Shown: positions 1 through 64,000 of the stretch, one piece after another
Numbering within the stretch: the first letter of the stretch is position 1
How the letters are laid out: the number at the start of each line of letters is the position of its first letter
IMG/VR virus record: IMGVR_UViG_3300036984_000039
Span: 32,001-96,000 of that record
Reading direction: 5' to 3' (one strand)
DNA length: 64,000 nucleotides
Origin: a virus
Lineage: Duplodnaviria; Caudoviricetes
Program-made: the position numbers and the translations under genes
The notes under the pieces: generated by a model
What the model was told of the DNA's origin: nothing
Database searches by the model: none
Seen by the model: only the letters and a program-made list of their open reading frames with translations

Positions 1-289
1 CGCTCTCTTTCGTATCCGCGCCGGTCGGCGCGGCGTCCTTCCAGCGCAACGGCGAATCGCCCGCCATCAGATTGAAAATCCAACGCGCCGGATATTTGTT
101 CGGCGTCATACCCACCGCTTCCAGGGCGGCCATCGCGCCACTCAGGAAATCGGCGTCGTCAATCTCACCGCGGGCCTACAAGCGCGCCTTGCCGCGCCGT
201 TCGACGTGCTGGATAATCGCGGAGTATTGCTCGGCGGACATCGTGTCAAAGTCCAATTGCTTCAGATCAGGCAGGTTCAGTAGGTTCAT
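1..289 (-). pseudogene. Hypothetical gene running off the window edge, with an internal TAG
   Basis: ATG at 289 overlaps the stop of the upstream gene (ATGA). The frame reads MNLLNLPDLK..GKARL*ARGEIDDADFL.. and is open to base 1 except for one TAG at 176-178. Confidence 0.5.
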
Positions 290-720
290 CTTGTTTCACC
301 CTTTCGCCTCTCGGCATAGTCCTTCGCCTTCTTCTGGCGCACCGTCCGGCAGGCCGGGCAGACCGCCGCGCGCGAGTTGACCGGCAAGTCCTTGCCGCAG
401 TCGTCGCACGTTTTCAGGGAGAACGACTTGGCCTTGAACATCGACGGCAATTTCACCTTCGCGACCTCGGCCACCTGCGCCGAAGTCACCGGCACGGGCA
501 CGCCGTTGCCCAATAGCTTGCCAATACCGCGTTGGCATTCGGCAAGCTGGTTGCCCATGCGCCAGGCCAGGTTGCTCGGCAACCCACCGGCATACTGCGT
601 CAAGATTTCGTTGATCGTCTCGACGGCGGCATTCAACCGCACAACCATCGCCTCATCGTCCAGCAGGCCGTGGCCCGCGGTATCCTTCGCGACGACAATC
701 TCGGATAATGCGATTCTCAT
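286..720 (-). CDS. Hypothetical protein with C-terminal zinc ribbon
   Basis: RBS GGAGGTG; CDDC..CPAC motif. Confidence 0.7.
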   Translation of the reverse strand: MRIALSEIVVAKDTAGHGLLDDEAMVVRLNAAVETINEILTQYAGGLPSNLAWRMGNQLAECQRGIGKLLGNGVPVPVTSAQVAEVAKVKLPSMFKAKSFSLKTCDDCGKDLPVNSRAAVCPACRTVRQKKAKDYAERRKGETR

Positions 721-868
721 TCATCACCTCCCACAATGCCCGCCAGGGCCTCGTAGCGCCTTGCTACGCCGCGCTACGGGCCAAACGTGACATTCCATAC
801 GGGCCGCTGGCTAAACGGCCTATTTTGACACAAACTACACTTTACAGCGGCCCGCTGACTACCGGGCG

Positions 869-1712
869 ACGACACTCCGCATAGACTAAATCCAGCGGCT
901 TCTTGAACTTACGTCCAAGCTACGGGTATTACTACCTGGCCCGTGTCCGGGCGTCTACGCATACTCCGCTTGCCAAAGGCAGCCGGTCTACGATGCTTGA
1001 TTTCCGTGGGCATCGGCAATCGTCCTGGCTCACCATGTTTGTATGACGAGAGGATATTGATTTGCCCTACTATGTCGCGGTGCCCACGGAAGCCACAGAC
1101 CGAGCAACGATAGACGCGCCCCTGTGGTTTATGTCGATTACCGCAACTTGGACAAGTTTGACTTGTATACGCTTCGTTTTGCAGTTTCACGGCGATACCC
1201 TCTGCCGCGGCCTTATACGTGGTATACTTGCGTACCTGACCGTGATTCCAACCGCTAACTTTCTGATTTGTGCGCTTGCCGAGCGCAACTTCATCGGCCA
1301 CGTCGCGCACATCGCCGTAGACGATAGTCGCCGCGCCCAGGACAACCGCTTCGTCTACAATCGCCCGGCTGATTTTGTGTTCCATATCGCGCAACACGCG
1401 GTTGTGCTTGGCTTTCATACGAGACTTGACACGCACCAACTTCTTATAGGCTCGACTACCGCGCTGCTTGCGGCTCAGGGACTTATCCAGAGATGCCAAT
1501 CGCTTGGCGTGACCTTGCGCTTCGTGCCGACGTTCGCGACAAGTGATGATAGTCGCACTGCTTTCATCACCAATTACAGCAGGATGAATCTCACCCGGAT
1601 CGACGCTTACTACGTTCATGCCCGGTGCTGACTTGGGTTGCTTGCCGTTTTCAACGACCACGTGCCAGGTGTAGCGCCGGTCGCGCTTGTCGAAAACCAA
1701 CCGCTGCACTGG
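869..1712 (-). pseudogene. tnpB: N-terminally truncated TnpB (IS200/IS605 family) with right end/omegaRNA
   Basis: RuvC I (VSVDPG), RuvC II (IVYGDV), zinc finger CPSC..CSVC and RuvC III (HRDIVGQINI). The HTH/REC N-terminus is absent. Right-end hairpin GAAGCCGCTGGATTTAGTCTATGCGGAGTGTC at 902-871. Confidence 0.85.
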
Positions 1713-1713
1713 T

Positions 1714-2073
1714 TCATATTCCGAGTAGCGCATTACGCTCGGCTTCCGGCAGAAACATCGGACGATACCATGCGCGCGGCATGTTGGCGTCAATCCAGGC
1801 CAGGGCTGTAGTGCTAACCATGAGCCAAACAACGGCCAACATGGATGACGGGTATCCTTCGATATCATCCGTCCAGCGAACCATTGCCTTGTTGGCGGAA
1901 TCGCCTTTGACGGCGGAAAGCACGGCATCAGCCTGTGATTCAAACATGCCGTTTGCGACCAGTTCTTTCCTTGCCCACTGCTCAAATGTCACTTTGATCT
2001 CCTTTCCTGCGAGCGGGTGATCGGCCCTTCCGCCCGATGAGGTACGGCGCTCAATCACCCGCCCAATGGTCAT
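1714..2073 (-). CDS. Hypothetical phage protein
   Basis: ORF coupled to the upstream gene by ATGA, with a GAGGA RBS. Confidence 0.6.
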   Translation of the reverse strand: MTIGRVIERRTSSGGRADHPLAGKEIKVTFEQWARKELVANGMFESQADAVLSAVKGDSANKAMVRWTDDIEGYPSSMLAVVWLMVSTTALAWIDANMPRAWYRPMFLPEAERNALLGI

Positions 2074-2240
2074 TCCTCGTCGCCGTCTTCGTCGGCGTAT
2101 TCCGCGATTTCCTTGCAGACCTCGATCAGCCGCTTGCGCGCCCACGCCTCGTCTTCGCTCAAATCGTCGTCCATGTTGTCGCGGCAGTCCCGAAGGTCTT
2201 CCAACGTGTTCTGAAACCTGCAATAGCTCATGTTCGCCAT
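2070..2240 (-). CDS. Small conserved phage protein (MANMSYCRFQNTLEDL)
   Basis: Strong RBS AAGGAGGGGTG. The N-terminal motif is one I recognise from phage hypothetical proteins. Confidence 0.7.
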   Translation of the reverse strand: MANMSYCRFQNTLEDLRDCRDNMDDDLSEDEAWARKRLIEVCKEIAEYADEDGDEE

Positions 2241-2546
2241 CTCACCCCTCCTTGTCGATCCGCACGTAAAACGGGCGGCTGGTCGGTCTCTGAAACACCG
2301 ATGCGTTGTGCCCGCGACCTTACTTGATCGGTCGCATTCATCACTTTTGAACAAGTTGGATCGGCAGCCAGCAACGCCAAGAAACTGGATCAATCCTTTG
2401 CTATCAGGTGCGCGCCCGTGTCGGATTTCTACCGCAGCAGCCGCCGCGCTTCAGGCATTTATGCGGGCGGGTTGTACGGGATGCCACTCCCGGCCAGGTC
2501 GCTTCATTCCCCGGCTGACCGACGCGCACCTGATAGAAAAGGATTC

Positions 2547-3127
2547 GATTTAGGCTCACGACACTTGCTCCGAGGTCTGCCTGTTAGCACACCTGCGCTT
2601 GACTCGTCCACATGGGTACTATGCCTACGCAGCCGGGTTCCATATCGGTGTCGGCTTGCCTACGATTATCATTCTTACTTATCCCTCATCACGCCGCGCC
2701 TCACGCTACCGAGTAGTCCTACGGTAACGGTCTGCTTGGGCTGTACCTGTCCGGGTTGCTATCTGCGGCTGCCTCACGGCATGACGCTCTTACCAGTCCG
2801 TCAACTCGCTGGCGTGTTAGCCCGGTGTCAGCGTTTGAACCTGCGCCACGGTTGCCCGTGCTTCGTGTCCACGCGCCTCCTGTTCATTACAGGGTATCAC
2901 CCGCGCTCACCGATCTGCTCTCGCCAAGTCACCGATCCGCCAGAACGGGTCGGGTGGCAAGTTTTGCGATTCGCGCTTTGTGATTCGAGAACTATGTGGA
3001 AGCGCCTGCAAACTGGTGGCTACGAGGTTCCGGTAAGAGGCCATCTGCTGTCATCCTTGCGGTGGCCCCCGCCATTCCTCTCGCCTGCGATGCGCTTCGG
3101 TTGTCAAGGTGCCTGCTACCCACCTAC
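2547..3127 (-). ncRNA. Large structured ncRNA, ROOL-like candidate
   Basis: About 580 nt with no credible ORF, directly downstream of a TTGACA-17-TATACT promoter. It has a boxA-like GCACCTTGACAAC and GNRA-capped hairpins (GCC-GTGA-GGC, CACGG-GCAA-CCGTG). Its motif order resembles ROOL from memory. Confidence 0.55.
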
Positions 3128-3133
3128 AAACAC

Positions 3134-3162
3134 AGTATAGCACAACCCGCTATGTTTGTCAA
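3134..3162 (-). promoter_or_regulatory. Sigma70-type promoter (early family, copy 1)
   Basis: TTGACA-N17-TATACT with extended TG. Confidence 0.85.
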
Positions 3163-3205
3163 GTGGGTAAACAGGGCAATTTCAGACCAATTTCAACGAG
3201 CTTGT

Positions 3206-3493
3206 TCAAAACTCTACGCCTTCTTCGGCCATGCGGGCGCGGCGTAGCTTGGTGTACTCGGCGCGCCCTTCGATGGTCATGCCGGACATCATGCGCCCGC
3301 GACAGGTGCGCCGATAGTAGTCCTCTCCTTCAAGCGGCTCGGTTTCGATGGCTTTGCACGCCGCGATGTAGGCGAGATATTCTTGCGTCCATGCCGCGCT
3401 AGGCCAAAATCCCGACCCGGTGTGCATCAACACAGGTTGCCGTGTACCCCTGACGTGTTGCTTCTGCCAACGCATGGCCTGGGCGTAACTCAC
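3206..3493 (-). CDS. Hypothetical protein
   Basis: GTG start overlapping the upstream stop (GTGA), RBS GGAAGGA. Confidence 0.6.
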   Translation of the reverse strand: MSYAQAMRWQKQHVRGTRQPVLMHTGSGFWPSAAWTQEYLAYIAACKAIETEPLEGEDYYRRTCRGRMMSGMTIEGRAEYTKLRRARMAEEGVEF

Positions 3494-3570
3494 GCTTGTC
3501 CTTCCTTCGGCGGTTTGGGCGTCATGGCCGCCAGGGTCTCCTTGAGCGACCGCTTCGCCCAATCGAGGAC

Positions 3571-4923
3571 TTGACGTACTCCCACGGCTAAAGCTCGTGG
3601 GATTCTGGGGTCAAACAGCAAGCGCCGGGCTTACCGGTCTTACCTCACCTAACCCAAGAGAGCACGCCCGCTCTCCTTCACTACGAATGTTCTTAGCTGC
3701 ATTATGGTCGCGGTCATGGATCGCGCCGCAGTTGGCGCATGTCCAGCGCCGTTCGGTCAAGCGCAACCCCTGATACAGCCATCCGCAGTCCGAGCATGTC
3801 TTGCTCGACGGATAGAAGCGATCCACCAGTGCCACGAGCTTGCCTTTGGTGCTGGCGACATAGCTTAGAATGCCCATGAATTCCGACCGGGCCAGATCGC
3901 TCACTTTGCGACCCCACAACCGAACCATGCCGCGCATGTTTAGATCCTCAAAGTACAGGTAATCGTACTGGTCGGTGAGCATGTGTGCCAGCTTGAAGAA
4001 CCAGTCCCGGCGCTGGTTGACTACTCGTTGGTGAATGCGTGCGACGCTCAGCTTGGCCTTACGCCAACCATGCGACCCTTTTACCTTGCGTGCTAAGTTC
4101 TGTTGCGCCAACTTCAACTCAGACATGACCTTCTGATAGTACAGCGGTGACTCGATCACCAGTCCCATGTCCGTGGTGATAAACGCTTTCAGCCCAAAAT
4201 CGAAACCTGCGCTGTTACCCGACATGATTCGGTTGCTTTGGTCTTCCGACATTTCTACCACGAAATAGAGCCAGAGCGCGCCCAAGTTATCGCGCTTGAT
4301 CGTCAACGTCTTGACCTCGGCCGGAATGTCACGGCTCTTGCTGTACTTATAAACCCGACCGCGAATCTTGATTCGATTGCCATCCAGCAACTTCCAACTG
4401 TTATGCTTGAGCGTGAAGCTACTGTATTTCTTGACCTTTTTAAAGCCGGGTGGTGAAGCCTTGACGCCCACTTTCAGGTTGTGAAAGAATAGCTTGTACG
4501 ACCGCTCAATGCGTTCCGCGATGCCTTGAATTGCTTGGGCATCAACTTCGTTCCAAAACGCGTAGCGTGGTCTCTGTTTGAGTTTGGCAATATGCTTCTG
4601 CAAATCGTACAAATTCAAATGTTTACCAGTCAAACGATAGTAGCGCCGATGTAAAGCAATTTCGTGGTTCCAGATAATACCAGCAATGTCGATCTGCTGG
4701 TTCAAGAACCGATTCCGCTTCGCCTTGTAGAGTTTGAACTTGTACGTTTTTATCATCGCGTTGCTCGGTTAAATGACAAGCCGCCCGGTGAAGCCATTCT
4801 TGTCGAGGGAATGTCTGTCGGACGGCCTGTGGTTAGCCCATTACTGGACGATCACCCTATTCAGCTATGGCCTCTTACTACATTCCCTCGACAAGACTTA
4901 TTCTAACACGTCTCGCTCTTTTT
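3571..4923 (-). mobile_element. Non-autonomous IS200/IS605 (IS1341-type) element carrying tnpB
   Basis: Preceded by TTGAC. Ends in the hairpin CCCACGAGCTTTAGCCGTGGGAGTACG followed by TCAA. Its removal restores an open reading frame. Confidence 0.85.
3611..4756 (-). CDS. tnpB: RNA-guided endonuclease TnpB (intact)
   Basis: N-terminal KTYKFKLY, RuvC GFDFG / FEDL / DRDHNAA, zinc finger CSDC..CANC. Confidence 0.95.
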   Translation of the reverse strand: MIKTYKFKLYKAKRNRFLNQQIDIAGIIWNHEIALHRRYYRLTGKHLNLYDLQKHIAKLKQRPRYAFWNEVDAQAIQGIAERIERSYKLFFHNLKVGVKASPPGFKKVKKYSSFTLKHNSWKLLDGNRIKIRGRVYKYSKSRDIPAEVKTLTIKRDNLGALWLYFVVEMSEDQSNRIMSGNSAGFDFGLKAFITTDMGLVIESPLYYQKVMSELKLAQQNLARKVKGSHGWRKAKLSVARIHQRVVNQRRDWFFKLAHMLTDQYDYLYFEDLNMRGMVRLWGRKVSDLARSEFMGILSYVASTKGKLVALVDRFYPSSKTCSDCGWLYQGLRLTERRWTCANCGAIHDRDHNAAKNIRSEGERACSLGLGEVRPVSPALAV

Positions 4924-5186
4924 GTCAATGCCTTTTCCCTTCATGTGTGCAAACAACTGCGCAGTACTTTCACGTATTGCTAGTTTGGCCCAAGCTTCGA
5001 CGTACTGCTGCGCGCCCGCGATGGCAAGCGTAATCATGGCCTGGGCCAGCGTAGACCACGGCGCGGGACTGTCCGACTGAGCCGCGATAAACTGTAGCAT
5101 CGGCACGGCGGCGGCGGGCAGTTCGGCTCTATGCTCGCTGTCGCACCCTTCCAGGCCGATGATCCTCACGGTGATGGTTGCCACGG

Positions 5187-5495
5187 TCATTCCTCCTTGC
5201 GACTCAGGCCAGGATACCACGCCGAAGCCGAGAGGATGCCCTGCTGGTCGTCGGCCCACTGGCGAGCCATCAGCGCCACGACGCGCGCCCACGTGCCTTG
5301 CGGCAGCGTATCGTGCAGTGCCGCGACTAGCGCCTGGGCATCGATCAGCATAGCTTCGTCTACCACGTGTTGCGGCGCACTTGGTGCAAACGCATTACTG
5401 GAAAGCGACTCAAGCATTTCGATTTTCAAATCGGGCGGCGGCGTGTCGCTCCGCCGAACTGTAGCTGCCTTGAAAATGTAAATATTACGTTGCAT
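5187..5495 (-). CDS. Hypothetical protein
   Basis: Tightly packed between coupled genes. Confidence 0.6.
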   Translation of the reverse strand: MQRNIYIFKAATVRRSDTPPPDLKIEMLESLSSNAFAPSAPQHVVDEAMLIDAQALVAALHDTLPQGTWARVVALMARQWADDQQGILSASAWYPGLSRKEE

Positions 5496-5496
5496 G

Positions 5497-6321
5497 TTAG
5501 GCCGCCTTTTTACCTTGCTTCAACGAATACCCGTCCGCCGCCACCGCGTTCAGTACGGCCACCAGATCAGGCCGCAGGAAACGCAGATGCAGATTGCAAT
5601 TGTGGCAGGCGCGGAACTCGAAGTAATCCGTCATGCCTGTGCCGTCCGCCGACGTTTCAATGGCGTCCGCCAGCGGTGACGTATAGCCGTCCATCACGCC
5701 CTTGCCGTCAAGCATGTGGAACACGCGATCCACCTGCACCAGATCAGTGCGCCGGTAGTAATTTACGCGAAACTTGCTGGCATAGCCGTTCTCAACAAAG
5801 CTGCTCAAGATGACTTTCGGGCCGACGCCGTAACGCACATTCGTGACGAGCTTCTGGCCGCGCGCCCGCGCGCCTGGCGTAAGGATGCCGTAGGCTTCCA
5901 TTGCCGCCTCACGTTGAATCTCCGGCATATTCTGTGCATAGGCTTGCAACAGGTCGTACACGTTCGTCAACGTCAGGGCCGGCATCGCGTCGTCATCGAT
6001 CTTCTTGGAGATTTCCTCCCACCGCTTGACCGACGCGATCTTGCGCATTTCGATGCGTTCCAGGATTACGCACCAGGCGTCTTTAGTAATGCCGGCGATA
6101 ACATCCGTGACGGCGCGTTCCGGGTTGTACGACCGCTCTGATAGTACGCGGGTATACTTGCTGAATGCGCTTTGCAAGGCGACCTCAGCCACCTGCAAGG
6201 CCGCATAAGCCGTGCGCACGTTGGCGCATTCGGTTTCATAGACGCCGACCAAATCGGTCAGCGTCTTGCGAATTGCCAGGTCAGTCGGTTGCTGCATCGG
6301 TTCCATCTCCCTCGTCCTCAT
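5497..6321 (-). CDS. DUF4942-family protein
   Basis: The C-terminal YFEFRACHNCNLHLRFLRPDLVAVLN pattern is typical of DUF4942. Confidence 0.75.
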   Translation of the reverse strand: MRTREMEPMQQPTDLAIRKTLTDLVGVYETECANVRTAYAALQVAEVALQSAFSKYTRVLSERSYNPERAVTDVIAGITKDAWCVILERIEMRKIASVKRWEEISKKIDDDAMPALTLTNVYDLLQAYAQNMPEIQREAAMEAYGILTPGARARGQKLVTNVRYGVGPKVILSSFVENGYASKFRVNYYRRTDLVQVDRVFHMLDGKGVMDGYTSPLADAIETSADGTGMTDYFEFRACHNCNLHLRFLRPDLVAVLNAVAADGYSLKQGKKAA

Positions 6322-6544
6322 CCTCTACGGAAATCGTCGTCCAGCACTCCGGGCAGATGTGCGTGATGGCCCACTCGCGCTGATCTACGTCAAGCCATTG
6401 CCGGCGCGCTGCCTCCAAAAACTGCTGGCTACACTGGAGGCAGCGATCTGCGGCGTCCGCTTCCGCCTGCGTCGGCAGGCCCAGGCTGCGGGCCATGCCG
6501 TCGAGGAACTCCTGCAATGCGCCGGTACGTTGCATCATTGGCAT
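6281..6544 (-). CDS. Small zinc-binding hypothetical protein
   Basis: CLQC..CPEC motif; RBS GGAGG. Confidence 0.6.
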   Translation of the reverse strand: MPMMQRTGALQEFLDGMARSLGLPTQAEADAADRCLQCSQQFLEAARRQWLDVDQREWAITHICPECWTTISVEDEDEGDGTDAATD

Positions 6545-6927
6545 GTTAGCGCCTCCGCGTCCAGGATGGTCAGCGCCCACTCAGCGCGCCGGTCGCGTTC
6601 CCGCATGGCCTCCAGTTCGGCGCGTGGTAGCTCGCACCACTGGCGGGCGTCTGTGTCGGCATCGTCCCAACTGCGACCAGCCTCCAGCCAGAAGCCGTAC
6701 CGGGCCTCTTCGAGCTTGTCGGCAGGCAGCAGGTCATAGCGCCAGATGCGGTCAAACTCCAACGGCTCGACGTAGGCGACTACGGCGTACAGGTTGCGAT
6801 TGTCCACGCGCTTGGGCGGCCAGTGGCTTTCGACGATGGTCGCGGTCAACGGGTGGCCGGCGTTGTCGCGGTCGGGATAGCAGCCTATCGAGGCTGGCCG
6901 GAGCGTCAAAATGTAGTCAGGCATCAC
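6535..6927 (-). CDS. DarA C-terminal-like domain protein
   Basis: YILTLRPASIGCYP...YAVVAYVEPL...YDLLP resembles the DarA_C/polyvalent-protein motif. Confidence 0.5.
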   Translation of the reverse strand: MMPDYILTLRPASIGCYPDRDNAGHPLTATIVESHWPPKRVDNRNLYAVVAYVEPLEFDRIWRYDLLPADKLEEARYGFWLEAGRSWDDADTDARQWCELPRAELEAMRERDRRAEWALTILDAEALTCQ

Positions 6928-7160
6928 GCCCTCCAGTCGTATTGCGCGGCGATGGTCGGGAACAGCGCCACCGCAGCCGCCTCACGGAGCTTGTCGCCGC
7001 CACTCGCGACTTCCTGATCCGTCCAGTCGCTATTGCCCAGGTACGCGGCCCACGAGCCACCGTGCCCGATAACCGCCACGATCTTGCAGGCGTAGGCTTC
7101 GTCGGGTTTGAACTCACTCTTGTTGTAATACTCGGCGTAGGTGCGAATCTGCTTAGACAT
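6924..7160 (-). CDS. Hypothetical protein
   Basis: RBS AGGAG; coupled to the next gene. Confidence 0.65.
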   Translation of the reverse strand: MSKQIRTYAEYYNKSEFKPDEAYACKIVAVIGHGGSWAAYLGNSDWTDQEVASGGDKLREAAAVALFPTIAAQYDWRA

Positions 7161-7201
7161 TATCATTCTCCTAGGCCGGACTTGCGCCCGGCCCGACGTG
7201 C

Positions 7202-7741
7202 CTACTGGCGCTTGGGCAGCGTGCCCTGCGCCGTGTACAGATCAAAAAGTTGCGCCTTGAGGTCGCGCACCGCAATCTTGGCGTCGGACAACTCGTCACA
7301 CAACGCGTTGCGCTCGATTGTGAGCTTGAGGTACTCGGCATCGCGAAAGTCGATCTCAGCATACGCCTCGGTACGGGCGGCGATCAGTTCCGCGACATGC
7401 GCGTCACGCTCGCGAACCTGCATCCGCAGTGCCTCAACCTCACGCTTCTCCGCCTCTGCTTGGGCGACTACCCGGCGCAACTCGGTCTGCGCTGCCTGCG
7501 CATCCTGTCCGCGCTGGCGCTCGGAGAAGTCCAGCACGGCCACCAGATCGGTGTTCATGTCGCTGGTGGTCTGGATGCGAAACCACTCGATCAGGCGGGT
7601 GGAGAACAGGCTTTTGAGATACGACTGCTCCGGCAATGACGCGGCGGCCTCGGCCAACCATGCCACCTCGTCGGCCTTGCTGATCTGCGCGCCGGTCTCG
7701 GCGGGTTCATCTACGGCGGGGAACTTGCGCTTGGCGGTCAT
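7202..7741 (-). CDS. Coiled-coil hypothetical protein
   Basis: RBS AAGGAG; heptad-rich C-terminal half. Confidence 0.7.
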   Translation of the reverse strand: MTAKRKFPAVDEPAETGAQISKADEVAWLAEAAASLPEQSYLKSLFSTRLIEWFRIQTTSDMNTDLVAVLDFSERQRGQDAQAAQTELRRVVAQAEAEKREVEALRMQVRERDAHVAELIAARTEAYAEIDFRDAEYLKLTIERNALCDELSDAKIAVRDLKAQLFDLYTAQGTLPKRQ

Positions 7742-7965
7742 TGTGACTCCTTCATAAACTGCACCGCCTCGCGCATGGCGGCGCTACAATTGAATGCCTT
7801 GAAGGGCAGAGTAGAGGCATCCACTACCTGCGCCTGATATAACCCGGCGCAATTGATTAGTGCTTCGTGCATCGTCTCCCAAGCGTATATCTCGCCTGCA
7901 TCTCGATCATGGAATACGGGGTGCGACTGATACTCCAGTCTGTCAAAGTAGACTACGGCGTACAT
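7738..7965 (-). CDS. Hypothetical protein
   Basis: First gene after a promoter; RBS GGAGG. Confidence 0.65.
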   Translation of the reverse strand: MYAVVYFDRLEYQSHPVFHDRDAGEIYAWETMHEALINCAGLYQAQVVDASTLPFKAFNCSAAMREAVQFMKESQ

Positions 7966-8000
7966 TGCGTCCCTCCGTGATTGATCTGACCTACAAGGGA

Positions 8001-8029
8001 AGTATAGCAGAACTCGCTTGCTTTGTCAA
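8001..8029 (-). promoter_or_regulatory. Sigma70-type promoter (early family, copy 2)
   Basis: TTGACA-N17-TATACT. Confidence 0.85.
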
Positions 8030-8063
8030 GTGGGCAACATGACCAATTTGAGACGAGTTTTCC

Positions 8064-8240
8064 TCAGTCCCATGCGCAAGCCGCGGCGTATGACGTGCCT
8101 ACGGTCGTAACATGCTGTCCCTGTGGACACACCGCCTCGCCCATGCTGCCCTTTGTAGGCCAGCCGGATTGTTCTTCTCCGCATGACGCTGCGATACACA
8201 ACAGCGCCAGAACCGCCAAAATCGCAATGAGCCTTTTCAT
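8064..8240 (-). CDS. Small putative lipoprotein
   Basis: MKRLIAILAVLALLCIAASC signal peptide with a lipobox-like end; RBS AGGAG. Confidence 0.55.
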   Translation of the reverse strand: MKRLIAILAVLALLCIAASCGEEQSGWPTKGSMGEAVCPQGQHVTTVGTSYAAACAWD

Positions 8241-8253
8241 GACGAATCTCCTT

Positions 8254-8616
8254 TTAGCCTCGATAGTCGCGCTCGCAACTCGGCCCGCAGCAGGGTTGCG
8301 ACACGCGCAGCGGCTTGAAGGCCGCGCCACACCACGCGCATTCGCGGAATAACTTGCCTTCCTTGATCCGGCGCAGCAGGCGCGCCGTGGGCGAGCGCCG
8401 ATCCACGCGATAGCCGCCCAGGCCGCGGTTGCAGTGGTCAGTGACCATATCGGCATAAAACTCGCGCACGATCTCCTGGCCCGTCACCGGCCACCAGCCG
8501 CCCAAGCCATGCTTGAACGTGGTATCGGGCTGCGCCTTCGCCGCCTTGATGCCCGCGACGTAGGCCGCCAGGCCGACCCGATTGCCATTGCCCAGGACGA
8601 TGTACTTGTCGCTCAT
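8254..8616 (-). CDS. Hypothetical protein with C-terminal Cys cluster
   Basis: RBS GGAGAGG; CAWC..CCGPSC. Confidence 0.65.
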   Translation of the reverse strand: MSDKYIVLGNGNRVGLAAYVAGIKAAKAQPDTTFKHGLGGWWPVTGQEIVREFYADMVTDHCNRGLGGYRVDRRSPTARLLRRIKEGKLFRECAWCGAAFKPLRVSQPCCGPSCERDYRG

Positions 8617-8873
8617 AGCAACCTCTCCTGCACGGCAGCCCGCCGCGCCTTGTCATTTTCCTCGCGCACCAGCTTCGCGCCCAGGTGGGCGACATGGTAC
8701 GGCACTTGACGGTCATGCAATTCAATATCCGACGCCAGCACCCGATAGACCAGCCCATGCCAATTTGCAGGCACGGGCGTGTCCAATAGCCAGGTGTCGG
8801 CAAAGTCGAAGACCTGGATGGTGAACGGCCCACGCTGTTCCTCGCGAATCACGGTGACGGCGCGTGACATCAT
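8613..8873 (-). CDS. Hypothetical protein
   Basis: Fills the gap between coupled genes; RBS GGAG. Confidence 0.55.
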   Translation of the reverse strand: MMSRAVTVIREEQRGPFTIQVFDFADTWLLDTPVPANWHGLVYRVLASDIELHDRQVPYHVAHLGAKLVREENDKARRAAVQERLL

Positions 8874-8883
8874 GCGGCTCCGA

Positions 8884-9477
8884 TCACGCGTACCAACTAC
8901 AATACTCCGGGCGACCATCCCACAGGCTACAATAGCCGTACTTCATCGGGATGTTCCAGGATGTGCCATTATCACCCGGCTGGCACTGCGGGCGCTTGAC
9001 AAACGACTCGGAACTGACCAGGAAGTCATCCTTGACCGCCACGCGCGTATCACTCATGCTGCTACCCTCGCAGCTGACCGACTTGGCGGCAATCTCGCGC
9101 AGCGTCACAGTTCCCTTCGAGACAGCGACCACCTGATAGAAGTCGCAATTGGTCTGTTCCCAACCCCACGACCAGTGGAAGATGTCACCCGCCTTGAACG
9201 GGTGGCCCTCGCCGCGCGCGGCCTGCTTTGCAGCGCGATTGGTGGCCTTCATCTGTTCGACATCCCGCATACTCACGAGCCAACGATTGGCCGCCGCAAG
9301 CGCATTCGCCTCGTTGCCATATTGATAGTGCCACGCTGAGGTATTGGCTTTGCGAGCGTAGGCGATGCCGGCGTAGAGCTTGCCGAACGGATAGACGTAA
9401 ACCACAGCGAAAACATCGGCCAGGGTTACGGGCGTGCTATCCTTCGGGATGTAACGAGTCTTGGTAATGGCGCTCAT
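8884..9477 (-). CDS. Conserved phage hypothetical protein
   Basis: GDIFHWSWGWEQTNCDFYQVV motif seen in phage early proteins; RBS AGGAGG. Confidence 0.7.
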   Translation of the reverse strand: MSAITKTRYIPKDSTPVTLADVFAVVYVYPFGKLYAGIAYARKANTSAWHYQYGNEANALAAANRWLVSMRDVEQMKATNRAAKQAARGEGHPFKAGDIFHWSWGWEQTNCDFYQVVAVSKGTVTLREIAAKSVSCEGSSMSDTRVAVKDDFLVSSESFVKRPQCQPGDNGTSWNIPMKYGYCSLWDGRPEYCSWYA

Positions 9478-9479
9478 GG

Positions 9480-10112
9480 TCAATCCTCCTGGGCTGAGCT
9501 TGTGTAGCAGGCTGCGTACTCGGCCAGCGCCGCAATACGCTCCGGTGTGCTCGCGAAGCGGTAACCGATGCCATGCGAGGTGTTGGTGCTTGACCAGTTG
9601 TCGCCGTCCGCACCGTTGCCACGCACCCGCCAGATGTGTTGCTTGGTAACGCAGATCTCTTCACCGCCACCGTAGATGGTGAAACCGCTGCCGATCTTGA
9701 TCCAGCGACCGGCAAGTTGGATCGGCTTACCATCCAGCGCGAATTCGTACACGCCATCTTCAGTCTTGAAGAGGCGCTGGATAGCCCGCTGTGCATCCGT
9801 GCGTTTGGACTTGGCGGCGAACGCGGCCTGTTCGGCCTTCCATACCGGCATGTATTCTTCCACGGTTGCCACGCGGCAGATGGCGAAATACAAGTGGCCG
9901 CTGTCGTCACCGACGCCGAAAGACAGCCCGTCCTCCCGGTAGTATTCGCTCCACGCGGTACGCACCACCACGTAGCGCATGTCAGCGGGATCGAGGAAGA
10001 TCGAACCTACGGTATAAGGTTCGCCGCCGTTGCCTTCACCGCGGCAGAGCTTGCGCTCGCCAAATGCAACCGCGCGATCTGGTGTCTGCGTTCTTGCGTA
10101 CTGCGCTTTCAT
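9480..10112 (-). CDS. Hypothetical protein
   Basis: RBS GGAGG; long ORF with coding-like codon bias. Confidence 0.7.
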   Translation of the reverse strand: MKAQYARTQTPDRAVAFGERKLCRGEGNGGEPYTVGSIFLDPADMRYVVVRTAWSEYYREDGLSFGVGDDSGHLYFAICRVATVEEYMPVWKAEQAAFAAKSKRTDAQRAIQRLFKTEDGVYEFALDGKPIQLAGRWIKIGSGFTIYGGGEEICVTKQHIWRVRGNGADGDNWSSTNTSHGIGYRFASTPERIAALAEYAACYTSSAQED

Positions 10113-10188
10113 ATCTCAATCCTCCCAGGGTGGTTCGCCTCTCCGCATTCGCCGGGTTGACGGCGCTCCGCGGAGAGGCTGGCAAAAC

Positions 10189-10500
10189 TCAATCTGAGTA
10201 ATCGCGATAGTAACGTGCGGTGCCGAATGTCACCGGGCAGCCGCCGAAGCGATACGTCCCATCACTTTGACGCCAAGCAACAATTTCCTCGGTCGTGTAC
10301 GTCGCATTGGCGAACTCAGCGGGCGTGAAGCGGTGATCAAAAACCGGGAAGTCAGCATTCTTGCCCTCCGGTTTCAATCCCGCCGTGCTGACGCCTTGCA
10401 GCGTTACCTTCCGGCGCGACGGAGAGACGGCGACTACCGCAAACGGATAGCGATCGGAAGGGCAAATCAGTGTTGCGCCTTGGCCTACTTTGGGTTCCAT
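10189..10500 (-). CDS. Conserved phage hypothetical protein
   Basis: PKVGQGAT..SDRYPF motif; RBS AGGAGG. Confidence 0.7.
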   Translation of the reverse strand: MEPKVGQGATLICPSDRYPFAVVAVSPSRRKVTLQGVSTAGLKPEGKNADFPVFDHRFTPAEFANATYTTEEIVAWRQSDGTYRFGGCPVTFGTARYYRDYSD

Positions 10501-10533
10501 CGGTGCCTCCTGGTGGTCTCTAACTACATGCTT

Positions 10534-10562
10534 AGTATAGCACCGTTCACGTCGTTTGTCAA
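10534..10562 (-). promoter_or_regulatory. Sigma70-type promoter (early family, copy 3)
   Basis: TTGACA-N17-TATACT. Confidence 0.85.
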
Positions 10563-10685
10563 GCGGGTAAATGAGGTATTTTTACATGAGTTTTGAGGCT
10601 GCGGCGAGAGATTTGCCGGGCCGGAAGCGACTCGATGCTTCCACCTGCCAGGCCCGTCGTGGTGGTCGCGGTGCGTGAAACGAGG

Positions 10686-11123
10686 TCAGCCAGAATTGAG
10701 CTTGTGTACCTGGGTCGGGCGCGCCAAGTGCCAGTCGCGCCGTCGCTTGTCGTAACCCTTGCGGTAGTCAACCACGCGCGCCACGAATTCCACCACATCG
10801 CCCGGTTGCAGGTCGGCCAGCGCCAAGCCCTGCGTGAGATTGAACCACAGGTGGTCGGTGACAATCTCGCCATCCGGCAGACTGATATCGCGCAACAATA
10901 CTGTCCGCTCATGAGCGCCGCGCCAGCCGCGCTTTATCCCATAGCGCACAAAGACGCCGCGGAAGGTGCGCCGCTGTTCATCCATCGCGCGCAAGGCTAC
11001 CCGCTGGCCTTTGGGTGCAGGCGCAGCCTTCTTGACTTCGGGCGGTTGCTCTCTTAGACGCTGCTCTGCCTCCGCGAAACTGGCGAGCAATTCAGGTGAC
11101 GGTACAATAGGTTTGCGGGTCAT
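10686..11123 (-). CDS. Conserved hypothetical protein (DHLWF motif, OB-fold-like)
   Basis: TVLLRDI..VTDHLWF..LQPGDVVEFVARV..Y.KGY pattern. Confidence 0.65.
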   Translation of the reverse strand: MTRKPIVPSPELLASFAEAEQRLREQPPEVKKAAPAPKGQRVALRAMDEQRRTFRGVFVRYGIKRGWRGAHERTVLLRDISLPDGEIVTDHLWFNLTQGLALADLQPGDVVEFVARVVDYRKGYDKRRRDWHLARPTQVHKLNSG

Positions 11124-11624
11124 CCGATCAATTCCTTCCTACTGCTAGGCAATGCGGTGGTCGCGGCGCGCCTTGCGGTCGCGGCAGGTCACGCGCGCCC
11201 GTTGCTTGTCGTGCATCCCAGGTTTTGGGCACAGTGCTCCCAACGCTTAGAAAGCGGTCGTTGAGTACAACCGGCGACAGGTGTCGCAACATGCCTCTTT
11301 ACCCGCCCTGCCGAGCCGATGATTTCGCGGGAAGCGGTCTGAGTGCCGCTTGAGCATGTCCTCCGGGCTTGCGCCCACTCGTGGGAGTCACTTGGTTTTC
11401 TTGCAGGTACGAGCATCAGTCCCGTCTTACCGGGAATGCCGTTTCCGACCGCCGTGCTCGTCTGTTTGAAGCCGCACGTCTTCCAGGTTCTCCGGCTGTT
11501 TCCCGCCTGGAGGGGCAGCGGGCTGGCAATGTTATGAAGGCTGACAGGACGTGCGCCTGTGCCACATGGTAGCGGGTTCTCAGGCCCGCCATAGCGCCAG
11601 AAAGCAAAACGCCCGACCGTTAGG

Positions 11625-11858
11625 TCAGGCGTTGGGTACAACAGTAAATTCAATGCCAATGGCGTCAGCCGAAAGCGCCGCAAAGGCAGCGCGGGCCACG
11701 ACCGATGCCGCAGCCAGCCGTTCGTATTCGGCTGGCTCAAGCGCGTCGACAGCTTCGTGCAACAACAGGCCGAAGTTGTCTACGACGACGCGCAGGCTCT
11801 CCATATCAACAGCATGGCTGTCAGACAGCGTGACCCGTTTGGCGTAGAGTGGTGGCAT
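11625..11858 (-). CDS. Hypothetical protein
   Basis: ATG follows AGGAG at the end of structured leader A. Confidence 0.6.
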   Translation of the reverse strand: MPPLYAKRVTLSDSHAVDMESLRVVVDNFGLLLHEAVDALEPAEYERLAAASVVARAAFAALSADAIGIEFTVVPNA

Positions 11859-12035
11859 AAGAAAAGCTCCTGTGCATTCGTCCGGGAGACGACCTAGCCG
11901 ACAGACAGACTCGCGCCGGGTAGCGCTTGGCAATCGGTCGGCTCCCGACGAACGAACAGGAGCCTTATCTGTCTGTCTACTGCGTACTGTCCCTCGTCCT
12001 CTGCCAGTTCCCAGGCTGGCGTCGTCAGTTCAGCA
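11859..12035 (-). promoter_or_regulatory. Structured 5' leader RNA, copy A
   Basis: Shares ordered motifs and covarying stems with 41014-41186. Promoter TTGACA-N18-TAAGAT at 12072-12043. Confidence 0.7.
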
Positions 12036-12109
12036 CGTTTCTATCTTATCACAACTCGCTTGGAAATGTCAAGTACCTGCGAGGGCAAATTTTCAAACTC
12101 GTTGCCGAA

Positions 12110-12125
12110 TGTTTCACGTGAAACA
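12110..12125. promoter_or_regulatory. parS: parS site (ParB binding)
   Basis: Exact TGTTTCACGTGAAACA, inside a 22-bp perfect palindrome at 12107-12128. Confidence 0.8.
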
Positions 12126-12137
12126 TTCCAGGCGAAT

Positions 12138-12166
12138 TTGACACCCGCCGCGACCTCTGCTATACT
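12138..12166 (+). promoter_or_regulatory. Sigma70-type promoter
   Basis: TTGACA-N17-TATACT with extended TG. Confidence 0.85.
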
Positions 12167-12172
12167 CCCGTC

Positions 12173-12408
12173 TGGTTAGGTAAGCTAGTACTGGAGCAGT
12201 CGGGTCACGTTGCGATAACGTGTGAGGAGCACGGCGGCGGCGGAGTAACGGAAAGGTTACACGGCGCACCGGAAACCGAAGACCGGCAAGTCGGGAAGCA
12301 CGATCTGAGCGTGCCAGCGATATCAGACAGGCGTAAATGACGCCCTCCATCTCGCCCAACTAACACGACAACGCCGCCCAGGTTCGTCCTGGCGGCGTTG
12401 CTGTTTCT
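12173..12408 (+). ncRNA. Stand-alone structured small RNA (~200-235 nt), family unknown
   Basis: Has its own promoter and terminator, no credible plus-strand ORF, several hairpins and a closing GTTAG/CTAAC stem. Confidence 0.6.
12369..12408 (+). terminator. Intrinsic terminator, probably bidirectional
   Basis: CAACGCCGCC(C)AGG-TTCG-TCCT-GGCGGCGTTG followed by CTGTTTCT, between convergent units. Confidence 0.7.
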
Positions 12409-12413
12409 GGCGC

Positions 12414-12611
12414 TCACGGCTTCCACACGCGGATTTTCAATTCCTCTCGCGGTTCCTCCGCCTCGGCCTCCGGTGCATCCGGTCCGATCAGCGGCGCATC
12501 GTTCGGCTTCCGCAGCGACGACTCAAGGCCGTGCTCGTTGTCGATCAGCACGGCGATGATGGCCGCCACGCACAGGGCCACCGCCAGGAATTGCGCCAGC
12601 AGATTCGTCAC
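12414..12611 (-). CDS. Small membrane protein
   Basis: One N-terminal hydrophobic helix; GTGA coupling. Confidence 0.55.
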   Translation of the reverse strand: MTNLLAQFLAVALCVAAIIAVLIDNEHGLESSLRKPNDAPLIGPDAPEAEAEEPREELKIRVWKP

Positions 12612-12862
12612 TTTTTACCGGTCATCGCCACGCCGCACACGCTCGGCGGCGATGACGGGATGTTTTCCGTCAAACGAGCATATATCTCTGGCGATAGCAG
12701 GAGGTCGGCAAGCTCCCGATGCATTTCCAGCAGCTTCCCAAGATTGGCGAGCGCCGTTTGCAGATCATCGGCGGGCCGCCCTATGATGTCGTCGCCAAAT
12801 ACGGCCAGCCATCGGCCCTGCTCATTGCGCGTCAGTGTGATTAAGTAGCTCAGCGGTAGCAT
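12608..12862 (-). CDS. HicB-like small protein
   Basis: YLITLTRNEQGRWLAVF..ADDLQTALANL resembles the HicB N-terminal fold. Confidence 0.4.
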   Translation of the reverse strand: MLPLSYLITLTRNEQGRWLAVFGDDIIGRPADDLQTALANLGKLLEMHRELADLLLSPEIYARLTENIPSSPPSVCGVAMTGKK

Positions 12863-12873
12863 AGTGTCTCCGG

Positions 12874-13377
12874 TCAAGAGAAGAACTCCTTGAGCGCCTT
12901 GCCGATGCCGGACTTGCGCGTCGGCTCAGGCGCGGACTTGCGCCGCTTGCTGCGGCCCGGTTGCCGCGGCTGATCCTTCCAGGGTGTCGGCATGGGATTG
13001 AGATCGATATGTCCGATGACGCCCCCGGATGGTAACTTTTCCCCAACGTGATTACTGTCATACCAACCGTTTTGGCGCGCCGTCCCGGTCTGCCAACGCT
13101 CGGCATATTCCAGGTTCTTTGGATTGACCGGCGTGGATTCTAAACCGAACCCGGCTCGACATAATAGATACTCAGCCCATTCTGCGGCTTGATCATGCAC
13201 GGCAATGTGAATCTTATTGTATACTCCGCGCTCATCATTCTTGACCGTTCCGCCATCCCACACAATCGGATGCTTGAAGTCATAGGGCGCAAGCAGCTTA
13301 TTGTTGATGCCGCTAACGTAACTGCGCGCGGGCGCGCACAGCGGCGCGGCTATCGTGATTGTCCTGTAGCCAAACAT
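12874..13377 (-). CDS. Hypothetical protein
   Basis: ATG directly after an upstream TGA. The longer ORF-track call runs into the IS right end. Confidence 0.6.
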   Translation of the reverse strand: MFGYRTITIAAPLCAPARSYVSGINNKLLAPYDFKHPIVWDGGTVKNDERGVYNKIHIAVHDQAAEWAEYLLCRAGFGLESTPVNPKNLEYAERWQTGTARQNGWYDSNHVGEKLPSGGVIGHIDLNPMPTPWKDQPRQPGRSKRRKSAPEPTRKSGIGKALKEFFS

Positions 13378-13423
13378 CTCAGCCGACCCCAAGCAGCGCG
13401 AATGCCGTGACACTCCGCACGGA

Positions 13424-13610
13424 CTAAAGTCCGGCGGCTTCTTGGCGCACGCCCGCCCCAACTTCAGGCCACGTTATGCGCCAGGCGCGCTGTCCGCGCG
13501 CCAGCAGATTCAATGCGGCGTTCTCGTCCCGATCCATACTCAGGCCGCATTCACAACGCACCCAACGCTCTGCCAACGTTAGATGCGCAAAGATGGCCCC
13601 ACACTGCGAG
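13424..13610 (-). pseudogene. tnpB: tnpB 3' fragment (zinc finger and RuvC III) overlapping the omegaRNA
   Basis: SQCG..LTLAERWVRCECGLSMDRDENAALNLLARG..QEAAGL*. Confidence 0.9.
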
Positions 13611-13617
13611 GCGTAAC

Positions 13618-14139
13618 TCATGTTCTTCTGCTTACCAATTGGCACATCTTGATGAATTCTATTTCAGACAGGTTGCCCTTCATATTGTTTATTCGCCAAG
13701 AAACTAAAACAACATTTCCTTTTACGTATCCACACCCGGAATCTTTCCTGTCCAGGCTAACACCAGAATCTCCAGTTTCAAAAGTTAGAGGTTCCCCGGT
13801 GTAATAGCACAAGTAACTCTGCAAATCTAGTTGCGTGAGGAGATAATCTATATCAATGTCAAATATCCATCCTTCTGACTTAGAACGAGTTTTTGCAGAA
13901 TTGAGTAGGCGTAATAGGCGACCACGAAATCCACTACGGTACGCGGCATTTGATGCAGCAACGTCACAAGTTTTGCACCGACTAGACGGATTGGTAACAA
14001 GACTGCCTGGTTGCTTATGAACCTGATAGAACTGGTCAATGGGAAGGTTTTTCCCGCAACTAATACAGACCTTGTTTGTTCTATGGCGGGTTGCTTTGTG
14101 TCCTAGTTCTTGGCAAACTGAACAACGTTGCATTGACAT
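13618..14139 (-). CDS. HNH-type endonuclease occupying the deleted tnpB core
   Basis: N-terminal Cys pairs; CYYTGEPL..SLDRKDSGCGYVKGNVVLVSWRINNMKG; visibly lower GC than its flanks. Confidence 0.85.
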   Translation of the reverse strand: MSMQRCSVCQELGHKATRHRTNKVCISCGKNLPIDQFYQVHKQPGSLVTNPSSRCKTCDVAASNAAYRSGFRGRLLRLLNSAKTRSKSEGWIFDIDIDYLLTQLDLQSYLCYYTGEPLTFETGDSGVSLDRKDSGCGYVKGNVVLVSWRINNMKGNLSEIEFIKMCQLVSRRT

Positions 14140-14140
14140 G

Positions 14141-14278
14141 CTATTGCTCCGTCTCCCACGCATCCTTGCGCTCAGCCAGGCAGACGTTGTACCAGCGCCG
14201 GCACGTCTCCAGCGTCTGGTTCAACAACCGTTCCTGACTCTTGCTCGGATAGAGACGGTAGCGAAAAGTGGCAAGCAT
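14141..14278 (-). pseudogene. tnpB: tnpB 5' stub (HTH_OrfB_IS605)
   Basis: MLATFRYRLYPSKSQERLLNQTLETCRRWYNVCLAERKDAWE closely parallels the N-terminus of the intact TnpB at 33507. Confidence 0.9.
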
Positions 14279-14652
14279 TACAGGCCCTTCTGCGCGTCGA
14301 TGTACTTCTGGTCGGGTTGCATCGTGAGCCACCACCGAGGATTTGGCTTGTCTCGATTGCCTTTCGAGCCATTGCACGCAGCGCACAATGGTTGCAGGTT
14401 GCCATCTGTGTTCGTACCACCAACAGTCAACGGGGCGATGTGATCTATGCAGATGTACTCGCATGATCCACAATGGGCACATTTACCATCATGGGCCGCC
14501 AAAACGTCCAACCATCCCTGCAAGGTGATAACCTCATTGGGGCGTCCCATGTTACGAGCCCGCGCGTTTTGACTTCCGACGCGCATCGACCACATACGAC
14601 GCACTTCCCAATCTGACATACCGTCAGTCGTTCTGATGAGAAAGCTGCGCAT
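14278..14652 (-). CDS. HNH endonuclease
   Basis: CAHCG..IDHIAPLTVGGTNTDGNLQPLCAACNGSKG; RBS GGAG; TAATG coupling to the tnpB stub. Confidence 0.9.
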   Translation of the reverse strand: MRSFLIRTTDGMSDWEVRRMWSMRVGSQNARARNMGRPNEVITLQGWLDVLAAHDGKCAHCGSCEYICIDHIAPLTVGGTNTDGNLQPLCAACNGSKGNRDKPNPRWWLTMQPDQKYIDAQKGL

Positions 14653-14800
14653 TCTCCGTCTCCGTTTCCAGCCTTTCCCATTCATCTCGCGCCAGTCGTT
14701 CGATGACTGCCACCATCGACGTGTCGGTGGCGGCAGCAATGCGGCGCAGCAAACGTCTTGTCTTGAGCCAAACCTTGATTGTCGTAAATTCTTCGCTCAT
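14624..14800 (-). CDS. Ribbon-helix-helix-like regulator (leaderless)
   Basis: TTIKVWLKTRRLLRRIAAATDTSMVAVIERLA. ATG lies 7 nt after TTGACA-N17-TAGAAT (14836-14808). Confidence 0.7.
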   Translation of the reverse strand: MSEEFTTIKVWLKTRRLLRRIAAATDTSMVAVIERLARDEWERLETETENAQLSHQND

Positions 14801-14884
14801 GGTTGTAATTCTACAACGATAACAACAGGTTGTCAAGTTACGAGCGAGGCTGCAAGCACCGAGAAACCCGCCTATCCGCTCGGC

Positions 14885-15532
14885 CTAAAGGCCGGTGGCT
14901 TGCGGCGGGTTACGTCCCGTCAGTTTGATTTCCGGTTCTTTGCGCCCACAGGATAGACAAGTGTAATCGTATTCGGCCTTCAATGACTCCCATTGCGCAA
15001 TCGAGTAGTGCTCTCCTGCCTGTTCAATGCGAAGTCTGCGCTTATGCGTTTCGCGATTTCGTATCATTTTGCCGCGTTCTGGATTTTTCTTGTACCAGTT
15101 ACGGACGCTGGTGAGATTGCGTTCTGGATGGGCTGCCCTCCAACGTCTATTGCGCTCATTTGCCTCATCGCGGTGAGCACGCGCATATTCTTTCTTGTAA
15201 GCCCGAATATCATCTCGGTGAGCAGAATGCCACGCCTTAATCTTCTCGTCTTGTTCTGCCCGGTGAGCCAAGCGCCATACCTTGCGAGCCGCGACGCTTC
15301 TTTCCGTATTGGCTTGATGCCAAGCCTTGCTCTGAGCACAAATCTGTTCGCTATGCTTGGCATAGTAGGCTTTCCTTCTGGCCTTGATTTTATCAGGATG
15401 TGCTTTTCTGTAGGCTGCATCCGCAATGGCGACACACGCCTTACAACGATATTCAAGTCCATCCTTGCTACGTGACCGTTTTCTGAATTCAGATTCTAGT
15501 TTTTCGGAATGGCAAACGGAGCAGGTTTTCAT
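14885..15532 (-). pseudogene. HNH endonuclease truncated just before its DH motif by the IS left end
   Basis: CSVC..CKAC, basic helical repeats, then WESLKAEYDYTCLSCGRKEPEIKLT followed by IS-end sequence. Confidence 0.8.
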
Positions 15533-15678
15533 ACGACTTCCTCCCGTTTGGCCTTCTCTCGGATAGCGATCTCAATAATGGCCGCCATCGATACACCGGT
15601 CTTTTGCGCCAGCAATTTGAGCAGCCGCTTGGCCTCTGGCGTGAGGCGCAAGCTTGTGGACTTGGCTTCTTTTACCAT
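15529..15678 (-). CDS. Ribbon-helix-helix-like regulator (49 aa, not in ORF track)
   Basis: MVKEAKSTSLRLTPEAKRLLKLLAQKTGVSMAAIIEIAIREKAKREEVV; ATGA coupling to the HNH gene; promoter TTGACG-N17-TACAAT containing the inverted repeat ACGCATA..TATGCGT. Confidence 0.8.
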   Translation of the reverse strand: MVKEAKSTSLRLTPEAKRLLKLLAQKTGVSMAAIIEIAIREKAKREEVV

Positions 15679-15717
15679 AACGCTATTGTAACGCATATTG
15701 CGCTATGCGTCAATTCC

Positions 15718-17574
15718 CTATTCTTGCAGTTTGCGCCCACGACGCGCTTCCATCTCCGCGACCGCAGAGCGAACCCAGTAGAATTTGATGCCGCCTTTTT
15801 GACCCGTTACCCCATCCTCGCGCTTGTAGAGTTCCGCTTCGGTGGCGCTGAGCGAACCGCGGTTTTTCTTCCATGTGCGCCAGATCGTGAGTTTATCGAC
15901 TTCGGCACTGGGCGGTACGTCCTGCGGTACGGAGGGCGGTATACCGGCGCGGGGGGTGCCATTTCCGGGTAAAACCGGGGTCTCGGAGCGGTATACCGCC
16001 TCTTGTACCGCCTCCTGTACCGCCTCGCGCACCGGTTGCACGGTGTAGGGCGTACCTGCGAACGAGGCAATGGCAAGCCGTAGCCGATCTTCGATGTCGG
16101 GCACATCGTCAGGAAGGTACTGCACGGCGCGCTTGGCTTCGGTCGCGCTGTAGCCAAGCGAGGTCAGGCCGTCGATTACCACGGCGTCGGCCTCGATCAG
16201 CGCAGCGGGTTTCTCGTGGCCATTGCCAGAAGCCATACTCAGGCCCAGGCGTTGTTCGGCGGCGAGCAGCCCCGCGGGTGTGCGTCGCGGCAACGAGAAC
16301 ATGAATTTGTCGAAGCGACCATCACTCAGGCCGGAGTAATACGCCTGCGCCGGATACAGCGCATCGCGCCGAATCAGGCAGCGCCCGCGGATGTCCGGCA
16401 GGGACGCCGCGCCGCCATCGTCCAGAATCAGGCGGGATTCGATGGGCGTGGCCGTCTTGAACGCGATGCGCGTATCCGCAATGCCGGTGATCTGCTTCGG
16501 CAACACGTCCGCGGACGGGCGCTGCGTTGCCAGAATCTCAATGATGCCCGCCGCGCCGCCGAGCGATCCGAGGCGTTGTATCAATTTGATGAATTGCTCG
16601 CGCTTGGCGGTATCGCGGTGCGTCGTCAGTTCGGCCACCTCGTCTACAATGATAATCAGGTACGGACAATGCGCGCCGCGGCCTCGATTCCACTGATTCA
16701 GGTTCTTGACGCCCGCACCGCTGAAAGCCGTCATGCGCGCATCCATCTCGGTTTCTGCATCAGTCAACATTTGCATGGTCTCGTCCGGGCTGTAGGCGAC
16801 CGGGCCGCGCAGCAGCGCCAGGTCGGGCGGCAGCAGCGCGAAGTCCATCCGTTTCAGGTCACTCAGCGCCACCTGCGCAATGCGCCCGGTCGGGTCTTGT
16901 TGCGCCAGGGCCGCGATGATGGAGGCGATCAAGGTCGTCTTGCCGCGCCGCGGCGAGCCACCGATCAGCACGTGCCCGGCATCGCCAAGCTCCAGTGTGA
17001 TCGGCCCGTTTTCACCCATGCCCAGGAGCAGGGACGGCGTAGCCAGCCGCGGCGCGTTGAACACGTCGATACGTTCCGGGAGCGATGCGCCCGGCTCAAT
17101 CATCAGCGGCGCGTCGTATTCCGGCAATGCGGGCGGTTTGACGGCGGCGGCTGGGAGACGTGTTACGACGCCATGCACCAGGGCGTGATTGCGCATGGCC
17201 TGGGCGTCCAGGTGTGAGGCGTCCAGCACATGTCCTCCAGCGACGGCGGGCAGGGAACCATCTTTCGGGTAGACGTTCCAGATGCCCACCAGAAGCCAGT
17301 GTAGGCCCCAGGCGACGAATTTGAGCGCCACGCCGATGCAGAAGCCAAGGCCCGCCACGCCGAGGCCCACGGCGACCGCGCCGGCTGCGACCAGGGCGAC
17401 CTGCTTGACGGTGAGCCAGAACGGGGCAAGCTCGCGTTGCTGCGCCATGCCGAGCGCGGCCGCTTGCTGGCGTGCGATGACGGCGCTCGGATCGGACCAG
17501 GCGAGGCCGAGCGTGGCGAGTAGGAATAGCAAAACCGCGCCCGTTAGGAGCACGGCAAAAGCACGTCCAGACAT
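15718..17574 (-). CDS. FtsK/SpoIIIE-family membrane-anchored ATPase with RuvA C-terminal-like domain
   Basis: N-terminal TM helices, Walker A GSPRRGKT, Walker B IIVDE, ATQRPS, GRC arginine finger. Confidence 0.9.
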   Translation of the reverse strand: MSGRAFAVLLTGAVLLFLLATLGLAWSDPSAVIARQQAAALGMAQQRELAPFWLTVKQVALVAAGAVAVGLGVAGLGFCIGVALKFVAWGLHWLLVGIWNVYPKDGSLPAVAGGHVLDASHLDAQAMRNHALVHGVVTRLPAAAVKPPALPEYDAPLMIEPGASLPERIDVFNAPRLATPSLLLGMGENGPITLELGDAGHVLIGGSPRRGKTTLIASIIAALAQQDPTGRIAQVALSDLKRMDFALLPPDLALLRGPVAYSPDETMQMLTDAETEMDARMTAFSGAGVKNLNQWNRGRGAHCPYLIIIVDEVAELTTHRDTAKREQFIKLIQRLGSLGGAAGIIEILATQRPSADVLPKQITGIADTRIAFKTATPIESRLILDDGGAASLPDIRGRCLIRRDALYPAQAYYSGLSDGRFDKFMFSLPRRTPAGLLAAEQRLGLSMASGNGHEKPAALIEADAVVIDGLTSLGYSATEAKRAVQYLPDDVPDIEDRLRLAIASFAGTPYTVQPVREAVQEAVQEAVYRSETPVLPGNGTPRAGIPPSVPQDVPPSAEVDKLTIWRTWKKNRGSLSATEAELYKREDGVTGQKGGIKFYWVRSAVAEMEARRGRKLQE

Positions 17575-17615
17575 CAGTTTCCTGCGCCGTCAGGCGGCGT
17601 CATGGCTGACCTCAG

Positions 17616-17960
17616 CTATGGGGCATCGTTGAATAGTGCTTCCAAATCGAGCAGGCGGTTGACTACCTCGTCAAATGACAAGTCGTGGGCAAGCGCCTTG
17701 CTCGCGGCCAGTCGTGCATGGGTCGCCGGTTGCAAATGTACGGATACGCGTGCATCCCGCTCGGTCGGCAGGGCCAGGGCCTCGCGCAAGCGTGCCTCCG
17801 CTTTTACGGATACGTGATCGGCTTTGTTGCGCATCACGTCTGACAGTAGTCCCGCGGCGGACGGCTTGAGCTTCAGCCGCTCGGCCATCTGTACCAGCGT
17901 CAGGTGCGGCGTCTCGGAGCACTGCAAGGCCATGACCGCGGCCCGCGTCGAGCGTTTCAT
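17616..17960 (-). CDS. Putative DNA-binding regulator (HTH plus RHH-like)
   Basis: LTLVQMAERLKL helix-turn-helix-like segment; VSVHL..LSFDEVVNRLL. Confidence 0.55.
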   Translation of the reverse strand: MKRSTRAAVMALQCSETPHLTLVQMAERLKLKPSAAGLLSDVMRNKADHVSVKAEARLREALALPTERDARVSVHLQPATHARLAASKALAHDLSFDEVVNRLLDLEALFNDAP

Positions 17961-17961
17961 G

Positions 17962-18543
17962 TTACGCGTTCATCCGCACGAAAAAGGCTGGTGCAAGGTG
18001 CTGGTGCTCAAACTTGTCGGCGCGCCTCTTGCCGTGCGCCCAGGAGTTCGACGGAACGTCCTCGGCTTTGACATAACACACGCGCGGATCCGCGCGGGAC
18101 ACGAAGTCCGGGCCGCAGTATGGGCCGCCGTGCTCCTGCATCCAGGGGCAATCCAGATTACAGCAGCACATATCACCTTCATGCCCGACGACAGTCGGCA
18201 GACCACCACGAATCACCCACGGCGCACCACAGCGCGGACAGACCGCGCCGACTACGCCATCGGCGGAGGGCACGTCGATCTGGCCGAGCGCCTTGAGCGC
18301 GATGCCGATGCCACGGGCCAGGTTCTCGCGCCGGGCGTAGCGCCCCGACTTCGGCAGCCGAAACAGCGGGATCGCCTTGCGCGGCACGAACAGCACGCGC
18401 CCGCCGCTCATCTTGATGCCGGGAAGAAAGCCGTTGGTGATCCACGCGCCCAACGTCGGGCGCTTGACTTGCTTGCCAAGATGCGCCGACAGCAGGGTGA
18501 TTGCCGTCTCCGTATCCACAAAATCTACTGGATTGATTTGCAT
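17962..18543 (-). CDS. Excisionase/MerR-like HTH protein with Cys-rich C-terminus
   Basis: TLGAWITNGFLPGIKMSGGRVLFV; CPRC..CCCNLDC; RBS AGGAGG. Confidence 0.6.
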   Translation of the reverse strand: MQINPVDFVDTETAITLLSAHLGKQVKRPTLGAWITNGFLPGIKMSGGRVLFVPRKAIPLFRLPKSGRYARRENLARGIGIALKALGQIDVPSADGVVGAVCPRCGAPWVIRGGLPTVVGHEGDMCCCNLDCPWMQEHGGPYCGPDFVSRADPRVCYVKAEDVPSNSWAHGKRRADKFEHQHLAPAFFVRMNA

Positions 18544-18558
18544 TTACCCTCCTAAAAA

Positions 18559-18619
18559 TATATCGCAAAGTGAACGATCCACTTTGCGATATAGTATCAC
18601 GTTATCACAGGCGTGTCAA
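18559..18619 (-). promoter_or_regulatory. Promoter overlapped by a 14-bp perfect inverted repeat (operator candidate)
   Basis: TTGACA-N17-TACTAT; TATATCGCAAAGTG-N7-CACTTTGCGATATA at 18559-18593. Confidence 0.7.
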
Positions 18620-18635
18620 TAGCGAGTTTGCAACA

Positions 18636-18836
18636 TTATTTTTCTTTCGTCAGCACCCCACCACGCGCGGCCTCGTTGCGCGACCACCATTCATAGTGGC
18701 AAAATTTGCAGCGCACCAGGACGGCTTTTTCTGTGCGACGCACCTCGCGCAGATCAAAGCCGAGGCGGTATTTGCGATTGCACCTACAACGCGGGCAGCG
18801 GGGTACGGGATACTGCGTGTACAGGCTCATGTCATT
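18636..18836 (-). CDS. Small zinc-ribbon protein
   Basis: CPRC..CKFC; RBS GGAG. Confidence 0.5.
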   Translation of the reverse strand, partial: NDMSLYTQYPVPRCPRCRCNRKYRLGFDLREVRRTEKAVLVRCKFCHYEWWSRNEAARGGVLTKEK

Positions 18837-19155
18837 CTCCCGCCGAGTGCCGCGGGTCATCAGACCAATGGCGGTCGGGTTGCGAAGGTTCCTGCAATTT
18901 CCATAGCCGCGCGACTTCCGCCAACAGCGCGGGTACGTCCTCGCGGGCACGGGCCATGAATTCGCCATCATTGACTGCCTGTGCGAAATCTGCCAGATCA
19001 GTGCCGTAAACCTGCTTGCCCCAATCCGGCCCGTTGATCCATGCAAAACGTGGTTGATGAGCGCCGTTATTCCCTTCCTTCCACGGTGCAGGCGTGGCAG
19101 CCGCAGCGCGGGCGGCGATATCGTCAAATTCCTGTTGCGTCATTGGTTTGTTCAT
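18832..19155 (-). CDS. Ead/Ea22-like phage protein
   Basis: ARAAAATPAPW..DGEFMARAREDVPALLAEVARL motif. Confidence 0.6.
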   Translation of the reverse strand: MNKPMTQQEFDDIAARAAAATPAPWKEGNNGAHQPRFAWINGPDWGKQVYGTDLADFAQAVNDGEFMARAREDVPALLAEVARLWKLQEPSQPDRHWSDDPRHSAGE

Positions 19156-19168
19156 TATCATTCCTCTC

Positions 19169-19507
19169 TTAGTCTACCGGCTGCCCGCTCAGGACGCAGC
19201 AGTCGCCTTCCGCCTTCTCAATAGCGTCCTCAACCACTGAGCGCCAGTCGCCCGATCCAGGATCAAGCGCGAATTTCAGCGCCGCCAGCATATCCGGCAC
19301 GGCCTCCGGGTTGATGCCCTCGCAGGCATTCGCCACAGCCACGATGCGCGCCGCCGTGGCCCGTTGGCGGCCTTTGGCATCGCCACGCTGAGAAGTCGCT
19401 TGAATGATAATCTCATGCGGCCCGTTCGGGTTGCCACGGGCGATGGTCGATGTTCCTGGAATGAGGAACCACGGCGTAGGCCAGGGTTCATGCGATGCGT
19501 TGCTCAC
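19169..19507 (-). CDS. Hypothetical phage protein
   Basis: PTPW..TAARIVAVANACEGI..PDMLAALK motif. Confidence 0.65.
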   Translation of the reverse strand: MSNASHEPWPTPWFLIPGTSTIARGNPNGPHEIIIQATSQRGDAKGRQRATAARIVAVANACEGINPEAVPDMLAALKFALDPGSGDWRSVVEDAIEKAEGDCCVLSGQPVD

Positions 19508-19989
19508 GGTATGTCTCCTAGCGGAAAATTCAGTCTAGCATACTCACCGAATCGTTCCTTTGCGGCTGCGTCATAGACTCTCGCGGCTTGTACTTCGTCG
19601 TCGAATACACCTAAGTATTTATGCTCTATCCATGCCGTCCATTTGCGTCTTTGACGGTGCCGCGTGACGCCCTTGAAGCGCGACGATCTGTTGTTGCTCT
19701 GACGCCCCTTGTTGCGTAGATTCTGCTGGCGCGTACAGACGCGCAAGTTACCACGTTGGTTATTTAATCCGTCACGGTCAACGTGATCCACCTCCGGGTA
19801 ATTGCCATTCTCCCCGCGCGGATTGCGAACTTCTGGTAACCCCATAATCTGGCGATGCATGTAGATACCATTCCCACGCGCTGCATATCTATCGCCTGCA
19901 GCGCAATGCCATCTCCATTGGCACAGCCAGTCATAATCTGCGTCATCTACCAAGGCAGTTTTGCCTTTTGTCAGCGGGATTTCCTTCAT
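19504..19989 (-). CDS. HNH-AP2 homing endonuclease
   Basis: IPLTKGKTALVDDAD, VDHVDRDGLNNQRGNLR, and AP2 domain SRFKGV..YLGVF..AARVYD..FGEYARLNF. Confidence 0.92.
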   Translation of the reverse strand: MKEIPLTKGKTALVDDADYDWLCQWRWHCAAGDRYAARGNGIYMHRQIMGLPEVRNPRGENGNYPEVDHVDRDGLNNQRGNLRVCTRQQNLRNKGRQSNNRSSRFKGVTRHRQRRKWTAWIEHKYLGVFDDEVQAARVYDAAAKERFGEYARLNFPLGDIP

Positions 19990-19992
19990 GGT

Positions 19993-21540
19993 TTACTCCA
20001 CGATCCCGCGAAAGCGCGGATGCCACAACTTGTTGAATTCCGTTATGCCTTGACTACAAACTTCAATCAAGTACGGTTTACCTTCGGCGTTGGCTTTTGC
20101 AAGCCCATCCAAGAGGTCTCGCTGTTCTGATTGAGTAAACCCGGTTCCTACACTGCCGAGACCCGCACCAGTGACAGGATCAGCAATCTGGATTGCCGCG
20201 AATAAACGCACAAGTTTGGTTGCTCCGGTATCTGAAAACCCCGTTACGCGTACCGTAACAACTAAGAGATGTTTCGTGCGGACGATAGGTTCCATGTGAC
20301 CGGCTCGCCCATTGGCGAGCTTGCCGCCTGTGTACGGAGCGTCCAGAAGCCGCCAAACTTCGCCTTCGCGACCCTCGGTGTGCTGCGCCTCAGCCAAGGT
20401 GTATTTCTCAGGCGCGCTATAGGCCGGCTCCAAGAACTCGAAGTATGCCGCGCCACCGTAATCGGCCAGCTTGAGCACGACCATGCGCCCATACTCAAAA
20501 CGCTTTGCCATGCGGCCTTCGGTCAAATCGCGACCGCCGTAGTACAACGCCTCGAAGATCGCGATCTTGGGCGGTGTCAGCGCGGTGGGTTGACCGAGCG
20601 TCGCGTTGGCCTGCGCGGCCTGGGCACCGGTGCGATGTTCGCCACCCGCCACGTCCGGCCACCATAACTCAGCGTCCAGGATGAACGGGCCACAGCTTAC
20701 GGCCGTAGCGGTCAGCAGCCGCGTAACGGCGGGCGACGGTTCGGCCCATAGCGCCAGAGAGCGGCTTTGATAGGCTACGGCTCGCGACGTAGCGAAGATC
20801 ACCATTCTCTTGCCGTCCCGCTTAGGCTGCCCACAGTAGGCCGGATTGCCTATGTACCACGCCCGGTTATGGGCGGCGTCCACCGGCTGCATGGTCACCA
20901 ACGTGCCCGGCCGCAGGTGCGCCGGGAAGTCCGTCCAGTCCTGGGTGCTCGCCACTTGGCCCGGCAGATCACGCACGGTCAGTTTCGGCGCGGTGACCGT
21001 AGCGGGCACTACGGGCGCGCCCTCAGCTTTTGGGTAGCACGCCTCATGTGCATAAGTGAACTTGCCGTCGACCTTACCGTAGACGATTACGGTATCGGTA
21101 TCGAAGTCTTCTGGTCTAAATTCACCCTGGCACACCTGACATACTTGACCACTCAGCATCATTGTTCCGACAAGCGCCGTGTACGGGGATTCATCCGTCT
21201 GTGGGCCAGGCGTCTCAGCCGCCGCGCGGTCGGCGTTTGGAATCACGTTCTCGCCAGTCTGCATGATATAGGCCGTCTCCCAAAAGTAGTCGGCCATCTC
21301 TGCCGCACCTTGCCCGGTGTCGAAAACGTGAAACTCGCACGTGCGCGCCAGGGCGATCAACTTGGCAACGCCGATGCCCTTGCCGTAGCGACTCAGGTAG
21401 GCTGCGCCACCGCAGCGTCCCTGCCGCACAAGACCCTGGGCCACGATGCGCGATTGCCAGCGTTCGGCAATGTCGCTCGGCACCTTGAACGGTTGGCCGC
21501 TACCCTGCGCGGCCTTGAATTCCGAGAATGTTTGAGACAT
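19993..21540 (-). CDS. ATP-dependent DNA ligase-like protein with N-terminal extension
   Basis: Motif I QPKRDGKR, III LDAEL, IIIa IFEALY, IV EGEVWR, V RTK, OB-fold GSVGTGF, VI HPRFRG. Confidence 0.85.
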   Translation of the reverse strand: MSQTFSEFKAAQGSGQPFKVPSDIAERWQSRIVAQGLVRQGRCGGAAYLSRYGKGIGVAKLIALARTCEFHVFDTGQGAAEMADYFWETAYIMQTGENVIPNADRAAAETPGPQTDESPYTALVGTMMLSGQVCQVCQGEFRPEDFDTDTVIVYGKVDGKFTYAHEACYPKAEGAPVVPATVTAPKLTVRDLPGQVASTQDWTDFPAHLRPGTLVTMQPVDAAHNRAWYIGNPAYCGQPKRDGKRMVIFATSRAVAYQSRSLALWAEPSPAVTRLLTATAVSCGPFILDAELWWPDVAGGEHRTGAQAAQANATLGQPTALTPPKIAIFEALYYGGRDLTEGRMAKRFEYGRMVVLKLADYGGAAYFEFLEPAYSAPEKYTLAEAQHTEGREGEVWRLLDAPYTGGKLANGRAGHMEPIVRTKHLLVVTVRVTGFSDTGATKLVRLFAAIQIADPVTGAGLGSVGTGFTQSEQRDLLDGLAKANAEGKPYLIEVCSQGITEFNKLWHPRFRGIVE

Positions 21541-21554
21541 GGAATTGTCCTCCC

Positions 21555-22043
21555 TTAGCGGTAGATCACCGCCGATGGCGCGGTGTACTGCGGCGTGCCG
21601 ACCAGTCCGTAGACTTGCGCCCAACGGGTAACACCGTGCCAGTCCGACATCTTGACGGTATCGACCACGGCATCGGCCAGGGCGTCCAGCCGTTTTTCGA
21701 GCAGCCGACGCTCGTCACTATAGCGTCCCGGCAAGTCACAGAAGGCCATGACCGGCATACACTGGTGTTGCGCGATGGGCGAGATCATGAAGGCCACGAA
21801 TCGCCAAACGTAAGCCGTCATACCCGCCTGTCGCCCGGCGTCATCGGCATAGTCGTAGTCGCCGTCACCGGGGAAGCGCGCCACGGCGGGATCAGCCTTG
21901 TAGAACTTCTTGCGCGACAGCGTCGGCTTGGATGCGCGCAAGCAGCCGGTACGGGTGTTGACAATCCCGGCGACCAGGACGTAGTCTTCGGCGCTCAGAT
22001 GAGCCTGCAACTTCTCCAGATCGATCTTCGGCATGTCAGGCAT
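21555..22043 (-). CDS. Conserved phage hypothetical protein
   Basis: LRASKP..AYVWRFVAFMISP..HQCMPVMA motif; RBS AAGGAG. Confidence 0.7.
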   Translation of the reverse strand: MPDMPKIDLEKLQAHLSAEDYVLVAGIVNTRTGCLRASKPTLSRKKFYKADPAVARFPGDGDYDYADDAGRQAGMTAYVWRFVAFMISPIAQHQCMPVMAFCDLPGRYSDERRLLEKRLDALADAVVDTVKMSDWHGVTRWAQVYGLVGTPQYTAPSAVIYR

Positions 22044-22220
22044 TAGATGTCTCCTTTTTAACGTCTGCGCTTTTGGTAACATCTTCGCTCAAAGCAGCGA
22101 GACGTTTCGCCTCAGCGGCACGCATCGCACGGGCGACGTGCGCTTTGCGTAATCGTTTTGACATCGGAACTAATTTCTTGGACATCGGGAACCTCCTGGG
22201 TGATCTCTACCTACACGCCA

Positions 22221-22249
22221 ATCATAGCACAAGTCCGCCTGTTTGTCAA
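22221..22249 (-). promoter_or_regulatory. Sigma70-type promoter (early family, copy 4)
   Basis: TTGACA-N17-TATGAT. Confidence 0.85.
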
Positions 22250-22264
22250 GTGGGCAATATGATA

Positions 22265-22750
22265 TTACTTCATCGGCACTTGCACCATGCCGACGAAAAG
22301 CGCGCCGCGATATAGCAGGAGTGGATGTCGCCTATTGCCGCGCTTCAGGGTGTCGGCTTTGGTCAGATGCACCGCATAGGCCAGCTTCGCCGCGGGCACG
22401 GTGAATTCCTTCTCAAGAAAGTAATCGGGCACCGCGTAACGCAGGAATGCTAACTCACTGGCGCAGCCCAAGAATTCGACTTCCGTCAAACCTTTCGGGT
22501 CAGCCAATTCTCCGGCGACGAGCTTGTCCAGACGTTCGGCCTCTGGATCATTCATTGCCATTTTGGGCTTGGGCCACTTGGCGTGATTTTCCAGATAGAC
22601 CCGGTCACGCTTCGTAATGCGGTCGGCCAGTACCAGCACCGCGCCGTCACAGGCCCACTTGTCGCCAAGATGCACGGTGCGCCCCCAGCCGTCCTTGACG
22701 GACGGCATTGGCAACGGGGTGAGATGTTCGAGATTCGTGGCGATTATCAT
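22265..22750 (-). CDS. Hypothetical protein
   Basis: RBS GGAGGTG; ATGA coupling. Confidence 0.6.
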   Translation of the reverse strand: MIIATNLEHLTPLPMPSVKDGWGRTVHLGDKWACDGAVLVLADRITKRDRVYLENHAKWPKPKMAMNDPEAERLDKLVAGELADPKGLTEVEFLGCASELAFLRYAVPDYFLEKEFTVPAAKLAYAVHLTKADTLKRGNRRHPLLLYRGALFVGMVQVPMK

Positions 22751-24348
22751 TGTAGCACCTCCGCGGCTTCCGGGAAGACCATGCCCACATACCAGGGCGT
22801 GCGCCCGCGCAGGATCGGTTCTTCCGTCTCCCAAACACGCGAGCGCCATTCGTAGACTTGTTCGTGCAGATCATCCAGCGAGGCCGCCGCGAAGCGCATG
22901 GTCGCGCTGGTCGGGTGGTCACTGGTGTCGCGATAGCGGTGCAGATTGATCGGGACGCTGTAGCGGATCATGACTCCTGCTCCAGAATGGCGTAACCACT
23001 CACGATCTGTTTCAACGTGAACCCTTCAGCGATAGCCTCGCGAACTTTGATAACTGCGGCCTTCTCTGCGTCATCTGGTTCGGACAGTCCTGTGGGCATT
23101 CCCGATGTTGCCCGATAAAATACCACGGCAGTAAACGTCAGATACACGTATTTTCGCGGGCGCAACTGCTCAGACAGCCACGATGAAAATAGCCGGTCGG
23201 TTTTGTCATACATCTCTCATTCCTCGATTTGAAACACGGTGCACGCCTGGCCGAACCCTTGCCAGTTGCCCAGGCCGCGCGTATTGCCGTAGCCGTACTG
23301 CCCGATGCACTCGGCCTTCGCCGGTGCGATCTTGCGCCACAACTTCCAAGACTTGACGCCCGCCTGCGCGCCGCTGCCCGTGAAGACGCCATCGCAGAAG
23401 ACGGCCTCGACGGGCACATCGCGGAACAACTTCGCCGTCCCTACGGGCGGGGTCTTACTGTTGCTTGCCATCTCACGCCTCTTTCTTTGGCTCGACATAG
23501 CGTCGTGCGGCGACCAGGGCCGCGCGCAACTCGTCACCGCCGACTCCGGCCTCGACAAGCAATTCAGCCACGGCCTGCACCAGCGGCGCGGGAAGCAAGG
23601 CCCAGTCTATGTGACTGACGCGGGAGGCTAGGCCGCGCTTTACGGCGCGCTGCTGCGCCTCAGCGAACACGACCTGCGCCTCAGCGTCAAAGACGTAGGC
23701 ATACTGACCATCATAGGTGTCAGAGCCAACCTTGCGCCCGTTCTTTTTCCAGTAGCGCACCTCAAACTTGTCGTATTGCACAACGATCTGCGTTGGCGTG
23801 ACGCGCGCAACTTCTTTCACTCTCCAACCGGGACTCAGGTCAAGTAGTATTTTGTCGCCCGCCTGGACTTGCCACAGTTCACTATTCAGAGCCATCGTGT
23901 TTCTCCTGGGCCTGGGCCAGCGCCTTGCACGTCTTGCACTCAATCATCGTCATGATCCACCAATTTGCACACCAGTTGAAGGTGCCTACGCCGACCCGTG
24001 CGCCGCAGATCGGCGCGCCGTCCACGGCGGCGTGCACTTTCGTGCGTAGGCCGCGCTTGGTCACATAATATCCAGTCTGTTTCATGCGATCCTTCCTTCG
24101 TCATGGTTTATCCAGCGCCAGAAACTCGCGATGCGCTTGGAGCGCATGGCCGAAGCGGCCTGTCTGATAACGCGCCGGGCATTCCCGCGATGTGCTTGAC
24201 AGTGCCAAACTGTGCGCGAGAGCGGAGGCGCATCGGGATCGAGCGGCTCATTTTGTGACCAGTAAGCCGCGGGTTGTTTGCAAAATTCACAGGTATGATC
24301 TTCCCAATCTGCCCATCGGTTGCGATTCATACGGTGCGTGCGTATCAC
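22747..24348 (-). CDS. Run of six small translationally coupled hypothetical genes (22747-22971, 22968-23213, 23217-23471, 23473-23895, 23882-24085, 24082-24348)
   Basis: Consecutive ORFs with RBSs and ATGA overlaps downstream of promoter copy 5. Confidence 0.6.
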
Positions 24349-24384
24349 TGCAAGCCTCCTGCGCTAGTTTCTACCTACATTTTC

Positions 24385-24413
24385 ATTATAAGCGAAGTCG
24401 GCTTATTTGTCAA
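24385..24413 (-). promoter_or_regulatory. Sigma70-type promoter (early family, copy 5)
   Basis: TTGACA-N17-TATAAT. Confidence 0.88.
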
Positions 24414-24666
24414 GTGGCAATGTGGGCAATATCAGGGCAATATCACGAGGATTGAGGGGAAGTTTCGGGGTTGCCAGGAGAAGACGACGCGGGCGGAGAC
24501 TCCGCGCGCAGAATGGTATCTAGGTCTGCGGCACTGAGACGCACTTCCTGATGCTCGGCTTTGTCCCACAGCGCCAGGCCGCCCGGCACAACCCGCGCCA
24601 AGCGCGTGCGGGTCGGCAGGGCGACCAGCCAGTCGCCGTCGAGCACCCAACGATTGTGCGGCACGG

Positions 24667-24864
24667 TCAGGCGGCCTTGCTCTTTGGCGCGGCTTCGTCG
24701 GCCCAAAACGCCTGCCACTCGGATTTCCATTCGGCCTCGGTCGCATCGTCCTTGAAGCCGTCACCGGCGAGCGCCTTGCCGAAATTGCGCACCCATGCCT
24801 TGTAAGCGGCCAGGCTCTTGTCCTTGGGCCGACCGAGCACCAGTTGCGGTTTGCTGTCAGGCAT
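24667..24864 (-). CDS. Small hypothetical protein
   Basis: RBS GGAG; overlaps the stop of the upstream gene. Confidence 0.55.
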   Translation of the reverse strand: MPDSKPQLVLGRPKDKSLAAYKAWVRNFGKALAGDGFKDDATEAEWKSEWQAFWADEAAPKSKAA

Positions 24865-26086
24865 ACACAGTCTCCATTGCTTTCAAGTCAAAAATGGCAA
24901 GCTGACTGTGCTTCTTTGCCAGGGTCAGCGCCTCGGCCTTGCTGCCACGCCGCACCGAGATGTCGATGTAGGCTTTGCCGTCATCCACCCAACCACCCAT
25001 GTAGTGATCCTTCTGCGTCAATAACTTGCGGTGGCCGCGCATATACTTCATCAGTTTCAGGCCCGAAACCTCAGCGACGGGTAACACGAATTCACAGTCT
25101 TTGTAGGGGCTGACCATGAAGCCATCGGACGGCGACTCGTTGAGTAGCGGCTGATAGGTGAAACCGCCGTTGTCCTTGAGCAGTTGGCGCAACATGCCCG
25201 TTTCGCCCTTGTCTACGATGTCCGGCACATCAGTCGTGCCCGCCGTGCCCTTCTTCGCGAACTGGCCGCCTTTGCGCGATCCGGCAGGCTGGTGCGCGGC
25301 GTTATACAGGTCGGTCGTCCAGTCCGCGCCGAGCACGCGGTCAAGCAGGGTGTCAGTCATGGTTGCCTCCATAGGCATTTCGCTCGCGTTCCAGTCCGGC
25401 AGCGGGCCACTTCCGACCAGCGCGGCGGCCTCCGCTATCGGCACTTCTTTGATCTCCAGATGGCAACGGCAATGGCCGTCGCATTCAGATGTATTTGGCT
25501 CTCCCGGCATCGGGACTTGAGCGATGGGCCGGAAGCCCGCACGACTATACATAACGCAAGAATTGCAATGTTCTGCGATGCCGAGCCGCCTGGCAGCAAG
25601 CACGACGAAACCGGGCTTACTCGTCAAGGAGCGTCGCTCTTTGACGGCATCATAGTATTGCCAACGCGCCTGGCCCAAATAGCCAGTCAAGCGCGCGAGC
25701 GCCTGAGCCTCGGATATTGAGCCGTCTGCAAGGCCATTCGCGAAACCAATCAGGCGGCGATAGCTTTCCTTGATGTTCGCGCCGATAACCCCGTAATCGT
25801 GGAAACCAAGTTTATCAAGGCCGCCTGCTCCAAGTGCCCTGTTTTCGATTGCCGCGCGTCTTAGCTCGTCGCGCATGGTCGCGAGCCACGTCGAGGCGTC
25901 GAGCACGCCGGCCTTGTAGTCCAGCGTCAGCCGCGCCAGCCGGTCGCCGCGCGCCTGCACCTGCGCGTCGAGCAATTCCACGATCTTCGCGCGCGCCACG
26001 GTACGCCCGGTCGTTAGGTTGCGATAGGCGTGCAACCTGGGATCGAACGTGTATCCCGTAAGCAGGGACGTGCGGCTAGACGGCAT
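24857..26086 (-). CDS. MuF-like head morphogenesis protein with C-terminal extension
   Basis: AEHCNSC..PMPG..CDGHCRCHLE Cys motif, then an HQPAGSRKGGQF linker and a conserved phage domain (GGFTY..YMGGW..YIDIS..QLAIFDL). Confidence 0.65.
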   Translation of the reverse strand: MPSSRTSLLTGYTFDPRLHAYRNLTTGRTVARAKIVELLDAQVQARGDRLARLTLDYKAGVLDASTWLATMRDELRRAAIENRALGAGGLDKLGFHDYGVIGANIKESYRRLIGFANGLADGSISEAQALARLTGYLGQARWQYYDAVKERRSLTSKPGFVVLAARRLGIAEHCNSCVMYSRAGFRPIAQVPMPGEPNTSECDGHCRCHLEIKEVPIAEAAALVGSGPLPDWNASEMPMEATMTDTLLDRVLGADWTTDLYNAAHQPAGSRKGGQFAKKGTAGTTDVPDIVDKGETGMLRQLLKDNGGFTYQPLLNESPSDGFMVSPYKDCEFVLPVAEVSGLKLMKYMRGHRKLLTQKDHYMGGWVDDGKAYIDISVRRGSKAEALTLAKKHSQLAIFDLKAMETVYA

Positions 26087-26855
26087 TGACAACCTTCGGT
26101 TCACCCAAGGATGGATTATAAACCCAACGATTCCCGGCATTCCAAGCATCTGCATACATCTGCGCCGTCACTCGCCAGGGGCGACCTTCGTACGTGCCTT
26201 TTTCATCATCGGTTTGTCGCAACACGCCAGGGGGATCATGCTTACCGTCGCCCCATTCAGCCAACACCATTCGCTTCTGTTTATACTCGCCTTCGTATGT
26301 GGTAAAAATTCCCGGCTTTGCAAAGCGCGTGAGCGGAACGACATCAGGATGCGGCGGAGTTGCCCATTCGTAAGGCCCAACCTCCTGTTTTCTAGCCATG
26401 TATGCGCGCATCCGTTGCGCTTCTACCTTGGACGCCTGTTCTATGCGCTGCTCAGTGGTGGATGGCAAGAATTGTCCACCACGATAGATACGCTCATTGA
26501 TACCAAGAGTTCCAGCACCGCCACGTGCACGGCCTTCCTCGCCCTGAGGATACATCTTTTCGCCGCCGACGTTTACCCATTCTCCCCCATCCGGCGATCC
26601 GGCAGGTATACGCGGTTGATTCACTGCCATCAACTTTGCTTCTTCGCTGCCCTTGCCACCCATCTGCGCCTCCGCTTGACCAGGATTATCATTCTCTAGT
26701 ATAGCGGAAGTCGTGGTATTTGGCAAGTCGGAACCACGCGGCGCGCCCGGCCCGTACTTGGCGACGTGCGCGCGCCAGCGGCGCAGGAAGATCGCCTCCT
26801 GCCGGTCAAGATCGGCGGTGAGAGCCGCTACTGCCTTGTCAAGCGCCTCACTCAT
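26076..26855 (-). CDS. Hypothetical head-associated protein
   Basis: Contains QPRIPAGSPDGGEW and YRGGQF motifs. Confidence 0.6.
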   Translation of the reverse strand: MSEALDKAVAALTADLDRQEAIFLRRWRAHVAKYGPGAPRGSDLPNTTTSAILENDNPGQAEAQMGGKGSEEAKLMAVNQPRIPAGSPDGGEWVNVGGEKMYPQGEEGRARGGAGTLGINERIYRGGQFLPSTTEQRIEQASKVEAQRMRAYMARKQEVGPYEWATPPHPDVVPLTRFAKPGIFTTYEGEYKQKRMVLAEWGDGKHDPPGVLRQTDDEKGTYEGRPWRVTAQMYADAWNAGNRWVYNPSLGEPKVVNAV

Positions 26856-29152
26856 GGTTGCGCCTCCCGGTCAATCTCCCACGTGCCCACGTAGGCATCC
26901 TGATACGTGCGCGCCAACTGATTCCACCCGATGCGCGCATGGAAGCCGGGAATCAGCCAGGCGTCACCGCGCCGACCGTCCGGCGCTAGGATCACGCCGA
27001 GCGTGTAACCCTGCATGTCACCGCCGATGATGGTGCTCATCTCGCGCAGCATATCGGCCTTGCGCTCCATGACGAGTTCTTGCTTGATCTGATTGTACTC
27101 GGCTTTCTCCGCCGCGGTCAGGCCGCGCATGGCCGCCTTTTCTTCGCGACCCGGCTCGCCTATCGTCGCCCGCCAGTGCTGTGCACTCGCGCCATTGGAC
27201 GCCAGGCCGGTCTTGACCTCGACGGCTACATGATCGCCCGCCACGTCGAGCGGCGCGTTATTGAGGCCCTGATTCAGCGTCTCAAAGCGCGCGCCGAAGC
27301 GTTGACTCAGCACGTGCGCGGCCAGCGCCTCGCCCAGTGCGCCCGTGGTCTCTTTGCTCAGGTCGCCGGCGGCGGGTTGGCTCTTGCCCGTCCAGACGCG
27401 CTCGGCGGTCGGCGCGAATGATAATCCGGGGCCGGAACCGCCGATCTCGCCAGGTCTGCCCTTATGCCCATAGTTACCAGAACCGGGGCCACCGAATGCG
27501 GCTTCGGACAAGCCGATCTCGTCGGAGATGGTGCCAAGCGTCGCATCAATGAAGCGGCCAGAATATAGCGACCAACGAAATGGTGTAGTCGGCGGAAATC
27601 CCGCACGGATAAGGCGGCGCGCGGCTTCGGCCACAGCAGGCCGTGCGGTAGTATCCCAGGCGGCTGCTGTCCGAGTACGCTCCATTCCCTCGGAATCTAT
27701 CTTGCGCTGAAGTTTGCGCGCCGCTGCTACGGGAATTGCCCACGGCGTAGAAATCTGTATCGGTGAAAGTGGGCCATTTTCCACGGAGCGCCATACGTGT
27801 ATGCCCTCATCCTCCATTGTCTGGCGCAACGCGGCTTGTTCCGGCGTCGAAATAGATGCCAGAAGATTGTCGTGACTCTTACCCTTGAAGCTCCTACCAG
27901 AAATCACGGTGGCGTCACGCGTAATGGTTGCCACGAAATCATAGGACTTTTCCGTGACTTGAACGGGAAGCGTTTGCCCTATCTTGGCGATATAAACAGG
28001 CCCAAGCGACGTACTCAACTTTACGGCTTTGCCAGAAACGGTACGTTGCGAGTCAATGGCTGAGGGGGTGCTATCCGATGCACTACCGCCGACTCCGACA
28101 CCCGGTCTGCCTGCATGGCCGTAGTTGCCGCTGCCAGGGCCACCAAGCTCGGCAAACAGCGCCTCCCAGTCCATGTCGAGCCATTTGCGGAGAGCCGCCT
28201 GCTGTGACGGACTACCGCGCAGCGCCACGACGAACGCATCGGCGTATAATTCGCGAGCATTGCTGATCGAGTAATTGCGCAAGCCGCCACTTTCCAATGG
28301 CCGCGGGATATCCATGCTTCGGTAGTCAAACTTGTCGTTCAACAAGCTGCGCATCTCTCGTGCGTCGTGTTGGCGATACATGACGTGATGACCGACTTCG
28401 TGGATAACCGTATCGGATGCGTTTACAGACGCGGGTGCAATGTGAATGGTATCCGTGCTCGGCACGTATAGGCCGTTGATGTTTGGAAGGGGATCGACTG
28501 GATCAAGAAAACTGCCATTGCCAGCTAGGCGGTAACCGTATGGCGGATCGGTTGAAAACTGAACGCCCTCAAGATAGCGTCGCGGGATGCCGCTGTGTCC
28601 AATCGTCCAGGCCAGCGTATCGGCATCGCCCAGGTGCGTCATACCAGAGCCGGATATTTTGATATTATCATTGACCCAGGCATAATCGGCTACCGGCCCG
28701 ACTAGTTGCGGTGATTCTTCGCCGTCAGCGACAATTTGATGCTCTGGCCCGATGGTCGCATAGCGGCTCGGCGCGGAGCCGCCCACCCCTACGCCCGGCC
28801 TGCCTGCGTGTCCGTAATTGCCCGAACCAGGGCCACCCAATTCGACATCCTGCGCCGGATCATAAAACACCGCCTCGCCCAGGCCGACCGCCTCTTGCGG
28901 CGGGCCGAGGTCATCCAGCAGCAGCTTGTATTCCAGCGGCGCGACCACGTACCAGTCGGCGCGGGCGTCCTGCACCGCGGCCTCGTCAATCACGGCGCTC
29001 AGGGCGAACGCGCCGGGATCGGGCAGCCACGTGCGCGGGTCAGCACCTTCCGGCACGGCGGCTGCTGCTTCGCGCACCCAACGCGCGGCATCGCCCGGCG
29101 TGAAGCCCGCGGCGATGATGGCGGCGACTTGCGCCGTGGCGCGGTCAGGCAT
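26852..29152 (-). CDS. Modular protein: GGPGSG repeats, HExxH zinc peptidase and PD-(D/E)xK nuclease
   Basis: Three GGPGSGNYGHxGRPG repeats; VIHEVGHH..YSISNARELYADAF; TGALGE..PLDV..AVEVKTG. Confidence 0.75.
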   Translation of the reverse strand: MPDRATAQVAAIIAAGFTPGDAARWVREAAAAVPEGADPRTWLPDPGAFALSAVIDEAAVQDARADWYVVAPLEYKLLLDDLGPPQEAVGLGEAVFYDPAQDVELGGPGSGNYGHAGRPGVGVGGSAPSRYATIGPEHQIVADGEESPQLVGPVADYAWVNDNIKISGSGMTHLGDADTLAWTIGHSGIPRRYLEGVQFSTDPPYGYRLAGNGSFLDPVDPLPNINGLYVPSTDTIHIAPASVNASDTVIHEVGHHVMYRQHDAREMRSLLNDKFDYRSMDIPRPLESGGLRNYSISNARELYADAFVVALRGSPSQQAALRKWLDMDWEALFAELGGPGSGNYGHAGRPGVGVGGSASDSTPSAIDSQRTVSGKAVKLSTSLGPVYIAKIGQTLPVQVTEKSYDFVATITRDATVISGRSFKGKSHDNLLASISTPEQAALRQTMEDEGIHVWRSVENGPLSPIQISTPWAIPVAAARKLQRKIDSEGMERTRTAAAWDTTARPAVAEAARRLIRAGFPPTTPFRWSLYSGRFIDATLGTISDEIGLSEAAFGGPGSGNYGHKGRPGEIGGSGPGLSFAPTAERVWTGKSQPAAGDLSKETTGALGEALAAHVLSQRFGARFETLNQGLNNAPLDVAGDHVAVEVKTGLASNGASAQHWRATIGEPGREEKAAMRGLTAAEKAEYNQIKQELVMERKADMLREMSTIIGGDMQGYTLGVILAPDGRRGDAWLIPGFHARIGWNQLARTYQDAYVGTWEIDREAQP

Positions 29153-29154
29153 GG

Positions 29155-29352
29155 CTAGGCTGGCTCCGGCTGGTCTTCGATCTGCACGACATAAAAATAC
29201 GGTACGCTCTTGGCCGTCTCAAGCTCGCCGGGATCAGTAACCTTGCGCAAGATCATCGGGATCGCGCCATTCGCATCTGGCGGGCCATCCTTGATCTCAA
29301 ACAGCGGCAGGTTCCGGTGTAGCGTCGGGTTGTAGTCCTCGTAATGAGTCAT
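29155..29352 (-). CDS. Small hypothetical protein
   Basis: RBS AAGGA; ends 2 nt before the next ATG. Confidence 0.5.
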   Translation of the reverse strand: MTHYEDYNPTLHRNLPLFEIKDGPPDANGAIPMILRKVTDPGELETAKSVPYFYVVQIEDQPEPA

Positions 29353-29492
29353 TGGATATTTCCTTAGCAGGCGGTGCGCAAAACGTGCAGCGCCAGACGA
29401 TGGGCTTGCCGCTCGGCTCATAGCCGACCACCTGGCCGGCGACCAGGCCACAGTTGCGCGGCGCATGGTCGGCGTACTGGCAATAGGCCAAC

Positions 29493-29885
29493 TCAGCCAT
29501 CGGCCACGTCATTCGGCCACAGGTCGGCGGGTAAGTCCAGGTACGCGCAGATCAGCCGCGCGGCGGTCAGCCAGTCGTAACATACCGCCGTGTGCCAGCC
29601 TTGCCGGGCGAGATAGGCCAGATACAGCTTTTGCTCCGGCGTCGGCTTGTTGCGACCGCTCTTAAGTTCAATCACCATGCCATTGCAGCCGTGCGCCCGT
29701 TCGCAAATCCAGACGTCCGGTACGCCTCTCCGCGTCCCAAGCCGCTGCATGTTGGCCGCGGTCGCCTTGCTGCGCATCCCGCCATTGGGTGGGTGAAAGG
29801 CAAAACGCAGCGCCTCTACCTCACCTTCGCGGGCGCGAATCCAGGCAAACAGCGCGGCTTGCTGCTCATCTTCGTCGTGTCTCAC
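29493..29885 (-). CDS. VRR-NUC domain nuclease
   Basis: EDEQQ..FHPPNGG..GVPDV..IELKSG..TPEQ. Confidence 0.9.
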   Translation of the reverse strand: MRHDEDEQQAALFAWIRAREGEVEALRFAFHPPNGGMRSKATAANMQRLGTRRGVPDVWICERAHGCNGMVIELKSGRNKPTPEQKLYLAYLARQGWHTAVCYDWLTAARLICAYLDLPADLWPNDVADG

Positions 29886-30241
29886 GGCTGCACGTCCACG
29901 CGCGCCAGACTATCACCTACCGAGAAGCCGTTCGGGTAACGCACCCTCAGCTTGGCGATGTTGGCGGCCATGATCTCGGATAGGTCAAGGCCGGTCAGCG
30001 TGCAGATGGCGGCCAAATACCACAGACAATCGCCGGTTTCGTCCGCCAGTTTCGCCATATCCAGGCCATGTCGATGCCAAACTTGCTTCTTAATCGCATT
30101 ACACATTTCGCCCGCTTCACCTGCAAGGCCCAGGGCGTGAAACAGCAGCGCAATTTCCTCCGGCGTGAAGGCTTGCGGCTCATGGTGCAGCGTGCGCGCG
30201 GCGGCGATCTGATAGGCGCGGGCGTCCAGCGGCTCAGGCAT
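29882..30241 (-). CDS. MazG-like nucleotide pyrophosphohydrolase
   Basis: LGLAGEAGE..ADETGDCLWY..NIAKLRVRYPNGF. Confidence 0.92.
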   Translation of the reverse strand: MPEPLDARAYQIAAARTLHHEPQAFTPEEIALLFHALGLAGEAGEMCNAIKKQVWHRHGLDMAKLADETGDCLWYLAAICTLTGLDLSEIMAANIAKLRVRYPNGFSVGDSLARVDVQP

Positions 30242-31895
30242 GGGCGAATAACTCCACGTCGGCGTCCGCGCCCTGCCCACCCACAATCCTCTCAGCGGCC
30301 ATTAGCAGGGCGCTACGCACGACTTCCGGGTAAATGCCGGTCTCAGGCGCGGGTGGCTCAGATAGGCTCGCTACGGCGTCCTGCGCCTCACTCGCCTTGA
30401 CCTCTGCCTCCGGCTGTTCCGTGCCCGCCTGCGCCTTCTGGCCCGGCGCGGTCGCGGGTGGCTCTTTGGTTGGCTTACCGTTACCCGCAGCGGCATTGGC
30501 GGCAGCCGCGGCGCTCTTGGCAAGCTGTGGCGGTACGACGCCCGGCGTATTGGGCGGCAACTCGCCGGCAGCAGCCTGCGCCGCCAACTGCTTCGCCGCT
30601 TCCGCCGCCGCTTTCTCGGCATCCGCTTTCGCCAGCTTTTGCGCTTCCTCGATATCCTTCGCGCTCTTGTACGGCATATTGAAAATCGCGCGCAACCACT
30701 CGGCATCTTCCGGCGCGGCGACGTTCAGGAATTCCGTGATATTGGCGAGCCATTGCGCGGTCGCGGGCGGCAGGACGGTGACGCGGGAATGGCTGATACG
30801 GGGATGATCGGAGATGCTGCCAAACTTACCGGGGTTGTTCGCCAACATACGCGGTACAAGATGCCGATTCCACACGTCCTGGATGCGATCCAGTGCGCCG
30901 TCCACGCCCATCGTAAACGCATCGTACATCGTGCCGCCGAGCGACTGCGTACCGCGCTCGGTGCTGCCCAAGCGCACGAACGTCGCAGCTTGCAGCGCGG
31001 CGATCTCCCAACGCAACTGGTCGATCCAGCCGCGAATGTCGCCCAGGTTGGAGAGTGAGACGGTCTTGAGGTCGCCGTCAACCATCGGGCCGGGCAACTT
31101 GACGTACTGCAACTCGCCCGCGGCCAGGCCCTCGCCGATCTCATCGACGGCGTTCAGGATCTTGTCATCGGGCGGTGAGAGGAATTTGAACCACGGCAGG
31201 CCGGTGCCGCCGCGCTGCGCGGTCGCGCCGCCGATCTGTTCAAGCTGCTCAATCAGGTACGCAATCCAGTACGCGGGTTCGAGCCAACCCAGGCCCTCAA
31301 TGCTGCCGCGCTCGTCGCCACCCACGTAATGCAGGAGCTTTTCAATGGGGATCGGCTCGGTCTGTTTGCCGGTGTTCGGGTCGGTTTGAATCATGGCTTG
31401 CAGGCCACCCGTTTCGTCAAGCTCCCATTTGTAGAGCGTTTCCTGGCGGCGCGTGGCGAGCTTCTTGAGGCCGATCAGCCCATCATCCCATTTGCTCGGC
31501 GCGGCGTCCTTGCCGGTGGGATTCTGACCGTTGCGCTTCTTCCAGACGATTTCGTGGTCGGCCCACCCGAAGGCCCAGGAGGACAGTGCAAATTGCACTG
31601 CGGACGCCAGGCTGGTACTAGTATCCTGTAAGCATTGATCCACGAACTCCGCGGCGTCCTGGTCAGCTTTGCTTTCGGCGGCGGGCGTCACCGTCCAACG
31701 CACTGACGAAGCGGCCAGGGTAACCATATTCCATGAGGTGTAGGCAGAAGGTTCACGACGCAAAACGCGGGCCATCTTGGCAATTCCCGATGGCCCGCGA
31801 AGAATTTCTGCATAGCGGTCACTGAGCAGACCGGCATACTCTTGCACACCGGTAACGCCCATAGACGCATAGAGGTTGAATTTCTTAGTCGGCAT
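30234..31895 (-). CDS. Portal protein (DUF935/Mu gp29-like)
   Basis: Follows the terminase; GWADHEIVWK, IPIEKLLHY, EGLGWLEPAY, WNRHLVPRM patterns. Confidence 0.85.
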   Translation of the reverse strand: MPTKKFNLYASMGVTGVQEYAGLLSDRYAEILRGPSGIAKMARVLRREPSAYTSWNMVTLAASSVRWTVTPAAESKADQDAAEFVDQCLQDTSTSLASAVQFALSSWAFGWADHEIVWKKRNGQNPTGKDAAPSKWDDGLIGLKKLATRRQETLYKWELDETGGLQAMIQTDPNTGKQTEPIPIEKLLHYVGGDERGSIEGLGWLEPAYWIAYLIEQLEQIGGATAQRGGTGLPWFKFLSPPDDKILNAVDEIGEGLAAGELQYVKLPGPMVDGDLKTVSLSNLGDIRGWIDQLRWEIAALQAATFVRLGSTERGTQSLGGTMYDAFTMGVDGALDRIQDVWNRHLVPRMLANNPGKFGSISDHPRISHSRVTVLPPATAQWLANITEFLNVAAPEDAEWLRAIFNMPYKSAKDIEEAQKLAKADAEKAAAEAAKQLAAQAAAGELPPNTPGVVPPQLAKSAAAAANAAAGNGKPTKEPPATAPGQKAQAGTEQPEAEVKASEAQDAVASLSEPPAPETGIYPEVVRSALLMAAERIVGGQGADADVELFAHA

Positions 31896-32008
31896 GACGC
31901 CTCCAATCAGGCGGACGAGGCGTCAACGCGCCTTTGGCGGGTGGATATTTGCATAAGTGTTAGTATAGCACTTCCGTTGCATTTTCGCAATAGGCAAAAT
32001 ATCACGCA

Positions 32009-33478
32009 TTACGCGGGCATGGCCCAGCGGTTCGGCGTCCTCTTTCCCGTCCCACCGATGGCATCGAATGACCATCCGGTTTGCCCGCGGCCCGCGCAGG
32101 CCAGGGCAAAGGACATAGCAAGGTCATCATGTTCTCCAGTCGGCGCGCTCAGCGTCGCGCCCTCTATCAATGCCAATTCTGTGAGGGACTCGAAGTCGTG
32201 CAGCTTGACCTCGCCGTTGCGCAGTTGGTCGGCCAGCGTGTTGTACATCAGCGTCTTGGAGAGCGTGGTCGTGCGCCAACCGGTCTTACCGTCATGGCCG
32301 GGCAGCAGGTAGAGTTTGGAGTGCTCGCGCAACCATAGGAGCACGGCGGTGCCTATGGAATTTGTCTCCAACATCACGGCCGCACGCATGTAAAACGTTC
32401 CGGTCATATCGACATACGAAGCCAAGACGGACGGTTCCACGCGTTCCCCGAACACCGCGGCCTGCTCGCCGGTCGTGCAATCGAGCACCTGAAAGGCCGA
32501 GGCGTCCGAGCCGGGATTGCCTTCGGCGGGATCGACGCCAATTACGTAGCGACCATCGGGTTTGGGCGGCGCGAAGATGCGCAGGCCGGGCACGGCGGGC
32601 GCACCGGGTACGTTACGCAGTGGCGGCATCTCGGCGGCGCAGAGCGTGAACCAGTCGGCGGCCAGGCGCTTGTCGAGTTGCGCGGGCCGTAACGCTTCTT
32701 CGTCGGTCAGCGGGTATTGCTCAAGCACATCGTCCAGCGCACCGGTGCGCGCCAGCACGTCGCGTTTTTGGGCCTCATACCATGCCTGCGTCCGTGAGGG
32801 CCGCGCTGTCCAGGGCAGGAACACCGGCGTCCATTCGCTGCTTTCCGGGTCACGCACCGCGCCGCGGTAGATAGCCTTGAAGATGGATTGCGGTTGGGTT
32901 TTGTCGCTTCGACTCAGAAGCGTCATGCGGCCGCCCGCGTCGATGGTCGGCTTGGCGCGGCGCAACAGGTCGTTCAGGTCGGGACAGATGTCGGCTTCGT
33001 CCACAAGCGCGTAGGTGACCGTGAATGCGTCACCGGCTCCGGCTGGCAAGGCGCGGGCGATGGAGCCATTGGACAGGCCCCAGGTATGATCGGAATCATT
33101 CGTAATGGTGATGCCCGCCTTGAGCCAGGCCGGCAGCCGCTCCCACATGCCGCGCAAGCGTTCCGGGCCGAGCAGGTAGACCGCTTCGCGATCCGTGCGA
33201 CAGAAGATCAGGATGGTTGCCGCGGGTCGGAAGATCATCAGCCACAGCGCATAGGCCAGGCACAGCCACGTCATACCCAGTTGCCGCGCCTTGAGGATCA
33301 CGACAAGCCGGTCGGCCTCCAACGTCTGCGCGACCTCGATCTGGCGCGGCCACAGGTGAAACGACAGCCAGTCGCCGGACACCGCGTCGTAAATCTCGCA
33401 GTAGGTATGCACGAAGTAAGCCAGCGCCTTGCGGCATAACGCAGCTTGGAGGATAGTTTCTTGCGCGCCTATTGACAT
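32009..33478 (-). CDS. terL: Terminase large subunit
   Basis: Walker A ILKARQLGMT, Walker B ALVDEA, nuclease IGVDPAEG..D..HDDLAMS. The longer ORF-track call is antisense to tnpB. Confidence 0.93.
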   Translation of the reverse strand: MSIGAQETILQAALCRKALAYFVHTYCEIYDAVSGDWLSFHLWPRQIEVAQTLEADRLVVILKARQLGMTWLCLAYALWLMIFRPAATILIFCRTDREAVYLLGPERLRGMWERLPAWLKAGITITNDSDHTWGLSNGSIARALPAGAGDAFTVTYALVDEADICPDLNDLLRRAKPTIDAGGRMTLLSRSDKTQPQSIFKAIYRGAVRDPESSEWTPVFLPWTARPSRTQAWYEAQKRDVLARTGALDDVLEQYPLTDEEALRPAQLDKRLAADWFTLCAAEMPPLRNVPGAPAVPGLRIFAPPKPDGRYVIGVDPAEGNPGSDASAFQVLDCTTGEQAAVFGERVEPSVLASYVDMTGTFYMRAAVMLETNSIGTAVLLWLREHSKLYLLPGHDGKTGWRTTTLSKTLMYNTLADQLRNGEVKLHDFESLTELALIEGATLSAPTGEHDDLAMSFALACAGRGQTGWSFDAIGGTGKRTPNRWAMPA

Positions 33479-34670
33479 TGTATAGATTCCGCGATACAAT
33501 ATCGCCATGAGATTAACGTACAAGTATCGAATCTTTCCGAGTAAATCACAGCGAACTTCCCTTAAGAAGGTACTTGGTGCATGTCGCTTCGTGTACAACA
33601 AGGCATTGGAAACTAGAAAAAATGCATGGGAAGAACGCCAAGAAGCTGTCAGTAAATACGATACGATTAATCTCATCCCTCAGTGGAAAGCTGAAAATGA
33701 ATGGCTTAAAGACGGTCACGCACAGGCTATGCAAGAAGCCTTGACGCGTCTTGATTTGGCTTTCCGCTCGTTCTTTCGCCGCGTGAAAGCTGGAGAAAAA
33801 CCAGGATATCCACGATTCAGATCGGCTGATCGTTACGATTCGTTTACGTATCCTCAAGAAAGGGGCAACTGGCGATTTCTCGATAATGGCCGCGTACGTC
33901 TGTCTAAGATTGGTGATGTCAAAATCAAGTTGCACCGCCCTCTTAGCGGGGAGTGCAAGACCCTGACCATTCAACGCGATGCTATTGGCAACTGGTACGC
34001 TTGCTTCTCTTGCATCGTTGAAGCCAATCCACTGATACCTACGGATAAGATAGTTGGAATCGACGTTGGTTTGACTCACTTTGCAACCCTGAGCGATGGA
34101 AGCCAAATTGATAATCCCCGCTTCTTTCGCAAGAGTGAAGATGCACTTGTAGCCGTACAGCGCCACTTGTCGAAAGAGACAAAGGGCACACCGGGATTTC
34201 ATCATTACAAGCGTGTGCTCAATCATATTCATCAGCGAATTGCCAATCGGCGCAAGAACTTTGCACACCAAGAATCGCGTAAGCTGATCGACAAGTATCA
34301 ACTAATCGCCTTTGAGGATTTGGACATCAACGGTATGATGGACGGCAACCACCGCGGTATGAACAAGAGTATTTGTGACGTTGCGTGGAATCAATTTGTG
34401 CAATTCACGACGAGCAAGGCGGAAGGTGCTGGCCGTCGCGTGGTACTTGTTGATCCGCGTAACACAACAAAACTCTGTTCCCGTTGCGGTGAAATTGTCC
34501 CCAAGAAAATGTCCGTTCGTGTTCATGTCTGCCCTAAGTGCGATATCGTGCTTGATCGGGATCATAATGCTGCTTTGAACATTCTTGCCCGCGGATTAGC
34601 TGGCATCAGCACCGGTTCGCCGGTTGTAGCTGTAGAAGCCCCGGCTTTAGCCGTGGGAGTAATCACTGAC
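33477..34670 (+). mobile_element. Non-autonomous IS200/IS605 element carrying tnpB, inserted at the terL start
   Basis: Right-end hairpin GAAGCCCCGGCTTTAGCCGTGGGAGTAATCAC. TGACA occurs on both sides, so the equivalent boundary is 33473-34666. Confidence 0.8.
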
Positions 34671-34709
34671 ACGGCCATGTTTTCAGTATATGCTAAGGCA
34701 ACACGTTAG
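33507..34709 (+). CDS. tnpB: RNA-guided endonuclease TnpB (intact, leaderless)
   Basis: TYKYRIFP, GIDVG, FEDL, CSRC..CPKC, DRDHNAA. ATG lies 6 nt after TTGACA-N17-TACAAT. Confidence 0.95.
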   Translation: MRLTYKYRIFPSKSQRTSLKKVLGACRFVYNKALETRKNAWEERQEAVSKYDTINLIPQWKAENEWLKDGHAQAMQEALTRLDLAFRSFFRRVKAGEKPGYPRFRSADRYDSFTYPQERGNWRFLDNGRVRLSKIGDVKIKLHRPLSGECKTLTIQRDAIGNWYACFSCIVEANPLIPTDKIVGIDVGLTHFATLSDGSQIDNPRFFRKSEDALVAVQRHLSKETKGTPGFHHYKRVLNHIHQRIANRRKNFAHQESRKLIDKYQLIAFEDLDINGMMDGNHRGMNKSICDVAWNQFVQFTTSKAEGAGRRVVLVDPRNTTKLCSRCGEIVPKKMSVRVHVCPKCDIVLDRDHNAALNILARGLAGISTGSPVVAVEAPALAVGVITDTAMFSVYAKATR

Positions 34710-34724
34710 TCAACAGGATGGCAC

Positions 34725-35240
34725 ATGGCAAAGATCAAAGACTTCAAGACTGCTTCGGTGAATAGCAACCGACATACACAAAGAGGCTTAAGCGCACTAG
34801 ACAAGTCCATCCGCACCGATGGCTGGATCGGCGCGATGACGACCGCTGCCGATGGCGAGATGATCGCTGGTAGTGCGCGCCTGGAGCGCATAGCCGATGT
34901 GTTCGGCGTCGAGATTGAACCACTGGTTATCGAAACTACCGGACAACAGCCGATAGTCATTGTTCGCAAAGACATTCCCAATGCTGCCGATCCACGCGCG
35001 CAGCGCCTAGCCGTGGCCGACAATCGCATCGCACAACTCGATCTCAGTTATGATGTTGAAGTGCTCGCTGGTCTGAGCGCCGAAATTCTGGAAGGCTTGT
35101 TTGAACCGCAAGAGTTATCCGACCTGGGCCAGCAGTGGGCGGAGCAGCAGCCGCCTGACTTCAAGGAGTATGACGAGTCCGCCGCCGATGACGTGGAGAT
35201 GTGCACGTGCCCGAAGTGCGGTCACAGCTTTCCAAAATGA
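34725..35240 (+). CDS. ParB/Srx-like N-terminal domain protein
   Basis: NSNRHT..LDKSI..IAGSAR..LAVADNRI and a C-terminal CPKCG, typical of phage ParB-like genes preceding methyltransferases. Confidence 0.75.
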   Translation: MAKIKDFKTASVNSNRHTQRGLSALDKSIRTDGWIGAMTTAADGEMIAGSARLERIADVFGVEIEPLVIETTGQQPIVIVRKDIPNAADPRAQRLAVADNRIAQLDLSYDVEVLAGLSAEILEGLFEPQELSDLGQQWAEQQPPDFKEYDESAADDVEMCTCPKCGHSFPK

Positions 35241-36325
35241 TGGATGATTGGTTTCCGAAGGCGGAGAGTAGGCCGATTTCCCTTGAAGTAGCTTGGCGAG
35301 AAGTTGGAGAACCCGAACAGGAGTGCGATATATCGAGATTCGCAATCGGAGATGAGTGGCACAAACTTCGACAGGGGCAAAAAAGTACAAGATTTCTTAG
35401 TCTAGTAAAACCGCTACTATCTATGCCGAGTCCCACCATTACAAAGGGTACAGGCATGACACTATCTCTCGCTTCCGTTGTCCATCCTACAGAGTGCCGA
35501 AAATACTCAAGGCAGGAAGCGAAAAGAGCGACATCAATTCCGGATACATTTATCTTTACAGGATCATGGGGCGAGTGCTTAGAGCGTATCGGTAACAGTG
35601 TCCCGCCCTTGTTTATGCGCAGTATCGCGAGAAACATAAAGAGCATGATGGAAACCGGCCAACCGCTTCGCCAAGCAGGAGGATTGCAGAGGATAGCCGA
35701 TTATCCGGCATACCTGGCAGCGGCCTGGGCCGAGCACCTTGCGCCACGGCAAGCGGATGCGCCAACCGTCATCAGCACATTTGCCGGTGGAGGTGGAAGC
35801 AGCTTGGGCTACTCGATGGCTGGCTTCCGGGAACTACTGGCCGTCGAATGGGACGACAACGCAGTAGCGACGTTCAAACTCAACTTTCCAGATGTACCAG
35901 TCTATCACGGCGACATCTGCAAGTTGACGGTTGACGAGTGCCTGAAGCTGGCAGGCTTGACCGGGCCACGCCAGCTTGACGTACTAGATTCGTCGCCGCC
36001 GTGCCAGGGCTTCAGCACGGCAGGCAAGCGGGATTTTGGCGATGACCGCAATCAACTCTTTCGCGAGTTCGTGCGCCTGCTGCGAGGACTACAACCGAAG
36101 GTCTTCGTCATGGAGAACGTGTCCGGTATGGTCAAGGGCAAGATGAAGCTGATCTTTGCCGACATCCTGCGGGAACTGAAAGCGAGCGGCTATGTCGTCT
36201 CTGCTCGCTTGCTAAATGCGATGTGGTTCGGCGTGCCGCAGAGTCGGGAGCGCATGATCTTCATTGGCGTGCGAGAAGACTTGGGATCGCGCCGAGTCAC
36301 CCGAAGGCAGAGAGTAGACTGGTAA
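35237..36325 (+). CDS. C5 cytosine DNA methyltransferase in circularly permuted order (TRD-IX-X-I..VIII)
   Basis: RIGNSVPP precedes FAGGGG, SPPCQGFS, ENV and QSRER. Confidence 0.85.
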   Translation: MMDDWFPKAESRPISLEVAWREVGEPEQECDISRFAIGDEWHKLRQGQKSTRFLSLVKPLLSMPSPTITKGTGMTLSLASVVHPTECRKYSRQEAKRATSIPDTFIFTGSWGECLERIGNSVPPLFMRSIARNIKSMMETGQPLRQAGGLQRIADYPAYLAAAWAEHLAPRQADAPTVISTFAGGGGSSLGYSMAGFRELLAVEWDDNAVATFKLNFPDVPVYHGDICKLTVDECLKLAGLTGPRQLDVLDSSPPCQGFSTAGKRDFGDDRNQLFREFVRLLRGLQPKVFVMENVSGMVKGKMKLIFADILRELKASGYVVSARLLNAMWFGVPQSRERMIFIGVREDLGSRRVTRRQRVDW

Positions 36326-36738
36326 AATTACGCGATGCCTTACCTAGTGCGGATGTGTCCGGTTTGCCAAAGTTTGACGATGTATATGCTCGATTGTGGC
36401 CGCGAGTGCCGGTGCCAACCGGTGCGCGGCTGACTTCAGCCGCGCACCGCGTCATCGGGAAAGGATTCAATAGTTGCGTGAAACCCAATCCGAATATGCC
36501 ATGCTGTACTTTGCCGAAAACGCAAACTGGCAGAGGATTTGCGACCATTGCGCATTTTTCAGAACAACGCGCCTTGTCAATCGGTGAAGCAAAACGGATA
36601 GGATCATTTCCAGATGTGTTCCAAACCGTAGGGGATTATTCAACGCAATGGATGCGCATCGGCAACAGCGTGCCGCCGCTTCTCATGCGAAGTATCGCGC
36701 GGCACATTCGCGCAGAAATCCTAAGTAAAGCGCCATAA
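36283..36738 (+). pseudogene. Second TRD plus motif IX/X module, out of frame with the catalytic core by one base
   Basis: GIAPSHPKAESR..RALSIGEAKRIGSFPD..RIGNSVPP. TTG-GG(G)-ATC would join the frames. Confidence 0.8.
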
Positions 36739-36778
36739 TTTGTGCGTAACGGGGCTTGCATACGCAAGTTGAAACAAG

Positions 36779-37201
36779 ATGAGTAACCCAACGGGCAAAG
36801 GCGGCTTTGCCGAACGCAAGCACCAGATAAACAAGAAGGGGCGGCCAGCCTCCTTCGACGCTTTGCGCGCGCTTTCGCAGGAGATCGCGCACGAAGTTGC
36901 CAAGACGAAGGACGGTCAGCAGGTCGAGATTGAAGGGCACAGGGTCACGAATGCCGAACTGATCCTGCGGCTCTGGGCATCCTCGCAGGACTTCCGCAAG
37001 CAGCAGGGCTTCATGGAGATCGCTTACGGCAAGGTGCCGCAGGAGACGCGCATCACCGGCGCGGAGGGCAAGCCGTTGCTGAACATGCAGGAAGTCATCG
37101 CGCTGATGGCCCAGGCGGACAAGCTGCTGGCCGAGGGGATGGTAACGTTGACGCCTGCTGAAACCGTCCTACCCGAACCGCCCGCGGAAGTTCACGAGTA
37201 G
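36779..37201 (+). CDS. Putative terminase small subunit (DUF5681-like)
   Basis: NPTGKGGF..INKKGRP N-terminus; EIAYGKVPQ..ITGAEGKPL. Confidence 0.6.
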   Translation: MSNPTGKGGFAERKHQINKKGRPASFDALRALSQEIAHEVAKTKDGQQVEIEGHRVTNAELILRLWASSQDFRKQQGFMEIAYGKVPQETRITGAEGKPLLNMQEVIALMAQADKLLAEGMVTLTPAETVLPEPPAEVHE

Positions 37202-37256
37202 CCGTTTGCCGCCTCATGGCGACATACTCGACTTGCGCGTGATCCGCATGTCCACC

Positions 37257-38089
37257 TCATAACCCAAGCGTGACCTGGCGCGCACAGTCGGCGTGATGTC
37301 CCACTCTGTCAAGGGCAGAACACCACGGGCAAATCCATTTATCATCCGAGAAGCATATCCACTCGATGGCTTCCAGCGCAGCGCGCAGCTTTGCTGCTTT
37401 CGCTTGCAGGTCGACAACCTCGGCGTGATATACTGCATTGACCTGCCTGAGCGCGGTTTCGGTATCGCGTAGGCGGGCGACCTCCGCCTGGAACTCGCCG
37501 CGCTGCACAAGCGCCAGACTCAGCGCCTCGGTCAGTTCTGCCACGTTGTCATCACTCACGTTGCAACCTCCGTCGTGTAAACCAACCACCATTCCTGGTA
37601 ACGATAAATCTTGCGGCCTTGCGCATCATATTTGCCGGTATACTCGAAACCGGACAGCATTTGGCCGTCTGCGCCGACGAAATCCAACTTAGCGCGTTCC
37701 ATATCCGCGACAATCCGCGCATCAGCGTCCGGGCCGGTGAAGGCCAGCGCCTCGCCCTTCTGGTCTACGGAGAGCAGGACGCGTCCGAGTCGCTTCGGTT
37801 TGGGCTGCTGCGTGATAAGCTCGTAGTAACGATTCATGGTCAACTTCCTTCCTGCGCTGTCCAGTGGATCAGCTTCAAAACCGCCGCCGCTCCGTAGGTC
37901 TGCCGCGCTCGACGCAAACCCACCTCGGCCTCCGCCTGGTCATAGATGCGCGTCTTGCCCGCGCCGTCCTCAAGCTTAATCCAGCCGCCGAACAGCACCG
38001 CCGAAGCGTCCCATAGCCAAATTCCCCAATACTCGCGCATGTGGCGCACCAGCAACTTGTTACGCACTTCCTCGGTGTCCTGGTACATC
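37257..38089 (-). CDS. Three small hypothetical genes (37257-37559, 37556-37837, 37840-38089)
   Basis: Coupled ORFs with RBSs; the first has a coiled coil and CPWC..H..C. Confidence 0.55.
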
Positions 38090-38660
38090 ATGCACCTTCC
38101 TGTGTTACGCTCAGGGTACTTGCGACCCCCCACACCTTGACGCGCGTCTTGTGGTCGGGACGGATCAATTTACCCACCGCGAAGATGCGCGGTGGCTTGT
38201 CGTGCAGCAGATGATGCCACGCGCCGCGATAGGCGTTATACACCTCTCGGTCGTCACGCGGCACGGCGAGCGCCTCAAGGATTTCCGCGAACGTCAGCGG
38301 GCGCGCCTGCGCGATCATGCAAGCGAGCAGCCGCTCGGCCATGTCATTCATGGCGACTTGCTGGTCTTGGCGCACGACCTGCCGTTCGACCTCCGCAACG
38401 CGGACCCGGCACGGCATAGGCTCCAAGCGGATCGCGGCGCGCATACATACGACGCGAAACTCACAAGGCTGATTGGTTGTCACGTCGAGGCACTTGCCCA
38501 TGCCGTCCACGTCCTGCGCATCTCGCACGGCCACCAGCGGCGACATGGCCGTTACGCGCACCTGATCCGCCTCAGCCTGCGTCATGCGCCAGGCGTTCGC
38601 TTCGCCCGGATCGCCACCGGCGAAATTGCGGGATGCGCGCCAGACGTGGCTACCGATCAT
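38088..38660 (-). CDS. Hypothetical protein with possible C-terminal winged helix
   Basis: Follows promoter TTGACA-N17-TATAGT (38715-38687); RPLTFAEILEAL. Confidence 0.6.
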   Translation of the reverse strand: MIGSHVWRASRNFAGGDPGEANAWRMTQAEADQVRVTAMSPLVAVRDAQDVDGMGKCLDVTTNQPCEFRVVCMRAAIRLEPMPCRVRVAEVERQVVRQDQQVAMNDMAERLLACMIAQARPLTFAEILEALAVPRDDREVYNAYRGAWHHLLHDKPPRIFAVGKLIRPDHKTRVKVWGVASTLSVTQEGA

Positions 38661-38711
38661 GGTTCATTTCCCTCTTTCGTACGTATACTATAGCACAAGT
38701 CTTGCCATTTG

Positions 38712-38918
38712 TCAATCGGCAGTTTCGAGGTATTCCAGCAGCGCCAGCGCGCACAGATCATCGGCGCGCGCGTTGTGCTCGCGCGGCACCCACTTGATCC
38801 AGGCCCGTGCCTCGTCTAGCCGATCTTGAATTTCAAAGCACAAGGGCCGCAGGTGCGCCGCGTGAATCTGCCAGCGCCCATTGACCGTCAAGACCAACAG
38901 CCGCGAATCACTCAGCAG
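38712..38918 (-). pseudogene. RNase HI-family gene, 3' half only
   Basis: LSDSRLLV..VNGRWQI..LRPL..WVPREHNARADDL; in-frame TGA immediately upstream. Confidence 0.8.
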
Positions 38919-38949
38919 CCCTCATCCCACACGCCCGTGGGGTGAACCC
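38919..38949 (+). repeat. Solitary degenerate type I-E-like CRISPR repeat
   Basis: CCCTCATCCCACACGCCCGTGGGGTGAACCC resembles repeats of the form ..CCCCACGCCCGTGGGGGTGAACCG; single copy. Confidence 0.4.
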
Positions 38950-39000
38950 TAACGAGCGTTACCCCACGTATGCGATTGTCAAAGCGTGTGAGTTCCTGGT

Positions 39001-39645
39001 TCATCTGGCGGCCTTACTGCTCCTACCATCCCCAGGCCGATAATCAACAATCTTATCGTGCTTGCTGCAATTGCAGGACTTGCAAAGCGGCTGAAGGTTA
39101 TCGATGGTATGCGATCCGCCTTTTGACAAGGGTACAATATGATCTTGCGTGATATTCTCTGACGAACCACATCGAAGACAGACGTTCCCGTAATGGTTAC
39201 ATAACTGCATCCATGCAGACTCGGAAACGACTCCACCAGCCCCCTTCTTTCTAGCTCTCCGCCGTCTGTGTGCCTCTCTTAGCTTATCGACGTTAGTCTT
39301 CTGCCATTTCCTTACCGCCTCCAAACATCGTCCCGGATGCCGCAAGTAGTATCGTCCCGGATGCCGCAAGTGGTACAGGCGATCATTTGCTTGCTTTTTG
39401 TCGGGGTTGTTTTTCGCCCACTGTCGAGACCTTTCTCTATCCCTAACGGCTATTCCAGGATACCGTTCGCGTTGCTTCTCGTTGATCTCGTCCTTGTTTT
39501 TTGCGCGCCATTCGCGTTGATAAGCGGCATGTTCAGCCCTATTTTCCTGTCGCCAAATCCTTGAACGTTCTCTCCCGCATGGCGCGCATTTCCCGTTTTT
39601 CAACCATTCAGACGAACCACATCTAGGACATATCTTAGTAGCCAT
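39001..39645 (-). CDS. HNH endonuclease occupying the position of tnpB
   Basis: CPRC..CAPC; CLRCG..QDHIVPLSKGGSHTIDNLQPLCKSCNCSK. Confidence 0.92.
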   Translation of the reverse strand: MATKICPRCGSSEWLKNGKCAPCGRERSRIWRQENRAEHAAYQREWRAKNKDEINEKQRERYPGIAVRDRERSRQWAKNNPDKKQANDRLYHLRHPGRYYLRHPGRCLEAVRKWQKTNVDKLREAHRRRRARKKGAGGVVSESAWMQLCNHYGNVCLRCGSSENITQDHIVPLSKGGSHTIDNLQPLCKSCNCSKHDKIVDYRPGDGRSSKAAR

Positions 39646-39745
39646 TTGTCCAATTCCAAGTAAAGCGCGCAATACCGGCACAGCGCCAAAAATACTGTTC
39701 CTGCTCAGGCGTCGGGTTTAGTCGTATACGATGCGCTCTGTGCAT
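39635..39745 (-). pseudogene. tnpB: tnpB 5' stub (36 aa, not in ORF track)
   Basis: MHRAHRIRLNPTPEQEQYFWRCAGIARFTWNW matches the TnpB N-terminal HTH; RBS AAGGAGG. Confidence 0.85.
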
Positions 39746-39884
39746 CGACACCCTCCTTCTGTGCCTTCTCGCGAACGGCTATCTCGATGACTGCGGTACG
39801 CGTTACGCCCAACTTGTGCGCCAGCAACACGAGTAACTCGCGACACTCATCTGTGAACCCGTAGGTGGATTTCGTCTTTGGCAT
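39705..39884 (-). CDS. Ribbon-helix-helix-like regulator (leaderless)
   Basis: Paralog of 15529-15678 (LLAHKLGVTRTAVIEIAVREKA). ATG lies 6 nt after TTGACA-N16-TATAAT. Confidence 0.8.
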   Translation of the reverse strand: MPKTKSTYGFTDECRELLVLLAHKLGVTRTAVIEIAVREKAQKEGVDAQSASYTTKPDA

Positions 39885-40011
39885 ATTTACATTATACATA
39901 CTTTTCGCGTCTTGTCAAGCAACTGCAAACGGGGTTCTCAACTGATTGCCTTGACTGTGTAACGGCTAAAAGCCTGTCCAGCGGGCCTATAGGGTGAAGT
40001 TAAATGCACGG

Positions 40012-41013
40012 TCATCGCGCGTACCATAGGCGGCTCAACGGCACGCCGCAAGACACCAAGACGGGCGGTAGATGGTCGCTCAACTTGGCGGGTATGAAGG
40101 GGCGCGTGTACCAGCGATACGACATGGACAGATGAGAAAGATCGGATGTCGGAAGGGCCGTCGAGTTCTGCGAGCAGCGGTGCGCCGGCAAGGGCTTTTT
40201 TTCTGCGTGCATGTGGGTCGCCAAACGGCGACGGCGGGTCTGTGTGCGTGGGCGGGAAAGTTGATTGATAATCTGTCCAGGGCGTAGGTCGCGGGTTGGG
40301 AAGTAACTATTGGCAAGCTGCCAAACGATAAGGTAGACCTCCTGACAAGTGCGACGATGTTCGATGAATTCAGCCAAGCGCGTAGACGAGAATAGTCGGC
40401 CACATTCGCAGTGCATCTCGTGCGGACGTTCCGGCATATCGTGCAGCGTCTCCGGCAAGGTGAAAGCCCAGTTCGACAGGTGTTTGACGCCGGCGCGGCG
40501 TTCCCAATTGCGCAGGGTAGTGGCGGTGACGCCGAACGCCGCGATGAGCCGACTGCGCGGGATGGGCGCAGCGCGCACTTCGCGATAACCGGCATGTGTG
40601 ACGACTTCGGGCATGGGCAGCCAGCCGGCAAAGCACAAGGCGTTGAAATGGTGTAGGCTGGCGAGTTCGGGCAGCGGGATTAGGATGGGCGATACTTCGG
40701 CCTGGGCGTCGGTGGCGATCTGCGCCAGCACGTAATTGGGGTTACGCACATAGAGGCGGGCGTGCTTGGCGTCCACGTCCCACCAGATACCGTCGCCGCG
40801 CTGTAGCAGGTGTTTCGTCCAGCGCCGTGAGACACCGAATGCTTCATGGGCGGCGTACAGCGCCTCTACCTGGGTCAACCAGCGGCGCGCGCCTTGCCGG
40901 TCGTGCAACAGGGCATACAGGCGATGCTCGGCGGCTTGCCCGGCGCGCACGGCATGGCGAAAGAGTTCTGGCTGTACGCGGATGGCGGGCGGGTTGGCGG
41001 GATCGTCGGGCAA
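40012..41013 (-). CDS. Hypothetical HTH protein, possibly replication-related
   Basis: TTG start after AGGAG; RSRLIAAFGVTATTLRNWE HTH; CECG..H..C. Confidence 0.6.
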   Translation of the reverse strand: MPDDPANPPAIRVQPELFRHAVRAGQAAEHRLYALLHDRQGARRWLTQVEALYAAHEAFGVSRRWTKHLLQRGDGIWWDVDAKHARLYVRNPNYVLAQIATDAQAEVSPILIPLPELASLHHFNALCFAGWLPMPEVVTHAGYREVRAAPIPRSRLIAAFGVTATTLRNWERRAGVKHLSNWAFTLPETLHDMPERPHEMHCECGRLFSSTRLAEFIEHRRTCQEVYLIVWQLANSYFPTRDLRPGQIINQLSRPRTQTRRRRLATHMHAEKKPLPAHRCSQNSTALPTSDLSHLSMSYRWYTRPFIPAKLSDHLPPVLVSCGVPLSRLWYAR

Positions 41014-41186
41014 AAGAAAAGCTCCTGCGCGCTGCGGTGGTGCCGACTAGCCGACAGGAAGCTTTCGCACTTGCTGAGGGTGCTAGGCATTATCGGCCTC
41101 ACCGCAACGGGTAGGAGCCTCGCTTCCTGTCTACTGCACTTGTGGCATTCACCAGTTCAGCGGACTGGCAACCTTCACCTCAAGCG
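41014..41186 (-). promoter_or_regulatory. Structured 5' leader RNA, copy B
   Basis: Homologous to 11859-12035. Promoter TTGACA-N16-TATAAT at 41220-41193. Confidence 0.7.
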
Positions 41187-41407
41187 TCTTTGATTATATC
41201 ACAACCTGCCCGTTTGTCAAGAGGCAGTTTTGCGCATCACGCGGCGCGTTCCTGCTAGGCGTCGCGCAGCGCCTCGTTGAGCGTGAGATTTTGCATCACG
41301 CGTTCTCATCTCCATCGGCCCGGCTTGCCACGCACAGCGCGGCCATGATAAGCGTACCGCCGATAGCGCCGATAACTGCTGCGGCCAGGACGGTCAACCA
41401 CGTAGGA

Positions 41408-41847
41408 TCAGGCATTCTCGTCTCCATCGGGGTCTTCGTCCAGGCGCACCGGCTCGCGCAGGATGGCGTAAGACGGAGAGATCATGTAAGCATTATCCGA
41501 GAAACGCTTGATTATCATTTGAGGCGTCCAATCGACAAAGCCGCGCGCGACGAGCAGGTTTTGCAGGGTGAACCACTGCTCGGCAGCCGCGCAGACGATC
41601 TCGACTTCCGGGCGGCAGCCATATGATACGCGGGTGCGGGAAAGGGCCAGCGATTGTTGTGCGTTCATTCTACACCATTCTGTCTGAGCAGCCAGGTCAA
41701 GCGCGCCACTTCGTCGGCCAGGGCGTCGCGCTCGGCAATCAAGCCCTCACGTTGCAGCCGCAGCGCCTCGAACATGCGTTGCGCATGTAGGGTTGCCGCG
41801 TGCGCGCTGACATCCGGCGCGGGTTGGGGTTCGGTGGGCTCATTCAT
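41408..41847 (-). CDS. Two small hypothetical genes (41408-41668, 41665-41847)
   Basis: Coupled ORFs with ATGA overlap. Confidence 0.55.
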
Positions 41848-42115
41848 GGCCTTGCACCTTCCATGCGTTTCGTATCGCCTCAGCCACCCACAGCGGCACG
41901 TAGGCGGGGGCTTTGTCCGCGTCGGCAGATACGGCCAGGATCAGGCCGCGGTCGGCGGCAATTTGCAGGGCGTACTTGGTCACGCTATAGGCCGGTTTGC
42001 CCATCGCGGTGCTCAAGGCGCGCAGCGTCGGCGGGCGACAGTGTTCGGCCCAATATGCGTCGAGCGCCTCAAGCGTCTCTTGAAGGCGCACCTCGGAGAC
42101 GACGTGCCCGGTCAT
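41840..42115 (-). CDS. LexA-like N-terminal HTH protein
   Basis: YWAEHCRPPTLRALSTAMG..VTKYALQ..DRGLI. Confidence 0.6.
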   Translation of the reverse strand: MTGHVVSEVRLQETLEALDAYWAEHCRPPTLRALSTAMGKPAYSVTKYALQIAADRGLILAVSADADKAPAYVPLWVAEAIRNAWKVQGHE

Positions 42116-42321
42116 GGCGTGACTCGCACCACAAGGGGCAGCCACCAGCCGCCCAAGCGCACGCGCCGCCAGGCAATACCGTTGACGCGCTCCTGGAACC
42201 ACCAACCAAAGCTAAGTCGCATATGATCCTCCCGGCTAGACTGTGGCGGGCCAGCACTGCAACTAAGCATTCAGCCGACCCGCCATGCCGATCTACCGTA
42301 GGCTACGAACCTACTGCGCTT

Positions 42322-42409
42322 AGTATATCAGAACTCCTGTACTTTTGTCAAGTATCTGGCGGACGAGTTTTGGCAACTGCTTGACATCTGGTGAAATACG
42401 TGCTATTGT
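42322..42409. promoter_or_regulatory. Back-to-back promoters at the start of the capsid operon
   Basis: Minus: TTGACA-N18-TATACT (42351-42322). Plus: TTGACA-N17-TATTGT (42381-42409). Confidence 0.75.
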
Positions 42410-42490
42410 TGACGTAATCCTAGCAGCCAGAGCCGAGTCAGAGCCAGAGCTTCATTAGCCCTGGCTTTTTTCGTTTTGCGAGGATTTGCA

Positions 42491-43921
42491 ATGCCATACT
42501 CGAAGGAATCCAAGAATTTACCCAAGGCTGTCAAGGCGCTCTCTGAAGCCGAACAGGGCGTGTGGATCGCGGCTTTCAACGCGTGTTGGGAACGCTACAA
42601 AGACCTCCCCGACGCGGAGCGTGAGCAGAAGTGCTTTTCCATTGCTTTCGCCGCCGTGAAGAAAGCTGGGGACGGGGCCAAGTTGGCCGAAGAATTGATG
42701 CGGGAGGATGAAGACGATGGCGTGCAAGACCAAGAAGGGGAAGGCGGGGAAGAAGACCCGCTGATTCTGGACTTTGCCGCGCAAGACGCCGGGCACGTGG
42801 TCACGCTCGCGGCTCTGAGCGAGGACGTGGTAAGCGCCACCGAAGTCGAGCGCGTCTCCAACGTCGAGGTTGCCCGCGTCGGCGAGTACGTCGATGCTAA
42901 TGGCAAAAATATCAGCATCACCGTGGAACGCCTTGACGACATGGTGCGTAACTTCGAGGCCCAGGCCGCGGGACAGGATGTCCCCATTGATGTACAACAC
43001 GAAAAGCGCGAGGCGGGTGGCTGGCTGAAACGTCTCTGGCGTGATGGTAAACTACTTATGGCGGAGGTCTCCTGGAACCGCCTCGGCTCGCAACTGGTGG
43101 GGGATCGGGTCTACCGTTACCTCTCCGCCAGCATCGCGATGCCCGATTGGGTGCTCAGGAGTATCAGCCTGGTCAACTTCCCGGCCATCAAGGGACTGGC
43201 TCCTGTCCAGCTTTCCGAGTGGTTGCTATCGCAACCTTATCCCACATTATCCCAAGTTATCCCACAAAATGTGTCCAAGCGCGCTGGCCCGCGCGTTTCA
43301 CAGCACGTCGCGCCGATAGGCAGCGCCCGGCAGCGCCCGCCCTCAGCCCGCACGTCGCAACATACCGGAGGTAAGAACATGCCAAACGATACCGTGTTGC
43401 AAGAGGAAATCGTGCAGCCGGAAGTGCCCGTCGCGGTCGAGGCCGAGCTTGCTGAATTCAAGCTGGCGCTGGCGAAGGCCAAGACGGATGCTGTCACCCA
43501 ACTTTCCGAGCAGATCGTCGCGGAGTTGGCGGCCAAGCGCACGGAGATGCTGACCGAGTTGCGGCAGGAAATGGAGGACGAGCGCCAGTTGTCCGAGTTC
43601 GTCGCCAGCACCAGCCGCGGGGCGCACGCCCTGCCCATCCGCGAGGATGATCTGCGCGCCGTGCTGAGCGAGTTGCCGCGCACGCAGCGCGTCAAGGTGA
43701 TCGACCTGTTCGCCAAGATCACGCAGGCGGGCACCGTCGATATGCGCGAACTGGGCACTAGCGCCGCGAAAACGGACAAGCGCCTGCTCGACCCCGCAGT
43801 CGGGGCGATCCTCAAGGCGCACCTACAGCACGGCGACCTGCAAACCTTCTTCGCCGCGAATGAGGAACTTGGTAAGCCGGAAGACTACGACTTGACCGAG
43901 TACGGAGGCAAGCATGGCTGA
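42491..43921 (+). CDS. ChaB domain fused to Mu gpI-like prohead protease and scaffold
   Basis: ChaB-like MPYS..LP.AVK..VWIAAFN..AFAAVKK; PIDVQH..AGGW..YRYLSA..LVNFPAIKGL; internal RBS GGAGG and ATG at 43379 for the scaffold. Confidence 0.88.
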   Translation: MPYSKESKNLPKAVKALSEAEQGVWIAAFNACWERYKDLPDAEREQKCFSIAFAAVKKAGDGAKLAEELMREDEDDGVQDQEGEGGEEDPLILDFAAQDAGHVVTLAALSEDVVSATEVERVSNVEVARVGEYVDANGKNISITVERLDDMVRNFEAQAAGQDVPIDVQHEKREAGGWLKRLWRDGKLLMAEVSWNRLGSQLVGDRVYRYLSASIAMPDWVLRSISLVNFPAIKGLAPVQLSEWLLSQPYPTLSQVIPQNVSKRAGPRVSQHVAPIGSARQRPPSARTSQHTGGKNMPNDTVLQEEIVQPEVPVAVEAELAEFKLALAKAKTDAVTQLSEQIVAELAAKRTEMLTELRQEMEDERQLSEFVASTSRGAHALPIREDDLRAVLSELPRTQRVKVIDLFAKITQAGTVDMRELGTSAAKTDKRLLDPAVGAILKAHLQHGDLQTFFAANEELGKPEDYDLTEYGGKHG

Positions 43922-44369
43922 TCTCTCAGCAGATGGCACCATCCGCTTTGGCGGAGAATACTTCACCCGGAAGTGGTATCTGGACACCTCGGCAGCGCAG
44001 ACGGTCTACAAGCGCCAGCCGATGATCCTGGACAACAACGTAGACTCGCTGAATCCGGTGGGCTACAAAGACGCGGTTGTGCTCACCACGAGCGACCACT
44101 TCCTCGGCATCCTGCTCAGTGCGCAGACTTCGGTGGTTCTCGCCGCCGCCGAAACGACCGAGATCGAAGTGCTTTGGAAGGGCATTGTCGGTTTTCCGAC
44201 GACGACCCTCACGAACGCCAGTGTGGGCGCACCAATCAGTATGGCCGACTCTGGCGTGGTCGGTCTCGATGCGGAGGCCGCGGGCTTCCTGCTGATCGGC
44301 AAATTGCAGTACGTCGAAAACGGCTACGCGTTTGTGGACATCGACGCGCCGCACGTTTGCGTAGCATAA
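43914..44369 (+). CDS. Head decoration / capsid cement-like protein
   Basis: Position between scaffold and capsid; beta-rich with G..IGK pattern. Confidence 0.65.
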   Translation: MADLSADGTIRFGGEYFTRKWYLDTSAAQTVYKRQPMILDNNVDSLNPVGYKDAVVLTTSDHFLGILLSAQTSVVLAAAETTEIEVLWKGIVGFPTTTLTNASVGAPISMADSGVVGLDAEAAGFLLIGKLQYVENGYAFVDIDAPHVCVA

Positions 44370-44381
44370 GCGAGGTGTGAC

Positions 44382-45293
44382 ATGCCAGTTTCTACCGCTG
44401 TACCGTATCATCTTGTCGTGGGGGCCAGGGCGGGCTTCATGCAAGCCTATAACGAGGCTGCCCCACGCGCGGCATGGGCACGCATCGCGCAGCAGATCAA
44501 TCTGACCGCCAAGAGCGTTGATTTTGTCAATCTCGGCGCGGCTCCCATGCCTACCGAATCCCTGGGCGGCCAAACCGTCCAGACCTTCATCGAGAAGCAC
44601 ATTCAGGTCAGTCCCAAGAACTGGGACATCACGGTCGGCGTCAGCCGTAACGCTATCGCTGATGACCAAACCGCGGCCCTGGATCAGACCGTGCGTTCCG
44701 CGGGCGACCGCTTCAACGAACACTTCGACAAGCTCTGCTACTCGGCTCTCAACGCCGGTGATGCTGCGACCTACGGGTTGTGCTATGATGGGCTGAACTA
44801 CTTCAGCAATAGCCACCTCGACAAAGGCGCGGACTACACCAGCGTGCAGGATAACCTGAACGCCTTGAGCCTGACACTGACCAACTTCAACACGGTTTGG
44901 ACCGCGGCGATGAACTACAAGGACGACCGGGGCGAGGTGGCACGCTTCAACTACGATCTGCTGATTGTCCCTCCCGCGCTGGTTCTGAACGCGGCGCAGA
45001 TCACCGACAACGCCGAAGACGCCACGACTGGTAACCGGGCCATGAATCCGTTCAACGGCAAGGTGTCCTATCTGGTCTCTCAGGATTTCGATGCAACGGC
45101 CTGGGCGTTGGTCGCTTCAAGCCAACGCATCAAGCCGATCCAACTCATCATGCGCGAAGCGCCACACCTTCCTGAAGGGAATGCCTGGTACGACCCGCAA
45201 GGGCCGGACGGCGGTATGTTCTACTTCAAATTTGTCGCGCGGTATAACATCGCGTACGGCGAATGGCGATTGAGCGCCCTTGGGAATACATAG
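44382..45293 (+). CDS. Major capsid protein (Mu gpT-like)
   Basis: LGAAPMPTE, NWDITVGVSRNAIADDQ, CYDGLNYFSNSH, LLIVPPAL, KPIQLIMRE, YGEWRL. Confidence 0.92.
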   Translation: MPVSTAVPYHLVVGARAGFMQAYNEAAPRAAWARIAQQINLTAKSVDFVNLGAAPMPTESLGGQTVQTFIEKHIQVSPKNWDITVGVSRNAIADDQTAALDQTVRSAGDRFNEHFDKLCYSALNAGDAATYGLCYDGLNYFSNSHLDKGADYTSVQDNLNALSLTLTNFNTVWTAAMNYKDDRGEVARFNYDLLIVPPALVLNAAQITDNAEDATTGNRAMNPFNGKVSYLVSQDFDATAWALVASSQRIKPIQLIMREAPHLPEGNAWYDPQGPDGGMFYFKFVARYNIAYGEWRLSALGNT

Positions 45294-45482
45294 AATTATG
45301 CAATTTCGCCATAAGACTGCACGAGATAATTCTCCTCGGTTTTGTGGCAGGAATTGCATGACAACCTGCTTACGCCTGCGGGCGCATCATGCCGGTGGCG
45401 TTTCCTCCCAACGTACCGGCTCTCCTTCTTCAAGCCGACCTGTCGTTTGGCTAACGCGGCGGGTCGGCCAGGAGCTTGATCT

Positions 45483-46772
45483 ATGACCACATTTTCGGAC
45501 TTGAAAGACGATACGATTGACGTACTCACGGTCGATCCAGCCGTGGGCAATAAATGGTACGTCGATTCTGGTAGTGGCACGGGTGGCGACGGCGGTGGCT
45601 ACGGCACGACGCCCGCGACGCCCTTCGTGACGCTGGACTACGCGGTCGGCGCGGCCACGGCGAGCAACGGCGATATCATCTATCTGATGCCGGGTCACGC
45701 CGAAACCAAAGCTGCCGCGAGCAACCTGTGGGCGATTGACAAAGCGGGTCTGACCATCGTCGGCCTGGGTAGAGGTGCGGAACGACCGACCTTTACCATG
45801 TCCGATGTTGGCGCGGTTTGCACGATCACGGCGGCCAGCACGTGGCTCGAAAACGTGCTGTTCGTCTCAGCCATCGACAGCGTGGTCGCGCCGTTGACGG
45901 TCAGCGCGGCGGACTGCACGATCAAAGACGTGGAGTTTCGCGACACGACCGATGTTGAATTCGTGCGCGGCCTGATCACCACGGCTACGGCGGATCGCAT
46001 CACCATCGACGGCCTGTACTACAACGGCTATACGGGCGGCAACGCCTGCACGACTGGCCTAGCCCTGGTGGGCGTCAATGGCGGCGTCGTCAAGAATTGC
46101 CGTTTCTCCGGCCTGTTCTCGACGGCTTGCATCGACATGCTGACCACGCTCTCGAACAACATCGTCATCGAGAACTGCTACTTCTACAACGCCACGGCAG
46201 CGGTGACGCAGGACGTGGCGATGAACATCGCGGCCTGTGTGTATCAGGTCAAGAACTGCTATGACGGCGTAGCAGGCTACGAAATCGCCGGCTCGCAGAC
46301 GAACGGCGTGCAGTGGGCGGGCAACAAGCCGCTCATGTCCAGCAAGCTGAGTGGCACAATCACCGTCGCTTCGCAGGCCATGTTCAACTACATCGGCATG
46401 ATCCGCGTGCACGGTCTGTACGGCTATGTCGCAACGGCAATGCAGAACGCGACCGTCAACATCTCATTCGCCGCTCAAGGCAGCGCGGATGCGGCGGCTC
46501 TGGCCGTCAGCGCCGCGACTGACTTCGACAACGATGTGGTCAACACGGCCTGGGCCTGCACGGGCGACTTCAATCAGGTGCTACTCGAAACGGCTGACGT
46601 GAGCACCATCGAACTGGCGCAGACTGCCGTTTCCGTCGCACCCTGGCTGATGTACTCACCGGCTATCACCGGCGTCGTCAACCTGGTCGGCGGACACGTC
46701 AACAGCGGCAAGCTGCAAGCCTATCTGCTGTGGGAACCCGCTTCGCCGGGGGCCTACGTCAAGGCCGCGTAG
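45483..46772 (+). CDS. Virion protein with parallel beta-helix (pectin-lyase-like)
   Basis: WYVDSG..TPATPFVTLDYAV..GDIIYLMPGH; repeated I.NC.F strands. Confidence 0.7.
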   Translation: MTTFSDLKDDTIDVLTVDPAVGNKWYVDSGSGTGGDGGGYGTTPATPFVTLDYAVGAATASNGDIIYLMPGHAETKAAASNLWAIDKAGLTIVGLGRGAERPTFTMSDVGAVCTITAASTWLENVLFVSAIDSVVAPLTVSAADCTIKDVEFRDTTDVEFVRGLITTATADRITIDGLYYNGYTGGNACTTGLALVGVNGGVVKNCRFSGLFSTACIDMLTTLSNNIVIENCYFYNATAAVTQDVAMNIAACVYQVKNCYDGVAGYEIAGSQTNGVQWAGNKPLMSSKLSGTITVASQAMFNYIGMIRVHGLYGYVATAMQNATVNISFAAQGSADAAALAVSAATDFDNDVVNTAWACTGDFNQVLLETADVSTIELAQTAVSVAPWLMYSPAITGVVNLVGGHVNSGKLQAYLLWEPASPGAYVKAA

Positions 46773-46831
46773 TTGGTGCGGGAGCCGGGTTAGTGTCCTC
46801 TCCACTGGCCCGGCTCGCGAGGAGCAAACAC

Positions 46832-47080
46832 ATGAGACAAGTCTTCTCTGTAGCGCCGGGCGTCATCTGGATTTGCGTCATTCTCGCGCTTACACTTGGC
46901 GCGGAATGGCTCGCGACATACTTCGGTGGCGTGGCCTGGGTGGCGCCGCTTGTGGGACTCTTGACAGCGGTCATCGTGCCAATCCTCAAGGTCTTGGCAC
47001 AGGGCGACATGACGCCAACCGCGCGGGCGCTGGACGAAGCGAAAGCGCCGCCGAGCAAGTTCAAGCGATGGCTGCTGTAA
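46832..47080 (+). CDS. Two-TM membrane protein (holin-like)
   Basis: Two hydrophobic helices and a basic C-terminus. Confidence 0.5.
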   Translation: MRQVFSVAPGVIWICVILALTLGAEWLATYFGGVAWVAPLVGLLTAVIVPILKVLAQGDMTPTARALDEAKAPPSKFKRWLL

Positions 47081-47103
47081 TATCATATTGACCGGAGGCA
47101 CGT

Positions 47104-47394
47104 ATGCCACGACCGCGTAAGGCGCAGCCTGAGACAGCCGAGACCGGCGCTCAGGCTGTTGTTTTTCAAGAGGACATTCCCGCAGATACCCTGGTCGCGC
47201 CGTTAGCGCCAACCGAAGCACCCGAACCAGTCGCCGCCTTCTACAGCGTCGGCGTGCGCAACCGCTGCCCGTGGGCCACCGTGCGCAGCGCCAGCACAGA
47301 TTGGGGGCGCACACCGACCATCATCCGGGCCGACGATGCGCGCCTGAACGAACTGCAACGCTGCGAATGGCTGCTGGTCGCGCCTGTACCGTGA
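47104..47394 (+). CDS. Hypothetical virion-associated protein
   Basis: RBS GGAGG. Confidence 0.6.
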   Translation: MPRPRKAQPETAETGAQAVVFQEDIPADTLVAPLAPTEAPEPVAAFYSVGVRNRCPWATVRSASTDWGRTPTIIRADDARLNELQRCEWLLVAPVP

Positions 47395-47402
47395 GGTTTG
47401 AT

Positions 47403-47855
47403 ATGGGACTACTCGACACAATCCTGGGCAAGTCCTGGGTGGCGCACTTCTTCAATCCCAACCACGTGCGTGCGGGAAGTCCGACAGGTGGACAGTTTAC
47501 GTCAGGTAAGGGCGGGGCGTCCGAAGTAGGTAAGCAGACGGGGCGCAATAAAACTGGCCGAGAGCAAGACCCACAAAAAACCGCTAATATGTTGCGCAAG
47601 GCCGGTTGGCGCGTAGAGCACTATCAGGACAAATGGACGGCGGAGGCAGGTGTACAAATGGGCCGTCCCGGCAAGCGCGCGACGCTTACCTATGATCGCA
47701 CGAAGGACGAGTATGTCGGCAATGCCATTCATCGCGCCGACAATCAGGATAAGGGCGTGTGGCATAATCGCGGCAGCGATGGTGACGCGATGGCGCGCAA
47801 GCTGCACAAGTGGCTAACCGACAAGACGGCCACTGACACACTCGCGGAGGATTGA
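47403..47855 (+). CDS. Hypothetical protein with NPNHVRAGSPTGGQF motif
   Basis: Motif shared with the 24857 and 26076 proteins. Confidence 0.6.
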   Translation: MGLLDTILGKSWVAHFFNPNHVRAGSPTGGQFTSGKGGASEVGKQTGRNKTGREQDPQKTANMLRKAGWRVEHYQDKWTAEAGVQMGRPGKRATLTYDRTKDEYVGNAIHRADNQDKGVWHNRGSDGDAMARKLHKWLTDKTATDTLAED

Positions 47856-47919
47856 CTTATGGCAACAGGGTCTGGGTCAAAAGCAACGAGACGGGATTGC
47901 TCCCGCCTCGTTATCCGTA

Positions 47920-47990
47920 CCTGGCCGTGCCGGGCCGTGCCAACGCCTAACCGCGCCTTGCCCAACCCTGTCCCGCCGTGCCGCGCCATG
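47920..47990. repeat. Degenerate 5-bp tandem repeat (CCnnG/GCCGT type)
   Basis: CCTGG CCGTG CCGGG CCGTG CCAAC..CCGCG CCTTG..CCGTG CCGCG CCATG. Confidence 0.7.
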
Positions 47991-48039
47991 TAAGGCAAGT
48001 ATAACACAAAAGATGCAATTCGTGAAACGGAGGTAGTCC

Positions 48040-48342
48040 GTGGCAACAGGTTCTTGGAACGCTTATAGTTCAGCAGTTCACACCGCGCCGACCGTCGCGG
48101 TTGGCACGACCGCGGCGCTCGCGGCCAACGCCAGCCGCACCTATGCGCTGTTCATCAACGACGCGGATGAAGTGATCTATCTCGGCCTGGGCGTGGCCGC
48201 GGTCGCGAACAAGGGCGTCCGGCTGAACGCCAACGGCGGATCATACGAAATGTCGGCGGCGCTCGGCAATCTGTACGCCGGCGCGGTCAACGCCATCTGC
48301 GCGAGCGGAGGCAAGCTCTTACTCGTCACCGAGGCGACGTAG
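48040..48342 (+). CDS. Small virion structural protein
   Basis: RBS GGAGGT; AANASR..INDAD..IYLGLG..GVRLNANGG. Confidence 0.7.
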   Translation: MATGSWNAYSSAVHTAPTVAVGTTAALAANASRTYALFINDADEVIYLGLGVAAVANKGVRLNANGGSYEMSAALGNLYAGAVNAICASGGKLLLVTEAT

Positions 48343-48418
48343 CAGGGCGCTACAGGCCCGCCACGCCGCGCTACGGGCTAACGGGTAGCTTTACTCAAGG
48401 GAGATCGGAGGTCGGCCT

Positions 48419-48955
48419 ATGCCACTTCATAACCCGCTTGCCTCAACCGTCGCAGGCACGAAGAATGACTTTGTAGACGCACCGAACGCGACCGCGGTCA
48501 CGGCGATCAATCTGGCTGTGGCGCGCCAGGTCGCACGCTGCACCGCGGCCAAGACGCAGGCCGCAGTCGCCTCGGCCAACCTGTTCACTATCGCGGGCGG
48601 CCCGGTGCGGCTCCTGGCACTGATCGGGCAGATCACCAGCGGTATCGAAAACACACCCAACGCCTGCAAGATCACGCACACACCCACGGGCGGCGCGGCG
48701 GTCGATCTCTGCGGCACGTTTGACGTGGACACGGCGGCAGAACGCAAGGTGCTGGCACTTGACGGCGTGAAGGTGACGGCCCTGGTACTCAGCGCGGATA
48801 CCGGCGTGGTCATCGCATCGGCGCTGCACATGCCCATCATCCTGACGGCTGGCACATTGGCGCTCGCGGCTGTGGCATCGTCTACGGGCGCAATTTCCTG
48901 GTACGTGGAATACGAACCACTTGCACCGGGGGCCACAATCACGGCGGCTCCTTAA
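48419..48955 (+). CDS. Virion structural protein
   Basis: RBS GGAGGT; the C-terminus (YEPLAPGATI) resembles the C-terminus of 45483-46772 (WEPASPGAYV). Confidence 0.7.
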   Translation: MPLHNPLASTVAGTKNDFVDAPNATAVTAINLAVARQVARCTAAKTQAAVASANLFTIAGGPVRLLALIGQITSGIENTPNACKITHTPTGGAAVDLCGTFDVDTAAERKVLALDGVKVTALVLSADTGVVIASALHMPIILTAGTLALAAVASSTGAISWYVEYEPLAPGATITAAP

Positions 48956-49164
48956 ACACAAAGGCACCAGCGCCGCGATTACGCTGATGCCTCGACCGGA
49001 TGACAGCAGTCAACCAGCGGTGAGCACGCCGATTGGCTCGTCATAAATACAAACGCAGCAGATGGCGTAATGATACGCGCAATACTTGCCGACTGCGTAG
49101 GAGGTTCCCGGTCACGCTCACGCTCATGGTATAATGTCGCATCGCAGCTAACGAGGTGAGCACT

Positions 49165-49524
49165 ATGGAACAACCACACCGCCCTAAACGGGCGGCGCGT
49201 ATCTGGCATACTTGGCAATCGCTCGGCATCCGGCGCGACGTTGGCGTCATTATGCTGATTATGGGCTTGGGACGTTTGGGCCTATATCGCACGACATCTT
49301 CGGCTAACTTCTTGTCATTGGAGGTGTACGGCATCCTGCTGGTCGGCATGGGCCTGCTGGTCATCATTTCAAAGCCCTGGCGCACAAAGCTATGGGCACG
49401 CATCATTGCCATTTTGGGCGCGGCGTTACTGTTCGGCATGGCCGCGGACGTGGGTGTCATAAGCGTTACGATGCTACTGGAAGCCTGGCTAGGCTACCTG
49501 TTGGCGGAGGAAGGTTTGCTATGA
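49165..49524 (+). CDS. Multi-pass membrane protein
   Basis: Three to four hydrophobic helices; RBS GAGGTG. Confidence 0.7.
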   Translation: MEQPHRPKRAARIWHTWQSLGIRRDVGVIMLIMGLGRLGLYRTTSSANFLSLEVYGILLVGMGLLVIISKPWRTKLWARIIAILGAALLFGMAADVGVISVTMLLEAWLGYLLAEEGLL

Positions 49525-50330
49525 CTTCCGAGTTCGTCAACGTCGCAACGCTGGTTGGCCTGGGCCTGATTGTCATTCTGCTGTTCCTGTTCACGACGGG
49601 GCGCATCGGCAGCCGGGATCGGCTATCGAATGGCCTGAGTCACGAAATACAGCGTTTGAATCTAACAATCGATACGCTGTTGAAACGCAATGAGGAATTA
49701 CTTGCGGAGATTGGCAGGCTGCGCATCGAGTTAGAGCGCACGCAAACTGACTTGCGGGGCGCATTGGAACGCAATAACGTACTGGTGGGCAAGGTGCAAT
49801 CGTTGCCATCGCTCGTCACCGAGGCGGCCTATCTCGGCCCGAAGTTACTGGTGGGCGTAGGCGACGATCCGGCGTTGCTGCTTGACGTGACGATCCTGCG
49901 AACGGTCAAGTCCAAGACCGGCTTGGATTACAACCGCATCCAGCCGGTGACAAAAGATGGCCTGGAACGCATGTTGGCACGGCGGCGCTTGGCGGGCGAT
50001 CCAGTGAGGTATGTCCACCTGGGCGTCCATGCTGGGCCACAAGGGTTGCAATTTGCCGATGGTTTGGCGACGGGCGCATGGCTCTCCGAGCATTTCGCGG
50101 GAGTTTTGGTACTGCTGATTGCCGGATGTCAGGCGGACGGTGTAGGCGATCTGCTCGGCGTCGTACCTGCGGTTATTACATTGCGCGAGGACTTGCGTCA
50201 TGAGGACGCAGCCGATCTAACACTAGCCTTTTGGACGGCCATTGGCGAGGGCTTGACAGCAACGGCGGCCTTTCTGCGAATGCGCGAACGTTGTCCCGCG
50301 GTTGCCGATTTCGCGGAGTTGCACAGATGA
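49521..50330 (+). CDS. TM, coiled-coil and CHAT/caspase-like domain protein
   Basis: YVHLGVHAG..GLQFADG..VLLIAGCQA His/Cys pattern; ATGA coupling. Confidence 0.6.
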   Translation: MTSEFVNVATLVGLGLIVILLFLFTTGRIGSRDRLSNGLSHEIQRLNLTIDTLLKRNEELLAEIGRLRIELERTQTDLRGALERNNVLVGKVQSLPSLVTEAAYLGPKLLVGVGDDPALLLDVTILRTVKSKTGLDYNRIQPVTKDGLERMLARRRLAGDPVRYVHLGVHAGPQGLQFADGLATGAWLSEHFAGVLVLLIAGCQADGVGDLLGVVPAVITLREDLRHEDAADLTLAFWTAIGEGLTATAAFLRMRERCPAVADFAELHR

Positions 50331-50412
50331 CGGTCAGCGTGTGCGGCCACTCATTGACACGGCTCGCATATAGCCGAAAGTACCTGCGCAGTAGCCGATT
50401 GGGGTAATTGCT

Positions 50413-51840
50413 GTGGCAAATTGGTCTGCTGACTTTCTCGAACGCAATCCCGACCTCGCCGGGAAGACTTTGACGCGGCATCGTCACGGCATCACCGCGG
50501 CGCTGAATGCAAGTGAAAGTGTTACCCACTTCGTCGGCTGTCCAGCGCATTATCAGGATGGCAATGGCGCCTGGCAGCCGCTCGATACCGCGCTCCAGTT
50601 GATCGGCACCGAGTATGGTGCGCCGGGCCTAGCGACGCGCATCGGCCTCGATGGGGCGGTGCGCATCGCCGGCCAGAGCCACAGCCACCGCTCCACGCGC
50701 GTCGGCATCCTCACGCCGGCGACCATGAGTTTTGTCGGCTATCGCACGATTCCGCTCGGCCATGTTTCCGGCAACCAGATCATTGCCGAGAACGGCATCT
50801 GGCAGCGCGTGTTGACGCTGACTGAGCGCGGCTTGCGTGAAGAGATCGTCATCGCCGAGAAGCCGGCGATCCCCGGCGTGAAGCTCGGCGACTGGCTGGT
50901 GCTGGAAACGGCGATCACCGGCAGCAGTTTCCCGGACGGTTGGCTAGACGCGTTCGAGGCGAGCGAGATGCGCTTCCCGCCGCCGCGTGCTCACGACAGC
51001 CGCGTGGGGCCGGGCAGCCGCGCCGAGTGCAAACGCTATGCGCGCACGGTCGGCAACATCCAGTATCTCTACACCGGCGTACCGGTGAGTTGGCTGGCCG
51101 ATGCTGTCTATCCCGTGACGATTGATCCCGACTACGCCGCGGGCAGCGCTGATGTCGTCATATATGGCGCCGACCCCACCTACGCGACCGCGCGTAGCAC
51201 CTCCTACGGCTACAACGATACCCTCGAATACGGCCTCGTCGGCCAGATTACGAGCATTCAGGTGTACCGCGTGCTGCTCGTCTTCAGCACCAGCGCCATC
51301 CCTGACACTGACGTCATCTCGCAAGTCAATCTCAAGGCGACCTGCATCACGAACGTGTCAGACACGGATTTTGATGTCCAGATCGTCAAACAGGATTGGA
51401 GCGCGCAAAACCCAGTCGGCGCGGCCAACCAGGAAGCGGCTTACGATAACTGCCTATCCGCCACCGCCGACGCTAATATTTGGCGCGGCACGAGCGGCAT
51501 CAGCGAGAATACGCAGTACACCTCCGGCAATCTCGCCACCGACTGGCCGAGCAAAACCGGCAACACCTATTATTCGTTGCGCTCGTCCCGTGACAAAGCC
51601 GGCACAGAACCGAGTGGTAACGAATATATCTCAATCGGCACGCAAGACAATGCCACGTCGGGCTATCGGCCGCTGCTGGCGATCACGCACGCGGCCGGCG
51701 GGCATCCCGCCATGCTGCGCGGCACGTCCGTGCCCGGCTTGCGCCAGTGGCAGCCGAGCGGGCCGGGACGCTGGTTCCGGCGCTTGGGCGCGGATTGGAC
51801 ACAACGCCGCGGCGGGCTGCTCGCGCCGACAGGAGTTTGA
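50413..51840 (+). CDS. Virion/tail-associated protein
   Basis: WLADAVYPVTIDP motif followed by a DNRLRE-like beta domain. Confidence 0.65.
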   Translation: MANWSADFLERNPDLAGKTLTRHRHGITAALNASESVTHFVGCPAHYQDGNGAWQPLDTALQLIGTEYGAPGLATRIGLDGAVRIAGQSHSHRSTRVGILTPATMSFVGYRTIPLGHVSGNQIIAENGIWQRVLTLTERGLREEIVIAEKPAIPGVKLGDWLVLETAITGSSFPDGWLDAFEASEMRFPPPRAHDSRVGPGSRAECKRYARTVGNIQYLYTGVPVSWLADAVYPVTIDPDYAAGSADVVIYGADPTYATARSTSYGYNDTLEYGLVGQITSIQVYRVLLVFSTSAIPDTDVISQVNLKATCITNVSDTDFDVQIVKQDWSAQNPVGAANQEAAYDNCLSATADANIWRGTSGISENTQYTSGNLATDWPSKTGNTYYSLRSSRDKAGTEPSGNEYISIGTQDNATSGYRPLLAITHAAGGHPAMLRGTSVPGLRQWQPSGPGRWFRRLGADWTQRRGGLLAPTGV

Positions 51841-51855
51841 CACATGGCCGAAGGG

Positions 51856-52581
51856 CTACAATGCGTCACCATCCAGCGAATAGGACAATCTTTTCAGGGT
51901 ACCTACGCGTTCACGCATAGCTTCGCGTTCCTCTGCTATGGCTGGCGTAATAATGTGATTAGTAGTCATCGTGGCCGCGAATCTAATGGCGCATTCTGCT
52001 TGTTCACGTTTCACGACGAGATATGGCTGCATCTCACTAACAGCCTTCGCTGCCTGCGCGCTCGATGCCTTCCAGTAAAAAACTGGACGTTTCGTTTGTT
52101 GTCCATGCGTAGTCAATCTTCCGCCGAAAAGAGCTTGCATGATATAGAGTGGCCGCGTATCGACTTGGGCTGTTGCGATTTCAAGAGTATGTCTATCATG
52201 GCTACTGCTATTCTTGTAGATGCCGATACATCCTTCACCGTCAAAGAAACCAGCAGCCCATATCAGCCATTGCTCTCTGGTATGCTCAGGAGGCAAATCC
52301 GTCAGCGGCGGCGTACCTCGCATGGGCGTAATTGGTGTCTCTCTGAGATCATGGGCACGTTGGCGAGCGTAGTGCGCTCCGCACAAGTCCTTACATTTGA
52401 TAGGCTTATTACAACCATCGACGGAGCACGTGCTACCGGGTGGATATCTCCCAACATGCCGAACGATAAGATCACCGTTTCGCCAAAGGCGATCATAGTG
52501 AGTTTTGCACATCGCGTGCACATAACCTGGATTAGTGCAACCATCGACGCTACAAGGGAATATATGCTTTGCGCTTCTCAT
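51856..52581 (-). CDS. Free-standing LAGLIDADG endonuclease with two N-terminal Cys/His zinc modules
   Basis: WAAGFFDGEGCIGI, ALFGG, PYLVVKREQA; CSVDGC..C..HY twice; own promoter TTGCAT-N17-TATAAT and RBS AAGGAG. Confidence 0.9.
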   Translation of the reverse strand: MRSAKHIFPCSVDGCTNPGYVHAMCKTHYDRLWRNGDLIVRHVGRYPPGSTCSVDGCNKPIKCKDLCGAHYARQRAHDLRETPITPMRGTPPLTDLPPEHTREQWLIWAAGFFDGEGCIGIYKNSSSHDRHTLEIATAQVDTRPLYIMQALFGGRLTTHGQQTKRPVFYWKASSAQAAKAVSEMQPYLVVKREQAECAIRFAATMTTNHIITPAIAEEREAMRERVGTLKRLSYSLDGDAL

Positions 52582-52631
52582 TGGATTCTCCTTGCGGGGC
52601 ATTATAACATAACTAACAGAGAGATGCAACT

Positions 52632-55478
52632 ATGGCCGAAGTAACTGCGCTACGTTCCAACGCCCTTCCGTATGCGGTATACGGTGTGCCATTTGGAATT
52701 GTTTTCCCATACTACGATGCGGATGGCGACTTGGTCAGTGCCGCGACTACGCCGGATTCGGAGATCAGCAAAAATGGCGATACTTTCGCGGACTGTACCA
52801 ATGAGGCGACGGAGATAGCAACCACTTCAGGCATGTGGTATTTGCTATTGACTGGCACGGAGTTGACCTGCGACGTCGCAGCCATTATCTCAAAAAGCGC
52901 CACAGCGGGCATGAAGACCACACCGATTGTGCTATATCCCCGCAAACTGGTGACGCTCGCCTCCGGCACGGCGGCGGGCGGCGACACCGGCTATATCACG
53001 CTGGCGAATGGCACCGTCACATATGACGACCAATTCAACGGCTGTTTGTGCGTGGCGGTCATTGATTCCGTGACCGAGGCGCGTATCTTGCAGGACTGCA
53101 CCGCCTCGAATCAGCAATGCACCGTGACGCCAGCCTGGAATACTGCACCGGATAACAATGATACCTATATCATCTACCTGCCAGAAGGCAGGCAAGTGCC
53201 CACGAGCAACGTCATTCGCGTGACTGGCACGGCGCAGACGGCGCGCGACATTGGCGCATCTGTGCTACTCAGCACTGGCACGGGCACGGGGCAACTGGAC
53301 TTCACGAGCGGCGTCGTCAAGGCCAATCTCGCACAGATTCTCGGCACGGCGCTGACCGAAACTAGTGGCTTGATTGCGGCCGCCTTCAAGAAATTCTTCA
53401 ACGTGGCGACCCCGACCGGCACGGTCAACAGTCTGGCGGATGCTGTGCCCGGCGCGGCGGGCGGCGGATTCATCGCGGGTACCAATGCGGCGACCACCGT
53501 GACCACAGCGCTAACGACCACCTTCACCGGCAATCTGACCGGCTCGGTGGCGAGTGTGGCGACCAACGGCATCACGGCGACCTCCCTCGCCGCCGATGCC
53601 ATCAATGCTGCGTCAATCAAAGCGGCTGCGATCACCAACGCTAAATTTGCGGCGGGCGCTATCGACGCGGCGGCGATTGCGGACGCGGCGATTGACAATG
53701 CGACATTTGCAGCCGATGTAGGTTCGACGGCGCTGGCAACCAACGTGATCGCAAAGGCCGCAGAGAAGGCAGTAGGGGTAGGCGGCTTGAGTCTAACGGC
53801 CATCCCTTGGAATGCTAACTGGGATGCTGAGGTGGAAAGCGAAGCCAATGACGCCCTGGTCGTCAATAACCTGGATCATCTCATCAAGGTCGCCAAAGAT
53901 ACCGACTGGGCGACCACCGTCACGAAAGAGAGCGTCATCGACCTGATGACCTCAAAGAGCAGCGCGCAGACCTTTGACCGGGCTACCGACACCCTAGAAG
54001 CCATACGCGACGCGGTAACGGTCGTCAGCGCGGGCGTGGCGGCTACCATCCAGGCGACGGCCAACACCGAGACCACCGGCACACTGGTAGGCGGCACGTA
54101 TGCGGTGACATATCTCTCCAACGCCACTTACTACATTCTCGCGCCAGTCACGCCCGCCGTGGGCGGCTATGGCCTGAATGCTTTCCTGACCTTCGGCGCA
54201 GCCAGCGGGCAGTATATCAACTCGGTCACGATCCGCGGCTACTTTGCAGCCGGGCCGGGGCGCTTCTGTCATATTGGTGCCTACAACTATCTCACGTCCA
54301 GCATTGACATCCTGAGTGATACGACCAGCCGCATGAACAACGCCTCGGCCAACGCGACCTACGCCTACTCGCTGCTGAGCGCGCATCAGAAATCGGACGG
54401 CGAAGTCAAGATTTACTTCCTCTCGCCGTCCGTGACGACCGGCGACCGCCTCAACATCGATCAATGTCTGGTCAACGTCAACACCGCTGGCGCATCGGCC
54501 TCCGACATCGCCGCAGCCGTCAAGCAGACCATGATCACGCTGTACTACCCGGAAGGCGTCTGGATCGACACCACGGTCGGCGGCGGGGTGGCTGGCACAA
54601 CGCTGGGCGTCAACGGCCTGCGCACGAATCCATGCAGCACCTATGCCGACGCCATCATAATTGCCGCCGCGCTGAACCTGCGGCAGTTGCGCCTCAAGAC
54701 CGGCTCGTCAATCGAGCTAACGCAGAGCCACGCGCAATGGCAAATCTACGGCGGCACGGTGGCGCTCGCCGGGCAAGTCATCACCAGCGCGCACTTCGAC
54801 AACTGCGTGCTCTCTGGCACTTCCTCCGGAACGGGCATGGACTTCTTTGACTGCCACTTCACCGGCACGGCGACGGTCGGCGGCGGCGATTACTACCGCT
54901 GCGGCTTCGGCGTCGTGACGTTCACCATGATCGCGAGCAGTCTCTACAACTTCGTCAATTGCTTTGATGACGACCCGGACACGGCGACGAGTCCGATCTT
55001 CGTCTTTGCCGCCAATGCCGTCGTGGGTGCGCGCAACTGGCGCGGCGCATTCCAGGTTAACGGCATGGCGAGCACCAACAAGCTAACCATCGACGGCGCG
55101 GGGCGGCTGGTCATCGGCAGCACCTCCGAACACGGCGCGATCACCATCCGGGGCTTCTTCTCGCCTGTCACGGGCGGCGATGGCCTGCACTCGGAGGCCG
55201 AGTTCGTGGCGCACGGCGGCAGCATCACGCAGACCTCGCGCTTCGATACCACCAACGTTTCCGACGCCGCGTTGATGCGCGATTGGACAGCCGTCACCGG
55301 CACCGTGCCGGATCGCTCAACGCTGAACGCCCTGCGTTTCTTACGCAACAAGCGCAGTATCGCAGCAGGCACGCTCACCGTCACCAAAGAAGACGACACG
55401 ACCGCAGCTTGGACAGCCGCGGTCACCACCAGCGCCGCGGCGGAACCCGTCACGGCTATCGATCCAGCCGGGCCTTGA
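52632..55478 (+). CDS. Large virion/tail fibre-like protein
   Basis: Ala/Thr-rich mosaic with AAAI repeats and a beta-helix-like segment. Confidence 0.7.
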   Translation: MAEVTALRSNALPYAVYGVPFGIVFPYYDADGDLVSAATTPDSEISKNGDTFADCTNEATEIATTSGMWYLLLTGTELTCDVAAIISKSATAGMKTTPIVLYPRKLVTLASGTAAGGDTGYITLANGTVTYDDQFNGCLCVAVIDSVTEARILQDCTASNQQCTVTPAWNTAPDNNDTYIIYLPEGRQVPTSNVIRVTGTAQTARDIGASVLLSTGTGTGQLDFTSGVVKANLAQILGTALTETSGLIAAAFKKFFNVATPTGTVNSLADAVPGAAGGGFIAGTNAATTVTTALTTTFTGNLTGSVASVATNGITATSLAADAINAASIKAAAITNAKFAAGAIDAAAIADAAIDNATFAADVGSTALATNVIAKAAEKAVGVGGLSLTAIPWNANWDAEVESEANDALVVNNLDHLIKVAKDTDWATTVTKESVIDLMTSKSSAQTFDRATDTLEAIRDAVTVVSAGVAATIQATANTETTGTLVGGTYAVTYLSNATYYILAPVTPAVGGYGLNAFLTFGAASGQYINSVTIRGYFAAGPGRFCHIGAYNYLTSSIDILSDTTSRMNNASANATYAYSLLSAHQKSDGEVKIYFLSPSVTTGDRLNIDQCLVNVNTAGASASDIAAAVKQTMITLYYPEGVWIDTTVGGGVAGTTLGVNGLRTNPCSTYADAIIIAAALNLRQLRLKTGSSIELTQSHAQWQIYGGTVALAGQVITSAHFDNCVLSGTSSGTGMDFFDCHFTGTATVGGGDYYRCGFGVVTFTMIASSLYNFVNCFDDDPDTATSPIFVFAANAVVGARNWRGAFQVNGMASTNKLTIDGAGRLVIGSTSEHGAITIRGFFSPVTGGDGLHSEAEFVAHGGSITQTSRFDTTNVSDAALMRDWTAVTGTVPDRSTLNALRFLRNKRSIAAGTLTVTKEDDTTAAWTAAVTTSAAAEPVTAIDPAGP

Positions 55479-55499
55479 CCCGCTTAGGAGAAGAAGATC

Positions 55500-55985
55500 A
55501 TGGCAGCAGCAGTCTCTATCCGAGTGTACACCGGTGCAGATGCAGGCACCGAAAGCTCCGCCGTTACCGGTATTGACTTGATCAGCGCCGATAACGCCAC
55601 CAACAGCACGGCCAACCGTGCAGCTTACCCGATCACCGCGGGCACGCGCTCCTACGAGAAGTGGATCAGGGCCTACGTGGACGCAGCCGCGGACAACTAC
55701 GTGAGCACCTTCCAGTTGTGGGGCGACGGCGTAGTGCAATCCTCGACTGTGCTCTACGTGGGCAAGACCGCCACCGGCGTCACGCCGACGACCACGACCA
55801 GCACCGTCGCGACCAACGATTGGGTGACGTACACCAGCACGTCCAAGTTTGCCTGGCACGCCACGAACATGACCGGCGTGGGCAGCAAGTCTGATGCGGC
55901 TGTGTACCAAATTTCTGTTTCTGGGGACGCCGCGGCGGGCAACTGGACTCAAGAAACGCTGAATTATTCCTTCAACGAGGCATAA
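55500..55985 (+). CDS. Conserved virion structural protein
   Basis: SADNA..PITAG..SYEKW..YSFNE; RBS AGGAG. Confidence 0.7.
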   Translation: MAAAVSIRVYTGADAGTESSAVTGIDLISADNATNSTANRAAYPITAGTRSYEKWIRAYVDAAADNYVSTFQLWGDGVVQSSTVLYVGKTATGVTPTTTTSTVATNDWVTYTSTSKFAWHATNMTGVGSKSDAAVYQISVSGDAAAGNWTQETLNYSFNEA

Positions 55986-56030
55986 TTCATTGCGTCATGA
56001 TGCAACCTGATTGCACAGGGAGGCAATCCA

Positions 56031-57359
56031 ATGCACCTACCACAAACCACCGTCTTCGGCGTTGCCACGCTCCAGAATTGGAGCGACTTGGCGTTATGGG
56101 AACTATTCCTGAACGACCACCCCGACCTCAAGTGCATCATCGAGATCGGGACGTATGCGGGCGGCCTGTCGTTGTACTTGCAGCAGCAGGCCGCAGCGCG
56201 CGGGTTGCGCTTTGCGACCTGTGACAACGAGCGTTATCCGAGCGCGGCCATCGAGAAACTGGGTAGCAACTTCATCCAGGCCGACGCCCTGACCGATGCC
56301 ACGATCCACGCGGTAGTGGCCGATCCCGGCAACCATCCCCTGCTGATTTACTGCGACGGCGGCGACAAGCCCGCCGAATTCGCGCACTTCGTGCCGCTTC
56401 TACAACCCGGCGACTTCATCGGCGTTCACGACTATGGCAGCGAATTCACGGACGCCGACGCGGAACCGTTCTCCGCCCTGCTCAGACCCGCCGCCGTCGA
56501 GCGCCACCGCCAAGCCAATAGCTTGACGCGTTTCTACCGGCGCATCGCCCAAGACGGCTGGGGCAGCATTGGCGTGGGCGTGCGTATCTCCAAATATCCT
56601 GAACCGGCCTTTTTCTGCGCGTGGACGGCCATGCTTACGGGCGGCCTGCGCAGCGAGGACATGGTGCTTTTGCCTGCTACGCACATGCCCGCGCATTGGG
56701 CCGCCGATGCCCTGGTGCGCGAGTTCATCAAGTCCGGGCGCGACACGCTACTCCTGGTAGATGACGACATGACCTTCGCACCGGACACGCTCAAGACGCT
56801 GCGCGAGCACGCGACCAACTGGCAATATGATATTATCACCGCCGTTGCCACGCATCGCTCCTGGCCGCCGACGCCGGTCATCATGCAATTGCAGGAGCAA
56901 CCCAGCGGCCCGGAGGCACGCAAAGGCGAGTTCTTCAAGACGGTCACCGATTGGACGCCTGGCGAGGTTGTACCCGTGGACGCTTGCGGACTGGCCTTTA
57001 CGCTGATTCGTCGCAACGTGCTGACCGAGATGGCTGATAAAGCCTATAATCTCGATCTAAATTACTGGTTCCACTACGGCCCTGGCAACGAATCCGACGA
57101 CATCCCGTTTTGTCGCCGGGCACGCAACATGGGCTTCCGGCTTGGCGTCGATACGTCTATCGAGCTTGGACATATCGCCGCCGTGCCCCTGACCGCCGAA
57201 AACTGGCGCGGCTTTCAGGCACAACGCGCCCTGGTGCAAGAGGGCTACCGGGCCGATGTAGACGGCGACCGTCTGGCCGCGGTCTTGCGCGAGGCGCTGC
57301 CCAACCTGACCGAGCATAAGGCCGACGCCGAAAAGCTCTTGGAGGTGATTCGTGCTTGA
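56031..57359 (+). CDS. SAM methyltransferase (CmcI/Methyltransf_24-like) fused to a GT-A glycosyltransferase
   Basis: IIEIGTYAGG, YCDGG, GVHDY; LLLVDDD, CGLAFTLIRR, SDDIPFC, LGHI. Confidence 0.85.
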   Translation: MHLPQTTVFGVATLQNWSDLALWELFLNDHPDLKCIIEIGTYAGGLSLYLQQQAAARGLRFATCDNERYPSAAIEKLGSNFIQADALTDATIHAVVADPGNHPLLIYCDGGDKPAEFAHFVPLLQPGDFIGVHDYGSEFTDADAEPFSALLRPAAVERHRQANSLTRFYRRIAQDGWGSIGVGVRISKYPEPAFFCAWTAMLTGGLRSEDMVLLPATHMPAHWAADALVREFIKSGRDTLLLVDDDMTFAPDTLKTLREHATNWQYDIITAVATHRSWPPTPVIMQLQEQPSGPEARKGEFFKTVTDWTPGEVVPVDACGLAFTLIRRNVLTEMADKAYNLDLNYWFHYGPGNESDDIPFCRRARNMGFRLGVDTSIELGHIAAVPLTAENWRGFQAQRALVQEGYRADVDGDRLAAVLREALPNLTEHKADAEKLLEVIRA

Positions 57360-57720
57360 GTACCTGTACGATATCGCCATCGAAGCGCCAGGCGGCCAGG
57401 TCAAGATCGACTGGGGCAATGCGCCCGGTTGGATGGAGACGCAGCGCGTCTTACTCGACACGGCGGAGCGCGTCAGCCTATTGCCCAAAGACCCGGCTGT
57501 AGGACTGCCCTTGATCTCGACGCAACTGCAACCCGGCCAGCGGTGGGTGCTGTTCAGTCGCGTGTACGGCCAGGTGACGGGTGGCAAACAGGTGCGCTTG
57601 TACTGCATCGGTTGGCAGCAGACCGTGGGCGGTAAGAGCATCAAGGCGCTAACCTGGGTGTACCCAAACGGCGTCATCGAGAACGGCAACGAGCCGACTT
57701 ACTGGCTCAACTTTCTCTAG
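57352..57720 (+). CDS. Conserved hypothetical protein
   Basis: YCIGWQQTVGG..WVYPNG; RBS GGAGGTG. Confidence 0.7.
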   Translation: MLEYLYDIAIEAPGGQVKIDWGNAPGWMETQRVLLDTAERVSLLPKDPAVGLPLISTQLQPGQRWVLFSRVYGQVTGGKQVRLYCIGWQQTVGGKSIKALTWVYPNGVIENGNEPTYWLNFL

Positions 57721-57827
57721 CCAAAGGCGCGGCAATCCCATGCCGCGCTGAGGTGCGCTATGGCAACGAATCCAATCGCAGAGCAATTTAACAACCGAAT
57801 AGTCGCGGCTGTTCTGGACGGGCAGCC

Positions 57828-60800
57828 ATGAGCGCGGGCTTATTCGATCTGCTTGGCCTTGGCCTGGGTCTGGGCGTACCACAGGTAGTCGGCTCATTCA
57901 CCGCCGATGCGATCCTGCAACGGGCGCGTAGTGGCTCGGTGATCGCCAATGCAATCATTGCATCGACACAGACTGGAAGCATCGCAGGTTCGGCGGTCGT
58001 ACTCGGTACTGTCTCAAGCAGCATCACCACTAATGCTGTCCTGGCAAAGAGTCAAGCGGACAGCATCATGGCCTCCGCGGTTATTGTCAAGGCGGGCAGC
58101 GGCTCGGTAAGCGCCGCCGCCGTTGTCGGCAAGGCGCAGGCGGGTAGTCTCACAAGTGCGGCCATTATCCAAAGCGCTATCTCAAGCAGCATTAGCGCCA
58201 ATGCCGTACTGGTAAAGAGTCAAGCCGATAGCTTTACAGCCGACGCGATTATCATTAAGGCGGGCAGCGGATCGGTCACCACCGACGCGATTATCGTCAA
58301 GGGTCAATCATCCAGCGTAACCGCAAGCGCCACGATACTCGCGAGCAAAACTTCCAGTGTCACGGCTGATGCCGTACTCCAAACGAGCAGGGCCGCGAGT
58401 ATCACGGCTGACGCCATTCTCCTGCACGGTCAAACAGATAGCGTAACCGCCGAAGCGGTCATCAGCAAGACCAATTCCGCCAGCTTTACAGGCGCTGCGA
58501 TCCTGTTGCGGGAGCGCAGCGATTCAATCACTGCCGACGCGGTTTTGGTCAAGGCGCAAGCCGCCAGTATAGTCGCAAGCGCCACGATACTCGCGGGCAA
58601 AGCCGCCAGCATCACGGCTGATGCCGTACTTCTCCGAGAACGGACAGGTAGCGTCACAGCAGATGCGGTTATCAGCAAGGCCCAGTCATCCAGTGTCACC
58701 GGCGACGCGATTCTACTTCGGGAGCGCAGCGGCTCGGTAACCACCAATGCCGTTTTGGTCAAGGCACAAGCGGCGAACTTTACCGCTTCTGCAATCATCC
58801 AACAATCTGGCAGCGCCCAAACCGCAGCGGATGCCGTAATCATCAAGGCGCAAGCCACCGGCATCGCAGCTAACGCGATCATCCTGCGGGCGGCAACAAC
58901 TAGCATCGCGGCAGATGCGGTACTGAGCAAAGCACAAGCCGCCAGCATCACAGCGGATGCGATTATCATTCTCGGTCGGACTGGTTTGCTGACTGGCGCA
59001 GCCGTAATCGTGCGGGCGCAGGCAGCGGCCCTTACCGCCGACGCGACAATTCAGAACGCTCTCGCAAGCAGCATCACGGCCAACGCGGTTATCCAGCGCG
59101 CTCGTGCAGGCACCTTTACAACCGATGCCATTCTCCAGGCATTACGCACCGGCAGCGTCTCCGCCAACGCGACGATTTTCAAGGCGCAGGTTCAAAGCGT
59201 TACAGCGGATGCCTACATCGTCACTATAGGCGCACAGGCTATCTCTGCTGACGCAGTAATCCAGCAGGCGCGTGCTTCCAGCGTTACCGTCGATGCCTAC
59301 CTCGTTTGGACGCGGGCGGCCAGTCTGACCACTGACGCAATTTTGCTCAAGGCGTCAGCCGGAAGCATCACCGGCGCGGCGATCATCCAACAGGGTAGGG
59401 CGTCAAGCATCACGGCGAATGCCACGCTAAAATCCGTAAGCGCAAACAGCATCACGGCGGATGCGATTATCATTGGCGCTCAGGCAGCCGCGTTTAGCGC
59501 CGACGCCATAATCCTGCTACTCCGGTCGAGTAGCCTTACCGCCAATGCTATTGTTCAGAGTCGCGCAGACCGTGCCATAAGCGCGGACGGCATCATTCAA
59601 CAGGCGCGTTCGACCAGCATCACGGCGTCCGCCGTTATTGACAAGGCTGGTTCCGGGTCGCTGATCGCCGATGCCGTGATACAAGGCGCACAAACTGGCG
59701 CTGTAACCGCGGATGCCGTACTTCGCAGGGAACAGACAGGCAGCATCACCGCCGATGCCGTAATCGGACAATCTCGCTCAGGCACCTTTACAACCGACGC
59801 CATTCTCCAGGCATTGCGCAGCGGCAGCACCACCGCCGACGCGACAATCGTCAAGGCGCAGGCCCAAAGCCTTACGGCGGACGCCTATATAGTCACCATA
59901 GGCGCACAGGCCATCTCCGCCGATGCCGTAATCCAACAGGCGCGGACTTCCAGCGTCACCGCTGACGCCTATATCATTTGGACAAGCGCGGCCAGTCTAA
60001 CCGCGGATGCAGTCTTGCTCAAGGCGCATGTCGGGGCCATTACCGGCGCGGCGGTCATTCAACGGAGTCGGGCGTCCAGCATCACGGCTGACGCCACACT
60101 AAAGTCTGTAAGCGCAAGTAGTGTCACGGCGAACGCCGTTATCAGCGAAGGTCAGGCAACGGCGCTAACCGCCGATGCCATAATCCTGCTACTCCGTTCG
60201 GGTGGCGTCACTACCGATGCCGTTGTTCAGGGCCGCGTAGACCGCGCCATAAGCGCGGATAGTATCATTCAGCGGACGGTATCACTCAGTGTCACGGCGA
60301 ACGCCGTTATCAGCAAGGCGGGTTCCGGGGCGCTGACTACCGACGCCGTAATCGGTCAATCACGGGCCAGTTCCTTTACAACCGACGCAATCCTGCTCAG
60401 GCAGCGTAGCGGTCAAGCCAGCATTGACGCCACGATCTTCCGCGCACAGAGCGGCAGCGTCACCGCCGATGCGTATATCAGCACGGCGGGCTGGCAAACA
60501 ATCACCGCCAACGCGACGATTCAGCGCGAGCGCACAGGCACAGTCACCGCGGACGCGTTTATCATTACGGCGCAAGCGGGGAGCCTGACAGCCGATGCCG
60601 TGGTGCAGGTCGGGCGTACTGCCTCGGTCAGCGCGAACGCTGTTATCCAGAATTCACGTACCGGACAGATCACGGCGCAAGCGATAATCCAGGCGGCGCG
60701 CAGTTCCAGCGTCGGCATGGATGCCGTCATTCGCCAGGCGCAGAGCGGCTCCTTCACAAGCGACGCGGTTCTAACGGCAACACGCACCGGGCAAGTCACG

Positions 60801-61616
60801 GCGCAAGCAATCATCGTCCAAGCGCGCGCCGATAGTATCACGGCGAACGCCATTCTCAGCAGGACGCGCACCGGCAGCGTCACAACCGACGCCGTCCTGC
60901 TACGGACGCAGGCCAGCACCTTTACAGCCGACGCCTATATCATCACGACTGGCGGGCAGGCTATCACCGCCGCCGCCGTCATCTTACGCACACAAACGGG
61001 CAGCGTCACGGCGGGCGCGTTCATCGTTACGCCACGCACGGGCAGCGTCACCGCCGACGCCCTGGTGTTGGTCGGGCGTACGGGTAGCGTTACCGCTCAG
61101 GCAGCCGTACAACAAGCCAATACCCGAAGCATCGTGGCACAGGCGGCAATCCAGGCGGTGCGCGCCAGTAGCGTCACGGCGAACGCCCTGCTGCAACAAA
61201 CACGGGCCGGGAGCGTCACCGCCGCCGCCTTCCTACAAACGCCGCGTAGCGCCAGCATCACGGCACAGGCCGTGGTCAAGACGACTCAGGCGGGAACAAT
61301 CAGCGCCGCGGCCTGCATCGCACAGCCGCGGGCGAGCACTCTTAGCGCAAACGCCTACATCGTCTACTCCGGCGAGCGCGTGTTGCTGGCTGATGCGACG
61401 ATCTTGCGGGAACAAACCGCAAGTCTGACGGCTCAAGCGGTCATCAAGGCGGCACGCAGCGGCAGCATCACGGCGGGTGCCTACATTCTGAGCGGCATCA
61501 TACCGGAATGTCGCCTGTTCGACATCGAAGCGGAAGAACGCTTCTTTGACATAACTGAAGAACGCTTCTTTGACGTTGAGGCGGAAGACCGCTTCTTCGA
61601 CATAGACTGCGGCTAG
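57828..61616 (+). CDS. 1262-aa protein of tandem 14-aa repeats (xSITADAVIxxxRx)
   Basis: Strict 42-nt periodicity over about 85 units; C-terminal RFFDxxxE repeats. Confidence 0.85.
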   Translation: MSAGLFDLLGLGLGLGVPQVVGSFTADAILQRARSGSVIANAIIASTQTGSIAGSAVVLGTVSSSITTNAVLAKSQADSIMASAVIVKAGSGSVSAAAVVGKAQAGSLTSAAIIQSAISSSISANAVLVKSQADSFTADAIIIKAGSGSVTTDAIIVKGQSSSVTASATILASKTSSVTADAVLQTSRAASITADAILLHGQTDSVTAEAVISKTNSASFTGAAILLRERSDSITADAVLVKAQAASIVASATILAGKAASITADAVLLRERTGSVTADAVISKAQSSSVTGDAILLRERSGSVTTNAVLVKAQAANFTASAIIQQSGSAQTAADAVIIKAQATGIAANAIILRAATTSIAADAVLSKAQAASITADAIIILGRTGLLTGAAVIVRAQAAALTADATIQNALASSITANAVIQRARAGTFTTDAILQALRTGSVSANATIFKAQVQSVTADAYIVTIGAQAISADAVIQQARASSVTVDAYLVWTRAASLTTDAILLKASAGSITGAAIIQQGRASSITANATLKSVSANSITADAIIIGAQAAAFSADAIILLLRSSSLTANAIVQSRADRAISADGIIQQARSTSITASAVIDKAGSGSLIADAVIQGAQTGAVTADAVLRREQTGSITADAVIGQSRSGTFTTDAILQALRSGSTTADATIVKAQAQSLTADAYIVTIGAQAISADAVIQQARTSSVTADAYIIWTSAASLTADAVLLKAHVGAITGAAVIQRSRASSITADATLKSVSASSVTANAVISEGQATALTADAIILLLRSGGVTTDAVVQGRVDRAISADSIIQRTVSLSVTANAVISKAGSGALTTDAVIGQSRASSFTTDAILLRQRSGQASIDATIFRAQSGSVTADAYISTAGWQTITANATIQRERTGTVTADAFIITAQAGSLTADAVVQVGRTASVSANAVIQNSRTGQITAQAIIQAARSSSVGMDAVIRQAQSGSFTSDAVLTATRTGQVTAQAIIVQARADSITANAILSRTRTGSVTTDAVLLRTQASTFTADAYIITTGGQAITAAAVILRTQTGSVTAGAFIVTPRTGSVTADALVLVGRTGSVTAQAAVQQANTRSIVAQAAIQAVRASSVTANALLQQTRAGSVTAAAFLQTPRSASITAQAVVKTTQAGTISAAACIAQPRASTLSANAYIVYSGERVLLADATILREQTASLTAQAVIKAARSGSITAGAYILSGIIPECRLFDIEAEERFFDITEERFFDVEAEDRFFDIDCG

Positions 61617-61629
61617 ACTAAGGTGTATC

Positions 61630-61905
61630 ATGGCAAGCAAACGAACCGTCACCAAAGACCCACAAGCCATCCTGGACTACGGCTTCCGCTACTCCGGGTG
61701 GCTCGGCATCGACACGATCACGGCATCGACGTGGACGGTGCCAACCGGCTTGACGAAAGTCTCGGACTCTTTCACCGCGACCACGACAACTATCTGGCTC
61801 AGTGGCGGCGCGGTCGGTGAGCAATATCAGGTTGTCAATAAAATCGTCACGGTCGGCCAGCGCACCGATGAGCGAACGCTCGTCGTCAACATCGAGCAAA
61901 AGTAG
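61630..61905 (+). CDS. Conserved phage protein (KDP..LDY.F..W family, fibre-tail adaptor-like)
   Basis: KDPQAILDYGF..WL..WLSGG..G..Y..GQRTDERT. Confidence 0.75.
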   Translation: MASKRTVTKDPQAILDYGFRYSGWLGIDTITASTWTVPTGLTKVSDSFTATTTTIWLSGGAVGEQYQVVNKIVTVGQRTDERTLVVNIEQK

Positions 61906-61912
61906 GTGGCCT

Positions 61913-62275
61913 ATGTCCTTTACCTATCTACCCGGTCTAAGCAATGACACGTCACGTATCCGCGTGACAATTGGCGACACCACGGAGGGCGCGGGCATCC
62001 GGCCCGGCCAGGCCAACTTCAGCGACGAAGAACTGGCGGGCCTCGTCACCCTGCACGGCAACTGGCAGGCCGCGGCGATTGCGGCGGTCAACGCGGCGCG
62101 CGCCCAGTGGGCGAGCAAGGCGAGTTCGATAAATCTTGGTGATTATGGCGAAACGCGGAGACAAGTAGAAAACTTGACGCAGTTGGCGCGGGAACTCACT
62201 ACATCCCTTCCTGGGCAGTGGCTTGGGATGGGACTTGGATCATCTAGTGCTGGAAATCCAGCGGTGGTTAAGTGA
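61913..62275 (+). CDS. Head-to-tail connector protein
   Basis: MSFTY..RIRVTIGDT..FSDEEL pattern. Confidence 0.75.
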   Translation: MSFTYLPGLSNDTSRIRVTIGDTTEGAGIRPGQANFSDEELAGLVTLHGNWQAAAIAAVNAARAQWASKASSINLGDYGETRRQVENLTQLARELTTSLPGQWLGMGLGSSSAGNPAVVK

Positions 62276-62343
62276 CGCCATGAAAGCGCGAACGGCACTA
62301 GGGCAAAGCAAAGGGCAGAGCAATCTCTTGCCCCGCCCTTGCA

Positions 62344-62853
62344 TCAGTCCTGCGGCAACAATGCGAAGAAGGCATTCGCGCGTTCTTGTAGGGCGGCAAC
62401 GTCAGCGCACAGAAATAACTCGACACCTATGCGCTGACAACCAATACGTGTCACACTCGCGATGGCGGCTCTTTCCCACGTTTCACGGCAAGGCCACGTT
62501 TGAAGGAGTTCGGCATCTGGCGTGATCGTCTTATAGGCAGAGAGGCGAGATTGCGGATTGTTCGTCCAGCCAACCTTGATTCTTGCGGGCGCAATGTCGG
62601 GAAGCGGTCGCACGATGTAGAAGAAACCACAGCCGTTTTCGACCGGTGAACTAGATTGACCGAATCCTTGATTACGGCGCAACTCATAAAGCGTCTCAGC
62701 ATCCTCCTGGGTTAGTGCGAGCGTCAATTGATTTCTGGAGTCTAAGGTGCGAATTTTGATGAAAGAAAATCCCTGCTTGATGATGTACTTGCGAGCATTC
62801 GACACATCAAGTTTGAGTTCTTTTGCGAGTTGCGACATTGAAACGTAATTCAT
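62344..62853 (-). CDS. HTH plus GIY-YIG (T5orf172-like) protein, antisense insert
   Basis: GFFYIV..RIKVGWT..RL..Y..E..VELF; own promoter TTGACA-N17-TATGCT. Confidence 0.8.
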   Translation of the reverse strand: MNYVSMSQLAKELKLDVSNARKYIIKQGFSFIKIRTLDSRNQLTLALTQEDAETLYELRRNQGFGQSSSPVENGCGFFYIVRPLPDIAPARIKVGWTNNPQSRLSAYKTITPDAELLQTWPCRETWERAAIASVTRIGCQRIGVELFLCADVAALQERANAFFALLPQD

Positions 62854-63049
62854 ATAGCCCTCCGTGGGTGGATTGGCATGGTAACTCACTTATGCTAACC
62901 GTAGCATACCATGCATTACGGGTGTTGTCAAATAACCGTCATCGAATAACGCTTGCGTATGTGTGGTACAATGGTTACAGCAAATCAGACCGATCAGTGC
63001 GGGGAATCGGCGCTACCGAGCATCTAAGTTCTAACGTCATTGGAGCAGC

Positions 63050-63760
63050 ATGAGTAAGCCAACCAATGCCAAAGCGAAAGCATCGCGCGGAGGCACCATG
63101 CCGCCGCCCGATGAGCCAACCGGCCCGACACCAGAACCGGGCGGGCCTATTGCGCCGGTTGAGCCGGACGCACCACAGGAGTTACCAGACATGCCAGAAG
63201 ATTCCACTTGGGCGGAAACCGTAGAGCAGGCGAACTCGCAGAATCTCAAGCGGTTTGTCGATGAATGGGCGGAGGTCTCGCACAACAAGGCGAGCCAGCA
63301 GGCGGGGCTTCAGGATCAGGTCAACAGCCTTTTCCTGAAATGGGCGATGGACGCGCAGGGTATCACCAACCGTGCGGCCAATGACGGCGCGAGTGTCAGC
63401 ACGGCGATCAACAGCGCAATGGCGCTGGCGTCGGCGCGCGGCAGCGATCAGGCTGCGGCGATGCAGGGCTTGGTTTTGGCCGCAGCCCTCGGTCAGCAAA
63501 TTTCCGCCAACAAGATGTCGGCGGAAGTGGCGAGCGCGGATGTCATCGCGAAGAAGGCCATCGACGCGGCTATCGCAGCCGTGCCAGGCACAGGGGCACC
63601 GGCACAGGGCACGTCCGGCGCAGCGCAGGGTGGCATCCAGACGGTCGGCGCGGTCGCCAGCGAAGCGATCATGGCGCAGATCACGAAGTTGGCCGAGGTC
63701 GTCAACGTCCTGACCTTGAAAGTCGCGGCTCTGGAAGTCAATCCGACTCCCGCAGGGTAA
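63050..63760 (+). CDS. Ala/Gln-rich hypothetical protein
   Basis: RBS GGAG; extended -10 TGGTACAAT upstream; GC-rich hairpin at 63770-63795 downstream. Confidence 0.65.
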   Translation: MSKPTNAKAKASRGGTMPPPDEPTGPTPEPGGPIAPVEPDAPQELPDMPEDSTWAETVEQANSQNLKRFVDEWAEVSHNKASQQAGLQDQVNSLFLKWAMDAQGITNRAANDGASVSTAINSAMALASARGSDQAAAMQGLVLAAALGQQISANKMSAEVASADVIAKKAIDAAIAAVPGTGAPAQGTSGAAQGGIQTVGAVASEAIMAQITKLAEVVNVLTLKVAALEVNPTPAG

Positions 63761-63805
63761 GCAGTAACGCGCCGGGTGGCCCGCACCACCCGGCGAGGAC
63801 AGCAC

Positions 63806-64000
63806 ATGGAAACCGTAGAACACGTCGGGGAAATGTGGGATCATAGTTGCAGCGTCGTGCAGGCCAGCACGTCCGCGGGTGGCTACGGTCACAGTGCTTT
63901 CGATTACACAAGCCCAACCGCGACGACGCTGCTGGTGGATTGTCATTACTCGCCAGGTGGCGTGCGCGAGATCATCTCTGCACGCACGGCAGGCGTGGAC
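63806..64000 (+). CDS. Partial gene, probably a head-closure/adaptor protein
   Basis: RBS GAGGA; METVEHVGEMWDHSCSVVQ..GGYG is open to the window end. Confidence 0.45.
   Translation, partial: METVEHVGEMWDHSCSVVQASTSAGGYGHSAFDYTSPTATTLLVDCHYSPGGVREIISARTAGVD

Follow-up and report, generated by a model that had tools for sequence, protein, structure and literature searches.

A probable decayed Arc-TnpB cassette in a phage RNase H gene, with an HNH endonuclease gene in the tnpB slot

A promoter, a small ribbon-helix-helix (RHH) gene, a truncated tnpB, an HNH endonuclease gene and an omegaRNA-like tail follow one another within about 1 kb of a phage genome, and the locus raises the question of whether such an arrangement represents a recurrent class of RHH-HNH-omegaRNA elements, as the preliminary description had proposed, or a TnpB cassette in which one nuclease gene has taken the place of another. 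The window, by which we mean the whole 64,000-nt stretch that was analysed, comprises bases 32001-96000 of a 107,546-bp IMG/VR virus record and has a GC content of 59%. Terminase, portal, protease and major head genes were found, as in a tailed phage, and sediment metagenome runs contain the sequence; the host element is an uncultured sediment phage. A blastn search of the phage GenBank collection with positions 37000-42000 returned no match. The features on which the argument rests are as follows.

38919-39953 (-): whole island of ~1.03 kb, comprising promoter, arc-like RHH gene, tnpB stub, HNH gene and omegaRNA remnant; delimited by composition and Logan contigs
39891-39918 (-): sigma-70 consensus promoter, TTGACA-16-TATAAT, 12/12 matches
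39705-39884 (-): leaderless Arc-like ribbon-helix-helix gene, 59 aa; assigned by identity to the RHH of locus L173, AF2 fold and Foldseek
39635-39758 (-): tnpB relic, with Shine-Dalgarno sequence AAGGAGG (39758-39752), ATG at 39745, 32 homologous codons to 39650, 4 junction codons and TAA (39637-39635); assigned by Pfam and identity to TnpBs
39001-39645 (-): complete HNH endonuclease gene, 214 aa; assigned by Pfam (HNH/HNH_5), PHROG and family alignment
39329-39376 (-): tandem 24-bp duplication, in frame, 2 mismatches; read from the sequence
38919-39037 (-): 5'-truncated omegaRNA remnant with helices 2, 3 and 4 and the terminal GAGGG; assigned by covariance model, alignments and covariation
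38712-38918 (-): 3' half of an RNase H (RVT_3) gene; Pfam RVT_3 75-122 of 123; 67-121

Both hexamers of the promoter match the consensus at every position, reading from 39918 to 39891 with a 16-nt spacer; no other promoter was found ahead of the HNH gene on its strand. The ATG of the RHH gene (39884) lies 6 nt past the -10 hexamer and lacks a Shine-Dalgarno sequence. Identical promoter geometry (-10 hexamer, 6 nt, ATG) was found in L173, a locus on another IMG/VR contig with different neighbours, and a similar spacing, of 7 nt, at a second tnpB-derived island of the window, at 13.4 kb, so that the leaderless start claimed for this gene appears reasonable. The final 14 codons of the ORF overlap the ribosome-binding site and start codon of tnpB. 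Its product is 46% identical to the L173 RHH protein and was modelled by AF2 (pLDDT 77) as a short N-terminal segment followed by two helices, for which the top Foldseek hits in the PDB were all Arc, CopG and RHH antitoxins; the scores were weak (E 0.3, prob 0.9), as expected for 59 residues. Among Pfam families the only match was a weak one, to PSK_trans_fac, and the RHH profile found no meaningful hit among PDB sequences. Ordinary phage operons are headed by more distant relatives of this protein. An identical stretch of 18 nt over the -35 region (GTTGCTTGACAAGACGCG) is present at window positions 39906-39923 and at L087:674-691, where it precedes an unrelated gene, and could be a promoter/operator module shared between these phages.

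The pairing of an RHH gene with tnpB is not confined to this locus. An RHH-like gene that is co-oriented with tnpB and abuts or overlaps its start was seen in 5 of 241 fetched TnpB loci (L007, L013, L113, L161 and L162); Pfam RHH_1 scored above its cut-off in two of the five upstream ORFs, the other three giving matches below the cut-off or weak RHH-type hits. Together with a recent preprint (Moon, Zedaveinyte, Wiegand & Sternberg, bioRxiv 10.64898/2026.09.24.754181), these loci support RHH-tnpB as a recurrent operon type. According to that preprint, Arc proteins inside IS605-family elements repress strong native promoters, and homing endonucleases are frequent neighbours of arc (10.64898/2026.09.24.754181). 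The most fitting reading of the RHH gene is as the cassette's Arc-type head, and its product presumably represses the cassette promoter.

Behind the RHH gene lies the start of a tnpB gene. The stub ORF (39745 to 39635) was proposed to be 36 codons of tnpB, and this was confirmed for all but its end: 32 codons are homologous to TnpB and 4 are junction codons, followed by TAA. It matches Pfam HTH_OrfB_IS605 with an E value of 3.7e-15, with only HMM positions 1-33 present, and in the suggested comparison with TnpB it aligned to the N-termini of full-length proteins of 381-411 aa that bear all three TnpB Pfam domains, with 86-88% identity. The TnpB relatives point to a host of the phage that is probably among the Chloroflexota. 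The DNA of the stub is 76% identical to that of L087, L088 and L092, and the tnpB homology stops at 39650, directly after the conserved F-T-W-N-W codons. Of a full TnpB protein (N-terminal HTH/WED, RuvC, zinc-ribbon) the stub keeps this beginning only, and it is a relic and not a functional member of the TnpB family.

The HNH gene was said to be complete and to begin within the stub, and both points hold. Its ORF is intact from ATG 39645 to TGA 39001, the ATG lying four bases past the end of the tnpB homology and 8 nt short of where the stub's stop codon ends. Pfam HNH and HNH_5 both matched above their cut-offs (E about 2e-12), and PHROG assigned the protein to endonuclease VII / HNH. In an alignment of 22 family sequences all 17 invariant columns (Cys, Asp-His and Asn residues) are kept, and the catalytic positions together with two Cys-x-x-Cys zinc ligand pairs place it in the HNH class PF01844/PF14279 (beta-beta-alpha-metal). 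The family alignment further identified this ATG as the native start and the C-terminal DYRP, which ends at 39034, as the native end; the final 11 codons and the TGA are supplied by the omegaRNA remnant. The domains are those of the family, a zinc ribbon, helical repeats and the HNH core, with no extra domain. This family is very large (200 hits), consists of free-standing proteins of about 200 aa and occurs in many unrelated contexts; the closest homologue, P0020, is 56% identical, and a single-protein viral scan gave distant hits only. Judged from its sequence, the HNH protein is probably a protein-only nuclease, similar in kind to the free-standing homing endonucleases of phages. The 24-bp duplication falls within the variable helical region and amounts to an 8-residue insertion relative to P0020. 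An apparent resemblance of the HNH 3' end to the 3' ends of tnpB genes, in the letters GATTATC, was considered and rejected, as DYRP is the native, conserved C-terminus of the HNH family.

The sequence into which the HNH gene runs had been claimed to be a tnpB-type 3' tail. Positions 39037 to 38987 align to sequence 50-60 nt downstream of the tnpB stop in L087 and L088 (80% over 51 nt), which are the two closest tnpB loci fetched (L087 is 94% and L088 77% identical to P0001). A five-way alignment contained a conserved block ending in GTGGAGTGAGGG, for which the window has GTGGGATGAGGG at 38930-38919. The covariance-model search that had been suggested was carried out with a model, R1, made from four sequences, the tnpB 3' flanks of other contigs, with the window excluded; cmsearch detected the tail at 39059 to 38916 (50.4 bits, E 2e-10). 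The alignment was good over helices 2-4 and the 3' end but left helix 1 unaligned (gaps, low posterior probability). In some 35 TnpB loci that are more distantly related, R1 also matched the plus strand immediately after the tnpB stop. Over 22 matches, 94.7% of cells were paired and 26 of 29 pairs had compensatory changes, in an alignment that was itself fitted to R1; none of 500 shuffles reached this level, and slid controls paired at ~40%. The pairing proposed between CCTGG and CCAGG proved to be real and covaries in relatives (CCTAG/CTAGG, CCTGT/ACAGG), and helix 4 of the window carries a compensatory C-G for U-A change. The R1 match, the covariation and the unaligned helix 1 identify the tail as the 3' part of a true omegaRNA family, truncated at its 5' end. 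Its derivation from a tnpB locus therefore stands, but not the extent first given, as it runs further, to 38919, and only the 3' part of the RNA is present.

The omegaRNA at the 3' end of the element is thus partial: helix 1 is missing, helix 4 is expanded by 42 nt, and a hairpin is present at the element's right end. At the 3' breakpoint (39038-39034) the letters GCCT are common to the Arg-Pro codons of the HNH gene and the start of helix 2. Folded as a single sequence, the tail is no more stable than shuffles (z -0.99), so the structural support belongs to the family and not to the window copy. Nothing relevant was returned by Rfam at E values up to 10, the remnant having no match there, and a blastn comparison of the tail with 80 viral TnpB loci of more remote relationship turned up no more than chance-level words; detection needed close relatives or the covariance model. 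The remnant is unique in the genome, and R1 found no second copy in the window, so that the other tnpB genes there, which are of different subtypes, lack this type of RNA. The guides or spacers of L007, L087, L088, L173 and the window had no match elsewhere among the compared sequences, and no RNA run was found among the listed public runs containing the sequence. We infer that the remnant is a fossil, supplying just the end of the HNH reading frame. A function of the window RNA as a trans guide is unlikely, because the RNA is 5'-truncated and overlapped by coding sequence.

Positions 38919-38990 were also considered as a solitary type I-E-like CRISPR repeat; they actually belong to the omegaRNA remnant, of which they form helix 4 and the 3' end, and they look CRISPR-like because the same hairpin is arrayed in L007 and L087. 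In these loci, the 29-nt 3'-terminal hairpin of the omegaRNA family forms CRISPR-like mini-arrays beside TnpB genes of the same clade. L007:2343-2830 (-) has a scaffold and at least 6 repeats with 32-34-nt spacers, divergent from the RHH-tnpB pair of that locus, and L087:2247-2495 has an orphan omegaRNA with 2 further repeats (period 62) that ends 9 nt before an intact tnpB, which also has its own 3' omegaRNA. The two mini-arrays, on phage or metagenome contigs, look like transposon-CRISPR intermediates (TranC-like), and omegaRNA mini-arrays beside phage TnpB genes bear on the route from TnpB to Cas12.

The limits of the island were examined by composition and by comparison with related phages. 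The island has a GC content of about 50%, whereas its flanks have 60-66%. Four sediment runs (X1-X4) provided Logan contigs for comparison over 38700-40100, those of X2-X4 being read only where covered. In X1, which may be the sample from which this DNA came, and in X2 the island is unchanged. A single X3 contig connects 38880 with 39954 through 249 letters of other sequence, and further contigs of X3 and X4 match the window to 38919, with ~96% identity over the RNase H part, and then continue into unlike sequence. On the minus strand this unlike sequence ends in ...GGCTTCAC, followed by an ambiguous G and then by the window's CTGCTGAGTG; in frame, GGCTTCAC, G and CTGCTGAGTG plausibly give a continuous RNase H, ...G-F-T-L-L-S-D-S.... 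An empty-site allele was thus detected in related phage contigs from other sediment metagenomes, as read from contig ends of which only 30-nt consensus stretches were used, and presence of the island is polymorphic, island-bearing and empty-site alleles both occurring among related sediment phages. Since the homology in X3 and X4 stops at 38919, the island ends on its right, to the base, at the omegaRNA 3' end that other contigs had predicted. At the empty site TTCAC(G), a candidate target motif, directly precedes the flank in the X3/X4 contig ends, the layout expected for a TnpB TAM plus guide, and the first bases of the RNase H relic occupy the place where the former omegaRNA guide would be templated.

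The left side is different. Here the island, ending at 39953, replaces ~210 nt of the 5' half of the RNase H gene and does not simply split it, and this missing sequence requires a second event, by deletion or recombination. No such TTCAC motif is adjacent to the left junction; no left-end hairpin or TAM was found at 39953, none being convincing by reading over 39953-39919, and TTCAC at 39998-39994 was rejected as a left TAM, this stretch being common to the empty-site relative. The ORF list shows no tnpA adjoining the island, and no relative with an intact RHH-tnpB-omegaRNA at this site was found. The 190-aa downstream neighbour had no relatives in the viral scan and so provides no syntenic phage locus for comparison. 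A second near-consensus promoter (TTGACA-17-TATAGT with TG) lies at window positions 38687-38715 (-), overlapping the last codons of the RNase H relic, and precedes this 190-aa ORF (38088-38660), which has no family match.

To return to the question of a class, 86 viral loci with relatives of the HNH protein (30-57% identity; 1.5-kb or 2-kb flanks) were surveyed with a local TnpB HMM, which as a control recovered every known relic in the window. None of the 86 loci had a tnpB relic, nothing credible was found with R1 in the 80 loci scanned for omegaRNA, and no RHH-like upstream ORF was seen by eye. The HNH family is therefore independent of TnpB parts, and the counts (0/86, 0/80, and no RHH by eye) speak against a propagating RHH-HNH-omegaRNA class. 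Nor did HNH genes and intact omegaRNAs occur together in any conserved fashion. The idea that this nuclease uses the RNA fares no better, as the remnant is without helix 1 and further 5' parts and the HNH ORF just extends into it for 11 codons; nothing found connects the HNH protein with the RNA, and a new RNA-guided system is not supported. Of the preliminary description, then, the replacement of tnpB by an HNH gene is real, but the recurrent class of elements is not supported. At L173:1416-1730 (-), a complete omegaRNA comes immediately after a promoter and leaderless RHH gene, and both tnpB and an HNH gene are absent; the sole TnpB on this 27.6-kb fragment is 25% identical to the clade. The L173 module could be either a tnpB deletion or a stand-alone guide module, and it may show a different decay route of the same cassette type, an omegaRNA without a nuclease.

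The other tnpB-derived island of this phage, at 13.4 kb, had been presented as an independent case of the same architecture. Independence is well supported: neither the two stubs nor the two RHH proteins show BLASTP similarity, and the HNH proteins are 31% identical. The architecture differs, since at 13.4 kb the related HNH gene lies upstream of the stub, between it and its RHH gene, and not inside tnpB; 45 codons of tnpB are kept there, compared with 32 here. The 107-kb genome has three members of the HNH family, and each is located within or next to one of these two islands. The third paralogue, at 14885-15532 (-), breaks off just before its catalytic Asp-His, where the 13.4-kb island begins, and the order of nesting there would be that the island entered an HNH gene and nuclease genes then entered the island. 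The phage genome has at least 3 intact tnpB genes, of different subtypes, in addition to the two N-terminal stubs, and no cognate TnpB for the remnant omegaRNA. A further TnpB-like ORF lies at window positions 912-1988 (-), with an open frame of 359 aa that matches local HMM positions 148-354 (E 3.5e-19) and is without a recognisable N-terminal HTH; with at least 4 intact or nearly intact copies and two relics, TnpB genes are unusually abundant in this phage.

The best explanation, to which we give a probability of about three in four, is that the locus is a decayed Arc-TnpB cassette in a phage RNase H gene, the tnpB slot of which was taken by a protein-only HNH endonuclease. The ancestor would have been an IS200/IS605-family element with tnpB only and no tnpA, headed by an Arc-like RHH repressor. 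From codon 33 of tnpB onwards, together with the 5' part of the omegaRNA, this cassette has been replaced by almost exactly one HNH ORF; the replacing piece starts 4 nt ahead of the HNH ATG, reaches to the final conserved codon and shares 4 nt (GCCT) with the remnant at its 3' junction. The HNH gene would use the expression signals of the cassette, namely a strong, RHH-repressed promoter, a leaderless RHH gene and a stub translated from its Shine-Dalgarno sequence; as the stub TAA overlaps the HNH start, ribosomes terminating on the stub may reinitiate at the HNH ATG. Expression, translational coupling and activity of the HNH gene are in this way predicted from the sequence. A swap that is precise to the ORF is tighter than usual for random insertion and hints at selection or a directed mechanism. 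Nested selfish elements of this kind may recur because selfish cassettes are rare cost-free landing pads in a tightly packed phage genome.

How the HNH gene came to be there, and whether it still spreads the island, could be understood in other ways. It might be a parasite of a parasite, a homing endonuclease that cuts intact tnpB or Arc-tnpB cassettes and is copied into them by repair, with the stub and the omegaRNA tail as homology arms and Arc-homing endonuclease gene (HEG) cassettes arising from Arc-TnpB by payload swap. The phage has two independent tnpB cassettes gutted by nuclease genes, with all three HNH paralogues located there; the swap is ORF-precise, with the 5' junction just after F-T-W-N-W, the most conserved N-terminal motif, and the 3' junction in a conserved omegaRNA helix; and the frequency of homing endonucleases beside arc (10.64898/2026.09.24.754181) is as such a process would predict. 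The HNH-relative survey nevertheless turned up no tnpB relic, omegaRNA or arc-like upstream gene (the last by eye), the junctions differ between the two loci of the phage (32 or 45 codons, and an HNH gene upstream of the stub at the other), and no donor/recipient pair was observed; this specific cycle, though a live alternative, is unlikely. It also seems improbable, to our minds, that the HNH protein recognises and cuts the RNase H-intact allele, so that the island would still spread in co-infections without any TnpB. Such a takeover by homing would suit the circulation of both alleles in related sediment phages, the intact state of the HNH gene under its strong promoter, and the habit of free-standing HEGs of residing in or beside the gene that they cut, their own copy being disrupted (PMC13565253); yet the HNH family occurs in many unrelated settings.

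A nuclease guided or regulated by the omegaRNA tail, which would found the proposed RHH-HNH-omegaRNA class, can draw on the tail being a real structured piece of omegaRNA carried on the HNH transcript and on the compensatory change in its helix 4. It is nonetheless highly improbable: helix 1 and everything further 5' are deleted, the family is free-standing elsewhere and accompanied by this RNA in none of 80 loci, the protein has no domain beyond the zinc ribbon, helical repeats and HNH core, and in L173 it is the RNA that is kept without a nuclease. We therefore retain the decayed Arc-TnpB cassette as our reading of the locus. A broader proposal, offered here only tentatively, is that Arc-headed phage cassettes exchange their nuclease payload, HEGs invading TnpB cassettes ORF for ORF by way of the tnpB 5' end and omegaRNA arms and inheriting the Arc-controlled promoter, in which case this locus would be an intermediate caught in the act. 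If that were true, it would explain how the Arc-HEG pairs of the Arc preprint arise.

The locus is a natural case, resolved to the base, in which one selfish nuclease gene displaced another within the same regulatory and mobile shell, and it suggests an origin for pairs of Arc and homing endonuclease genes. It also indicates that omegaRNA fragments beside nucleases other than TnpB are to be taken for fossils where the full scaffold is lacking.

Several known systems share parts of this arrangement. Orphan omegaRNA elements, with an omegaRNA that has no cognate TnpB beside it, are described by Altae-Tran et al. (2021, as cited in PMC10691335); the window copy differs from these in being 5'-truncated and overlapped by coding sequence, whereas L173 and L087 hold complete orphan copies. 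TnpB-only IS200/IS605 elements (IS1341-type, e.g. ISDra2) have the same HTH_OrfB_IS605 N-terminus, and structured RNA running 3' of tnpB to the right end, with a TAM-plus-guide layout for which TTCAC is the candidate motif here. Of these elements the island retains 32 TnpB codons and about two-thirds of the post-stop RNA scaffold; it has neither RuvC nor zinc-ribbon, its left end is unrecognisable, and on that side the target gene has lost 210 nt. RHH-tnpB cassettes are already known from the Arc-containing IS605-family elements (10.64898/2026.09.24.754181), which likewise have a small RHH (Arc) gene beside tnpB inside the element and a strong native promoter; here, by contrast, the leaderless arc gene is co-oriented with tnpB, no tnpA adjoins the cassette, and the body of tnpB is replaced by HNH. 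Finally, phage HNH homing endonuclease genes of the free-standing sort (intronless homing, T4 Seg/Mob type; PMC13565253) resemble the present gene as stand-alone HNH proteins of roughly 200 aa with zinc-binding Cys pairs, and in forming an island that is polymorphic among relatives and disrupts a neighbouring gene. Unlike them, the HNH gene described here, with homing as its candidate function, sits inside the shell of another selfish element, from which it appears to borrow its promoter, its repressor and its translation start.
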